Below are positions 1 to 64,000 of a stretch of DNA of 64,000 bases, piece by piece. The DNA comes from Malacoraja senta (Eukaryota). The stretch covers positions 1,054,001-1,118,000 of the forward strand of contig CM075996.1 in assembly GCA_038087875.1 (NCBI GenBank), given 5' to 3'. The stretch's first letter is position 1; each line of letters begins with the position of its first letter. Made by a program: the position numbers and the translations under genes. The notes below the pieces were generated by a model. It was not told the DNA's origin. It did not search any database and saw only the letters and a program-made list of their open reading frames with translations.

Positions 1-1415
1 ATTTTGTTGACATCCTTCCTATAATTAGGCGACCAAAATTGTACTCCATACTCCAGAATTGGCCTCACCAATGCCTTGTACAATTTTAACATTACATCCC
101 AACTTCTATATTCAATGCTCTGATTTATAAAGGCCAGCACACCAAAAGCTTTCTTTACCACCCTATCTACATGAGATTCCACCTTCAGGGAACTATGCAG
201 TTATTCCTAGATCACTCTGTTCAACTGCATTCCTCAATTCGCTACCATTTACCATGTACGTCCTATTTTGATTTGTCCTGCCGAGATGTAGCACCTCACA
301 TTTATTAGCATTAAACTCCATCTGCCATCTTTCAGCCCACTCTTCCAAATGGCCTAAATCTCTCTGTAGACTTTGAAAATCTACTTCATTATCCACAACA
401 CCACCTATCTTAGTATCATCTGCATACTTACTAATCCAATTTTCCACACCATCATCCAGATCATTGATGTACATGACAAACAACAGTGGACCCAACACAG
501 ACCCCTGAGGCACCCCACTAGTCACCGGCCTCCAACCTGACAAACAGCCATCCACCATTACTCTCTGGCATCTCCGATTCAGCCACTGTTGAATCCATCT
601 TGCTACTCCACCATTAATACCCAACAATTGAATCTTCTTAACCAACCTTCCATGAGGAACCTTGTCAAAGGCCTTACTGAAGTCCATATAGATAACATCC
701 ACTGCTTTACCCTCATCAATTTCCCTAGTAACCTCTTCGAAAAATTCAAGATTAGTCAAACATGACCTTCCAGGCACAAATCCATGTTGACTGTTCCTAA
801 TCAGACCCTGCTTATCCAGATGCTTATATATATTATCTCTAAGTATCCTTTCCATTAATCTCATAGTTTCCATTGCTACTCTGCTTGTTTCCCTTACCTC
901 ACATAATTCCATATCCTTCTCCTTGGTGAATACCGAAGAAAAGAAATTGTTCAATATCTCCCCCATCTTTTTTGGCTCTGCAGATAGCTGTCCACTCTGA
1001 CTCTCTAATGGACCGATTTTATTCCTTGTTATCCTTTTGCTATTAATATAGCTGTCGAAACCCTTTGGATTTACTTTCACCTTACTTGCCAAAGCAACCT
1101 CATATCTTCTTTTAGCTTTTCTAATTTCTTTCTTAATATTCTTTTTACATTCTTTATACTCCTCAAGCACCTGATTTACTCCATGCTGCCTATAATTATT
1201 GTAGATCTCTCTTTTTCCGAACCAAGTGTCCAATTTCCCTTGAAAACCATGGCTCTTTCCAATTTTTACTATTTCCTTTCAACCGAACAGGGACATAAAG
1301 ATTAAAATGTCACCTTTAAATGTCCTCCATTTCTCTTCTACATCCTTCTCATAAAACAACATGTCCCAATTCACTCCTTTTAAATCCTTTTGCATCTCCT
1401 CAAAGTTAACCTTTG
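1..1415 (-). mobile_element. CR1 LINE ORF2 (RT) fragment, internally deleted, runs off the window start
   Basis: ORF 193..1233 has QHGF, DFSKAFDKVPH, SGVPQGSVLGP and YADD. The jump METMRL/MERILRD indicates an internal deletion. Confidence 0.9.
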
Positions 1416-1477
1416 CCCACTAATCACCTATGTGGGACCTTATCAAATGCTTTCTGAAAGTCCATGTACACTACATT

Positions 1478-2438
1478 CTTCAAGCCTCCATTCTAGTCTC
1501 CATTCACCAGGTCAGTTAAGGACGACAGCAGATAACAGAGGTTGATGATCACTATGGACTGGAATAACACATGGTTGAAGATCCCAAAGGCCAATCTTGC
1601 TCCACGTTCTACCTGACCTTCCACACCTGGCGCTGGAGAAGCTGTTGAGGAACAACTTGGTGGAACTTCTTGTGGCCCCAGATCTCCTCCGGATGGTGTT
1701 GAGTCAGAGCCAGACGGGTTTGACAAATTTCTTAAACTCCGTGGATTCTCCCCTGTGAAATGTTGACGATGAAATCCCAAATACAGATGAGAGCGCGGGC
1801 GGGGTGGCTGGTGGCTCTTAAAATGGCCTTTGTTGGACGGAGTGAGAAATTCCGGTGCGGTCCCCACAGATGTGGCTTCAAATCCGATGGTTTTACACGA
1901 ACGGCGCCTCGAGTTCCTGATGTTCATTTTATCTGTTTTATTTTATTTTAGTTTAGATTAATCTGGTTTACTTTAGTTTAGTTTGGATTATATTGTCATG
2001 TGTACTGAGGTACAGTGAAAGGCTTTTGTTGCGTGCTATCCAATCCCTCTTGGGGTTGCACGGGACAATCCACAATGTTTAAGAAATTTGTCAAACTCGT
2101 CCGGCTCTGACTCATCATCTGCCCCAGTGGCATTTTCCTGCAAGTCTTGGGAGGGAAAGTTCCTCGCAAACAGCTGGCCATCACATCAGTCGGCAGATGT
2201 TTCATGTTTTCCCCTTCACACCATCTGGAGGAGATACAGGTCGACAAGAAGTCCCACCAAGTTGTTCCTCAACAGCTTCTCCAGCACCAGGTGTGGGAGG
2301 TCACAGAGAACTTGGAGCAAGATTGGCATTTGGGATCTTCAACCATGTGTCATTCCAGCCCATGGTGACCATCAACCTCTGGTACCTGCTGTCTCGGAAA
2401 CGGACCCGTTAAATGGAGACTAGAATGGAGTCTTGAAG
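1478..2438. repeat. Diverged inverted duplication (arms 1478-1753 and 2061-2438)
   Basis: cttcaagcctccattctagtctccatt at 1478 is the reverse complement of 2412-2438 with 1 mismatch. Similarity continues to the inner ends (gtttgacaaatttcttaaac). The right arm has ~100 extra bp. Confidence 0.85.
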
Positions 2439-2519
2439 GGTCACGATCCAAAACGTCGTCTATCCATTCCCTCCACAGATGCTGCCTGACCCGCTGAGTT
2501 CCTCCAGCTCTTTTTCTTC

Positions 2520-3330
2520 TTACCGAGGAGATTGAAGCTCACCGATCTCCGACAAGATCTCGGTCTGGAAGCACATCTCGGTCGCGGTCTCCCACTCCAT
2601 CGTCTTCAAGGCGGGTCGCAGAGCGGTCCAGGGGCGCTGGATCTATCTACTCGGAGCCAACCTGACCTGTAGATGTTTGTGCGTAGCTGGACTTGCGGGG
2701 ACTTAGCGCCGGTGAGTTTGTGTAACCGCGAACACCATCAATGGAGCAGAATGACACAAGAAAGAGACTCCCCGCCCTCACCCCCCTCATACTCACCCCT
2801 CGCTCCTCTGGACAGGGCGGGTGGGAAGGAAGGAGTGACCCCTGAGAGGATATTTTATTAAATTGGGGGAGAGGGACGATGTCTTTGGCCTTGACCCTTG
2901 GTCGTGTCCGGAACGCAGACCCGGTCAGGCCGGTGAAGCCTCGCTGACCAGTGGGATGACCAGAGCGATGGGTTGTGTCTTGAAGGATCCCTGGCGGGAG
3001 CGCGCCGCTGTCCACTCGCGTCGAGGTTCTTCTCCGGCCATCGCCCACGGACACTGCGGACGCTGCCTGGTCAGCGCCGCCTTTTATAGACACCGCCATG
3101 TCCCGCCCCCCTCGCTGACCATTGGACCTCGCTCCGGCCACGGCGTTCGGCCATGGGGTGAACAGTCCATCCGATAGGCGGAGACCGCTGTCCGTCAAAC
3201 GCCAAACTTCAGCGCCAAACTTCAGCGCGCGATGGACAGCTCGTGCGAAGCGATTGTCCGCTCGCTCCGGCCACGAGCCCCGCGTGACCCCCCCCCCCCC
3301 CCACACACACACACACTGGCGCCAAGCCGG
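2520..3330 (-). promoter_or_regulatory. CpG island with minus-strand CCAAT / GC-box / TATA promoter architecture
   Basis: Minus strand reads CCAAT (3125-3121), GGGGGCGGGA (3110-3101), CTATAAAA (3089-3082) in CpG-dense DNA. Confidence 0.55.
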
Positions 3331-3332
3331 AC

Positions 3333-3860
3333 ACTGAGGGAAATGAGGGAGATGAGGGACACTTGAGGAAGATTTTAATGACCATTGGTCACTGAGGGAA
3401 TGAAGGACAATGAGGGTCAGTTGGTCACTGAGGGACTGCCAGACTGAGGGTCATTGAGGGAGCACCGGACACTGACCGATGTTGAGGGACTGAGGACATT
3501 GAGGGGATGTGGGACATTGAGTGGATATGGGTCATTGAGGGGATGAGGGACCATTGAGGGGATGTGGGACATTGAGGGGATGAGGGACATTGAGGGGATG
3601 TGGGACATTGAGTGGATGTGGGACATTGAGGGGATGAGGGTCATTGAGGGGATGAGGGACATTGAGGGGATGAGGGACATTGAGGGGATGAGGGACATTG
3701 AGGGGATGAGGGACATTGAGGGGATGAGGGACCGCTGCTCATTGAGTGTCTGGTGGATGCTGAGGGAATGAGGCACGCTGAGGCGATGAGGGGCAGCGAG
3801 GAACTGCGGGACAGACGATGCTGAGAGATTTAGGGACATTGAGGGGATGAGGGACCAACT
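3333..3860. repeat. 18-bp minisatellite (gagggacattgaggggat)n with degenerate flanks
   Basis: Tandem units are directly visible and cleanest at ~3495-3732. Confidence 0.9.
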
Positions 3861-4169
3861 CCCGAGGGTGACCCCTCGCACAAGGGAAGGTCCACTCTCC
3901 CAGGGGGCAACATGAGTTCAGGGGGAAAGGGAGATGTTGGTACTACTGCGTATAACACTAGCAATATTGGTTTATCCCCAAAGAACCGCAGATGCCAGTT
4001 TACAAAACAAGACACAAAGTACTGGAGTAACACAACCGGTCAATCTACAAAAAAAGTGCAGAGTGAGAAGGAATTTCTTGCTCCGTCTGGTGGTGCAGAT
4101 TTCTGTACCCTTCACCTCACAGCAGCAGGGAGAAAAGAAGAAGGAATGACCAGTCTGTTTGTTAAATTT

Positions 4170-4590
4170 GTTATGAAGGCCAACATGCCATTCGCTTTCT
4201 TCACTGCCTGCTGTACCTGCAAGCTTACTTTCAGTGACTGATGAACAAGGACACCCAGATCTTGTTGTACTTCCCCTTTTCCTAACTTGACACCATTCAG
4301 ATAATAATCTGCCTTCCTGTTCTTGCCACCAAAGTGGATAACCTCACATTTATCCACATTAAACTGCACCTGCCCACTCACCCAACCTGTCCAAGTCACC
4401 CTGCATTCTCATAGCATTGAGGATGTAGGGTGACTTGGACATTCCAGTGAATACAAGCCCAGTCGACCCATTCTTTCATCATATGTCAGTCCCGCCATCT
4501 CAGGAATTAACCTGTTGAACCTACGCTGCACTCCCTCAATAGCAAGAATGTCCTACCTCAAATTAGGAGACCAAAACTGCACACAATACC
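4170..4590 (-). mobile_element. Rearranged CR1 RT fragments
   Basis: ORF 4112..4399 (QFNVDKCEVIHFGGKN...QQAVKKANGMLAFI). A second CR1 segment at 4442-4590 is out of order. Confidence 0.85.
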
Positions 4591-4664
4591 ACATACACAC
4601 AGCAAAATGTCCTTCCTTTCATACAGGTTGCTGTATTTATCAACCAGGTTAGGTGTACAGATTA

Positions 4665-4926
4665 CAAATACTAGAGGGCATAGCTTTCAGGTGAGAGGGG
4701 GCAAAGTTTAAACGAGATGTGCTGAGCAACTTTTTACAGAGAGTGGTGGTGGTGGAGGCAGATACGATGGTGGTGCTTAAGTGGCTTTTAGACGGCCACA
4801 TGGATATGCAGGGAATTGAGGGATATAGGTTGTGCTCTGGTAGATAAGAGTTGGTCTTGGCATCATGTTCGACACAGACATTGTGGGCTGAATGGCCTGT
4901 TCTTGTGCTGTACTGTTCTATGTTCC
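4665..4926 (+). mobile_element. CR1 3' end fragment
   Basis: agagggcatagcttt...cagagagtggtg...ggcctgttcttgtgctgtactgttctatgttc is a typical CR1 3' terminus. Confidence 0.75.
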
Positions 4927-4977
4927 AGATTCAAGAGGCAGAGAGGCAAATGCTTGAGTGGATGGACGTGTGTTTGC

Positions 4978-5925
4978 TGTGGGTGTGGGCGGTGGGTGTG
5001 GGTGTGGGCGGTGGGTGAGGGCGGTGGGTGTGGGTGTGGGCGGTGGGTGTGGGTGTGTGTGTGGGTGTGGGCGGTGGGTGTGGGGTGTGGGTGGGGGTGG
5101 GCGGTGGGTGTGGGGTGGGTGGGTGTGGGCGGTGAGTGTGGGTGTGGGTGTGGGCAGTGGGTGTGGGCGGTGGGTGTGGGCGGTGGGTGTGGGTGTGGGC
5201 GGTGGGTGTGGGTGTGGGTGTGGGCAGTGGGTGTGGGTGTGGGTGTGGGTGTGGGTGAGGGCGGTGGGTGTGGGTGTGGGGTGTGGGTGTGGGTGAGGGC
5301 GGGGGGTGTGGGTGTGGGTGTGGGCAGTGGGTGTGGGCGGTGGGTGTGGTTGTGGGTGTGGGCGGTGGTGTGGGTGTGGGCGTGGGTGTGGGTGTGGGCG
5401 GTGGGTGTGGGTGTGGGTGTGGGCGGTGGGTGTGGGCGGTGGGTGTGGGTGTGGGCGGTGGGTGTGGGTGTAGGTGTGGGTGTGGGTGTGGGTGTGGGCA
5501 GTGGGTGTGGGTGTGGGCGGTGGGTGAGGGCAGTGGGTGTGGGTGTGGGCGGTGGTGTGGGTGTGGGGCAGTGGGTGAGTGTGTGGGCGGTGGGTGTGGG
5601 TTTGGGTGTGGGTGAGGGTGGTGGGCGGTGGGTGTGGGCGGTGGGTGGGTGTGGGTGTGGGTGGTGGGTGTGGGTGTGGGTGTGGGCAGTGGGTGTGGGT
5701 GTGGGTGTGGGCAGTGGGTGTGGGCGGTGGGTGTGGGTGTGGGCGGTGGGTGTGGGTGTGGGTGTGGGCGGTGGGTGTGGGTGTGGGCGGTGGGTGTGGG
5801 TGTGGGTGTGGGTGTGGGCAGTGGGTGTGGGTGTGGGCGGTGGGTGTGGGTGTGGGCGGTGGGTGTGGGTGTGGGCGGTGGGGTGTGGGTGGTGGGCGGT
5901 GGGTATGGGCGGTGGGTGTGGGGCG
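4978..5925 (+). repeat. G-rich simple satellite (GGGTGT)n with GGGCGGT/GGGCAGT/GGGTGA variants; G-quadruplex-prone
   Basis: ~950 bp of GGG tracts separated by 2-4 nt loops. Confidence 0.95.
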
Positions 5926-6358
5926 GTAGCGTTGGGTTGGGCCAGCCCCACCCCTACTTCACCCATCATGTGCCGTCACCACACCCAGCCTTAAAGCAAG
6001 AATGTAAGAAATTGTGTATCTCTTTGGGCCAAGATCAAACTTTTCAGAGAAGTGGAAGTTGCAAGATGGCACTGGCCCTCTGCGTGCTGGTCCAGAAGAT
6101 CCATTGTACTCATGTGTGGTATTATTTGATTGGACCAAGAACTTGCCCTCTCATCTCATAGATGGTCCAATCCTCCCAATGTTAAAATAAATCACGTGCA
6201 GGTATCCCCCGTACCCGAGAACTGGAGTGTAAGCCAGTTCTACTTCCAAGTGAATTTTACTTCTCCTTTCTTGGGCTGCCCAATGAGCAACCATTGATGT
6301 CCTGATGGGACACCTCCCCTTCCCGCCGTCCCTTACGCGCACGCGCAGCCCCCCCGAT

Positions 6359-6457
6359 GCCGGGTCCGTGACCGGCGCGTGCGCAGACCCCGGTGCCGGG
6401 TCCGTGACTGGCGCCTGCGCAGACCCCAGGCGCCGGGTCCGTGACTGGCGCCTGCGC
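6359..6457 (+). repeat. 36/37-bp tandem repeat, ~3 copies, in the promoter
   Basis: gccgggtccgtgacYggcgcStgcgc(agacccc) starts at 6359, 6395 and 6432. Confidence 0.9.
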
Positions 6458-6529
6458 CGTTGTTGTGGCTGTCGACCTAAGGCGCATGTGCGGTGCGAGC
6501 CCGCGGAAATTTAAACCGATTTCAAAGAG

Positions 6530-6601
6530 TAAATTGGGAGAAAATAATATAGAAAACAATCTCCGCGGCCGGGCTAGAAACAGTAGTCGGGCCGGCGCTC
6601 G
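6530..6601 (+). other. KIF18B: Putative non-coding first exon
   Basis: Lies just downstream of the CHR motifs, with candidate donor CTCG|GTAGGT at 6601/6602. The coding exon at 11195 has a splice acceptor upstream of its ATG, so an upstream exon is needed. The start coordinate is a guess. Confidence 0.4.
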
Positions 6602-8547
6602 GTAGGTACTGAGGGGATGGGAGGCTGCCTGCCTGCCTGTCTGTCTGTCTGTCTGCTAGCGGGGAGGCCAGGGGCGGTCGGAGCCTGTGCGCTAGGCCGC
6701 AGGACGGTTACCTTGAGCCTTCCGTTAAAGGCCGGAGCCCGCGGCCCCGTCCGCCTCCACCGCCCCCCGCCCAGAGTCCTCCTCCCCGACCCACACTCCC
6801 CCACCCCTCGCCCCTCAGCCCCGACCCCACCCTCCCCCCCCCCCCTGAGCCCCGACCCACACCACCCCCCTCCCCTCAGCCCCGACCCCCACCACCACCT
6901 CGTCCCAGGCCCCCTGCTCCGATAATCCTGAAACACAGACACTAACGCCGCCATTCGGCTGGGAACATTTAACTGGGAAAACTAAGTAAATGCGGGTAGG
7001 AAGGAACTGTAGATGCTGGTTTACACTGAAGATAGACACAAAAAATGTGTATCTCAGAGGATTAACTCCAAGGGACATGGAGCATTTGTGGATAATTCAT
7101 TCCACCCTGAAAGTAACTACGTCCAGGGTTATCACAATTTTGGCAGAACTGGGCATCCGCAAGTTTATTCTGGTTAGCCTAAAAGTACTGTTTCAGAGGT
7201 TTTTTTTTAGAATCGTAAAGTGCCCCAAAGCGCTTCACCAGAGAGTTGTCAACACAATATATGACACCGAGCCACATTCTGATACGGGCTTTGCATAATT
7301 TTAATTTGAGTTTTTTTTTAAAGGTTTTTCTCAAATAGAGAATTTGGATTGTAGCCTGCAGAAAGGCAGCTATTGAAATTAAATTATTCATAATGTCCTG
7401 AAAAATATCCATTGATCTGACCTTCACAGCCTTCTGTGTCAAAGTATTGCACAGATTCAGCGCCCTCCGACTAAATAAATTCCTCCTCATCTTCTTCCTA
7501 AAGGAATATCATTTGATTCTGAGGCTATTAGCTCTAGTCCTAGAGCTCCGTCCAAGCTTTTCACTATTCGGTAAAATGAGTAACCCACTCATTCCTGAGA
7601 TCTGAGTTCTGAGACATTTCAAAATTTTAAAAATGTGATTAAGAATTAAGCTTAATTTCTAATTAAAAAAATTAGGCACATAGTTGATCAACTCTAGATA
7701 TTACTTGGATGTGCAATATTGGCAATAATGTTTATGGACTTTAAAATGGTTTACTGAAAAAGAATCTATCATAAAGAATCTAATTTGTGTTTTCCTAATT
7801 TGTGTTTTCCATCGTGAGTACTGAACAATCTGCTCTCTATCAATCTGTTATTTCATAAGATCTATTTTTCACTTCATCCCTCTCTTGAGTGCTGTCTGCA
7901 GCTGAACCAGATTGTTTGTAATCTCCTTGACCTTGGTATTTTGATTCTATATCCTACTAATTGCTATAACTTCAATGCGTCCACCTCATCATCGCCACCT
8001 AAGCTTGATGCATCTGTTACTCTCTTCTCGGGCATTCTGACCTCTGAGTGACTATTCCAGCGATCTCCTGGGCATCCCACTGGCTCGGTAAACCTTGTGA
8101 AACTAGAAAGCATGAGCTCATAAGCACATACTCATAAATGCCATCCAAAATCTCTGTGCTCATTTCCTAAATCATACACCCCCCAATTCACTTGTTAATG
8201 ATTGAACCAAAAATGTTTCCAGTTTAAAATTCTCATCACTGTTTTTAAATTCCTCCATTACCTCATTCCCTCTCTCAGTAATTTCCTTCAGCTTTGCAAC
8301 CCAATTATCTACTCCAATTTTGGCATTTTGCATATCCCTGATATTCATTACCTCATCATTGTCTCCTTTCCCCAAAGTCTTAGCTTCTGAAATTCCTTCT
8401 GAACCCTCGGCAGCGCACCTCATTTTAGGATGCTCAACTTGGGTCTAATCAAGCTTGCTTTGGAACATGCATATGTAAGAAGCATGTGGCCTTGTCTTGC
8501 GAAAATCCTAGGGATGCTTTACTATTGTATTGCTGTTTTATAAATGT

Positions 8548-8832
8548 ACAATAGAAAATAGGTGCAGGAGTAGGCCATTCGGCCCTTCGAGCCAGCACCC
8601 CAATCAGTACCCCGTTCCTGCCTTCTCCCCATATCCCCTGACTCCGCTATTTTTAACAGCCCTATCTAGCTCTCTCTTGAAAGCTTCTAGAGAACCTGCC
8701 TCCACTGCCCTCTGAGGCAGAGAATTCCACAGACTCACCATCTCTGTGAGAAAAAGTGTTTCCTCATCTCCGTTCTAAATGGCTTACTCCTTATTCTTAA
8801 ACTGTGGCCCCTGGTTCTGGACTCCCCCCAAC
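8548..8832 (-). mobile_element. CR1 3' end fragment
   Basis: atagaaaataggtgcaggagtaggccattcggcccttcgagcc is the reverse complement of the 3' UTR seen at 16690-16745. Confidence 0.85.
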
Positions 8833-9436
8833 TTTTGTATAAGAATTATTTATTCTTTTTGACAAATTGTGCATTCTGCAGATCTGCAATTTGGCGCTTC
8901 AAAGTATCAAACCAACAATTTAGTCATGTGGTTGAGAAGCATCATTTAGAATAATGGTCAAAATATTTCCAAATCTACTGTGGAGTTGATTCAATCAAAT
9001 GAAGATCTTAAGGTGTTACAGGGACAGTGGTGTTTCCATTGGTGTCATTTTTAATATTTGTTTCTCATGCTCAACTTTTCTGGATCAAATAGATGTATTG
9101 CATAAAGTCCCTTTAATTGTTCTTGGGTTTTATCTTTATGTTCTTGTTGTAGTCAGCCTTGTCATTTGTCTTGGTAAGGCTCGAAACTAGCCTTTTATGC
9201 AAAGGAATTGCTGCTCACTATGAATCCAATTGCACTGTTCTTAAAGTTGCTTTAAAATTTGAACACATACCTTTTTGAATTTTGCGACCAGTTACTGCAG
9301 TCTGCTTTTTGATTAGATTCCCTCTGCCATATTTTTTCTATGAGGAAGGTTGCAATCATATGATTGAACTGTTAATGTTACCGCCTAATTAATCAGTGGA
9401 TGTCATGGTTTCACAGAGGTGGAGGATACCTCAGAG

Positions 9437-9531
9437 ATAGACAAAAATGCTGGAGAAACTCAGCAGGTGAGGCAGCATCTATGAAGCAAAGGAATAGGTG
9501 AAGTTTCGGGTCGAGACCCTTCTTCAGACTG
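9437..9531 (-). mobile_element. Penelope terminal-repeat mini-insertion
   Basis: Matches the tail at 59814-59906. Flanked by acctcagag/acctctgag. Confidence 0.75.
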
Positions 9532-9585
9532 ACCTCTGAGTATCAACCTCAAAGTGTAGTCATTATAAGGGCATAATTTAAGATG

Positions 9586-9777
9586 TTTAAGAAGGAACTG
9601 CAGATGCTGGAAAATCCCAGGTACACAATAATGCTGGAGAAACTCAGCGGGTGCAGCAGCATCTATGGAGCAAAGGAAATAGGCAACGTTTCGAGCCGAA
9701 ACCCTTCTTCAGTCTGAAGAAGGGTTTCTGCCCGAAACGTTGCCTATTTCCTTTGCTCCATAGTTGCTACTGCACCT
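9586..9777. mobile_element. Palindromic Penelope-tail insertion with 15-bp TSD
   Basis: TSD gcataatttaagatg at 9571-9585 and 9778-9792. Inverted arms are centred on cttcttcagtctgaagaag. Confidence 0.85.
9714..9741 (+). ncRNA. Minimal hammerhead ribozyme core (mirror copy on the - strand at 9685-9712)
   Basis: CTGAAGA-A-GGGT-TTCT-GCCC-GAAAC-GTT. Stem I is only ~2 bp. Confidence 0.55.
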
Positions 9778-10579
9778 GCATAATTTAAGATGATGGTCAA
9801 AGTTAAGATTTGTGTCTGAACCTGCACATCCAATAGATGAACTGTTACATTCAGCCTTTGTAAAATATTGAATAGCTGAGGGGGCGAGAGTGGAGACAAT
9901 ACACTACAATGCCGAGAACTACTGTATATTCGCACTCTGCATTGTCCCCTTGGCTCAATCTATTGTATTAACGTATGGTGTTGTATTGTATTAACGTCTG
10001 TTCTGTTTGGATAGCTTGCAGAACAAAGTTTTTCACTGTACCTCGATGGACCTGACAATAGTAAATCTACAACGTAAGCTGCAATATGACAGGATTAATG
10101 TCTGGTATATTTATTTTGTGGACAATCTGTCATAAATATGCACAAAATGTTAACGCAGACATACGTGGCAAATGCAATGGAGTTAGCTTCAAGTCTGCAA
10201 CTGTTTAACGAGAATGGCCATTGTGAAGTGGATAGTGAGGATACCTTGTTGGTGTAACCCACGTATAATCAAGATGGTATAAAAATGTAGATGTAAATGT
10301 ACATTGTTGGTTTATTTAGAGAAAGATTATATAATGAATATAATTTTCTCAAAGATTTGGGGGGGAAAAACTCAATTGGTTTGCTGCCTAAATATTAATG
10401 TTAGAACTGAGTAAATGAACAGCAAGGCCACATTTAGACTGTTTTGAGAGATTTCCAATCGTGCAGTGGGAACTAGAGTAGAAAGTTGGCAAATGGAAGG
10501 ATTGATGGGGAGGTTGAGGTTGGGAACTTTAAGTTTCAAAGGAACGACAGTCAGGGTGAAGTTAAGGATTATGGTGAAT

Positions 10580-11048
10580 CTGATGGGCTGAAGTGTGTTG
10601 GTTTCAATACCAGGAGTATCATGGGTAAAGCAGATAAACTTAGAGCTTGGATCAGTGCTTGGGATGATGATGTGGCCATTACAGCGATTTGGTTGCGAGA
10701 GGCAACAGGACTGGCAGCTCAATGTTCCAGAGTTTCGATGTTTCAGACTTGAGAGAGAGAGGGAGGTAAAAGAGGTGGAAGGGTTGCTTTACAAAGCAAC
10801 GAGACTGTCATGGCGGTACTCAGAGGTCATATCAGAGGGTTTGTACAGTGAGGCAATTTGGGTTGAGCTCAAAAATAATAAAGTTGCCATCGCTGTAGTG
10901 GGATTACACTGTAGGCAGTGCAAGATCGGGGAATATATATGCTCCCCGATTATGGATAGATGTAAAAGCAAGAGAGTTTTAGTGGCTGACTATAACTTCC
11001 TTAACATTGACTGGGAGTAGCTCAGTGCAAAAGGCTTAGATGGGCAGA
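10580..11048 (+). mobile_element. Old CR1 APE-endonuclease fragment
   Basis: Frameshifted LKCVGFNTRSI..., EAIWVELKN..., ADYNFLNIDW motifs. Confidence 0.8.
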
Positions 11049-11194
11049 TGCTGACTGACCCTAAGCAGATCAAATCCAGTCCAGTACATGTATTGTCTAA
11101 AATATAGTCCAATTTCTTATTTGATTATATTTGCTTCAGCTGCAGGTACAAGAGGAGGCAGGTCCAGAAGAACCATAACCTGTGAATGTGAATC

Positions 11195-11510
11195 ATGCCA
11201 CAGGAGAAAGAAGGCAATGTGACTGTAGTTGTCCGGATCAGACCTCAGAATCATCGAGAATTGGAAACCGAAAGCCATGCTGTTACACAAATGGTGGATG
11301 AAAATGTCCTGGTCTTTGACCCACAGGAAGAAATTAATGACATGTTTTCAGGAGCTAAGTTCAGAGATCGGGGCGTAACATGTCGGAAAAGGAAAGACCT
11401 GAAATTTGTATTTGACAGAGTTTTTAATGAAAACTCTACCCAACTAGAACTGTTTGAGTTCACAACTAAACAAATTTTGGAAGGAGTTTTGAATGGATAC
11501 AATTGCTCAG
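11195..11510 (+). CDS. KIF18B: Coding exon 1 (motor N-terminus, MPQEKEGNVTVVVRIRP...NGYNCS)
   Basis: Acceptor near 11139 or 11145, ATG at 11195, donor CAG|GTAAGC, phase 1. Confidence 0.92.
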
Positions 11511-11544
11511 GTAAGCGTTAAAGCTGCAGGTATTGGTTGAAAGC

Positions 11545-12130
11545 GGTACCCGGACGTGGCGTCGAAGGACAAGAAGCCGGAGCAAAGAAGTCAAAGCCAA
11601 ATAATCAAATTGAAACTAAGCCGAAATGCCAAATAACCAAAAGCATACGAAGCCGAAACGTCAACAAACCGAAAGCATACAAAGCCGAAACGCCAACAAA
11701 CCGAAAGCATACAAAGCCGAAACGCCAACAAACCGAAAGGCTGCGTCGCCTAAAAGCCAACGAACCGAATGCCGCTCTGCCGAAAAGTCAAATCACGGAC
11801 ATGACGTCGCCGGGGGGCGGGACCTGTCAGCGATTGTTCCAGACCCCTGCGTCCATTACATCACTGGCCGTTGGAGACGGGAGGGTGGGGGTCATTTTCC
11901 CATACAAGCCATTATTTGACTTTTCGGCAGAGCGGCATTCGGTTAGTTGGCTTGTAGGCGACGCAACCTTTCGGTTAGTTGGCTTTTCGGCGTCCCGCCC
12001 TTTTGGTTCGTTGGCGTTTTGGCTTCGTATGCTTTCGGTTATTTGGCGTTTCGGCTTCGTTTCCATTTGGCTATTTGGCTTTGACTTCTTTGCTCCGGCT
12101 TCTCGTCCTTCGACGCCACGTCCGCACACG
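11545..12130. mobile_element. Foldback/MULE-like non-autonomous DNA transposon with long repeat-built TIRs
   Basis: Arms 11551-11793 and 11914-12124 are reverse complements. TSD gttgaaagc at 11536-11544 and 12131-12139. Confidence 0.85.
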
Positions 12131-12478
12131 GTTGAAAGCATTGAACCCATGTAGCTCCAATGTTGCAATAAAACTGTATTTGTACTGAGTGAAGTTAGCC
12201 AGCTCAAGCCCATTTATACAACTACAGATACTTTTTTTGATGTGAACAATTTGTAATGGTGTTTCTGCACTGTATATATTTCTTACTGTACTCTAAGCAT
12301 CTTTATTATTTGACAACATTAATTATGTGTTGTATGAGAGGCTAAATGTGATAGTTTTTTCATTTTAATTCCAAGGATAATGGTCTCTTCTACACAACGT
12401 TCAGAGTTTTTGTTGAACCTTAAATGTGCATGCTTTGTAATATATAGTATAATGCTCCATGGTCTAGAACAAGTTAAA

Positions 12479-12614
12479 GAAGAGACACAAAAAGCTGGAG
12501 TAACTCAACGGGACAGGCAGCATCTCCAGAGATGTGCCTATCCCGCTGAGTTACTCCAGCTTTTTGTGTCTATCTTCGGTTTAAACCAGCATCTGCAGTT
12601 CCTTCCTACACACC
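12479..12614. mobile_element. Palindromic Penelope-tail insertion
   Basis: TSD agaacaagttaaa/agaataagttaaa; inverted arms. Confidence 0.8.
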
Positions 12615-12819
12615 AGAATAAGTTAAATTCTTTGTGGTTATTTACAGAAGTCTTGCAATTGACCTGTTAGTGTGTCTGGGCCATTTCCCTCGGGGTTGGA
12701 AAATCTTTGAAAATCAGACTAAAATACTGAGGCACTAAGTGAATACAGCTGAGTAAACCATTGCCATATTGAGTGGTGCTTAGATTGCTTCATGCACTAC
12801 CTGAATGATAGTATATACT

Positions 12820-13545
12820 CCAACACCACAGGAGACAGGCAAGTGGATCACGGTTGGGAGAGGCAAGGGGCACAGGCAGGGACTAGAGAGTACCCCGGTG
12901 GCTGTACACCTTGACAATAAGTACTCCTGTTTGAGCACTGTTGGGGTGGACAGCCTACCTGGGGGTAGCGACAGCGGCCGGGCCTCCGGTATAGAGACCG
13001 GTCCTGTTGCTCAGAAGGGTAAGGGAAAGAAGAGGAGGGCAATATTAATAGGGGACTCTATAGTTAGGGGGTCAGACAGGCGATTCTGTGGACGCAGTCG
13101 GGAGACCCGGATGGTAGTTTGCCTCCCTCGTGCCGGGGTCTGTGATGTGTCTCAACGTGTCCAAGACATCCTGAAAGGGCAGGGAGAGGAGCCCGAAGTC
13201 GTGATACATATAGGTACCAATGACATAGGTAAAAAAAGAGAAGAGGTCCTGAAAGGAGAATTTAGGGAGTTAGGAGGGGAGTTAAAGAGAAGGACAGCGA
13301 AGGTAACAATCTCGGGATTACTGCCTGTGCCACGCGACAGTGAGAGTAGGAATGGAGCGAGGTGGAGGATAAATGCGTGGCTGAAGGACTGGTGCAGAAG
13401 GCAGGGATTCAAATTTCTGGATCATTGGGACCTCTTTTGTGGAAGGTACGACCTGTACAAAAAGGATGGGTTGCACTTGAACCTGAGGGGGACCGATATC
13501 CTGGCGGGGAGATCTGCAAAGGCTACTGGGGAGACTTTAAACTAG
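12820..13545 (+). CDS. CR1 ORF1 C-terminal part, SGNH/GDSL esterase domain
   Basis: IGDSIV, HIGTND and DGLHLN blocks. Confidence 0.9.
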   Translation, partial: PTPQETGKWITVGRGKGHRQGLESTPVAVHLDNKYSCLSTVGVDSLPGGSDSGRASGIETGPVAQKGKGKKRRAILIGDSIVRGSDRRFCGRSRETRMVVCLPRAGVCDVSQRVQDILKGQGEEPEVVIHIGTNDIGKKREEVLKGEFRELGGELKRRTAKVTISGLLPVPRDSESRNGARWRINAWLKDWCRRQGFKFLDHWDLFCGRYDLYKKDGLHLNLRGTDILAGRSAKATGETLN

Positions 13546-16500
13546 AATGGTTGGGGGGAGGGACTCAAATAGAGAATGCTATTAGACAGTGTGTGAGGCA
13601 GGAGGCAGAGAAGGAAAGCACTCAGACCCAACATGTAGGGGGGAAAGAAGAAAACAATAATAAACAGAGAATAAGAGGTGGTGGGGTTCTTAAATGGGTG
13701 AGCAGAGAAACAGAGGGGTGCAAAATGCGGGCGGAAGCAATAGGTAGCAAGGTGAAAAGTAAAAGTGGCAGGCAGACAAATCCAGGGCAAAAATCAAAAA
13801 GAGCCACTTTCCAACATAATTGTATAAGGGGTAAGAGCGTTGTAAAAACAAGCCTGAAGGCTTTGTGTCTCAATGCAAGGAGCATTCGTAATAAGGTCGA
13901 TGAGTTGAACGTGCAGATAGCAATTAATGATTATGATATAGTTGGGATCACGGAGACATGGCTCCAGGGTGACCAAGGCTGGGAGCTGAACATCCAGGGA
14001 TATTCAATATTCAGGAGGGATAGAGAGAAAGGAAAAGGAGGTGGGGTAGCGTTGCTGGTTAGAGAGGAGATTAACGCAGTGGAAAGGAAGGACATTAGCT
14101 TGGAGGATGTGGAATCGGTATGGGTAGAGCTACGAAATACTAAGGGGCAGAAAACGCTGGTGGGTGTTGTGTACAGGCCACCTAGCAGTAGTAGTGAAGT
14201 TGGGGATGGCATCAAACAGGAAATTAGAAATGCGTGCAACAAAGGCAAAACAGTTATAATGGGTGACTTCAATCTACATATAGATTGGGTGAATCAAATT
14301 GGCAGGGGTGCTGAGGAAGAGGATTTCTTGGAATGTATGAGGGATAGTTATCTAAACCAACATGTAGAGGAACCAACGAGAGAGCAGGCTATTCTAGACT
14401 GGGTATTGAGTAATGAGGAAGGGTTAGTTAGCAGACTTGTTGTGCGTGCCCCCTTGGGCAAGAGTGACCATAATATGGTTGAGTTCTTCATTAGGATGGA
14501 GAGTGACATTGTTAATTCAGAAACAACGGTTCTGAACTTAAAGAAAGGTAACTTTGAGGATATGAGACGTGAATTGGCCAAGATTGACTGGCAATTAGTT
14601 CTAAAAGCGTTGACGGTGGATATGCAATGGAAGGCATTTAAAGACTGCATGGATGAACTACAAAAAATGTTCATCCCAGTTGGGCAAAAGAATAAATCAG
14701 GGAAGGTAGTGCATCCGTGGATAACAAGGGAAATCAGGGATAGTATCAAAGCAAAAGATGTTGCGTACAAATTAGCCAGAAAAAGCAGCATACCAGAGGA
14801 CTGGGAGAAATTCAGAGACCAGCAGAGGAGGACAAAGGGCTTAATTAGGAAAGTGAAAATAGATTATGAAAGGAAACTGGCAGGGAACATAAAAACTGAC
14901 TGCAAAAGTTTTTATAGATATGTGAAGAGAAAGAGATTAGTTAAAACAAATGTAGGTCCCTTGCAGTCAGAAACAGGTGAATTGATCATGGGGAACAAGG
15001 ATATGGCGGACCAATTGAATAACTACTTTGGTTCCGTCTTCACTAAGGAAGACATAAATAATCTGCCGGAAATAGCAGGGGGCCGCGGGTCAAAGGAGAT
15101 GGAGGAACTGAGTGAAATCCAGGTTAGTCGGGAAGTGGTGTTGGGTAAATTGAATGGATTAAAGACCGATAAATCACCAGGGCCAGATAGGCTGCATCCC
15201 AGAGTACTTAAGGAAGTAGCTCCAGAAATAGTGGATGCATTAGTGATAATTTTTCAAAATTCTTTAGATTCTGGAGTAGTTCCTGAGGATTGGAGGGTAG
15301 CAAATGTAACCCCACTTTTTAAGAAGGGAGGGAGAGAGAAAACGGGGAATTACAGACCAGTTAGTCTAACATCGGTAGTGGGGAAACTGCTAGAGTCAGT
15401 TATTAAAGATGGGATAGCAGCACATTTGGAAAGTGGTGAAATCATTGGACAAAGTCAGCATGGATTTACGAAAGGTAAATCGTGTCTGACGAATCTTATA
15501 GAATTTTTCGAGGATGTAACTAGTAGAGTGGATAGGGGAGAACCAGTGGATGTGTTGTATCTGGACTTTCAGAAGGCTTTCGACAAGGTACCACATAAGA
15601 GATTAGGATACAAACTTAAATCACACGGTATTGGGGGTTCAGTATTGATGTGGATAGAGAACTGGCTGGCAAACAGGAAGCAAAGAGTAGGAGTAAACGG
15701 GTCCTTTTCACAATGGCAGGCTGTGACTAGTGGGGTACCGCAAGGCTCAGTGCTGGGACCCCAGCTATTTACAATTTATATTAATGATCTGGACGAGGGA
15801 ATTGAAAGCAACATCTCCAAGTTTGCGGATGACACTAAGCTGGGGGGCAGTGTTAGCTGTGAGGAGGATGCTAGGAGACTGCAAGGTGACTTGGATAGGC
15901 TGGGTGAGTGGGCAAATGTTTGGCAGATGCAGTATAATGTGGATAAATGTGAGGTTATCCACTTTGGTGGCAAAAACGGGAAGGCAGACTATTATCTAAA
16001 TGGTGGCCGATTAGGAAATGGGGAGGTGCAGCGAGACCTGGGTGTGATGGTACACCAGTCATTGAAAGTAGGCATGCAGGTGCAGCAGGCAGTGAAGAAA
16101 GCGAATGGTATGTTGGCCTTCATAGCAAGAGGATTTGAGTATAGGAGCAGGGAGGTTCTACTGCAGTTGTACAGGGTCTTGGTGAGACCACACCTGGAGT
16201 ATTGCGTACAGTTTTGGTCTCCAAATCTGAGGAAGGACATTATAGCCATAGAGGGAGTGCAGAGAAGGTTCACCAGACTGATTCCTGGGATGTCAGGACT
16301 TTCATATGAAGAAAGACTGGATAGACTTGGCTTATACTCGCTAGAATTTAGGAGATTGAGAGGGGATCTTATAGAAACGTACAAAATTCTTATGGGGTTG
16401 GACAGGCTAGATGCAGGAAGATTGTTCCCGATGTTGGGGAAGTCCAGGACAAGGGGTCACAGCTTAAGGATAAGGGGGAAATCCTTTAAGACCGAGATGA

Positions 16501-16661
16501 GGAAAAACTTTTTCACACAGAGAGTGGTGAATCTCTGGAACTCTCTGCCACAGAGGGTAGTTGACGCCAGTTCATTGGCTATATTTAAGAGGGAGTTAGA
16601 TGTGGCCCTTGTGGCTAAAGGGATCAGGGGGTATGGAGAGAAGGCAGGTACGGGATACTGA
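13536..16661 (+). CDS. CR1 ORF2: APE endonuclease + reverse transcriptase (first in-frame Met at 13725; frame open from before the ORF1 stop)
   Basis: NARS, ITETW, MGDFN and SDH (APE); YRPVSLTS, QHGF, DFQKAFDKV, GVPQGSVLGP and FADD (RT). No stops in the frame. Confidence 0.93.
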   Translation, partial: FKLEWLGGGTQIENAIRQCVRQEAEKESTQTQHVGGKEENNNKQRIRGGGVLKWVSRETEGCKMRAEAIGSKVKSKSGRQTNPGQKSKRATFQHNCIRGKSVVKTSLKALCLNARSIRNKVDELNVQIAINDYDIVGITETWLQGDQGWELNIQGYSIFRRDREKGKGGGVALLVREEINAVERKDISLEDVESVWVELRNTKGQKTLVGVVYRPPSSSSEVGDGIKQEIRNACNKGKTVIMGDFNLHIDWVNQIGRGAEEEDFLECMRDSYLNQHVEEPTREQAILDWVLSNEEGLVSRLVVRAPLGKSDHNMVEFFIRMESDIVNSETTVLNLKKGNFEDMRRELAKIDWQLVLKALTVDMQWKAFKDCMDELQKMFIPVGQKNKSGKVVHPWITREIRDSIKAKDVAYKLARKSSIPEDWEKFRDQQRRTKGLIRKVKIDYERKLAGNIKTDCKSFYRYVKRKRLVKTNVGPLQSETGELIMGNKDMADQLNNYFGSVFTKEDINNLPEIAGGRGSKEMEELSEIQVSREVVLGKLNGLKTDKSPGPDRLHPRVLKEVAPEIVDALVIIFQNSLDSGVVPEDWRVANVTPLFKKGGREKTGNYRPVSLTSVVGKLLESVIKDGIAAHLESGEIIGQSQHGFTKGKSCLTNLIEFFEDVTSRVDRGEPVDVLYLDFQKAFDKVPHKRLGYKLKSHGIGGSVLMWIENWLANRKQRVGVNGSFSQWQAVTSGVPQGSVLGPQLFTIYINDLDEGIESNISKFADDTKLGGSVSCEEDARRLQGDLDRLGEWANVWQMQYNVDKCEVIHFGGKNGKADYYLNGGRLGNGEVQRDLGVMVHQSLKVGMQVQQAVKKANGMLAFIARGFEYRSREVLLQLYRVLVRPHLEYCVQFWSPNLRKDIIAIEGVQRRFTRLIPGMSGLSYEERLDRLGLYSLEFRRLRGDLIETYKILMGLDRLDAGRLFPMLGKSRTRGHSLRIRGKSFKTEMRKNFFTQRVVNLWNSLPQRVVDASSLAIFKRELDVALVAKGIRGYGEKAGTGY

Positions 16662-19292
16662 GTTGGATGATCAGCCATGATCATATTGAATGGCGGTGCA
16701 GGCTCGAAGGGCCGAATGGCCTACTCCTGCACCTATTTTCTATGTATCTATGTATCTATGTATATATGCTAGTATAACCACTGGTACTTTTATTAATGAC
16801 ACTTAAGGACTTAAGGAACACCTATTATCGTCTTCACCTGCTGCATGTCACTCTAATTACAAATTACTTATGCCCCTCACAATTATATATACCCCGACAA
16901 GGTCCCCCCTCAGCCTCCTACGTTTCTTGAGAATAAGTATTGATGAGAAATATTCATTTAACATCTCGCCCATCTGCTCTGTCTCCACACATGACAACCA
17001 CGTCGATCCTATTCTTCCCCCTAGTTATCCTTTTGCTCTTAATATACTTGTACAATCTCTTGGGATTCCCCTTTTCCTCTATCATCACCCAGAGATCCTC
17101 ACCCTGCCAGCCTTGCCCATCACTTTAACATGTTGTAGTTGAATTCTCCCTATTTTACTTTAAATAAAATCCTGCTTGCAAGAAGTCCTTTCATCTTCAA
17201 ACATGTTTCCCCAATCAACCCTTTCCAGCATTGTTTTTGTCCTAGATTCCAGCATCTGTAGTCTCATTTCTCATTAAAAAAATGATTTTGTTCCGCTGTG
17301 ACATGTTTTTGCATTTTGAATGGAGTTTCTGTCTCTTGGATTTTAAATTGGTATCCTCTGCCTTCCATCACTTCTCTGGAGCCATCTGGTCCATTGTCTA
17401 CCATCCCCCTTCCCAATCTCTCCCTCCCTTGCCCTTTCCCTCTTGGACCCATTTCATTCTGCTTTGCCAGTTTCTCTTGTTTTTGCCCTCTATCTCTCTG
17501 ATTACTCCGAGATTGGCATTTGGAGGTGGATACATTCATTTAGCTGATGTGGGGAATTGTTGTTACTGAACTCGTATCCTTTGTGGCTATTTAAATTTTT
17601 ATCGTCATCTTTAATCTCCTAAACAGCGACTTAAAGCCATGGCCCAACCTCTACTTGCTGTCATTCCTCAATATGCCACATATCAATGAGAATCAGCATC
17701 GTCTTGGCAGGCTTGTTAAACAAAGATTTGTCATTTCACTCATTTGAGAAACTGCCCTTTTTAAGTCAATTAAATAGTCAAAATGCTTTGTGTTATGCAT
17801 CAAAAATGTGAGGAGAACATGGAGGCCTTTTGAAAATGTCAGGCACATTAGCTGTTAAAACTTAAACTCAGTTGGGTTAAAGTTGTTTCAGTTTAGTGAT
17901 GAATTTTGAAATACAGTCTGTCAATGATCAGCAATATAAATATGTTTGCAATTAATCCTGGAATTTTGGACTGCAATCAAATGTTAACCCTTTCCACAGT
18001 CCTACTTTATATTTACAACCCTGAGGCAACGTTATGATGGAAAAGATTACTGTCTGAAAGTAGTTTAAGCAGATAGCATGTCACCAGTGACATAAGTATT
18101 TTTGTGCTCCTGTGTTTTGATAGCTTCAGTCAAAGTAGCACAAAGTTTATTCCTTATTAATTCTAACTTTCCACCAGAGGGGTAAAATTTTTACCAAATT
18201 TTATAGACCAGATATCCATTACTCACAATAAGCATAAATCTGGAGGTGAAAGCTCAGAATGAAACAGATTTACAAGCCACAAGTATCACTGGTGCAATTC
18301 TTCTCCATTGCTTGAAGAATACTTCTCCAAAGTAGAATCTATAAGGGCTGTTGTTTCACTTGAGCAGATTGAAATGTGATGGAGTTCATTAATCTAAAGT
18401 AACCCGCAAGTTCATTGAGTGCAGCTTCAGGGAAAGCAGGTACAATTTGCACAGTGTATGATTTTGCTGACCATACAATATTATCTTTGTTGAGTGTGCC
18501 TCTTACCATTTTCTGTTGTATGACTGTATAGTGTTGCTCATTTGAACAGAGTATCATGTTGGATGAAGCCTTCTTCTGACCTTTAATGAATATTCAACTG
18601 AGACAGACAAGAGTAACTTCGAAATAAACTCAGATTAGGCGTGAATTTCTTCAGCTGTGCCTCAGCCAGTATTCTGGGTCTTCAGAAGATTCAAGCTTCA
18701 TTCCAGAGCATAATTAAATGTCTACTTCAGTGGTGCACAAATATTTTTGAGAGGGCCAGATTTATGATTCAAACTACATCCAAGAGTCATTCAGGCAGGT
18801 TCTCTGAAGAGAGTTAAAATTTAATGTCAATAACCTTTTCACATAGTCATTTTTAATAAAATTTTCCATTTTTATTTCAGACTTTCAAGATTCTGCATTT
18901 GGATTACTAAATTTTAGCCATGTTTACAGATACATATGCTGCAATTCTTGTTGCTGAAATCAGCCTAACAATTTCTGGTGCTAAAAAATAATTGCTGAAA
19001 TATCTAGCAGATCTAATCAACATCAGTAGAATAACAAACAGTTACCTTTTGGGGCCCATGATCTTGCATTAGATTCGATGATAGAATGTAATTGGGACAA
19101 CCAAACATGTCAAATTCATTTTGAAATTAATTTTTGAAGGTGAAAATGTTTCTATTTCCACAAATACATTTGTAAACTAATGAAGACCGACACTAGCGAC
19201 AGCGTGTACGGAAAACCTATGCTTGTTTCTATCTACATGCAACTGCTGTAATATCTTACATGAGAGTTTCAAATATATCTTTCATTTTTCAG

Positions 19293-19450
19293 TCTTTGCC
19301 TACGGTGCAACAGGATCTGGCAAGACCCATACGATGCTGGGCAGCGTGGATCAGCCTGGAGTAATGTACCTCACGATGCAGCAGCTCTACGAGAGAATCG
19401 AACAAATGAAAGATGAGAAAATTTGTGAAGTTGCTGTCTCGTATTTGGAG
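19293..19450 (+). CDS. KIF18B: Coding exon 2 (P-loop [14 protein letters not shown]...SYLE)
   Basis: TTTTTCAG acceptor; GC donor GAG|GCAAGT. Confidence 0.93.
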
Positions 19451-21320
19451 GCAAGTTAGAAACAAAATTTGAACAGTTCGTTTTAAATGTAGTATTGTAG
19501 TATTTTTCAATCTTTAATATTTTATATTGTTTTGTTTTTATTATTTAAATTACTAGCACACCAGCCAGTTTCTGTTCAGTTGTTTGCAGAACGATGATAC
19601 AAATTCAGCGGAGAGATTTTTTGCCTTTGCTGGATACCAGTGTAGCACAAATGCTATGGGATTGGGACTTAGCTGGATTTCCGTATCCAGATTGGAATGC
19701 CGAGCTCCGCCCAGTTCTATGGGTGAAAATAGGTAGACCTCTGGAGCTCTGCTGTCATTCCAGTAGAATATTAGATTGTGTCATCAGCCTATCCCTTCTA
19801 CACCATTATCATCTGAATATGATGAAATGTGATTCCCTCACACTTAATCCATGGTAACATTCAAACTGAGGCATCAACAATTCCAGCACGCTCATTCTTG
19901 CTGTTGACTGTAATGCCAACTATTACCAAACATTTAAGCACAATGGAATTAAATGATCATTTTCATTTGGGATTTTTTTTTAAAGGTAATTATCTGGAAA
20001 TACTGAGCAGCAGTTATTTCTTGGAGTTCCGAATAAATTACTTGAAAATTACTCCAAGTATCCACAAGTATTTACAATCCCATCTACAAAAGGAGCATAA
20101 TACTCTGATAACTGTTTTAGATTAATGTAACCATAGGAAGTTGAGTTGTTGTGAGACCCCTGTGTGAGTGTAATGTGCTGTGGATGCCTCCAGCTGCCCA
20201 GCCCAAAATGACAGTGACAGAAATGTTCCTGCAAGAAAATGTGCATCTTGACAAACTTGCAAAGAAAGTGTAAAGCAAAAAACAATATCTAATATAAAAT
20301 TGAAAATGCTGAAATCACTCTGGTTTGGCAGAGTCTGTGGAAAGTGAAACAGGGTTAATGTTTCGAGTCACTGACTTTATATCAGGAAAACAAAGAATTG
20401 AAACAAATTTAAGTTGTGGAGAAGAGGTTGGGGGGGGGGGGGGTGGGGTTTGGAGAAAAGAAAGGGCATATCTGTATAGGGGTGGACAGAGGTGAATGAT
20501 ACATAGTGATGATGTTTGCTGATGATGGTTAATGAAACCATGTTAATCACAGGAAATGGAAATAGAAGATAAACAGAAATAGAAAGAAGAAAGGGATGAG
20601 AAAAAAGATGCGCTGCTGGAATTGTAAGCAGCACTGCAAGTACTAGAATTCTGGAAAGAAAAAGAGTCAATATTACACGATAATGACCATTCGGATGAGC
20701 CAGTATTCCAGTGTATGTTGATGTCAGTGTCTAACAGTAGAAAAGCTAGAATGGAAGTGGGACATAGAATTAAAGAGTCAGACAACTGAATAATCAGAAT
20801 CACTCACAGTCTGAATTAAGGTTTTCCATCTCTTGGGTTTCTACAATCTACCAAATGCAATGTCCTAAATGGAAACGGTACAAGCAAATAACTGCTTCAC
20901 CCAATGGATACAAAAATGTTTGTGAATACAAAAATAAACGAAATAACCCTAACCCTTTTGACTTAATACTAGGGAGTATTAATGGGTAAGTATGTGCTAA
21001 AAAAAAATTAAGTAATTAATATAACAAATAAGGTTTTATTTTTAAATGTTTATTTTGAATGTTTCCACGGAGTGATCACTGCTCCTGTGCATTGCAGTGT
21101 ATACTAACACCTGTGATGTGATTTAGCATCTGCTCAGGGCCTTGGCCCAGCTGTTACCCTTGCCTCAGTAACATGAAATATTATCACAGTAATTTCTGGT
21201 TCTTTATAAGCTATTTTATTTGTTTGAACATTTTGGAGAGCATGAATTTTATTGCTAGTTTGTACTTTTTCTTGATTCCTTAATGTTAATTATATATTTT
21301 TTCTCTCACTGTGCCGTCAG

Positions 21321-21425
21321 GTGTATAACGAACAGATCCAAGACCTGCTTGAACCCAAGGGCTCACTGGCTGTGAGAGAGGATCCACAGAAAGGAACAGT
21401 TGTTCAGAGGCTGAGCTTCCATCAG
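21321..21425 (+). CDS. KIF18B: Coding exon 3 ([14 protein letters not shown]...LSFHQ)
   Basis: CAG acceptor, CAG|GTGGGT donor, 105 nt. Confidence 0.93.
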
Positions 21426-22759
21426 GTGGGTCACAATCACTGTGCCATTCACAACTGCGCTGATTCACCACTGCTGTGCTGTTGGCTGCATTAGTGTAAT
21501 CATTAACTCCCTGCTCGACATTTGTTGATGGTGGATGTGATGACAATGAAATCTATTTATTGATTTTTAAATAATGACATTTTATTGCATCTTAAATCAT
21601 CTCCAAGGTTTTGCAGAGCAGGATGAGTTTGAGATTGCGTTGGAATTTTTACAAAGTACTATTTTTATTCACGGTGGTTACTCTTGTGTGGACGAACACC
21701 AGAAATGCGACTCAGTTTTATGGAGTTTCTCTGCCTTGTAAACTAATAACAGAGGCTTGGTTGGATCGCATCTTAAATATGTTCTCATCTCCACATTATA
21801 GAGATATCGGAGGAAGTGCAAAAAGATTTACAGGATAGAGTGGAATTATCTCTATTGGAAACAGATTAAGGCCAAATTCTCAAAACAAAGTTGAAATTGA
21901 CCCAAATAGAAGTCTTTAAGATTCTGAACATTTAATGGAGTAAATGTTTCCCTTGCAAGTGATCACAGAACCACTGGCCATAAATATAAACTCTAATCAC
22001 TAATAAATCCACTCAAGAATTCAGGCAAAACTTTTAAACTTGCATTTATATAGTGCAATTGCTGCCATGTCGAGTAGTTGAGGGACATTAGGTTCGCCTA
22101 CTAATTCTCAATCTGGTATTAGGAGTGAAGCAAAAAAGGGAGCCATTAGAGGATAGACACAAAGCTGGAGTAACTCAGCGGGACAGGCAGCATCTCTGGA
22201 GAGAAGTAATGAGTGATGTTTTTCTTCGAGACCCTTCAGACTGGAAGAACTTGGTGGATGAGGCAACATCTGTGGCAGGAAATAGACAGTTGATAATTTG
22301 GGTCTGGTCCCTATATTTCGTGGCCCCATCACGAAACATCATCTATCCAGTCCCACAACAGACGCTGCCAGACCTGCTGAGTTCCTCCAACGGTTCTATT
22401 TTTCGCCAATTCCAACAGTGCACTCTTCTTTGAGAAGTGAAGGATGTCTGACAATATCTTGCAATGTCTTATTTATATGTGATATATGCCGCAAAGTTAT
22501 ATAAACATTTGGGAAGGGAGGTGGCACGGAGATGGAGCTATCACAAGAGAATATTCCATAATCAATTTAAGGGCCATAAGACAACTTTGTGGCCCTTAAA
22601 AAAGATCTATGATCAATTCTCGTCACCCCACCAAGCAATAGCACTAAAGTTCTGCTCTGATTACTGGTAGGTCATGACATAAACCCTTTCTAAAAGTGAC
22701 GGAAGCTTAATTTGCTGAGTCTAAAAGTTGACTTTTCTGTTTTTTTCCCTATCCTTCAG

Positions 22760-22870
22760 CCCAAGACTGCCAAAGAGCTCTTAGAGATGTTGGCAAGTGG
22801 AAACCAGAACAGGACCCAGCATCCCACTGACGCCAACGCCACATCCTCGCGATCCCATGCTGTCTTTCAG
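22760..22870 (+). CDS. KIF18B: Coding exon 4 (PKTAKE...[12 protein letters not shown], switch I)
   Basis: CAG acceptor, GT donor, 111 nt. Confidence 0.93.
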
Positions 22871-23957
22871 GTTAAAACCACTGAGACCAAACTCAGGACT
22901 AACATAACTTTGTAATTAATATTTGAAAGTTGAATGCCATCCATGGCACCTATTTTGAAGGCGTGTACAATTATCAAGATGTCGCACATAACCGGACAGA
23001 ATGGCGAAAGCTTGCTGCCCAATGCACTCAACAGTGTGGGAGGAACTAAGTTTAAGTAAAGTACACGTGCAACTAAATGGGGAACGTGATCACCTCATGG
23101 TTTGCTTCAGCAAATCTCATGAATTCAATTAGCGTCGTAATGTCGTGCAGCACAGAAACTGGTCTCTCAGCCTAACTCGTTCATGCCAGTCAAGATGCCC
23201 TGTCCAAGCAAGTCCCATTTCCCTGTGTTTGGCCCATAAACCTCTAAATCTTTTCCATCCACTTGTCTGTCCAATTGTCTCAAATATTGCTATTGTACTT
23301 GCCTCAACTACTTATTCTGGCAGTTCATTCTGTAACCCTCTGTGTGGAAAAATCTACCTTTCCCCTCTCACCTTAAAACCATGTGCACTAGTTCTTGATT
23401 CCCTTCCTCTGGGTAAAGGTGTGCTTTCGCCCTATCTATTGCTCCTTGTTATTTTATGCACCTCTATAATATCACCACTCGGCCTCCAGCACTCCAAGGA
23501 ATAGTCCTAGCCTACCCAACCTCTTCCTATAGGTGGATTTACTGCACAGCATGCTTGTTCTAATCTTGTACGTTGCCGAAATCACGTGCAGAAACTGTGC
23601 TGCCAGGTCCCCTGTCAAGGTAAAGTTAAATGTTTCCCAAATTTTGGAGAAGATAGTTAATTCTACTCTGCCTGATTTTGCATGTTGTGCAGTAAACTCG
23701 CATGGGAAAACGAAGGGTATGCGAGTAGTACGTGTGAAGTATTGGTAGCCAAGAAAATTACATTATTATTGAATATTGCAGTGACCTAAAAAAATAAATG
23801 CCAAGCCTTAATTTGGAACCGTGTACAGTTTTATTATTGTGGAGAAGCTGGTCTAAGACTGAATTGTGTTTATTGCACAGGAAGCAAGAACTGTGACTTT
23901 GACATTTAGTCAAGTTTTGTTATCGTATGTAATTGATACATTTACTTGTTATAAAAG

Positions 23958-24155
23958 GTCTATGTCAAACAACAAGACCGCATAGCCAGCATCAGCAAGA
24001 ATCTGCGGGTGGCAAAGATGTGCCTAATTGACTTGGCTGGATCAGAGCGAGTCACTGCTACCAAGGCCCAAGGAGCACGCTTCAGAGAGGGAGCAAACAT
24101 AAATCGCTCACTGCTTGCATTGGGAAACGTGATTAACGCACTGGCAGATGGCAAG
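23958..24155 (+). CDS. KIF18B: Coding exon 5 (VYVKQQDR...DLAGSER...ALADGK, switch II)
   Basis: AAG acceptor, GT donor, 198 nt. Confidence 0.92.
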
Positions 24156-24806
24156 GTGAAACCGTTTAAGCAGGAAAAGCACAGTATTTTATAAATCAAA
24201 ACTCAGTATAAATGAAGTGACATTGAAATACATGTTGCCATCTCTCTGCAACCGTGGTAAAGTGTGGTTGGCCAAATATTATTTTCTTTGAAACTTGTGT
24301 TCCTTTAAGAGAGGTGGCCAGAGTTCCGCTGTAAATCAAATACCTGATCCAAATAAAAATTGGCTCAATAATATGTTACAGTCAGTTGCGTGACTTTCTG
24401 CATGTTTAGTGGAGGCTACTCCCACAACATGCCTCGCATGCCACAATGGTACTACAGCAATGTAGTTACCTGGGAGAAAGTCTCCTAACCACCCTTTTGC
24501 TGGAGGAAGCCCAATCAATTAAGAACAAAAACCTGAATGTCGGGGTGAAGAGAATGTCAAATTAATCTGACACAATTTAAGTGTTTCAAGCAATCGGGAG
24601 TGTTTGAGCATCTGAATCAATAAAGTGATTAACTTGTTTTATTCTGAGGATAACCCTTGCATCCCATGAAGAAAGATTCAATAAAATATTTTATTATTCA
24701 CAAGGAATCAACCACATTTCACGTGGCTTTTGCAGAATAGTTTGGATTGAAGGTTCTATGGATATTTCTAATTGTTACTGGTTTTTGGTTTTTTTGACCT
24801 GCGCAG

Positions 24807-24983
24807 GGTAAAAAGTCCCACATCCCTTACCGAGACAGCAAGTTGACACGTCTACTTAAAGACTCGTTGGGGGGAAACTGTCGCACAGTGATGATTGCTA
24901 CTGTGAGCCCTTCAGCCAGCAGTTACGAAGATACATACAACACCTTAAAGTATGCAAATCGTGCTAAGGATATCAAATCCTCT
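24807..24983 (+). CDS. KIF18B: Coding exon 6 ([17 protein letters not shown]...RAKDIKSS)
   Basis: CAG acceptor, GTAAGT donor, 177 nt. Confidence 0.93.
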
Positions 24984-26034
24984 GTAAGTTATCTAATCAA
25001 AAAGATAAATGTAAAATTAAGCTCGTTTTTTGTTTTTACCTACTTCCATAAGTAATACATTATCAATGAAAACGTAAGAACAGCTGTGTTTTAAAATTTG
25101 CATCATGGATGGCACAGATGTTGTGGGACAAAGGGCCTGTTCCTGTGTTGTACTGTTCCATGTAATATTCTGCTCGGAAGCGCAGATAATGACACAGTGG
25201 AGTACTCTTCCCCCTCCAAGAGGACAAGTTGAGCAGCTTCTGGTAGAGCACTGCACCACTCAAATATTTGGCTTAGTGCCAAGGTGCATCCGTGGAAATA
25301 AAAGAAAGCAAATAAGAAACTAAAATGAAGCATGAAATTACTTGGGGCATTTCAGTGTTTGAGCTGTGGGAATGGGAAGTATGCTGGTGCAGTTGAGACA
25401 TGCTCAAATGAAGTTAAGGTTGAACTGCACTGTAAAGGTCTATCACCTTAACTGTTCACCTGGGGCGTGCGTGATATGCAGTGCACCTGATGTTCCCTGT
25501 CTGCAGAAAAAATAAGAAATTGCCTTAATCCTCGGCTTTGTTATTCATTAACTTACTGAATGCCAAGCAGAATAAGGCGTTCCTTATTTTCAGAGCAGTA
25601 ATTTACAGTGAATGAATAAGTCAATCATAAAATCTAGAATTTACACATGATTTGCAGAACGCATTGTTCTGCACGAAAATTGAAAAACGAACAATCTGGC
25701 ATCTCTTTAGCTGACCTGCTCTTGAAGACACTTCATACATTTTTCACAAATTGAAAGTAAACGCCAGGAAATATTAATTAATCTCTAAGAGGGGAAGATT
25801 GGTAAGTCTATTCAGAAAACCTTCCTTGTGTTACTTAATCCATTGTGTATTGGGAGCGCAGTTTACTTTTCTGCTTAAATTAGATTCTTTAATCATGGGG
25901 GAGGGGGAGACATCATTATCGGACCTCGCCATGGATACTTTCCTGTGAAACCTGCATAGTTTCCCATGTCTGTTATTAATCATCACTTTTAGGAGGAAGA
26001 AGTGATTGTATGTGATCTATTGTTTCTGTTGCAG

Positions 26035-26109
26035 CTGAAGAGCAATATTGTCAGCTTGGACTGTCATATAAGTAAATATGCAGCCATATGCGAGGAGCTA
26101 CGGAGAGAG
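26035..26109 (+). CDS. KIF18B: Coding exon 7 (neck, LKSNIVSLDCHISKYAAICEELRRE)
   Basis: GCAG acceptor; GC donor GAG|GCAAGT; 75 nt. Confidence 0.9.
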
Positions 26110-26617
26110 GCAAGTACTTTGCTTTCTTGTAATCATTTTTAAGCTCTAAACTGGACACTTCACTTTGGGCTAAATGGTCCAGAATTTGATTATCAGCAGA
26201 TTCATATCCAGAAGTGACATCAGCAAGACAACAGCTGTACAAGCCATATGCCTGTATCTGTTTGCTAGACTTGGTGGACTGTTGACTTGGATTGAAAAGT
26301 TGTTAATATAGTTACTGTTTCATTGAGTGCTAATAAATAGTCTGCTCAGTAATATTGTAGGATACCCCATTTAGAAATAGTATATTTTCTGCAAAATATA
26401 AATGTCACCAATTTTATTTTTTGTATATAAATGAGTGACATAAAAATTCTCCATCTGGACTTTCAGGATATGTTTGATTCTCTACATATGGCAGTACAAG
26501 AAAGAGGAGAACAAGACGATATATTAGTGAAAGGTTTTAACTATCTGTAAATGTGAATTGTTTTTTCATAGAAAAGGCATGTCTGAGGGATGAGGTGCTA
26601 CAAACGTGTATGACAAT

Positions 26618-26864
26618 GATAGACTAACACAAATAGCTGGAGTAACTCAGCGGGACAGGCAGCATCTCTGGAGAGAAGGAATGGGTGATGTTTCAGGTCG
26701 AGACCCGTCTTCAGACTGGCTCTTCAGGCCAATCTGAAGAAGGGTCTCGACCCGCAACATCACCCATTCCTTCTCTCCACAGATGCTGCCTGTCCCGCTG
26801 AATTACTCCAGCTTTTTGTGTCTATCTTCGGTTTAAACCAGCGTCTACAATTCCTTCCTACACA
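26618..26864. mobile_element. Palindromic Penelope-tail insertion with decayed hammerhead cores
   Basis: Inverted arms gctggagtaactcagcgggacagg.../...cctgtcccgctgaattactccagc. Confidence 0.8.
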
Positions 26865-27399
26865 TGACTAATAGAGTTTGATTGAGCAAATCTGGAGAAA
26901 ATGTTTCTCGTTGTTGGGGAAAACCAAATCCAGATATCATACATGTAAAGCAATAGATTTAACACGGAAGCAACAAAGATATCTTTACCCAGAGAGTGCT
27001 GGTGATGTGGAACCTTTTCTCACAGGGAGAGCTTAAGGCAACTGAGATAGAGGACTTTAAGGAAAACTGGATAATTGTACTGAGGGAGAAGACAATAGAG
27101 ATTATGCTGCTATAATTAAGGAGAGGCAGGAGTAAGCTCCTAAAGCATAAACCTGTTGTTCACAATGGCTTGTAATATGCTACAGACTTGATGCAATTTG
27201 AGAGCCAGTTATCAATTTTACCTTTACCAGTCCAACCAAGTTGTGATTAATCTCATGGCAATAGTCTACTGTCCCTGAGGAAATAAAGTGAGCCGTCTCA
27301 ATGCCTGTCACCCAGTGGCTCTAACATGTAAGGAAGTACTTTAAAAGAATGGTAAATGCTCACATCTGCGTCAGTCTTCCCGTCAATTTACACGCCCTG

Positions 27400-27880
27400 C
27401 ATTTGGCTTATGGGGAAAAATAGACTTACGGAAGAAACCTTCTTTATTGCACTAGATTCAACTCTGGATCACCTTGATAATAAGAACACCTACATCAACA
27501 TGCTATTCATTGAATACAGTTCAACCTTCAACAGCGTAATACTAAATAACCTCACCCCTAAACCTGTGGACCTTGCTCTTGAGCCTCCATCTGCAACTGT
27601 AAATATATGGCACAAGCTGCCAGCTAAGGTAGCTGAGGCAGGGACTATCCCAACATTTAAGAAACAGTTAGACAGGTACATGGATAGGACGTGTTTGGAG
27701 GGATATGGGCCAAATGTGGGCGGATGGGACTAGTGTAGCTGGGACATGTTGGCTGGTGTGGGCAAGTTGGGCTGAAGGGCCTGTTTCCAAACTGTATCAC
27801 TCTATGACTATAACTGGCTTCTAGAGTTCCTGACGAGCAAACTGCAGTCAGTAAAATTGGTCATAACATTTCATCCACCC
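27400..27880 (+). mobile_element. Old Rex1/Babar-like RT fragment interrupted by a CR1 3' fragment (~27598-27812)
   Basis: LDHLDNKNTYINMLFIEYSSTFN resembles the Rex/Babar RT motif. The nested segment has CR1 3' features (FKKQLDRYM, gggcctgtttcc). Confidence 0.65.
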
Positions 27881-28714
27881 TGCTGTGTATGCCAATATGT
27901 TGATAGGACTAACTCAAAGGCTCATACGGGCACACACTGTACTTCTGCAATTGCATTATGTAATTTAAAGTTATCTGCAGCAACCCATTGCCTGGAAGTC
28001 CTTGAGCTGAACATGTTATCAGTGGATGTGAGCTTGGTTGGAGGCAGGGTTGCCTGTATTATCCCAGAGATCAGTATTAGGATTGTTCAATCCTTCAGAA
28101 ATGAGCTGGAAGTTGGTGTTGAGTGATGTGCACGTATATGTAGAGCATGCAAGGATAGGGGATGTTAAATTGGTACCATCAAACCTTTTGTGTATTGGGA
28201 AATGGGGCATGACTTAAAAAGGTTCAGTGTTATGTATTCGGGTTTGCCCAATGTTAAATATACATCCACCTTAAAAACAATGAAAGGAAAAGGTCCAGCT
28301 GTCATCATCTTTAAAGATTCTTGATAAATGCTGTGAATCTATAACTGAAACTTAGAAAGGATTTGGTTGTATTCACCTCACAACAAAGCATACCATTAGG
28401 CTAGTTACCTTATGTCCAAGATGTGAATGATATAACTGTGCATATTTTCCCTTAACTGCACACTTCACACTTCTTTAGCTTCAAATTTCCTCACACCTCT
28501 CTTTTGTTAACCAATCAGCCACACCTCTTACCCCCACCCACCCACCCGCCCGCCCGACAAACCACCTCTACAAGTCCTGTCCTGTCGTCAAATAGAAAAT
28601 TCGCTTACTCAATAGTCAAGCCTGGAAAATAGTTATTTGTCAAAATCAGTGTAAAGTACAATTTCCATATCACAGTTGATTGTAGTTTTGAAGGGAAGTT
28701 ATGTCAGATCTTTA

Positions 28715-31394
28715 TGTGTAGGAAGGAACTGCAGATGTTGGTTTAAACCGAAGAAGGACACAAAGCTGGAGTAACTCTGGGTCCGACAGCATCTCTGGAG
28801 AATAGGAATAGGTGAAGTTTCAGGTAGAGACCCTTCTTCAGTCTGAAAAAAAGGAATAGGTGACGTTTCAGGTAGAGACCCTTCTTCAGTCTGAAGAAGG
28901 GTCTTGGAATGTATGCGGGATAGTTATCTAAACCAACATGTAGAGGAACCAATGAGAGAGCAGGCTATTCTAGACTGGGTATTAAGTAATGAGGAAGGGT
29001 TAGTTAGCAGTCTTGTTGTGCATGCCCCCTTGGGCAAGAGTGACCATAATATGGTTGAGTTCTTCATTAGGATGAAGAGTGACATTGTTAATTCAGAAAC
29101 AATGGTTCTGAACTTAAAGAAAGGTAACTTTGAGGGTATGAGACGTGAATTGGCCAAGATTGACTGTCAATTAGTTCTAAAAGGGTTGACGGTGGATATG
29201 CAATGGAAGGCATTTAAAGACTGCATGGATGAACTACAAAAATTGTTCATCCCAGTTTGGCAAAAGAATAAATCAGGGAAGGTAGTGCATCCGTGGATAA
29301 CAAGGGAAATCAGGGATAGTATCAAAGCAAAAGATGATGCGTACAAATTAGCCAGAAAAAGCAGCATACCAGAGGACTGGGAGAAATTCAGAGACCAGCA
29401 GAGGAGGACAAAGGGCTTAATTAGGAAAGGGAAAATAGATTATGAAAGAAAACTGGCAGGGAACATAAAAACTGACTGCAAAAGTTTTTATAGGTATGTG
29501 AAAAGAAAGAGATTAGTTAAAACAAATGTAGGTCCCTTGCAGTCAGAAACAGGTGAATTGATCATGGGGAACAAGGATATGGCGGACCAATTGAATAACT
29601 ACTTTGGTTCCGTCTTCACTAAGGAAGACATAAATAATCTGCCGGAAATAGCAGGGGACCGCAGGTCAAAGGAGATGGAGGAACTGAGTGAAATCTAGGT
29701 TTGTCGGGAAGTGGTGTTGGGTAAATTGAATGGATTAAAGGCCGATAAATCACCAGGGCCAGATAGGCTGCATCCCAGAGTACTTAAGGAAGTAGCTCCA
29801 GAAATAGTGGATGCATTAGTGATAATTTTTCAAAACTCTTTAGATTCTGGAGTAGTTCCTGAGGATTGGAGGGTAGCAAACGTAACCCCACTTTTTAAGA
29901 AAGGAGGGAGAGAGAAAACGGGGAATTACAGACCAGTTAGTCTAACATCGGTAGTGGGGATACTGCTAGTCAGTTATTAAAGATGGGATAGCAGCACATT
30001 TGGAAAGTGGTGAAATCATTGGACAAAGTCAGCATGGATTTATGAAAGGTAAATCATGTCTGATGAATCTTATAGAATTTTTCGAGGATGTAACTAGTAG
30101 AGTGGATAGGGGAGAACCAGTGGATGTGTTGTATCTGGACTTTCAGAAGGCTTTCGACAAGGTCCCACATAAGAGATTAATATACAAACTTAAAGCACTT
30201 GGTATTGGGGGTTCAGTATTGATGTGGATAGAGAACTGGCTGGCAAACAGGAAGCAAAGAGTAGGAGTAAACGGGTCCTTTTCACAATGGCAGGCAGTGA
30301 CTAGTGGGGTACCGCAAGGCTCAGTGCTGGGACCCCAGCTATTTACAATTTATATTAATGAACTGGATGAGGGAATTGAAGGCAACATCTCCAAGTTTGC
30401 GGATGACACTAAGCTGGGGGGCAGTGTTAGCTGTGAGGAGGATGCTAGGAGACTGCAAGGTGACTTGGATAGGCAGGGTGAGTGGGCAAATGTTTGGCAG
30501 ATGCAGTATAATGTGGATAAATGTGAGGTTATCCACTTTGGTGGCAAAAACAGGAAAGCAGACTATTATCTAAATGGTGGCCGATTAGGAAAAGGGGAGA
30601 TGCAGCGAGACCTGGGTGTCATAGTACACCAGTCATTGAAAGTAGGCATGCAGGTGCAGCAGGCAGTGAAGAAAGCGAATGGTATGTTAGCTTTCATAGC
30701 AAAAGGATTTGAGTATAGGAGCAGGGAGGTTCTACTGCAGTTGTACAGGGTCTTGGTGAGACCACACCTGGAGTATTGCGTACAGTTTTGGTCTCCAAAT
30801 CTGAGGAAGGACATTATAGCCATACAGGGAGTACAGAGAAGGTTCACCAGACTGATTCCTGGGATGTCAGGACTTTCATATGAAGAAAGACTGGATAGAC
30901 TCGGCTTATACTCGCTAGAATTTAGGAGATTGAGAGGGGATCTTATAGAAACGTACAAAATTCTTATGGGGTTGGACAGGCTAGATGCAGGAAGATTGTT
31001 CCCAATGTTGGGGAAGTCCAGGACAAGGGGTCACAGCTTAAGGATAAGGGGGAAATCCTTTAAGACCGAGATGAGAAAAAACTTTTTCACACAGAGTGGT
31101 GAATCTCTGGAACTCTCTGCCACAGAGGGTAGTTGAGGCCAGTTCATTGGCTATATTTAAGAGGGAGTTAGATGTGGCCCTTGTGGCTAAAGGGATCAGG
31201 GGGTATGGAGAGAAGGCAGGTACGGGATACTGAGTTGGATGATCAGCCATGATCATATTGAATGGCGGTGCAGGCTCGAAGGGCCGAATGGCCTACTCCT
31301 GCACCTATTTTCTATGTATCTACGTCACCTATTCCTTTTCTCCAGAGATGCTGTCTGACCCGCTGAGTTACTCCAGCTTTGTGTGTCTATCTTC
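28715..31394. mobile_element. Palindromic Penelope-tail element split by a CR1 insertion
   Basis: Left part 28715-28905, right part 31323-31394. Degenerate TSD atgtcagatcttta/atgtcaaaccttta. Confidence 0.75.
28903..31322 (+). mobile_element. 5'-truncated CR1, same subfamily as 12818-16762, ORF2 disrupted
   Basis: Near-identical to 14326-16750 by eye. Stop at 29696-29698 and frameshifts near 29970 and 31092. Confidence 0.95.
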
Positions 31395-31643
31395 ATGTCA
31401 AACCTTTAGCTGTATGTAGAAGATTACAATGCCTTTGACCATCTGATGAGCATTGGGCGTTCCCTAAAGCAAGGTTAATTCAGATTATTTTTTCTCAGTT
31501 CCTCTGTCTGCTGTAAAGTTGTTCCTTCCCGTTGTGAGGCATTTTTCTCTCTTCATTAGCCGTTGGGCACTCTCACTGCAATATCCTGCCAGGAAATGTC
31601 TTCATTCACATTTCTGTACTTGTAGATTTTGAAGAGCTGTGTA

Positions 31644-31865
31644 AAGGGCCTGTCCCACTTTCACGACCTAATTCACGACCTTTTTTACTTGTGGACATTT
31701 TTCATCATGCTCGAAAAAACGCCCCGACCTTGATACCACGAGTACCTACGACTGGCATCACAGCCTGCTACGACCTACCTACGACCTCCTACGACCTCGT
31801 GACCATGCTGCGAGTATGTATCGAGGGCAAACTCAGCAGAGGTCGTGGAAGTGGGACAGGCCCTT
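31644..31865. mobile_element. MITE with AAGGGCCTGTCCCACTT TIRs (TA/TWA flank; PIF/Harbinger-like, uncertain)
   Basis: aagggcctgtcccacttt...aagtgggacaggccctt, with internal acgacct repeats. Confidence 0.8.
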
Positions 31866-32850
31866 TAGTTTTTTTGTGCATGGTTATGGTGACCAGGTCT
31901 AACGAGTAGTTGCACTCTTCTTGATATCCTTTTGCTCTGGTTGCAATGTTTTTTTTGTAGTCTTCCAACTTTCTCAATGCAAGCACTAATTTGCAAATGA
32001 AGTCTGCAGACTTTATACTGCTATTCCTTAGCTTACAAAGAGCAGCATGTTGCTTAGACTTATGGACCTTTCTAAATGTCATGATCTGGTTTGAATTTGT
32101 TATTTAAAACTGGGTCATATTTGAAGATTTGTTTAGCTGCTTGTTGCTATCTCCCCATCTGGAAAAGCTATGTAAAACTCTGTTCAATTTAACCTTTGAA
32201 CAAGATGAATAGGTGGAATTAAGTTTCAGGCTTTAGGCTCTTCTATGGGAGGTGTGTTTCCTCTGTTAAGTTAAAGGTGAAATCATAAATGTTCTGACAA
32301 ACTAAAGTATTGAAGATTAGAAATGATTACTGTGTAAAGAGATTGTAATAAAGAATCTGCACTTAAACAAGGTTTCATTTTGTGAGCAAATTCACTTGAG
32401 AGTTAAAGCTGTGGATGTGATCCCTTCATTCCCCAAAACTGCATGTAATGCATCTCAGTTGAACTGTCATTACCAAATGAACAATAATCTCTACTATCAA
32501 GGAAATGGTTTCTGTGATTTTTTTTCATAGTATTTTTGGATCAAACGGATCATTCCTTCCTTGATAATATCAGCATTAAAATTGAGCCCTGCTATCAAGC
32601 TCAAACTAGATGTTCTGCTCCTCTGCACTGCTGTCATTTATTATATCCTTTTTTCAGATGAGAAACCTCAGTTGTTGGGTGTGCCCGAGGGAAGGGGAGA
32701 GGGAGCGATTGTGTGGCTGCCCTCTGTGGAATTTTGTTCAGAACATAGCCTGCAGCTCCTGGGCAGTAACAAATTCCTGTGTGATTAGCCACAACCAAAC
32801 CGAGTTAAATGGACAGTGACTGACTCTTTTGGAATCTTATTTATCCGCAG

Positions 32851-32957
32851 GTCACCCAACTGAAAGACAAGCTGAAAGCTTATGAAGAAGGGAAGTGTGC
32901 CATTACCAGGAGTGGTCCAAGTACAGTCCAAACCGTGCTAGCCAGTCAACAGCAGGG
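32851..32957 (+). CDS. KIF18B: Coding exon 8 (VTQLKDKLKAYEEGK...)
   Basis: CAG acceptor; donor GG|GTAGGA, phase 2. Confidence 0.88.
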
Positions 32958-33045
32958 GTAGGATCCCTGGTTTTACTCAAATTTGATCAAGTAAAGACAT
33001 TGCTTTTAAAGATAGTTTCAGATTGCAAAAGCTGGCTAAGTATTA

Positions 33046-34966
33046 CATAGAAACATAGAAAATAGGTGCAGGAGGAGGCCATTCGGCCCTTCGAGCCAGC
33101 ACCGCCATTCATTGTGATCATGGCTGATCGTCCCCAATCAATAACCCGTGCCTGCCTTCTCCCCATATTCCTTGATTCCACTAGCCCCTCGAGCTCTATC
33201 TAACTCTCTCTTAAATCCATCCAGTGATTTGGCCTCCACTTCCCTCCGTGGCAGGGATTTCCACAAATTCACAACTCTCTGGGTGAAAACGTTTTTTCTC
33301 ACCTCAGTCTTAAATGGCCTCCCCTTTATTCTAAGACTGTGGCCCCTGGTTCTGGACTCGCCCAACATTGGGAACATTTTTCCTGCACCTAGCTTGTCCA
33401 GTCCTTTTTATAATTTTATATGTTTCTATAAGATCCCCCTTGTCCTTCTAAATTCCAGTGTCTTTTCAATCATTCCTTGTATGACAGTCCCGCCATCCCA
33501 GGGATCAATCTCGTGAACCTACGCTGCACTGCCTCAATCACAAGGATGTCCTTCCTCAAATTAGGAGACCAAAACTGTATGCAATACTCCAGATGTGGTC
33601 TTACCAGAGCCCTACACAACTGCAGAGGAACCTCTCTACTCCTATACTGAAATCCTCTTGTTATGAAGGCCAACATTCCATTAGCTTTCTTCACTACCTG
33701 CTGTACCTGCACGCCAACTTTCAGTGACTGATGTACAAGAACACCCAGGTTTCGCTGAACCTCCCCCTTACCTAACCTAACCCCATTGAGATAATAATCT
33801 GCTCCCTTATTTTTGCCACCAAAGTGGATAACCTCACATTTATCTATATTATACTGCATCTGCCACGCATCTGCCCACTCACTCAACCTGTCCAGGTCAC
33901 CCTGCAACCTCCTAACATCCTCTTCACCGTTCACACTGCCACCTAGCTTTCTTTGTGTCATCCGCAAACTTACTAGTGTTGCTCCTAATTCCCACTTTCA
34001 AATTATTAATATATAGTAAACAGTTGCAGCCCCAACACCGAGCCTTGCGGCATTCCACTCGCCACTGCCTGCCATTCTGAAAAGGACCCATTCACTCCTA
34101 CTCTTTGCTTCCTGTCTGCCAACCAGTTTTCTATCCACGTCAACACCCTACCACCAATACTATGTGCTCTAATTTTAGTCACCAGTCTCCCGTGCGGGAC
34201 CTTATCAAAGGCTTTCTGAAAGCCTAGATACACTACATCAACTGGCTCCCCTTCATCCATTTTACTTGTCACATCCTCAAAAAATTCCAGAAGATTACTC
34301 AAGCATGATTTTCCTTTCATAAATCCATGCTGACTTGGACTAATCCTTTTACTGCTATCTAAATGCCCCATTATTACCTCTTTAATAATTGACTCCAGCA
34401 TCTTTCCCACCACTGAAGTCAGGCTAACTGGTCTGTCATTCCCTGTTTTCTCTCTCGCTCCTTTCTTGAAAAGTGGGATACCATTAGCTATCCTCCAATC
34501 CACAGGAACTGATCCTGAATCTATTGAACATTGGAAAACGATCACAAATGCGTCCACTATTTCTAGAGCCACCTCCCTGAGGACCCTGGGATGCAGTCCA
34601 TCAGGCCCCGTGGATTTATCATCCTTCAGTCCCATTAGCCTACCCAATACTATCTCTCGCCTAATGAAAATTTCTTTCAGTTCCTCTACCCCCTTAGATC
34701 CGGAGTCCTCCAGTACTTCTGGGAGATTGTTTGTGTCTTCCTTAGTGAAGACGGATCGGAAGTACCTGTTCAACTCTTCTGCCATTTCCTTGTTCCCCAT
34801 AATAATTTCACCCGTGCCTGCCTTCAAGGGACCCACATTTGACTTTGCTATTCTTTTTCCCTTAACATATCTAAAGAAACTTTTACTGTCCTTTATATTC
34901 CTGGCCAGCTTCCCTTCGTACTTCATCTTTTCAGCCCGTATTGCCCGTTTTGTTTCTTTCTGTTGT
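33046..34966 (-). mobile_element. 5'-truncated CR1 (related subfamily), disrupted RT
   Basis: ORFs 34006..34926, 33470..33967 and 33138..33377; tail (catagaaa)n. Confidence 0.92.
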
Positions 34967-35104
34967 CAGCCTCCACGCACCACCAATAGTCCTTTTAGTT
35001 TAATTACTGCTGGGATAGTTCAGTGTACACTGTAACTCCCAAAGCACCTAAACAGTAATTGCTATCACAAAGAAGGCACGAGAGGAAATTATCCCTTTAG
35101 ATTT

Positions 35105-35223
35105 AAAGAAGGGTCTTAACCTGAAACGTCACCCATTCCTTCTCTCCAGAGATGCTGCCTGTCCTCTGGCTTTTTGTGTCTATCTTTGGTTTAAACCAGC
35201 ATCTGCCGTTCCTTCCTACACCG
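35105..35223 (+). mobile_element. Penelope-tail mini-insertion
   Basis: TSD ttagattt; begins inside the hammerhead core (aagaagggtc...gaaacgtc). Confidence 0.75.
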
Positions 35224-35779
35224 TTAGATTTCATGCTCATAATTAGATAACTTTGTTCTCCTATTTCCCATTAATTTTATTTTAACAAAATACATAAATT
35301 ATACCCTCTGCAATCATGACATTATCTGCATTGAACTTGAGTCCTCCCACAATCTATTGCTCACTTGCATAGTGATTGTTTACACTATTACCCATTGAGT
35401 ATTTTGGAATTGAAGGTGCAATGCATGTGTACCAGGAACTTACAACACTTGTATTGTTCTTGCGCTCATCTGAGATGCTCAGCAATGTGAATTGGTTTAC
35501 CCATCACCAACAGTACTGTTTACTGTTCTATATGTTTGAGTACATTACCTCGCACTTGTCTGGATTAAATAAATATTAATAGGATTTATGCTTCAAACCT
35601 TGCAATTGGAGCAAAGCATCTGCATGTTTTAAAGAGTTCTCTTGGCAAGAATCACCTGCAGTTTGAATTGTGGATGAAAATAGATTTAAGTTTTAATTGG
35701 GAGAATGTATACAAATAAAAATATATATAAATAAAACTGTCATTTATCTGGGACCTTCCCCAAAGCAGTAAGTGTCGAT

Positions 35780-36020
35780 GGCCAAATAATATATATATAT
35801 TTTTTAAGTTGCAGAGAGTGTAAATTTTGACATAGAATACCTAAGATAGGATCTGCTGTCCTTCAAAATGGTGCCAGGGCAACTTTTGCATCCAACCTGT
35901 TCTCATCCATAGATAGGACCTCTGATGATACGGCACTCCTTTGATGCTGTACTGGTGTCAACCTGGATTTTGTGTTTAAGGTTCTGGAATGGGCTTGAGC
36001 CCTCAAACCTCCCTTCTCAG
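35780..36020 (-). mobile_element. Old DeuSINE-like SINE
   Basis: The reverse complement reads ...ggagtgccgtatcatcagaggtcctatctatggatgag..., which resembles the Deu domain. Confidence 0.5.
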
Positions 36021-38626
36021 CAGCAAACCCCACCCAGCGGATAAAATTGCAGAACTCACCATCAGTTCACTGTTAAGTGAAAGATTGATGTGCAGTAGTT
36101 TCCAAAATCCAACACTTGTGCATACACACATGTATGTGGTTCTCCAGAACATTTGTTGAGTTCATTTCCCATGTGTGTACATGAAGGGTGAGGCAAAGTT
36201 TCAAACATGCTGACGAAGCAAATACAGAACATTCTTCAGTCAGTTGACTGTCATTAACCAGCTTGCATTCAATGCAGTGTGGTGTGTTGTTAGTAAGTTG
36301 GTCATTAGCTGAAATCCATTTATAATTATCAACAGTGACACTTTTGTGATGGTTCTGCAAATGGGAGAAGTAACGAGAGAGATTTATGTTCAATTAAATT
36401 TTAAGTTTGCATATTTCTGCTTTGTAAGAAAATACTTAATTGTACAAGAGACTGTCCCTAGTGAGGATTTGCCTTTCTGCTGCCTCCGACAGATCTCTGA
36501 CCTCATGTAGACGGGGAGAAAAAGGATGTTTCAAAACTCCTCCTGTGGAGATACCTATTAATCATGAGACAGCAGCCTATAAAAAGCGATTGGAAATTTC
36601 AATGAAAATTTCAAGTTTCCTATAAAATGCAGAATGTTTCATTTGTGCTTTGGAACCAAAGAATAAAAGGGTGTACTTGACCAATTTTTGTTTTGGGGGG
36701 GGGGGGAACGTGATGAGGTATTTTGTGACAGTACAGAGCATTAATCATAAATACAAATGCATTAAGTAAGAGTAGGCAGAGGCCACTCATCCCTCAAGTC
36801 TACACAATTGCTTAATAAGACAATGGATTTAATAAGACGATGGTAACCTCACTCTGCATTTCCATCTGTCCATGGTAACCTATCACCCCTTGTTTATTAA
36901 CTGTACCTGTTAATCAATCAAGGCAAGTTGAGCTTTCACTGAGAAGTCATTTGAAAGGAGTGTTCAGGACTAGCCAATTAATGGAGGGCTGATTTGGTGT
37001 CAGAATGGACATGAAGTAGAGGTTGCAGATGTGAGAGAAACCAGGGGGATACGTGGAAAACCCTAGTTACAGAGAGCAGTTCGGAACTGGAATTTGCTCC
37101 CCATGGGACCGCTGTAAATAGAATCAATCAGGACTTTCAAGGAAGTTGAGTAGGCATTGGAGAGAGAATTTTCAAAGTGACAGGAAGGAGCTGGAGAACG
37201 GGTCTGGAGGGATTGCTTGATCCTAAGCTTTGGCAAAGACTTGAGAGGTCAAAGAGCCTTCTATGCTGTCCCAGTTCAATAATTCAATGCTCTGAACATC
37301 TTCTGAACCCAATGCATATATCTATCAATTAGGTAGACACAAAATGCTGGATTAACTCAGCAGGTCATGCAGCATCACACATTCTTATCAATTTCTTATT
37401 TCTGAGTGTATATTTTGCCTCCGTGGATTTCTTCATGCGTGTCAGGAATTTATATTTTTGAGCAAATAAATTTAAATTGACTCAAATATTATTTCTATCC
37501 AAGCAGAATAAATTATAGTTTAAGACTTTTGTGTAAAACTGTTCGGCAAATAAATCCTAACTAAATTTACAAATGACATAAAGGAGTTTGATAATCGATG
37601 AGGAGAATAGTAATCTGGTGGACCATGATGGACATTGATGCAGAGAAGTGGAAAGCGCTTCCTCTGCCATGTGTGAGGAGAGCTGCATGGACAATTAATG
37701 CCATTGATGCTTTGTGAACGAATAAATTAAATTCCAGCCACCATACTTTAGGAAGGATGTGGAAGCCTGAGAGGGGATGCAGTAAAGACCAACTGAAAGG
37801 TTCTGAAGATGTTATTCCCCTTTGAGCATAGACGGTGTAGAAATCTGATAGAGGTTTCCGAGATCTCATTGAATCGTAAGGTTTACAACACGGAAACAGG
37901 CCCTCCAGCTCGCCTTGCGCGTCGAGAATTCAGGGAAGACGATAATTGATGGCCTTTTCTCTATTAGCTGAAGCATAGTCGATAAGAGCAGGAAGGTTAC
38001 GCTGGAACTGCATAAAGCAGCAGGGAGGCCCCAGCTTGAGGACTGCAGGCAGGTCTGGGCACCACTGTTCAGGAAGGATGTGAGAGCGGTAAAGAGGGGA
38101 TTTGAGGATTTACCAAGAGAATTTCAACCATGAAGGATGATTACCCAAACCGAGTGTTTATTGGATTGAACGAGGGAAATTGAAGAGATATATAACACCA
38201 AAAGCCCTAAAGTGAAGGGAAGAAGGCATTTCCCTTTGAGGCATGTAGCTGGATGCATAGATTTAATACAGATGGTAGAAGGTATGGAGAGGAAGGTGGG
38301 GTGGTAAGGGTCTCGAACGCATTGCTGAAGGGGATAATTAAACTTTCATACCATTTTAATGTACTGTATATGGCTTTGCCATAACCTGCAAGGCTGTGGA
38401 CCAGAGGGTGGACATTGACATTGGCTAACTCTCTGCAGCAGGACCAGATCAGATGCCATGTATCAAACCGAGAATAAAGAGTAGTCGTCTGTCCTATCCG
38501 CGCTCTCCTTCTACACTGCTTCTCTCAACGTAATCTGACTGGGGGACATTACAGGGCTCAATATTATGCCCCTCCTATTGCCAGTATCACCACCTCTCGT
38601 CTCACTGTTTGCTTTGCTGTGTTAAT

Positions 38627-38886
38627 CAGGCATGAGATTTCTCTGCGGATCCGCGGATTTTGTAATTCGGTATAAAAAAAAATCTGCCTAAATCTCCGCT
38701 TAAATGCCTTTCCGCGACACAGTGAGCCCCTGCGCCGATGGTTGAGTGCGTGGAAATCCGCGGAGTTGATTTTAGCGGAAAGCGTGTACGCGGGTGCGGG
38801 CCGACCGTCTTTGCATACAAATCTCTACGGCCAGCGCTCAGCTCCGCACATGTAGAGTAGCGGTTTTCCTCTGTCCCCCATGCCTA
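38627..38886. mobile_element. CpG-rich possible hAT-type MITE
   Basis: Short inverted ends caggcatg...catgccta and CCGCGG-rich interior; no clear 8-bp TSD. Confidence 0.4.
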
Positions 38887-39227
38887 CAGTACCGGGGTTG
38901 GGACGGGGAGCAGGGTGTTACGTACACGTACACAACACTCACATTGTATTCAAGAATCTGTATGGCATAGACACTACAATGTTCTTTCTTACCTGATTCA
39001 ATGTGTTATTGTGAGGTAAAATGTGTCATTGTGAGGTATAATTAAAAATAATTACAGTATAAATTAAGGGTAAACAAGTAGGGAAATTGTCTCATTTCAA
39101 GGTATAGTTATCAAAAATTCCCTGTGTAAAGGATACTTCTTTCTAGAGTAAACAAGCAAGGAACAGGTATCATGTTACGAGTAGGTGTAATATTTTCAAT
39201 ATGACAAGTGTAAACAAGCAAGGAGTT

Positions 39228-39321
39228 GGAAGGTAGACAATTGCTGGAGAAACTCAGCTGGTGAGGCAGCATCTATGGAGCAAAGGGATAGGTGATGTTT
39301 CGAGTCGAGACCCTTCTTCAG
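39228..39321 (-). mobile_element. Penelope-tail mini-insertion with 12-bp TSD
   Basis: TSD aagcaaggagtt at 39216-39227 and 39322-39333. Confidence 0.85.
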
Positions 39322-41760
39322 AAGCAAGGAGTTTGTGTCATTTTACAGTATGATTATCACATATTTTCTATGTAAATTAAGTGACAAGCAAGTAAAATGT
39401 GTTATTTTGGTGCAATTAAAAAAATCACAGTATAAATTTAGGGTAAACAGGCAAGAAAACAGTGTCATTTCAAGGTACAATTATCAAAAATGTTCTGCAT
39501 AAAGGGGAAATGTTCTGCCCCCTTTATGTGGAATATTTTTGATAATTCCCCCTGGACCCCTATCTCTCTTCCTCTTTTTTCAGTTTTTTCCTGTCTATGC
39601 CTGATTAATGTTTTCATGCAATCCTTCCAAATCCAACCGTCCATTTCATTCTTTCTTTCTCCATTTGCATTGTGACAAAATATTTCCAGTTTGGTTAATG
39701 TTCATTGACCCAGAACACGCATAATATTTTGAGCAATTTGTTCTCTACCACCATGTTCTTCCATATCTACGGAATTTTCATTCTGCATTATTTGCTGCTT
39801 TTCAGTCTGATAGTATGAGCTACATTTTGGGTTTCTCTGTTTAATCTTGGCAGTACTGAAGCTGTAAAACCATAGCTGCTTAGCAAAATGCTAGTCTTGC
39901 GCAGTCAGTGCCAATCCCAATATAACTTTCCTGGATTCCGTTCAGTGGACGTGGCTGGATGCCAGGCTGCTTCAGTAAGTAGGTCTGTACTGGGATTTCT
40001 CTAGAGGTGGCAAGCCAACATCCCACCAGTAGCCAATGTAAAGCCAGCTAGAGACAGGAGATTAATATTGTTGCCAGTCGGAAGAGCTCTGCAGAACACG
40101 ATGTATTCAGTCACAGAGGGAGAGTTGAGAGTAAATTATGGGGAAATTACTCCTGTGTTCTGTCTATGGCAGTCTGCAGCTCCTGGCTGTTTGCCATTTT
40201 AATTCCTCTTCCCGTTCCCACACCAACCATGCCACTTCACACTGACCACTTCCCCTCTACTCCATCAGTCCATACAAACGATCTTGACCCAAAACGTTGA
40301 CTGGCCATTTCCCTCTGCAGATACTGTTTGACCCACTGAATTTTTCCAATAGATTGTCTTTTTGCACCAGATTCCAGCATCTGCATTCTTTTGCTCCTCT
40401 GTAATTTATGGGATTTGTATGATTCTAGCATTGCTTATTGTCCAACCCCAAGAGCCATAACTTGAAGAGACAGTTAAGAGTTGACCATATTGTTGGGACA
40501 GGGTGACGTACAGGTTGGATTTGCGACGGCCAGCAGAGTTCCTTCCCTGAAAGGCATTCGTCGGCCAGATGCGGTTTTACAGCAATCTGGTGGTTTTGTG
40601 GTTACTGAGAAGTCTTTACTTTTAAGTTCCAAATTGATTTAATTGCTTGAATTTGTGCCTCAGAATCAATGGTCCATATCTCTGGCAGCAAGTTCAATGA
40701 CTTAACCACTGGCCTACTGTGTTCTTTCTTGCTACTTGAGGCATATAATGGCAGTCATGACAATGGGGAATAATACATTCTTTCCAAGCTGATGTAAAAT
40801 GAGATCCCATGAAAGTTTTGAATGCTTTAGTACTTGTGTAGAAATGAGCCTAATGTTTTCAACTACAGTCAAACCAAATAGGAGGTTGCACCCTTTCTCT
40901 CTGGCTGAATGCAGTGGTTTGACTGGAATGTGTGGTTCCATGGAAATGAGCACATTCGTACTCTTTGAAGACAATGACTATTTGGATGGCATTTTGAGCC
41001 TGGGGAAAAGTTATTAGGCTGAGCTTCTTCTGTTGTGAGTTAGATAGAAAGATGCTCCTTCAATGTGATCTGTCATTCAAGCTTGTGAATGCTCGCTTCC
41101 CCTGTGTTCTTTGTACTCAGAATTAGAATGTACTTGCTAGTTATGTGTTCAAATAGCTTCAAACATGCTCGTAACATGTAGAGTGTAATGGCTGAAGGCA
41201 GGCAAATGTGAACGCAAATTACATTTTGCATTCCTATTTGTGCCTGTCAAAAAATAACTCTCTCCCCTAGTCTTGTTAACAAACATTTAGGTAACTGGAA
41301 AGAGCCTGGAACCTGAGATATGTTCCCTCCCATCCCCCCCTTTTTATAAATTGTGTTTATTTAACAGTGTAAAATGTGGAGGGAAACTATTGAAATTCCA
41401 ACCAGCTGCTAGACAGCCTTTGTGGAGACTTGTCACTTTCCTTCTGATACCCAGGGCTACAATTCAGCGATACAAGGACTGCAGTTTGTGTATTCTGTAT
41501 TTAGGAGGGCATTTCAGTTCACTTTCCTCGCAGACAGTTAACTCTCCTTGAGTATATCTTTTCATTTCTTAAAAACCCAATAGGGAAAGAGGTCTAATCG
41601 TGACACGCAATAAGTTAAAGATAGTTTTGGATTAAATAAAAGCTCATAATGCTGCCAAGCAGAGCCACAAGCTCAGGAATTGGGACGCTTCAGAATTCTG
41701 CAAGGAAGGACCAAGGCTTGACTAAGAGAAGGCAAAGAAGGATGCAACTAACATAAAAGC

Positions 41761-41848
41761 GGGTCTCCACCCCAAACGTCACCTATCCATGTTCTCCAGA
41801 GATGCTGCCTGACCCGCTGAATTACTCCAGCATTTTGTGTCTACCTTC
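41761..41848 (+). mobile_element. Penelope-tail mini-insertion
   Basis: TSD aacataaaagc/aacgtaaaagc. Confidence 0.75.
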
Positions 41849-41870
41849 AACGTAAAAGCCAACCCCAGCA

Positions 41871-42063
41871 TAGACGCTCCCCGATTTACGATGCTTCGAC
41901 TTGCGATATTTTGACTTTACAATCGGCAAATGCTCGGCAGCGAGCTGCACGCCACTTCCGGTCACGTGAGCGCAATGTATTACATGCGTTTTAGACTTGC
42001 GATATTTTCGATTTGCGATGGGTTTATCGGAACGTGACCACATCGTAGGTCGAGGAGCAGCTG
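41871..42063. mobile_element. Tigger/pogo-type (Tc1/mariner) MITE
   Basis: TIR-like ends tagacgctccccgatttacgatg / catcgtaggtcgaggagcagctg, followed by TA; internal gacttgcgatatttt repeats. Confidence 0.7.
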
Positions 42064-42107
42064 TAGCTTGTGCAGACAAGTAAAACGTCAACAAACGTTA
42101 ATATTAA

Positions 42108-42292
42108 TGTCTAAGAAAGAACTGCAGATGCTGGAAAAATCGAAGGTAGACAAAAACTCTGGAGAAACTCAGCGGGTGAGGCAGCATCTATGGAGCGAAG
42201 GAATAGATGGAAGATGAATAGAAGGAATAGATCCTTCACTCCATAGATGCTGCCTCACCCGCTCAGTTTCTCCAGCATTTTTGTCTATCTGC
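42108..42292. mobile_element. Palindromic Penelope-tail insertion lacking the ribozyme core
   Basis: ctggagaaactcagcgggtgaggcagcatctatggag paired with its reverse complement. Confidence 0.75.
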
Positions 42293-42535
42293 TAAACATT
42301 GATCTCATCTAACAAATTGCTAAATATGTTGCTCTGAGCCTTCTTACCTGGATCAAAGAGTCCACGATAAAGCAATGACACCCTTTTCCAATGTCCTTAA
42401 ATTTTATATTGGAGTCTGCAAGGCCAAAAGTTCATCGACTGCACAACTCTTTTCATTAGAAAAATTGAGTTGGGACGAAATGTTCACTAATATGAAAAGA
42501 TTGTTTCAAGCAATTCCTTATTTTTCTACTTTCAG

Positions 42536-42698
42536 CTTGGAGAAGTCTTTGCAGGGTGTCTTTGTTAGTCGCCAAGAGATTCAAAGGGACTACTTGGAAT
42601 TGGAAGCTCATGCTAAAGAAATGGAGCTGAAGGCTTTCTTTCGACTGCGGGACCAAGAACGGATTAAAATACTGTGTACTGAGCAGCAATTGGAACAG
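42536..42698 (+). CDS. KIF18B: Coding exon 9 (LEKSLQGVFVSRQEIQRDYLELE...EQQLEQ)
   Basis: TTTCAG acceptor, phase 2 in, CAG|GTACGA donor. Confidence 0.88.
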
Positions 42699-44194
42699 GT
42701 ACGAGCCTTCACTTTAAACTGGCACAGCTGTGTTTGCAGGCAAGGCCTGGCTAGTGGGTGGTTTAAGTTAATAGTTTATGAGGATGCATTTTGTGGGGAG
42801 TTAAACATGTAGCTTCATATTCAAGGGTAATCTGAATGGAAAATATTGAAAATATTTTTCACATTAATAGTTTTGTAATAATTAAGAATAGTCAAAACTA
42901 TATAAACCCACTGCCACTGTGCGATTCCTGCCTACAAACCTCCCCCTTCATATTTTTGTCATGCTTGTCAATGATATTTGATTGTAATTTCCAGGTACTG
43001 TATCTCCCTGCAATGCTAACGACCTTGTTTGTCATGCAGCAGTTGGGTGTCCGTTGCTGCAATGAAACCTCCTTTCTTTCTTCTGAACTCCAGTAGATAT
43101 AGGTCTAACATAGGCCTGACACACCCAATAAACGTGCTAGCCCCTTTGTGCCTGCATTTGACTCGTATTTCTCTAAATCCTTCCTATCCATATATGTCAT
43201 ACATCGTAGCCACAGGCTCTTCACTGACCAACATGCCCCCATCTACATTAGTCTTACTTGCTTGTGTTTGGCCCCTATCCCTAAAACCCAACCTATCCAT
43301 GTAAACGTTTCTTAAACATTGCGATAATACCTGCCATTTCACTTAAATCATTGGACGAGATTAAATCATACAGTGGGCTGCTGCTGTGCTTTTGGAGAGA
43401 GGCACTGAAGGGGAAGAAGAACAGTGTCTCCAGGGGAAGTGGAGATCATGGGATCAACACTGTCCTTCAGGCCAAGCCGGTTTGACAATTTATTTAAGAA
43501 AATAAAACAAACAAAATATCAAAAGATTTTCTGTGAAGATATCTGTGATAATTGCACTTCAGAGATATAATATACAGTTAATCCAAAAGAGCTCATGTAC
43601 TAATAGATAAATTCATCCAAACGTTACAGCTCCAGCTGGTGAACTACTAGGAGCAGCTGCTGGAAATATGTCAGAACTAATAAATAACAAATAAGTAAAA
43701 GACAGATGAATAGCCATCAAAAAAGTATTTATCTTTTTCAAATTATGCTGTTGCATATGCTGCCTGAGCCCTCTTCGTATTGGGATAAGGAACCTGTGTT
43801 TTAGTTGCCTTGCCTGCAGGAACATGACCAAAGGTTGCCAAGAGGGTAAAACAGGCTGCATGCGTCTCATGGCCATGGTAAATACATAGGTGGGAAGATG
43901 CAGGGAAACAAGCAGCAATGACTCTCCCCATTAATCATTTAAAAGAACAAGAGTTATGGTCGCCCACTTTTGCACAGTCATAGTCAGAATGTGTGTTTCC
44001 CTCCAAAAATCCATGGACTTTGATATGTTTTACAGGCCAGATCAGTACTGACTAAATCTTACAGTCAGTGGTGCTACTTTTGAAATGGAGTTGTAATCTG
44101 CAGTTCTACTAACTCGTGTAGACAAAACAAACTTAGCCACTTTTCTCAAAGAATAAAACCACAATTCCTTAAACGGAGTCGCAGGCAGATAGAG

Positions 44195-44772
44195 GTGAAG
44201 AAGGCTTTTGACACGCTGACCTTCACTAGTCAGGGAATTGAACATAGATGTTTGGACATGAGATTTGAGTTGTACAAGATATTGGTGAGATATTTGGAGT
44301 ATTATATTCAGTTTTGGTCGAAAGATGCCATTATGGTGGAAAGGGTACAGAAGATTTACAAGGATCTTGCCAGGACAATAGGGCCAGAGCTATAGGATGA
44401 GGCTGAACAAGCCTAGGACTTTATTCCTTGGAGTGCATTAGGCTACAGACAATAGGTGCAGGAGTAAGTCATTCGGCCCTTCAAGCCAACACCGCCATTC
44501 AATGTGATCATGGCTGATCATCCCCAATCAGTACCCTGTTCCTGCTTCCCCCCCCACCCCCCATATCCCCTGACTCCGCTATCTTCAAGAGCCCTATCTT
44601 GCTCTCTCTTGAAATCGCTATGGGGCAATCTTATTGAGATGTATCAAATCATGAGGGGCATAGATAGGGTGATGCAGTCTTTTTTCCAGGATCTGGAAAT
44701 TAAGAGCTAGAGGTTTATGGACAGAGTTGCAAGATTTTATAGGAATCTGATGGGCAATTCTTTTACACAGAG
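44195..44772 (+). mobile_element. Degraded CR1 3' region with a nested minus-strand CR1 tail (~44445-44615)
   Basis: LYKILVRYLEYYIQFWS-like motif; inverted CR1 3' UTR inside. Confidence 0.7.
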
Positions 44773-44969
44773 AACACCCACTTTCACAGTAGGTGTGTAA
44801 CGTTTTGGGTCGAGACCCTTCTTCAGACAATAAAGGGTCTGCTTTCATAGTTCCAGAAAATGCTGTGCCTTTGGTTTGTGTCTATTCTGGTGATGGGATA
44901 AAGAATGCAACGTAACCATGTGATGCATGAATCGATTTACAGTCACTAATTACACTCCTAATCGGGCAG

Positions 44970-45134
44970 GCTTCCTGTAAGTTTGAACGCAGCCAGGCTT
45001 CGTCCAGTCGGCGCCATGACCATGTCCTGGAGAAAATGCAACAGAATGAAGAGAGACTGAAGGAGAATGGACGTCTCATATCCCAGCTGGGAACTAAAGT
45101 TGGTTCTGATGGTAAAACCACAATGTTCCCTCAG
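44970..45134 (+). CDS. KIF18B: Coding exon 10 (ASCKFERS...TTMFPQ)
   Basis: CAG acceptor, CAG|GTAAGG donor, 165 nt, open frame. Confidence 0.8.
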
Positions 45135-45701
45135 GTAAGGGAGGGATGAACTTCTGGAATGTATGTCATTCTTCTGGGCATAATGTCTGAGTGCAACACA
45201 TTTTAGTAACTCTTTCCTGCTCTCATGAAATGGGATCGGTTTACCTTAAAGTAGTTTAAAGTAACATTGGTACCATAGTTGCTGGAAAATTACTTTTTAA
45301 AAACTGACCAAACCTCTGCAAGCTGTGGGGTCTAAGTCAGAAGGCCATGTATACAACTCCTGTAGGTGAAGACATTTAGACCTTTCTGCCTTCTGGTGAA
45401 TGAGTTCAGATTTAATCAGTGCGGCTGAAACAAGACCTCATCAAACACATTGAGGTTCGTAACCTCTGCAGTTTCACCTGCCGGCTAATTACAAACATTA
45501 ACAGCAGCAGCTTCTGGAGAGAATCTTGATCCAAATTCCAAGCGCTCCTATGTCCCGGAGGGAATGTAGAGAACACACGCGGGGATGCAACTGGTGGGAA
45601 AACAGCTGGATGCTCACCGTGCTGGGGTGAAATGTTACCAACACTATTGTCTCAGTTTGTAAATCCTCTCCTTTTCTCCTAAATTATTTATTGCTGAACA
45701 G

Positions 45702-45823
45702 ATCCAGAAACTGAGTTTGCAGAAGCTTCTATTAGAGGCTGAAGTGAGCAATTGCAAGCAACACAGCAATTCAATGACTCGCCTGCTGACACTGCAAGAC
45801 CGAGACGGTCGACAGACAGAAAA
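45702..45823 (+). CDS. KIF18B: Coding exon 11 (IQKLSLQKLLLEAEV...RQTE)
   Basis: CAG acceptor, AA|GTAAGA donor, phase 2. Confidence 0.82.
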
Positions 45824-46321
45824 GTAAGAAGCCGCCTGATGCCTTCTGTTAACCCAGCTTAAGGTTTTGGTCACTGTGGATGTATCAGCATTTGTCCATG
45901 AAGACTGCAGCGTACAAAGTCACACTGGGAATGCACTAGGCGTCATCCCAGTCCTGTGCAGAGGCGGTTAACCTTGAAACATAATGGGAAGTTAAGCCAG
46001 TGAATCGGTCCTAAGTCAAAACAAGGCGACGGGGAAGGAAAGCAGCCTGTCTCTCTGCTTTTATCTGCCGTTGTATGCTTCTGGTTAGGAGCGGGGGACA
46101 AGACGGAGCATGCATGTGGTTGCTTCCAAGTCTGATTAATGTACCAAACTCTCACTAGGCCAATTATTTCAGAGCTATAATTTACGCAGGGAAAGGTGTT
46201 GAAATGATTGGTGTGGAAACTGGAATGAGAACAGTCAAACAAGAACCCTGTGATTGTGAAGGACTCTGTACTGTGCTGGGTATGAACAGGGTTCTTTCAC
46301 CTCAAGCAGGGACCAGTACGG

Positions 46322-46564
46322 AGTTTAGTTTGGAGATTCAGTGCAGAAACAGGCCTTTCGGGTTCGCGAGTTTTACACTTATACCAAGCCAATTAACCTA
46401 CAAACCTGTATGTCTTTGGAGTGTGGGAGGAAACCGAAGATCTCGGAGAAAACTCATTCGGGTCGCAGGGAGAACGTACAAAATCCGTGCAGACAGCACC
46501 CGTAGTCAGTTTCGAACCCGGGTCGCTGGGGCCTTAAGGCAGCAACTCTGCCGCTGTGCCACCC
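46322..46564 (-). mobile_element. HE1-like tRNA-derived V-SINE
   Basis: Reverse complement of the 51465 copy, with A/B-box head and CR1-type tail. Confidence 0.85.
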
Positions 46565-47891
46565 GGTTAGTTGCTTCACTGGCCCCACATCCTGCCTTTT
46601 GCACCAAGGTGACTCCAAAACTGCAATCAGTTGTCAACTTTCACCAAGTTGGTAAACGTCAGAATTGCTGCCTGTTTAGTGGCACAATGATGCATTTTTA
46701 CGTGGATTATGAGATGATTGTTTCTTAAGTACTCTTAGGCAGGTGAATCTCTTTCTGCCAGTGTTAGATAGAAGAAATATGCGGCCATATACTTGTACCA
46801 GGGCATTGCTAATTATGGGATCACCGCTCCGAGGCATGACAGATGCCTTGCGCCACTCTGGATCTAAATATTACTGGGTTCGAGGGATTAGTGGTGCAAT
46901 GTTTACAATAAACTGGTAATAGCTTGGAATTGGGACCTTGTGTGCATGTCCTGGATTAGTTGACCATTAGGTTTGATACTCAATCCAGTAAATGCTAACA
47001 CCATCCATGGATTTGGGGCCAGACACCAACTCCTTACTATACCTCTTCCATGAACAAGACTACACTTTTGATTGCTGTTCTCACCCAGAGAGCATCATTC
47101 CTTGCATGAATTTACAGGATCTTTGACGTTAATGGCAAGCATGCATCTGAAATGTCACAACTTGGTTTTTCTCACTCCAGGTATTCATTACTCTGTGTTT
47201 TTTGTGAACTCAAATAGGCTTCAGTTACATAGGAAAACCGCAGATGCAGAACATACAACAGTGCAGAGCGGGATCAGGCCCTGCGGCCCACAATGACTGT
47301 GCCAAGATAAACTAATCTCATCTGCCAAATCTGTATTCAATGTTGACAATACTGCAAGCGATCAGCAGCTTGTGTGGACGGAGCAGACACGTTATTTTCA
47401 GGGGTGACCAAAACATATTGCTGATAAAAGAGTATTTTTTTTAAAATAACCGAGATAAGAAAATCAAAAAATGTCCCAGTAACGAGCTTAAACGCAAAGG
47501 CCCGTATTCTACTAATTAAAAAAAAAACAGGCTTAACTCTGCAATTTAGACTCGACGGCGGGTTTAAATCCCTGATATTTAGACTAAAGTCTAAGTTTTC
47601 TTTCTACTAATCGCCAAAGCTTAGACTGACCTTAGACTAGAGTCTAACTTGCCGCAAAATTTTGACTCGGCAGGGGGCAGGTTTAAGGAAGGTTTAAGCT
47701 CGCTACGGAGAGAAAAAATGTCCGTTCATGTTGAATTCTATAGTGTGTTGTGTCTTGTTTTATTTTTTTTATTTTATAGTGATATACGGTAATCAACATT
47801 TTCTCAGAAAAAAATACTTTTAATGTCAGTTAAACAGAAGAAGGGATAGGACATTTTTAAAAGAGAAATTCTTTCATTGTCTCTGTCAATT

Positions 47892-48772
47892 GGTCGGTAG
47901 GGGCGCTGCAAGCTGGCAGCCCTGCCAGCAGGGTGTTCGTTTTTCCTACTTTTTTTGTTTTTTTTGTGTGTCTTAATGTGTGTTTTTAATGTCTCTCTAT
48001 GTGTCTTGTGTGGGGGGGGGTAAGGGGGAAACCGTTTCAGTCGCCTCCTCCACGGAGAGGCGACTTTTTCCATGTCGCCTCCCCCGTGGCCTAACATCGA
48101 GGATCGGTGCGGCCTTTCCCGGAGACATGCCCGGGGCCGTGTGCGCAGCGAGGATGCTTTCCTCGCGGAGCGGGCGGGCCCTCGCTGGAGGGGAGCACTC
48201 CATTCGCTGGCCCGCGGCAGCCTGAAGCCGCGGTCTGCAGAGCTCCAGCTGGCGCTGCGACCACAGCCTGGGATCTCTCGTTGGGCACCCGGGAGAAGAG
48301 CTCCGACCGCCGGCCAACTTCTACCGTGGGGGGCAGCGGGGACTTACCATGCGGAGCCTGGGATCCCTTGCCAGGGATCCCTGGAGAGGAGCTCCGACCG
48401 CCGGCCGTGCTGTCTGCGGTGATTCTGGTTGCGACGCGGCGGGGACTTAAGATCTTCGACCGCCGGCCTGCGGCCGACACCAACTTGAAGCCGCGGTCTC
48501 CGGTGGGGAGGCACCGATTCTGGACTTACCTTGTCTGAACATCTGGACGCCAACTGCGGAGGGTTGAGGTCCCGACCACGGGGGAAAATGGAGGAGGACT
48601 GGCCAATTTTTGTGCCTTCCATCACAGTGATGAATGCTGTGGTGGATGTTTGTGTTAAATTTTTATTGTGTATTGTGTGTTCTTTTTTTTATTGTACCGC
48701 TGCTGGCAAATTCACTTCACTTGCTCTTTATGTGCAAGTGACGAATAAAACTTGACCTGACTTGACTTGACT
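47892..48772 (+). mobile_element. Non-autonomous GC-rich retro-element A with a Rex/Babar-like 3' tail
   Basis: Ends ...gtgacgaataaaa(cttga)n; internal repeats gagctccgaccgccggcc and gaagccgcggtct. Confidence 0.65.
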
Positions 48773-48840
48773 AGGAACTTTCCAACGAATGCATGGTGAT
48801 GATGCAGGTTTATCACAGCCATCTATGTCACGTATAGTCC

Positions 48841-49670
48841 AAAGGTTCAAAGGTTCATTTATTGTCACATACACCAATTGGTGTAGTGAAATTTGAGTTG
48901 CCATTGCAGCACATTAATAAGAATACAGCATAACATTATAAAGGAATTTAACATTAAACATAAAAAATATCCCCCCACAATGATTCCCACTGTGAGGGAA
49001 GGCACAAAGTCCAGTCCCCATCCCCTTGTCCACCCATAGTCGGGCCTATCAAGGTCGCTGCTACGGTGGCCAGCTGTTTCAGGGTGATGGTGCTCCGGGT
49101 GATGGTGCTCCGGCGTCGGGATAACCCTCTCTGCGGCTTGGGATACCTGGAACGGCCGCTTCCTTACCGGAGACCGCGGCTTCCGAAGCCGACAGGCCGC
49201 GCTGGATGGAGCTCCACCACTGGTGATCTCGGCGAGTGATCCCAGGCTCCGCGATGTCAAAGTCAGTGCCGCCGCGCGTGGCTGGACGCTCCACAGACCC
49301 GCAGTTCTGCGATGTTCAATCGGCGGAGCCAGCACACTCCAGCGTGGCGACCTGGGCAAGGCATCGCCTGCTCCGCGATAGCGCTCCATCACTGTGCTGC
49401 CGCCGAAGCCGTGGTTCTGGCCGGTCCCCTCAGGAAAAGCCGCTCCAGACCCGATGGTAGGCCGCGAGGACGGGTCGAAGATGCTGCTCAGAGGAAAGCC
49501 ACCTCTCCGACCAGGTGGGGACTAGGAAAAGCAGTTTCCCCTTCCCCCACCCCCCACATAAAAAGACTAGACCTCCAAAACAAAACACTATTTTAACATA
49601 CTAAAAATTAAAAAAAGAAGTGAAAAGACGGACAGCTGCAGGCAGGGCAGCCAACTGGACGGCGCCCACC
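48841..49670 (-). mobile_element. Non-autonomous GC-rich retro-element B, related architecture to A
   Basis: Reverse tail aaaggttcaaaggttcatttattgtcaca. Splits the transposase between ...SRIV and QKVSS... Confidence 0.65.
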
Positions 49671-50711
49671 AGAAGGTGTCATCCCACATAGCCCAATGGA
49701 GAAGAACCTATATCTCCTTCCCATCAACTCCCCAGCAAGTTCATGACACACAAAATGCTTTCTACGAGTATTGCTGCGTTCCTGGCGTGATATGGGACAA
49801 TTGATTGCACACACGTCCCAATCAGAAGTCCAGGTGGGGACCTCGCTCAGATGTTTGTCAATCGGAAGGGCAGATATTCTGTGAATGTACAGATAAATGT
49901 AAATGTTAAAATCATTTTATTTCTGAGAAATATTGAATGAAATCCTTTCAAAGATTTCTGAATTCATGGTTTTACATGAGAAAATGTAGTTGTCCAAAAC
50001 AAAATAAATGTCATAGCACCTTTTTTTTCTCTCGATAATTGTAATTTTATCGGCTAGTAACATCAGGAGAAATTCTTTCTCGCTGGCCTCCCAGTTTCCT
50101 TTCCGCTGTTTCTTTTTGTTAGCCATGTTGAAGTTGTCGTGCTTCTGCTATTGCATTGCACATGTGCAGTACAAGCAGACATCGTCACCATGGCAACTAA
50201 AACGCGGTCTAACTTTAGACTCGGCTAAAACCAAAGTCTAAAGTTAGACTCGCCTTAGACTTTAGTCTAACTAAACCTCACTACCAGAATACCAAATTTT
50301 TCTTAAACCGAGCGTTGGGTTTAGTTAGACTGAGCGGCAGGTTTAAGGTGAGGTTAAGGAAAGTCTAACTTTGCAAAGAGTTTAATAGAAAAATCAGTTT
50401 GTGCAAAAAGACCAAAGATAATAAGAAATGTAAATACTAATGTCATCAACACTTCAGTCAAGAGAGAGAGTTAACTGGTGAAAGTTCATTAAAAGAGAAG
50501 AAAGAGGCATTTCACTTTTACTCAAAACCAAAATACTGTATGCCAAAATATTGACAACAGTTGAGTGATTACTAGCAAAAACATTAATCTGTTTTAAGCA
50601 GTTCCCAGGAAATAGTCCTCTGGCCTTGAGACGGACTTGTTGAGACGGACGTAAATGTTGAGACAGACTTGTTACAGTGCTGAAGAGCTTTGCTTTGTTT
50701 TGCATTTCCAG

Positions 50712-50959
50712 ATTAGTGACCAGCCTGCTTCAGATTGCACAGAAGCAGTTTAACACCCTGAAAGAAGCAAACCTTGCAACTGCAGACATGGCATCGCAGT
50801 TCAATGATTTGGAGCGTCTTGTGCGAGGAGAGAAAGTGGTCCTGTGGGCAGATCAAATAAATGTAGAAGAATCTAAAGAGAATCAGCATTCAGAAGTGAC
50901 AGCTCTTGCTACACTCTCTAAGCTACACCAGCTACCTGAGAACCTATTTGAATTTGCCG
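50712..50959 (+). CDS. KIF18B: Coding exon 12 (LVTSLLQIAQKQFNTLKEANL...KVVLWADQ...)
   Basis: TTTCCAG acceptor, phase 2 in, G|GTAAGC donor phase 1. Confidence 0.88.
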
Positions 50960-51464
50960 GTAAGCCTGTTTCCTCCTTGCTTTGTGTCCTGTAGCATATA
51001 AGTTTATACTCTGAGGCAATCACTTGTTTATGTGGGTGCAGAATCTCTTTCCTCAAAACCTACCAACATGGTTAAAACCACTTTTTGCTCAATTGTGGTT
51101 TTTGTCACTATTTGACATGAACTTGTAATTCATTTCCTATAAATTTGTTCAACACATTTAAATGAGCATTTACTTCTGTGTTTATCAATTTTATCTCAAA
51201 CAGTCAGCTCAAATGTCGGAAGTACTGCTTCTTGTGTTTTTTAAGAGGGTACGTCACCCTTCAGGCCATGCATTCACTCGTGTCCACCTCAACCCCACTA
51301 ATCATGAATTCACAATACTTGCCAGGGGAATTTTACACTTCTCACACTAAACTGGACAGATTATGCTTCAATTCATGGTCTATATTAATTCCTAGCGTTT
51401 GGATAGGGCAAGAAGCCAAAGTTCATATTTCTAATTTAAAGTTTATTTATTGGATTTGAGCATA

Positions 51465-51793
51465 GGGCGGCACGGTGACGCAGCGGTAGAGTTGCTACCT
51501 TAAAGTGCCACCGTGCTGCCCTATTCTCAGGATTTGATCCTGACTACGGGTGCTGTCTGCACAGTATTTGTATGTTCTCCCCGTGACCTGCGTGGCTTTT
51601 CTCCGAGATCTTCGGTTTCCTCCCACACTCCAAAGACATACAGGTTTGTAGGTTAATTGGCTTGGTATAAATGTAAATTGTCCCAAGTGTATGTAGGGTA
51701 GTGTTAATGTGCAAGGATCGCTGGTCGGTGTGGGCTGGGTGGGCTGAAGGGCCTGTTTCTGCACTGTATCTCTAAACTAACCCAAACTGAAAC
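51465..51793 (+). mobile_element. HE1-like tRNA-derived V-SINE
   Basis: Head ggcggcacggtgacgcagcggtagag, core ttcggtttcctcccacactccaaagac, tail gggcctgtttc...(ctaaa)n. Confidence 0.88.
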
Positions 51794-53699
51794 TCAATAA
51801 CTGTGTGTTTTGATAAATACATACCTGCCCTATTAATCATAGTGAGCTTGGAGGTGTGTGCATCAGTGCACGGCAGGTCTCGTGCTGTGACAGCTTACTG
51901 TAATCACAGGCGAGGCTTTCTTTTCAAGTTGTTCACTTTTGTGGGTTCTGTGTTTGCATAACAAATCTGTGAGGGCCAACATTACTCTGAAAAGCAAATT
52001 GGATCTCATTTAGAAGTGGGAAATCTGTTTTCTGTTAAACAGGGATACCTTGTCCAGAGTAGGCTCATAATATTTGAAAGGATTAACAACGTTGAGGTAA
52101 TTATTTAGCTAAGAATCTAGATCCATCAAATCCATAACCTGACAGCAGGAGAGTTTTAACTGCAATAATTTAGGCTGGTACTAGGCCTGGGCATGCAATA
52201 CAATAACACATAATTGCATGATTTTAATAACACACTTTTAATTTTCAATCGCTGCTCTGTACAAATTGTACTAGCAACGTTAAGAAAACTGCCTGATTTA
52301 TTTAACTGTTTACTGCAACCTATAACAATATTGACATTAAGTTTATTAATACTGAAAGGAGTTTTTTTTGATAATGATTTAATACTGGAAGGAGACGGGC
52401 GAGTACATTGCTCCAATCTCCAAGTTTTACCTACTCCAATTTGGAGACTGGTGCCATTTAATGTTCAAACAAATGGAACACATTTATATTGTTGGTTTCC
52501 TCCCCCATGACTTTTTACAGCTGGGATGGGAAACCAATGATATGTTGATCTTCGAGGAGGACGTTGCTTGTGTGTCTCTATTGTACATTGGCTAGAGGCA
52601 GAAACATTTCAGGCCAATATAAATTTGACAGTTAAGCTTTCATCTTATTTATCTAATTTTTCTGTAAATGAACATGTATGGTGAATAGTCCCGAGAATGA
52701 CACTTTATAATTAGAGAGAGAGTCATACAGCATGGAAACTGACATTTGGCCCAACTCATCCAAATTGCCCCATCTAAGATAGTTTTGTTGCCTGCATTTG
52801 TCCCATGTCTCCCTAAACCTTTCCTGTCCAAATATATTTTAAATATTGTTATTGTACCTTTCTCAACTATTTATTCTGACACCTTCCTTTCCTATCACAT
52901 TGAATAATCTTAATTCTCAATTGCTCCACCCATCCCCTCCCAGCCTCTGGTGCTATCTCCATCCTTTCCTCCCACACCTGACTCCATCTGCTAATCAGCT
53001 GCTCTTCACCTGGATGCAGCTATTACTTGCCATCCTTCACATTTTATACCGTCTCTCTCCCACTATTCTTTCAGTCCAGAGAGAGGGGCACAACCCAAAA
53101 CCCTGACAGTCTATTTCCCTCCACAGATGCTGCCTCTCCTGATGAGTTCTTCCAGCAATGTGTTTTTTGTAGATTGATCATCTTTGCAGATCATTGAAAG
53201 ATTTTTGAACAAACTTCCTGGGGAATTGAACACTGAAATAATAAAATTGTTTACAACCAGCAATTACAGAAGATACTAAAAAGCATGAAATTAACTGAGC
53301 ACTGCTTCATGATGTTCTACTCCTTACTATGTAGGGGGTCGGAGGCAGCAGTGCAGGAGCACATGGATGTTCCTGGAATCTAATTGCAACAATATGCTAT
53401 GTTTACAGTTTTGATTAGATCTTATGAACATACCATAACCTTCAACCAATAATCAGTGCAAACGCTTTCCTAGTTCATTATGAAACACTTACCAAAACTA
53501 TACATCACGATCAGTTATCATTGTTGCTATAATTTTCTGAAGATCTTCAACACACAAGAATAGGTTTGTAGATGATCTTTCATCACATGTAGATAGAAAA
53601 GCGGATTTACTACCAGTATTGTTGTACGATCCGAGACTAGGCTTTCTTTTATCAACCATGTATGGGGATAACTGCTTTCTACTACTCCCACTGCTCCCG

Positions 53700-54010
53700 C
53701 TAGTGGGAGAGCCTCGGATCAGAGGACATAGCCTCAAAATAAAAGGACGTACTTTTAGAATAGATAAGAAGGAATTTCTTTAGTCAGAGTGGTGAATCTG
53801 TGGAATTAATTGCCACAGATGGCTGTGGAGGCCATGTGAGTGGATATTTTTAAGGTAGAGATTAGCAGATTCTTGATTACTAAGGGTGTTTGAGGTTATG
53901 GGGCGAAGGCAGGAGAATGGGGTTGAGAGGGAAAGATAGATCAGGCATGATTGAATGGCGGAGTTGACTTGATGGGCTGAATGGCCTAATTCTGCTCCAA
54001 GTACTTATTA
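53700..54010 (+). mobile_element. CR1 3' end fragment
   Basis: agaggacatagcctc...gtggtgaatctgtggaat...gggctgaatggcctaattctgctcc. Confidence 0.8.
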
Positions 54011-54939
54011 ACTTGCAGATGCTGTCTGATCTGTTTGGTATGTCCCATGTTTATTCAGTCTCTGTTGCAAATGAAGGTGGGTACCCCTGCATAATACTGT
54101 CTAAACCCGAGCATCTATTAATAGTTGGCGCTCAGCACAGTAACCACACCAGCATTACAATCTGGCACTTTGGAGAGATGGCATGATATCAGAATAAATT
54201 GATTTAAAAGAGATATTTACAGCTCCATAGATCTATACAGCATTGTATTAACAAAGGTGACGAGTATCATTAGTTATGTTTTAAAGCAAAGAATCAGAAG
54301 TGCATTACCCGAGTGTATCTTCTGACTATTTTACAGTAAAAAAATTGGCTTTTTTGTTGTTGTCCCCTTCCAAATGCATAGTCCTCTTTTTGTTCATAAA
54401 TTTGTCATGAATGCGCTATACCCAGCGGTTAGTGTTGATAATGACACAAACATTTTTGCCTCTGGCACCCAAACAAGATTAAGTTATAATCTTTGTACTA
54501 AATGTACATAGTATATTTTTAAAAGACTCTTGTGCTAACTGATCTATTTGTTTGTAATTTTAAATACTAATTCCAGGTGGTGATGGAAATATTTTTCAAA
54601 TATAAAAAATATAGTTGTCAGTATGTTATAATAGTTTAGTTCAATGAGTCCTCGGTGCTGGTATGTGTACTTGGATCCAACAGAGACATTTTTAAGCACA
54701 TTCCTGCCTCCTTGCTGTAAATGTAAACCACCTGGGGCATTATTAGCCCAGTTCCAAATATGTGCAGATTAGAGACTGCAACTAATCAGGGGATTAGGCA
54801 ATGGGAAATGTTCCTTTTCAATACTCTTTGAGTCTTAAGAGTAGTTAGCATTGTTTCAGGTCAGGTATGACATTATCAGTGTAAAGAGTCAAATTCCTCA
54901 TTCACTCTTCACCCGTTCCTTCACCCACTGCCTTAGACT

Positions 54940-55425
54940 CCAGCTTGAAGCACTGCGGTGGGACTGACCAACCGGAGTAAATGGTATCTTCAGGAGATGT
55001 TTAGTGCTGTTGGGGATCTTTTGCTTCTGACTTCTCGAGTAGAAGTAAAAGATCCCACAACACTAAGGGCGGAAGGTGGTGAAACTACAAATTGTCCCTA
55101 GTGTGTGTAGGATAGTGCAAATGTGTGGGGATCGCAGGTCGGCGTGGATTTGGTGGGCCGAATGGCCTGTTTCCACGCTGTATCTCGAAAAAGTAAAAAT
55201 CTAAAACGATCTGGAAAAATTGCTGGGGGAGTTCTTGGTGTCCTGAACAAAACTTATTCTGCCTTCAGGATCAACAAGTCTGATCATCAGGACACTATCT
55301 CGTTGGCTTTGTATAAATCAGGCACTGTTTCCTGCATTAATCAATCCAAAGAACTTCTAAAATTACTTCCTGGGTGCAAAATGTTTTGTGTCGTTTACTG
55401 GTTATGTAAATGCAAGTTTTCTTTC
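54940..55425 (+). mobile_element. Old DeuSINE-like element interrupted by an HE1 SINE 3' fragment (~55087-55203)
   Basis: gtaaaagatcccacaacacta...ggggagttcttggtgtcctg is Deu-domain-like. Confidence 0.55.
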
Positions 55426-56403
55426 TCCTTTTTGGGTCTGAGTTTGAACTTGTCCAAATTCAGTTTATTTTTGCTGAATTTGTTTGAAGTGTAAAAGTCC
55501 TCGATCCAAAGCTCTGCATCATTGATTCGGAGGAAATGCTGTGCGGGTAAACGTTTAGTCAAGTAAAATAAGGAAATTGCAGTTCAATTTCAAGGAAACA
55601 AAGAGCTTCACATTTCACCAAATCCCATTGATTTTAAATATGGAATGATCTCTATGATTTCCGTGATGGTTAATTACAAAGAAAACTATCATTTACTATA
55701 TAAGCATGTCATTAAATAATAAATTCACAAGACCTTGTGCATGGGTGTAATTGCCATTTTAAGCTGCTCTCATGTATCAATGAAATGTAATATAACAGCA
55801 TGTTTTCGGTGGGGGTTATAACCAAAGAAGTGGTAAAATGGTTCTGTGTTCTGATCTGGTGAAACACTCCTTTATGAAACATGTTGATCTGTGTAATCAT
55901 GAATGGCTTTTTTGGTTAGGTAGTCATTGTGGACGATAGGTAAAATGTTTGTTTATAAAGTAGCTTTGGTGACCCATCATGAGTTGTATGGTACATCATT
56001 ATTGGAGTACAGCAAATGTGGCAACCCATTTAAGCACGGCAAGCTCCCACAGACGCCAAGATCATTAAGGCCCTGTCATCTGTTGAGGTGACATTGATCG
56101 AGAAATTGGCATTATCCAGACCCTGGCCTCCCAACGAACAGTGGATTTCTCCTTCTAGTAGAGGCTGATCTACCTCTGGTCTCATTGTCTCTCCTGTACC
56201 AGTTCTCCATAATCTCAAAAATCCATCCACTTTCTCTTTAAATATTTCCAATGATCTTGCCTCCACAACCTTCTGAGTTGAGAATCACTGCTCTCTATAG
56301 GTTTGCATCCTCTGTATCTCGGACCATGTCTGAAATTTGTGGAAACTTCTCCCCTATTGTGCTCACTCAGGAGCTGATATGTTTCAATGAGAAACGGCGG
56401 TAC

Positions 56404-56702
56404 AGTGGCACAGCGGGTAGAGCTGCTGCCTTACAGCACCAGAGACCCGGGTTCAATCCTGACTATGGGTGCTGTCTGTATGGAGTTTATACATTCTCCC
56501 TGTGACCATGTGGGGTTTCTCCGGGCCCTCCAGTTTCCTCCCACACTCCAAAAACATACAGGTTTATAGGTTAATTGGCTTTGTTAAAATTGTAACTTGT
56601 CCCTGGTGTGTAGGATAGTGTTAGCATACAGGTGGTCACTGCTTGGCATGGACTCAGTCGGCCGAAGGGCCTGTTTCTGCGCTGTATCTCTAAAGTCTAA
56701 AT
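56404..56702 (+). mobile_element. HE1-like V-SINE
   Basis: Same head, core and tail as the 51465 copy. Confidence 0.85.
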
Positions 56703-58947
56703 AATATATCCTTCCAAAGTCCAGAGAATACAGATCTCTTTAGCTGTTCATGACAGGACGGTCCACGTATCCCAGGGATGAGTCTGGCGTATACCATTGG
56801 GTATGTGACAAGTGCCACTAGGACCTTTCTTTATTAAGACCAAACTTCTGCACAATACTCCAGGTGTGGCCTCATCAATACCTTGCACCATTGTAACAGC
56901 ACTTCCCTATTTCTCAACTCCAATACTATTGCAATAAAGACCAACGTGTCATTTGCCTTTTTACCTACTAGCTACATCTGCCTGTTAGCTTTTTGTGATT
57001 TCTGTACAAAAACATCCAAATCTCTCTACATTCTGCCCATCTGCAATCTTTCTCCATTTAGACAATAGTCTGCTTCAGTTTTCCTTTCTTAACATGCATA
57101 ACTTCACACATTCCCACATTGAGCTCCATGAGCCAAACTTTCACCCACTCACTCAACCTATATGTAGCCTGTAGCGGAGTCCAAATATCCTCACCACAAC
57201 ATGCTGTCCCACCTGTTTCCGTCAGACTCTGCCTCCTCCTTCACATTGTGAACAAGTGAGAGCCAAGAGCTGATCCTAAGGATGTTCCACCAATTGCACC
57301 CTCCCTGCCTGGAAAAGGGCCATGGATTTTGGCTCTGCTGCATGATAACAAATCTTTATTCCATGCTGATGCCAGAAGCTTTTACCTTCTGCACCAGCCT
57401 CTTGTGTGGCACCTCATCAAAAGCCTCTGGATATGTGACCTGCTACACGTCCTCATGGTTTTGTACCTGTTTAAATTGTAAAGATTATGCTGCCCTAACA
57501 GTTAAGCAGAGGGTTGAAAGTTTGCACTGTACGTTCAATATGCTTGGACAACCGAGAAATGCTTTGAACTGTTTCATTTCATTCATTTGCAGTAAATTAA
57601 ATATTATAAATGAAATAGTTCTCAAAACATTTCTCTACAGTCCAAGCTTGTTGAACGTACAGTGCAATCTTTCAACCCTTTGCTTTCAACAATATCTTTG
57701 CTAAGACCTATCGCGAAGTTCCTGCCCCTTAAGAAGTTTGTCTTGTTAGCTATGACACACTTAGCAACATTCATGTGTTTAGTAATTATGATTAAAGGTC
57801 TCGAAGTAGCAGGCAAGTTCCACGTAATTCAGCAGATCAGAGTAGGAAGATTGGAATGAACTGGTTGTACGACATTTGCAGACTTGCAAAGTGAAAACCC
57901 CAACAGCCTTTATTTTTACTGTGGTGGGGGGGAGGGGGTGTGGGTGTGGGGAGTAGGGTGGGTGTGGGGGGAGGGGGGTGGGGGGGATGGTGGGGGGGGG
58001 AGAGGGCGGGCGCGTGCGTGCATTTCTGACCAGGCATACGTTAAAAATGTGTCCCGTGCATTGAAGGAACACTCACCAAAGGTCACAGCCATGGCTTGTA
58101 GCGCACTCTGAATAATCTGCCCTCTTACTTTCCTATTTCCTTTTCTCATTACTCGTTCCCTTTTCTCTTCTCTACCTTCGGGGAGGAGATACAGGAGCTA
58201 GAAAGCTTGAATGTCCACACTTAATTTCAGCATCTTCCTCACTGCCATCCGATTCCTGCACCAATTTAAGTCAATCAGGCTTAATCCCAGACTTAACAGT
58301 TTCCAGTGTCCTTTTAAAGTTAGTGCAATTAGATGTGACTCAAATGCCAAAAAAATTATCAGCACTTCATGAAGACCACAAACACATTTTTACTGTGAGT
58401 CTTTGTGGTTGTATCAGGGAATGTTATGCAGAAGTAATTCATCCCACTAAACAACAATCTGAAATATTGTTTAGTGTTTTCTAGGTTTAGTATTGGCAGC
58501 AAACAGCTGTCTGCAACTGCAAGTATCCCTCGACATTATGAATTATGCTATGATCTCATGTGGACTGTTGCAAACATTTCCAATGTCAAGTAATACCACA
58601 AAATCAGCCACAGATTCATGAAACAAACATCATCTAAATATAAAATTAACTTTTTAAACCAGTTACCCTTCTATAAAACGAGCCAAGTCCTTCAACATTG
58701 CAGTTCCATTGGTTCTGGCAACTGTGCTCTTCATGTACAGCCCCTGATATGGGAGCAGGAGCGGTCCATAAACCCCGGCTCCTGCACAGCCATTGAATGT
58801 GCACAGCATCAACCTTATGCCCAGGCATAGGTTATATTTGTTATTTGTCCTCGTCTTCTTTCTTGCCAATGATTGAAGGAAATGACCTACCTCATCTTTC
58901 AATACACCCAATCATTGAATCGCCCAGAACAGACAACTCCAAAGATT

Positions 58948-59906
58948 GCCGCATCTGCACCCAGGATGAGGTGTTCCACACCAGGGCATCGGAGATGTCC
59001 TAATTCTTCAGGGAACGGGGGTTCCCCTCCTCTACCATAGATGAGGCTCTCACTAGGGTATCTTCTATACCCCGTGACTCTACTCTCACTCCCCATCCCC
59101 CCCACTCGTAACAAGGGCAGAGTCCCCCTTGTACTCGCCTTCCACCCTACCAGCCATCACATACAACAAATAATCCTCCGTCATTTTCGCCACCTCCAAC
59201 ATGACCCCACCACTTGCCACATCTTCCCATCTCCCCAGTCTGCTTTCCGCAGAGACCGCTCCCTCCGTAACTCCCTGGTTAATTCCTCTCTTCTCACCTG
59301 AACCACACCCTCTCCGGGCACTTTCTTTTGCAACCGCAAGAAATGCTACACTTGTAGCTTTACCTTCCCCCTTGACTCCATTCAAGGACCCAAGCAGTCT
59401 TTCCAGGTGCGGCAGAGGTTCACCTGCACCTCCTCCAACCTCATCTATTGCATCCGCTGCTCTAGATGTCAGCTGCTCTACATCGGTGAAACCAAGCGTA
59501 GGCTTGGTGATCGCTTCGCCGAACACCTCCGCTCGGTTCGCAGTAACCAACCTGATCTCCCGGTGGCTCAGCACTTCAACTCCCCCTCCCATTCCGAATC
59601 TGACCTTTCTGTCCTCGGCCTCCTCCATGGCCAGAGTGAGGACCACCGTAAATTGGAGGAGCAGCACCTCCTATTTCACTTGGGCAGTGTGCACCCCAGC
59701 GGTATGAACATTGACCTCTAATTTCAGGTAGTCCTTACTTTGTCCTCCCCTTCTCAGCTCTCCCTCAGCCTTCTGGCTCCACCTCTTCTTTTCTTCTCCC
59801 CCTCCATCACATCAGTCTGAAGAAGGGTTTCGGCCCGAAACGTTGCCTATTTCCTTCGCTCCATAGATGCTGCCTCACCCGCTGAGTTTCTCCAGCATTT
59901 TTGTCT
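58948..59906 (+). mobile_element. Penelope-like element (Neptune-type) 3' remnant: RT C-terminus, Cys linker, GIY-YIG endonuclease, terminal repeat
   Basis: CNRKKCYTC linker; NLIYCIRCSRCQLLYIGETKRRLGDRFAEH; TSD aactccaaagatt/aactccaaggatt at 58935-58947 and 59907-59919. Confidence 0.92.
59817..59844 (+). ncRNA. Minimal hammerhead ribozyme core in the Penelope terminal repeat
   Basis: CTGAAGA-A-GGGT-TTCG-GCCC-GAAAC-GTT. Confidence 0.6.
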
Positions 59907-60058
59907 AACTCCAAGGATTCATAGTCATTGGGAAGAGATTTCACGTCATTCCAATCATCCATTGTCTCTCACAATGAAGCATTCACGTCCTTTGCATTTG
60001 GCTCTCCTTCCAAAGCAGGCATTCTCAGTATCTATCCAGCCAAACGTCATGGTAATCT

Positions 60059-60155
60059 AAGGTACATAAAAATGCTGGAGAAACTCAGCGGGTGCAGCAG
60101 CATCTATGGAGCAAAGGAAATAGGCAACGTTTCAGGCCGAAACCCTTCTTCAGAC
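60059..60155 (-). mobile_element. Penelope-tail mini-insertion with 11-bp TSD
   Basis: TSD catggtaatct at 60048-60058 and 60156-60166. Confidence 0.85.
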
Positions 60156-61183
60156 CATGGTAATCTGATCTTTCAAGGGCTCACCTTTCAAGTGGCAGAG
60201 TATATTGACCAAATCTGTTAGCTCCTTGAGCAATTAGACAAGGAGTGACAAGAACGCTTGTGGCCTTGGAACAAGCCACAACTCATTTGTTGCATTTCCA
60301 TTCAGAGCAGGTATGGAATTTGGGATTTGACAAGTTTTAATCAGGTTAGGCTACCAAGAAATTGAAATAAATGCCAATCGAATACAGCGATTAGCCAAAG
60401 GAAAAACTAGTGGATGTTGGAAATCTGAAATATAACTGAAAATGTTTGAAATACTCAAAGTTTAGGCAACTTCTGTGGAGAAAGAAGCAAAATTACTGGT
60501 TCAAGTCCATGAAATATCAGATGAAGGGTCGTCAAAATGAAATGTAATTTCAGTTTCTCTCTTTGGTTTGATTAAATGTTGCAGGAATCACTGTTTTAAT
60601 CCTGTCCTGTTTGATTTTATTTAGATTGTTGGAATCCCAATATGTAAAACAAAACCGGCTAGTGTATGGTTGAGCTGAACAATCCCACAGATTAAGCCCA
60701 GGAGAAATCTTGGTAATGATAGTACTATATAAAGTCAAACATGGCCAAATGGGACTAGCTTGGGTAGGATAGCTTGGTCGTGATAGACAAGTTTGGCCGA
60801 AGGGCCTGTTTCTGTGTTCTATAACTCTCTGACTAAAATAATATCTTGGAATCATACAGCACAGAAACTGGCCCTTCGGCCCAACTTGCCCAAGTCAAGA
60901 TGCCCTATCCACACTAGTCCCACCTGCCTATGTGATAGTACCTGCCTCAACTGCCTCCTCTGCCCTCTGGCAAATACATCTTCCTGTTTTATTTCATGCA
61001 ATCTTCTTCTTGCGTATGACATGCACAGCCTAAAGTTGGGTAGACCTGTTTGTAATGTTTGTGCACGTCGGGTTGATTACATCAGTTGAAACGGGGTGGA
61101 CCACGTGAAGGTTGCAATCTTCCACCCCCAATCTTCCTGTTTTATTTCATGCAATGTCTTACTTTTATCCTTCTCTCTCCTAG

Positions 61184-61766
61184 TGCCATCCATAAATAAA
61201 GCTGCAGCTGCAGAACCAACTGAACCAGCTCCGTCGGAGGTTGGCGCAAAAAAGCGACTCCCCACAAAGCGGTGCCTGGCCGAGCTCAGACCGTCATCGA
61301 GCCTTCAGCAGAAGGAGCAGCTGATGCCACTAAAGAGAAGGCGTACAGAAGTCGAGGTCCATGCAGATAATCCTACAGTAACTGATTTGCGAAGGAAACA
61401 CAGCTCCTCCCGAATTGACCACGTCAACTTTGTGGCAAAGACTTACAGAAAGGAGAGCCAGCCGTTCTCAAATCGGAGCAACACTCTCGCCAATGAAGGA
61501 TCTAAATTTGTGAACATGGCTCCACATATCAAAAGAAGCTGCACACCAGCAGTGTCCAAGAAGAGGAAAGCTCCATGCAGCACCACTCCCAACAGTGGTA
61601 TCCGCCCCGCGATGTCAAGTGATTGCATTTTGAATGAAACCTTTGAAACTGCAAAAGGGTGTGATCAGGATGCCACCATAATTCTTGGCCCATCAGCTGA
61701 TCAAAGACTCGCAGATACCCTGAACCACAGCACAATGCCGCAGACCAACAACTCGTTTCTACAAAG
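61184..61766 (+). CDS. KIF18B: Coding exon 13 (disordered tail with basic clusters PLKRRR and SKKRK)
   Basis: Polypyrimidine tract plus TAG acceptor; phase 1 in and phase 2 out (AG|GTTTGA) fit both neighbours; long open frame. Confidence 0.78.
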
Positions 61767-61944
61767 GTTTGACTCGTTTTATTCATATTTTCCTCGTACC
61801 ATTATCCCAATAGAATTTATTATGGACATCATTGAGATGGAGAGGATTGCACCACAGTCACCTGCCAACAATTTTTTACTTGTCACTGCTCCAGATCCCT
61901 AGTTAAGCCTGTTTGTAGGATCGCCCTCCATTATTCCAACCACG

Positions 61945-62165
61945 TTTAGTGTAGAGATACAGCATGGACACAGGCCCTTTGGCCCATCAAGACCACGTGG
62001 ACCAACGATCACCCATTCACACTATTTCTATGCTATCCTACTTTCTCATCCACCCTGTACACACGAGGGGCAATTTACAGAGGCCAATTACTCTGCAAAC
62101 TTGCACGTCTGTGGAATGGGAGCAAACCGGGGCACCAGGAGCAAACCCACACGGTCACACAGAGA
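61945..62165 (-). mobile_element. Degraded HE1-like SINE
   Basis: tttagtgtagagatacagcatggacacaggccc...acccacacggtcacacagagaa. Confidence 0.65.
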
Positions 62166-62999
62166 ATAATCTGGGCACAGGCTTGGTGAGCCGATCAATC
62201 TCAGTGGGGTTTGTACCATTTGAGGGAGGGAAGGGGAGGATAAAACTGTTCTAATTTTATTTCATTATTTTTATTTTCAGCTAATTTTAATTCAAAAGAA
62301 GCTATTAAACATTTCTGATAATCAGAAATTGTTTGAAAACGTTGAAGCAAAGTATGTTGTAGATCTAATCAGTGTTGGTGTGATTAAGTTCTGTCATACA
62401 TTGAAAATCAAAAAATCTGCAGATGCTGCAGAAATAAAAGACGTGAAATGCTCAATAGGTCGGGCAGCATGTGTGGAAAAAGAGCCAGAGATAATGATTC
62501 AGTTTAAAGCTAATGTGTTTTCTCCCCCAACCCATTCTGGCAAGCTTCCACCTGAAATATTAGGTGGACAAAAATGCTGAAGAAATTCAGCGGGTGAGGA
62601 AGGAATTTCCTTCGCTCCATAGATGCTGCCTCACCCGCTGAGTTTCTCCAGCATTTTTGTCTACCTTCGATTTTCCAGGATCTGCAGTCCCTTCTTTTTT
62701 TTTCTTCTTTTAAAAAAAAAGATTTTAATTTTATTAGAAGTAAGTACAATCGTATGGCACCAAAGTGCCTAATATATATTTTCATAATACATTTTATGTA
62801 CAGCTTCTTATTTTTGCAGTTCCTTCTTAAACCTTTCACTTTACACAGATGCTGTCGGACTTCCTGAATGTTTCCCACTTTTCTGTTATGACATATTTAA
62901 ATAACTTCAAGAAAGAGAAAAACTAATAGACCCGTTAATGTGGCTTATTTTCTTTGCTTAAGTCTTTGTTCAGCGATGTCCTTTATTTTATACTTGCAG

Positions 63000-63137
63000 A
63001 TTGGACCTGCCGAGATTTGCAGTTAAAAACCAGCCTAGCGTCCTGTACACGGCTAAAAACCCATACGCGACTGTCAGCAGATCCGTCACGAGAACAAACA
63101 CCAGAGTAACAGGACAGCGGAAAAAAAGATATTCAAG
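63000..63137 (+). CDS. KIF18B: Coding exon 14 (LDLPRFAVKNQP...RKKRYS); gene continues beyond the window
   Basis: TTGCAG acceptor, phase 2 in, AG|GTCAGT donor; no stop codon reached. Confidence 0.7.
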
Positions 63138-64000
63138 GTCAGTCGGTACAGGTGGAATGCATAATAGGAAGGGGCAGGAGAGTTACATGAGATATCCTCT
63201 CCCCCTCCCCCTCCCCCTTCCCTCTCTCTCCTCTTTCCTGCTGCAGCTTTCACTCCTTCCGTCTGTCCCTTGCTCCCCCCCCCGTGTGTGTGTATGTGTG
63301 TGCGCCTCTCTCTCTCCCTCCTTCCGTCCCCCTCACCCGTTGCCAGTGGTGAGTGAGGTTTGATGGCTCCCAGACGTCAGCTGTTGCCGTTGTGTGAATG
63401 TGAACGCTGGAGAGCGTTCCCAAGCTCTTTAATAACCAGCCAGATGGTCTTCACTAATGGGGGGAAAAGAAGTTGGTGGTGCATGAGAAGCTGGAATTGC
63501 AAGAATGTGAACATCAGAGTGTTGGATCGGGGAATGTTCAAAGGTTGGGAAACCCACCGAGGTGTTTAATTACAAGGGGAATTTAGAATTATATCATTAA
63601 TGGTTATCAGGGCAAAGCATGTTCCATTTAACCATTCACATGTAAAATAAAAAAACTGCCATTCTTTTATAGTTTATTGGTGTGGTTAATTATGGTTATC
63701 TAAATATTTAACAATCTTAACGTTTAATATTTAGCAAAGCATTAACAATTTTAGGTTATAAAACCAAACTAAAGGACTGTTGACGGTAAGAGCTTGTTGA
63801 CTGCTAAAGATGTAAGTTCCCTCTATAGACCCCCTGAATTGTGATGTTCATAGTCATGCAACATGGAAACAGGCTTCACCCAATACATCCATGCCAACCA
63901 CGTGCCTTCCTGAACTAGTCTCGTACACACCAGAGGAGGTGATTGAGGCAGGTACTGTAACAACATTTGAAAGACATTTGGACAGATGAATAGAAAAAAT

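What the first reader, a model, noticed from the sequence alone, without database searches (positions are those of the whole stretch)
13530..13860. Candidate -1 programmed ribosomal frameshift (U_UUA_AAC) fusing CR1 ORF1 esterase to ORF2
ORF1 ends ...GAG ACT TTA AAC TAG (13531-13545). T_TTA_AAC at 13536-13542 is a canonical X_XXY_YYZ slippery heptamer, the one coronaviruses use. It is in the correct phase and immediately before the stop codon. The -1 frame (TTT AAA CTA GAA TGG = FKLEW) is the ORF2 frame, and it stays open for ~100 linker codons to the APE domain and on to 16661. A few nt downstream is GGTTGGGGGGAGGG, which could form a G4 or pair with CCCAACAT at 13627-13634 as a stimulator. 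Non-LTR ORF2s are usually thought to be made by re-initiation. A gag-pol-style esterase-APE-RT fusion would be a different expression strategy for this LINE clade. I have not checked whether it has been reported. An in-frame Met at 13725 offers the conventional alternative.
Basis: partly seen in the sequence, partly recalled or inferred. Interest (0 to 1): 0.8.

Follow-up and report, generated by a model that had tools for sequence, protein, structure and literature searches.

The report
Conserved frameshift signal in CR1 LINEs
A jumping gene (CR1-type LINE) in this cartilaginous-fish-like genome ends its first gene with a textbook "slip back one letter" signal. The signal is kept at exactly that spot in every related element I could read, so these elements probably make their copying enzyme fused to the first protein, as retroviruses do.

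Summary
T_TTA_AAC (13536-13542) lies in the ORF1 phase and directly abuts the ORF1 stop (TAG, 13543-13545). The APE-RT ORF2 is in the -1 frame and is open from 13362 to 16661.

Comparative evidence supports the -1 frameshift reading:
- All 12 esterase-ORF1 junctions I could read as DNA have X_XXA_AAC immediately before the stop, with ORF2 in the -1 frame. These come from the window, a skate, a shark and nine unassigned metagenome or contaminant contigs, with ORF1 identity down to 30%.
- Ten carry TTTAAAC, one GGGAAAC and one AAAAAAC. The base before the heptamer always matches X, although the amino acid it helps encode varies.
- The final codons are always TTA and AAC, whereas other conserved Leu and Asn columns use mixed codons.
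- Of 95 distant ORF1 representatives, 46 end in LN, GN or KN. Lizard, snake and frog proteins are among those ending in LN.
- No ORF2-frame AUG is conserved.

A G-run starts 9-10 nt after the heptamer in all ten TTTAAAC loci.

This copy is 5'-truncated and chimeric, so it is a relic of the signal rather than an active source. I found no report of this mechanism in the papers I could read. Other readers of this scan flagged the same signal in at least eight other pieces of this genome. Frameshifting itself is untested.

The parts
12817..13545 (+). ORF1 remnant encoding the SGNH/GDSL esterase domain. It is 5'-truncated; the ATG at 12805 is flanking DNA that happens to be in frame.
   Evidence: Pfam Lipase_GDSL_2 E=6.5e-14. 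Homology to full-length L001 ORF1 starts at 12817, equivalent to L001 ORF1 nt 208. ORF1 relatives are about 311 aa.
13536..13542 (+). Slippery heptamer T_TTA_AAC in the ORF1 phase.
   Evidence: Sequence. The same position holds TTTAAAC in 10 loci, GGGAAAC in L009 and AAAAAAC in L010. No variant above 0.2% share is listed in two species' contig sets.
13543..13545 (+). ORF1 stop codon TAG, directly abutting the heptamer.
   Evidence: The stop (TAG or TAA) abuts the heptamer in all 12 loci.
13550..13563 (+). Conserved G-rich tract (GGTTGGGGGGAGGG), a candidate 3' stimulator of unknown mode.
   Evidence: A run of 4-7 G (five or more in nine of the ten) starts 9-10 nt after the heptamer in all ten TTTAAAC loci, including L003 and L017 at 34-35% ORF1 identity. 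A two-tier G4 is predicted in 4 of 10. No Watson-Crick partner exceeds shuffles.
13536..16661 (+). ORF2 reading frame (-1 relative to ORF1) from the slip site to its stop. It runs through the linker, APE (about 13887-14471) and RT (about 15330-15974).
   Evidence: Translation, Pfam. The frame is open for 1039 codons after the junction.
13546..13886 (+). Purine-rich linker between the junction and the APE domain. It is open only in the ORF2 frame.
   Evidence: 73% purine over the first 150 nt. The 0 frame ends at the ORF1 stop (13543-13545) and the +1 frame closes 40 nt after it. Common copy variants are mostly non-synonymous, but none makes a stop.
13725..13727 (+). First ORF2-frame ATG after the ORF1 stop, the conventional alternative start.
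   Evidence: The position of the first in-frame ATG in other loci varies: +2, +38, +86, +107, +197, +257, +536 or none. The homologous codon in L007 encodes Thr.
13697..13699 (+). Recombination join between two CR1 families within the linker.
   Evidence: 12817-13696 is 86% identical to L001. 13700-15354 is 95% identical to L007, whose own ORF1 is only 54% identical. Loose ends and a depth dip occur at 13696.
16662..16763 (+). CR1-type 3' UTR: an inverted repeat (GGTGCAGG...CCTGCACC) followed by octamer repeats (TTCTATGT, then ATCTATGT twice, 16738-16761).
   Evidence: Sequence. The same tail is found in the second copy at 31215-31320.

Best explanation
The junction is a programmed -1 ribosomal frameshift site inherited from the active master of an esterase-type CR1 LINE. 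Proposed mechanism: ribosomes translating ORF1 reach U_UUA_AAC with tRNA-Leu on UUA in the P site and tRNA-Asn on AAC in the A site. Most ribosomes continue, meet UAG as the next codon and release the esterase protein ORF1p. A fraction slip back one base, re-pairing on UUU_AAA. They then read CUA instead of the stop and continue through a purine-rich linker into the APE and RT domains. This would yield an ORF1p-ORF2p fusion, analogous to retroviral Gag-Pol, and would set a high ORF1p to ORF2p ratio. The abutting stop codon and the G-run 9-10 nt downstream are the likely enhancers. What is shown: the anatomy of the site, its nucleotide-level conservation, the covariation across three heptamer types, the -1 frame relation and the open linker. 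What is inferred: that slippage occurs, its efficiency, the roles of the stop and the G-run, and that the fusion protein is the active form. This particular copy is 5'-truncated and chimeric, so it carries the signal as a relic.
For: (1) All 12 esterase-ORF1 junctions read as DNA have X_XXA_AAC abutting the stop, with ORF2 in the -1 frame open across the site. These are W, L001 (Leucoraja), L002 (Stegostoma), L003, L005-L010, L017 and L018. In L018 the -1 frame closes about 14 codons downstream after a private 1-nt deletion, and ORF2 continues in another frame. L017 and L018 were found through ORF2 similarity alone, so they were not selected for their junction. (2) Three canonical heptamers occupy the same position: TTTAAAC, GGGAAAC (L009) and AAAAAAC (L010). 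The third base of the preceding codon always equals X, while the encoded residue varies among T, G, D, H, Q and S. (3) Synonymous sites are fixed. The terminal Asn is AAC in 10 of 10 aligned loci, while three other invariant Asn columns mix AAT and AAC. The terminal Leu is TTA in 8 of 8, while other conserved Leu columns use 2-6 codons. (4) The last two residues are conserved although the preceding 12 or so are not. Of 95 representatives clustered at 50% identity, 46 end in LN, GN or KN, against about 1% expected from typical amino-acid frequencies (my estimate, not computed). Another 11 have KN at the same distance followed by a short extension. Lizard, snake and frog ORF1s end in LN. (5) No ORF2-frame AUG is conserved in position. 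In two decayed copies there is none before the APE motif. (6) Within the family there is no listed variant above 0.2% in the heptamer or stop, no indel listed for the two DNA runs, and no variant at 10% share or more that creates a stop in the linker. (7) PHD-type CR1-group elements (L012, L013) lack the heptamer and have ORF2 in the +1 frame, so the signal travels with the esterase ORF1 module.
Against: There is no experimental evidence: no trans-frame peptide, no reporter assay and no ribosome footprints. No conserved pseudoknot or hairpin of the usual kind was found. Only L010 has a clear hairpin. The G-run could be conserved because it encodes Gly-Gly-Gly at the start of the ORF2 frame. 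Every intact element also has an ORF2-frame AUG between the stop and the APE domain, so reinitiation cannot be excluded. L007 even has a UAAUG stop-start overlap. Within-family conservation of the junction is no greater than that of some neighbouring stretches. Many of the loci are related by descent, so they are not 12 independent observations. Several key older papers could not be read.
Confidence: 0.78

Rival explanations
1. ORF2 is made by termination-reinitiation or another unconventional initiation after ORF1 translation, as proposed for human L1 and silkworm SART1. Under this view the conserved junction sequence serves that process, or serves as an RNA-binding site, rather than tRNA slippage.
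For: This is the field's default for bicistronic LINEs (review PMC2881922). Every intact element has an ORF2-frame AUG 38-182 nt after the stop and before the APE domain. L007 has UAAUG. The G-run contains UGGGA-like motifs in some loci.
Against: Reinitiation gives no reason for a strict X_XXA_AAC pattern in the ORF1 phase. It also does not explain covariation of the base before the heptamer, fixation of TTA and AAC at synonymous sites, or replacement by two other canonical slippery heptamers. AUG position is not conserved, and UAAUG occurs in 1 of 12 loci.
Confidence: 0.14
2. The conserved C-terminal Leu-Asn is a protein-level feature of the esterase, for example a C-terminal signal. The heptamer would then be a by-product.
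For: LN is the most common ending.
Against: Protein-level selection would allow six Leu codons, two Asn codons and any preceding base. Only TTA, AAC and a matching preceding base are seen. GN and KN endings replace LN in other lineages, using exactly GGA AAC and AAA AAC. The preceding residues are not conserved.
Confidence: 0.03
3. The heptamer is a chance occurrence in this copy and has no function.
For: TTTAAAC is not rare in the window: 20 occurrences against 14.3 expected.
Against: The same position and phase are seen in 12 of 12 loci down to 30% ORF1 identity. The background rate of in-phase canonical heptamers in ORF1 is about 0.4% per position.
Confidence: 0.01

Closest known systems
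Gag-Pol -1 programmed frameshifting of retroviruses and many LTR retrotransposons (review PMC5009743)
   Same: A canonical X_XXY_YYZ heptamer lies at the end of the upstream structural or accessory ORF. The polymerase ORF is in the -1 frame. The expected outcome is a minority fusion protein that fixes the stoichiometry.
   Different: The element here is a non-LTR LINE. The upstream protein is an SGNH esterase, not Gag. There is no protease to separate the fusion. The zero-frame stop abuts the heptamer. No pseudoknot or hairpin is conserved; a G-run is conserved instead.
Coronavirus ORF1a/1b frameshift site U_UUA_AAC
   Same: The heptamer is identical and has the same A-site codon, AAC (Asn).
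   Different: Coronaviruses rely on a three-stem pseudoknot a few nt downstream, and the zero-frame stop lies within or just after the spacer (my knowledge). Here Rfam finds nothing and no base-paired structure is conserved.
SART1 UAAUG translational coupling and human L1 unconventional ORF2 translation (cited in PMC2881922 and PMC5009743)
   Same: Both involve a bicistronic LINE RNA in which ORF2 synthesis depends on ribosomes that translated ORF1.
   Different: In those systems ORF2p is made as a separate protein by reinitiation, and no slippery heptamer is involved. Here UAAUG is present in only 1 of 12 loci and the conserved feature is the heptamer.
HeT-A gag frameshift in Drosophila telomeric non-LTR elements (PMC5009743)
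   Same: It is a non-LTR retrotransposon whose expression is reported to need a frameshift.
   Different: The HeT-A shift lies within gag, and the element has no RT. It is not an ORF1-ORF2 fusion by a canonical -1 heptamer.
ZfL2-1 esterase ORF1p of zebrafish (PDB 4c1b; PMC3905857)
   Same: It has a homologous SGNH esterase domain (E = 8e-26) and the same ORF1 type.
   Different: It belongs to the L2 lineage. DGLHP-type relatives in my survey end differently (QAL, LYK, NMQ), so they may lack the signal. The paper does not mention frameshifting. I could not read its junction DNA.

Membership tests
Canonical -1 programmed ribosomal frameshift site | X_XXY_YYZ heptamer in the zero-frame phase | tested here: met
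   T_TTA_AAC at 13536-13542 is in the ORF1 phase. The same holds in all 12 loci.
Canonical -1 programmed ribosomal frameshift site | The downstream ORF is in the -1 frame and is open across the slip site | tested here: met
   The -1 frame is open from 13362 to 16661. ORF2 is in the -1 frame in all 12 loci. L018 has a private 1-nt deletion downstream.
Canonical -1 programmed ribosomal frameshift site | The heptamer is conserved beyond what the protein requires | tested here: met
   TTA in 8 of 8 and AAC in 10 of 10 loci, against mixed codons at control columns. The preceding base covaries with X across three heptamer types.
Canonical -1 programmed ribosomal frameshift site | A 3' stimulatory RNA structure lies 5-9 nt downstream | tested here: inconclusive
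   A G-run is conserved at fixed spacing. No Watson-Crick structure is conserved. The window-specific stem gives z = -1.29. A two-tier G4 is predicted in 4 of 10 loci. L010 has a 10-bp hairpin.
Canonical -1 programmed ribosomal frameshift site | A trans-frame protein product is demonstrated | not testable with these tools
   No proteomic or reporter data are available. The only run guessed to be RNA (X17) gave 4 contig pieces.
CR1-clade LINE with esterase (type IV) ORF1 | ORF2 contains APE endonuclease and reverse transcriptase domains | tested here: met
   Exo_endo_phos E = 5e-13 and RVT_1 E = 6e-32.
CR1-clade LINE with esterase (type IV) ORF1 | ORF1 contains an SGNH/GDSL esterase domain | tested here: met
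   Lipase_GDSL_2 E = 6.5e-14. Matches the ZfL2-1 ORF1p structure 4c1b at E = 8e-26.
CR1-clade LINE with esterase (type IV) ORF1 | CR1-type 3' end: hairpin plus octamer microsatellite | tested here: met
   GGTGCAGG...CCTGCACC followed by TTCTATGT and ATCTATGT repeats at 16738-16761. That this tail is a CR1 hallmark rests on my knowledge.
CR1-clade LINE with esterase (type IV) ORF1 | The RT groups with CR1 rather than L2 in an RT phylogeny | not tested
   No reference RT set was available. The ORF2 C-terminal motif resembles chicken CR1 as I recall it from memory only.
Termination-reinitiation (SART1 type) | Overlapping stop-start (UAAUG) or a conserved AUG at the junction | tested here: not met
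   UAAUG occurs only in L007. The first ORF2-frame AUG ranges from +2 to +536 or is absent.

The most novel reading that the evidence does not exclude
A -1 frameshift at X_XXA_AAC abutting the ORF1 stop is the ancestral and general way that esterase-type CR1-group LINEs express ORF2, from sharks to lizards and in some unassigned metagenomic lineages. These LINEs would then make an ORF1p-APE-RT fusion as their active enzyme. The frameshift would use an unusual stimulator, the adjacent stop plus a G-run, rather than a pseudoknot. The ORF1-heptamer-stop-G-run block would move as a unit between ORF2 lineages by recombination.
Probability: 0.6. Interest if true: 0.85.

Novelty: new variant of a known kind. 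Interest (0 to 1): 0.8.

Why it matters
How LINEs translate ORF2 from a bicistronic RNA is a long-standing open question, and the accepted answers are unconventional reinitiation mechanisms. A whole, widespread LINE lineage appears to carry a textbook slippery site, conserved across roughly the span of jawed vertebrates. If real, that lineage would use the retroviral Gag-Pol strategy. It would make an esterase-endonuclease-RT fusion protein, which bears on how ORF1p and ORF2p assemble on their RNA. It would also offer a simple reporter-testable system. In addition it would give a new example of -1 frameshifting in vertebrate cells, possibly with a non-canonical stimulator, and a practical rule for annotating CR1 ORF2 starts.

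Tried and rejected
It is absent in L001 and in other families. Rejected.
- Conserved hairpin or pseudoknot downstream: individual folds share no structure. RNAduplex of the G-run against the next 175 nt does not beat shuffles in any locus. Rfam gives no match.
- G-quadruplex as a universal stimulator: a two-tier G4 is predicted in only W, L006, L007 and L008. I did not adopt it as the mechanism.
- A conserved +1-frame ATG just after the stop (TAGAATGG) is present in W, L001 and L002, shifted by 3 nt in L005, and absent in L006 and L008. About 9-18% of copies lose it. It opens only a 12-16 codon ORF. Rejected.
- The search for related loci with the ORF1 alignments: A1 was too divergent. A2 gave 2 metagenome loci and nothing in the viral or bacterial collections.
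- Four encoding-contig look-ups returned no DNA. Junctions from Mobula, Mustelus, Hemitrygon and all tetrapods were therefore read only as protein C-termini.
- Read laying: raw-read run X21 laid no reads, so it is no test. X17, guessed to be RNA, gave only 4 contig pieces. One of these is a diverged copy with TAG changed to CAA and a 1-nt deletion, so it says nothing about expression.
- Kapitonov and Jurka 2003 and Kojima et al. 2005 are not held. An earlier mention of this signal there, or in other subscription papers, cannot be excluded.
Full report
**What is in the window.**
- The stretch 12817-16763 (+) is a CR1-type LINE copy. It lies downstream of a kinesin-motor-like coding exon (11195-11515, + strand; identified by eye), probably in the intron that follows.
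- ORF1 (read from 12805, stop at 13543-13545) encodes an SGNH/GDSL esterase (Pfam Lipase_GDSL_2, E = 6.5e-14).
- The -1 frame is open from 13362 to 16661. It encodes an APE endonuclease and a reverse transcriptase.
- The end of ORF1 reads GAG ACT TTA AAC TAG.
- The 3' end has an inverted repeat followed by TTCTATGT and ATCTATGT octamer repeats, which I know as the CR1 tail.
- TTTAAAC by itself is not rare in the window: 20 occurrences against 14.3 expected. The question is therefore conservation in context.

**Relatives.**
- A protein search with ORF1 found 62 relatives in skates, rays and sharks, among them Leucoraja, Mobula, Hypanus, Hemitrygon, Pristis, Narcine, Stegostoma, Mustelus and Pristiophorus.
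- Nearly all end in ...xLN, although the preceding dozen residues vary.
- I obtained junction DNA for eleven further loci:
  - L001 (Leucoraja erinacea), L002 (Stegostoma tigrinum), L005 and L007-L010 (metagenome or assembly contigs), and L006 (a contaminant contig in a "Pseudomonas aeruginosa" assembly).
  - L003.
  - L017 and L018, found through ORF2 similarity alone among eukaryotic contaminant contigs in bacterial MAGs.

**The junctions.**
- All twelve esterase-type junctions have a canonical heptamer of the form X_XXA_AAC in the ORF1 phase. It is immediately followed by TAG or TAA, and ORF2 is in the -1 frame and open across the site.
- Ten have TTTAAAC. L009 (33% ORF1 identity) has GGGAAAC, and L010 (30%) has AAAAAAC.
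- L018 differs from L017 only by a private 1-nt deletion after the G-run.

**Codon-level test.**
- The terminal Asn is AAC in 10 of 10 aligned loci. Three other invariant Asn columns are 7:3, 6:4 and 6:4 AAT to AAC.
- The terminal Leu is TTA in 8 of 8. Other conserved Leu columns use two to six codons, and TTA is rare among them.
- The codon before the heptamer encodes T, G, D, H, Q or S. Its third base is always T with TTA, G with GGA and A with AAA.
- This covariation is what tandem tRNA slippage requires. Neither protein-level selection nor reinitiation predicts it.
- In-phase canonical heptamers elsewhere in these ORF1s number 11 in about 2,920 positions.

**Breadth.**
- A profile search of 1.84 billion representatives found 14,885 esterase-ORF1 relatives.
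- Of the top 150, 95 have an intact tail. Of those, 46 end in LN (32), GN (10) or KN (4).
- Another 11 have KN at the same distance from the DGLHL motif, followed by about 12 residues.
- Several of the rest end in FFR or GFR, which could encode U-type heptamers.
- The RRxLN group includes Anolis, Zootoca, Erythrolamprus and Ranitomeya proteins.
- These are protein-level inferences. I could not read their DNA.

**Alternative start codons.**
- The first ORF2-frame ATG after the stop lies at +182 (window), +107, +86, +38, +257, +197, +536, +2 or nowhere. No AUG is conserved.
- Met 13725 lies in a segment derived from another family, and that family (L007) has Thr there.
- Every intact element still has some AUG before the APE domain, and L007 has UAAUG. 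Reinitiation therefore remains a formal rival.

**Within-family variation.**
- I laid contigs from two species on 13350-13850: 11,862 pieces for X1 and 2,493 for X7.
- Many variants have 10-99% share in the flanks. In the heptamer and stop, none is listed above 0.2%.
- No indel is listed for these two runs, and no variant at 10% share or more creates an ORF2-frame stop.
- The invariant block around the junction is no longer than some other variant-free stretches. This evidence is compatible with the claim but not strong by itself.

**Stimulator.**
- A G-run begins 9-10 nt after the heptamer in all ten TTTAAAC loci, including the distant L003 and L017.
- No Watson-Crick partner is conserved.
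- A two-tier G4 starting 6 nt after the heptamer is predicted in four loci but is not possible in others.
- L010 instead has a 10-bp hairpin 11 nt downstream.
- The abutting stop may also contribute by pausing ribosomes. That is my inference.

**Association with the ORF1 type.**
- L012 and L013 are CR1-group elements with a (weak) PHD-type ORF1. In them ORF2 is in the +1 frame with a 50-59 nt overlap, and there is no heptamer.
- The window copy is itself chimeric. 12817-13696 matches the L001-type family at 86%. 13700 onward matches L007-type ORF2 at 95%, while the two ORF1s are only 54% identical.
- The join lies just beyond the junction module. This suggests that ORF1, heptamer, stop and G-run travel together.

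**Status of this copy.** It lacks about the first 69 ORF1 codons and any 5' UTR, so it is not an autonomous source. Its ORF2 is intact, and a 97.5% identical fragment lies at 28902-31325, so the family is young.

**Literature.**
- The frameshifting review PMC5009743 mentions only HeT-A, TART and L1 among non-LTR elements.
- The LINE review PMC2881922 describes ORF2 translation as unconventional initiation.
- The ORF1 survey PMC4120745, the esterase structure paper PMC3905857, and the CR1 papers PMC13343379 and PMC4316615 do not mention frameshifting.
- Targeted searches found nothing else.
- Older subscription papers were not readable.

**Earlier notes of this scan.** At least eight other first-stage notes, and one follow-up, flag the same U_UUA_AAC junction in other pieces of this genome. 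They agree with my reading but are not independent evidence.

**Verdict.** It remains unproven experimentally. It is a new variant of a known kind: Gag-Pol-style -1 frameshifting in a non-LTR LINE lineage with an atypical stimulator.

Noticed in passing
window 12817-13696 versus 13700-15354: The CR1 copy is a chimera of two families. Its ORF1, junction and 150 nt of linker are L001-like (86%). The rest of the linker and ORF2 are L007-like (95%), although L007's own ORF1 is only 54% identical. Loose ends at 13696 in two species show other copies continuing straight into the APE start.
   Followed up: partly
window 11535-12139: A foldback-type element. Its inverted arms are about 187 nt long (84% complementary) and are built of 32-nt tandem units. 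It is flanked by a perfect 10-bp direct repeat, GGTTGAAAGC, which is probably a target-site duplication.
   Followed up: partly
window 11195-11515 (+): An open reading frame that resembles the N-terminal motor domain of a kinesin (MPQEKEGNVTVVVRIRPQN...) and ends at a GT splice-donor-like site. The CR1 and the foldback element lie downstream of it, probably in the intron that follows. Identified by eye only.
   Followed up: no
window 28902-31325 (+), 33044-34920 (-), and fragments near 200-860, 4168-4589, 8551-8842, 56735-57451: Further 5'-truncated CR1 ORF2 fragments. One is 97.5% identical to the studied copy; the others are 64-84% identical. None reaches the ORF1/ORF2 junction.
   Followed up: partly
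L006 (GCA_019909505.1 contig JADHER010000072.1); L011-L045: A complete CR1 LINE sits on a 4.2-kb contig of a 'Pseudomonas aeruginosa' assembly, and its ORF1 is annotated as a bacterial SGNH/GDSL hydrolase. Thirty-five further contigs in bacterial or archaeal MAGs and isolates carry CR1-group ORF2s. These look like eukaryotic contamination.
   Followed up: partly
P0024, P0051, P0052: NCBI gene models named '40S ribosomal protein S24 isoform X2' (Pristis) and 'transmembrane protein 204 isoform X3/X5' (Mobula) match CR1 ORF1 esterase sequence. This suggests exonisation or mis-annotation.
   Followed up: no
L002, L006, L008 junctions: The sequence GGGTTTAAAC gives two overlapping in-phase canonical heptamers, G_GGT_TTA and T_TTA_AAC.
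   Followed up: no
L012 2480-2541; L013 271-323: CR1-group elements with a PHD-like ORF1 have ORF2 in the +1 frame, overlapping ORF1 by 50-59 nt with no canonical heptamer. This points to a different, unexplained ORF2 expression arrangement.
   Followed up: partly
tails (for example P0119, P0125, P0161, P0163, P0200): A subset of distant esterase ORF1s end in FFR, GFR or GF. These endings could encode U-type slippery heptamers (U_UUU_UUC or G_GGU_UUC) one codon before the stop. Not checked at the DNA level.
   Followed up: no
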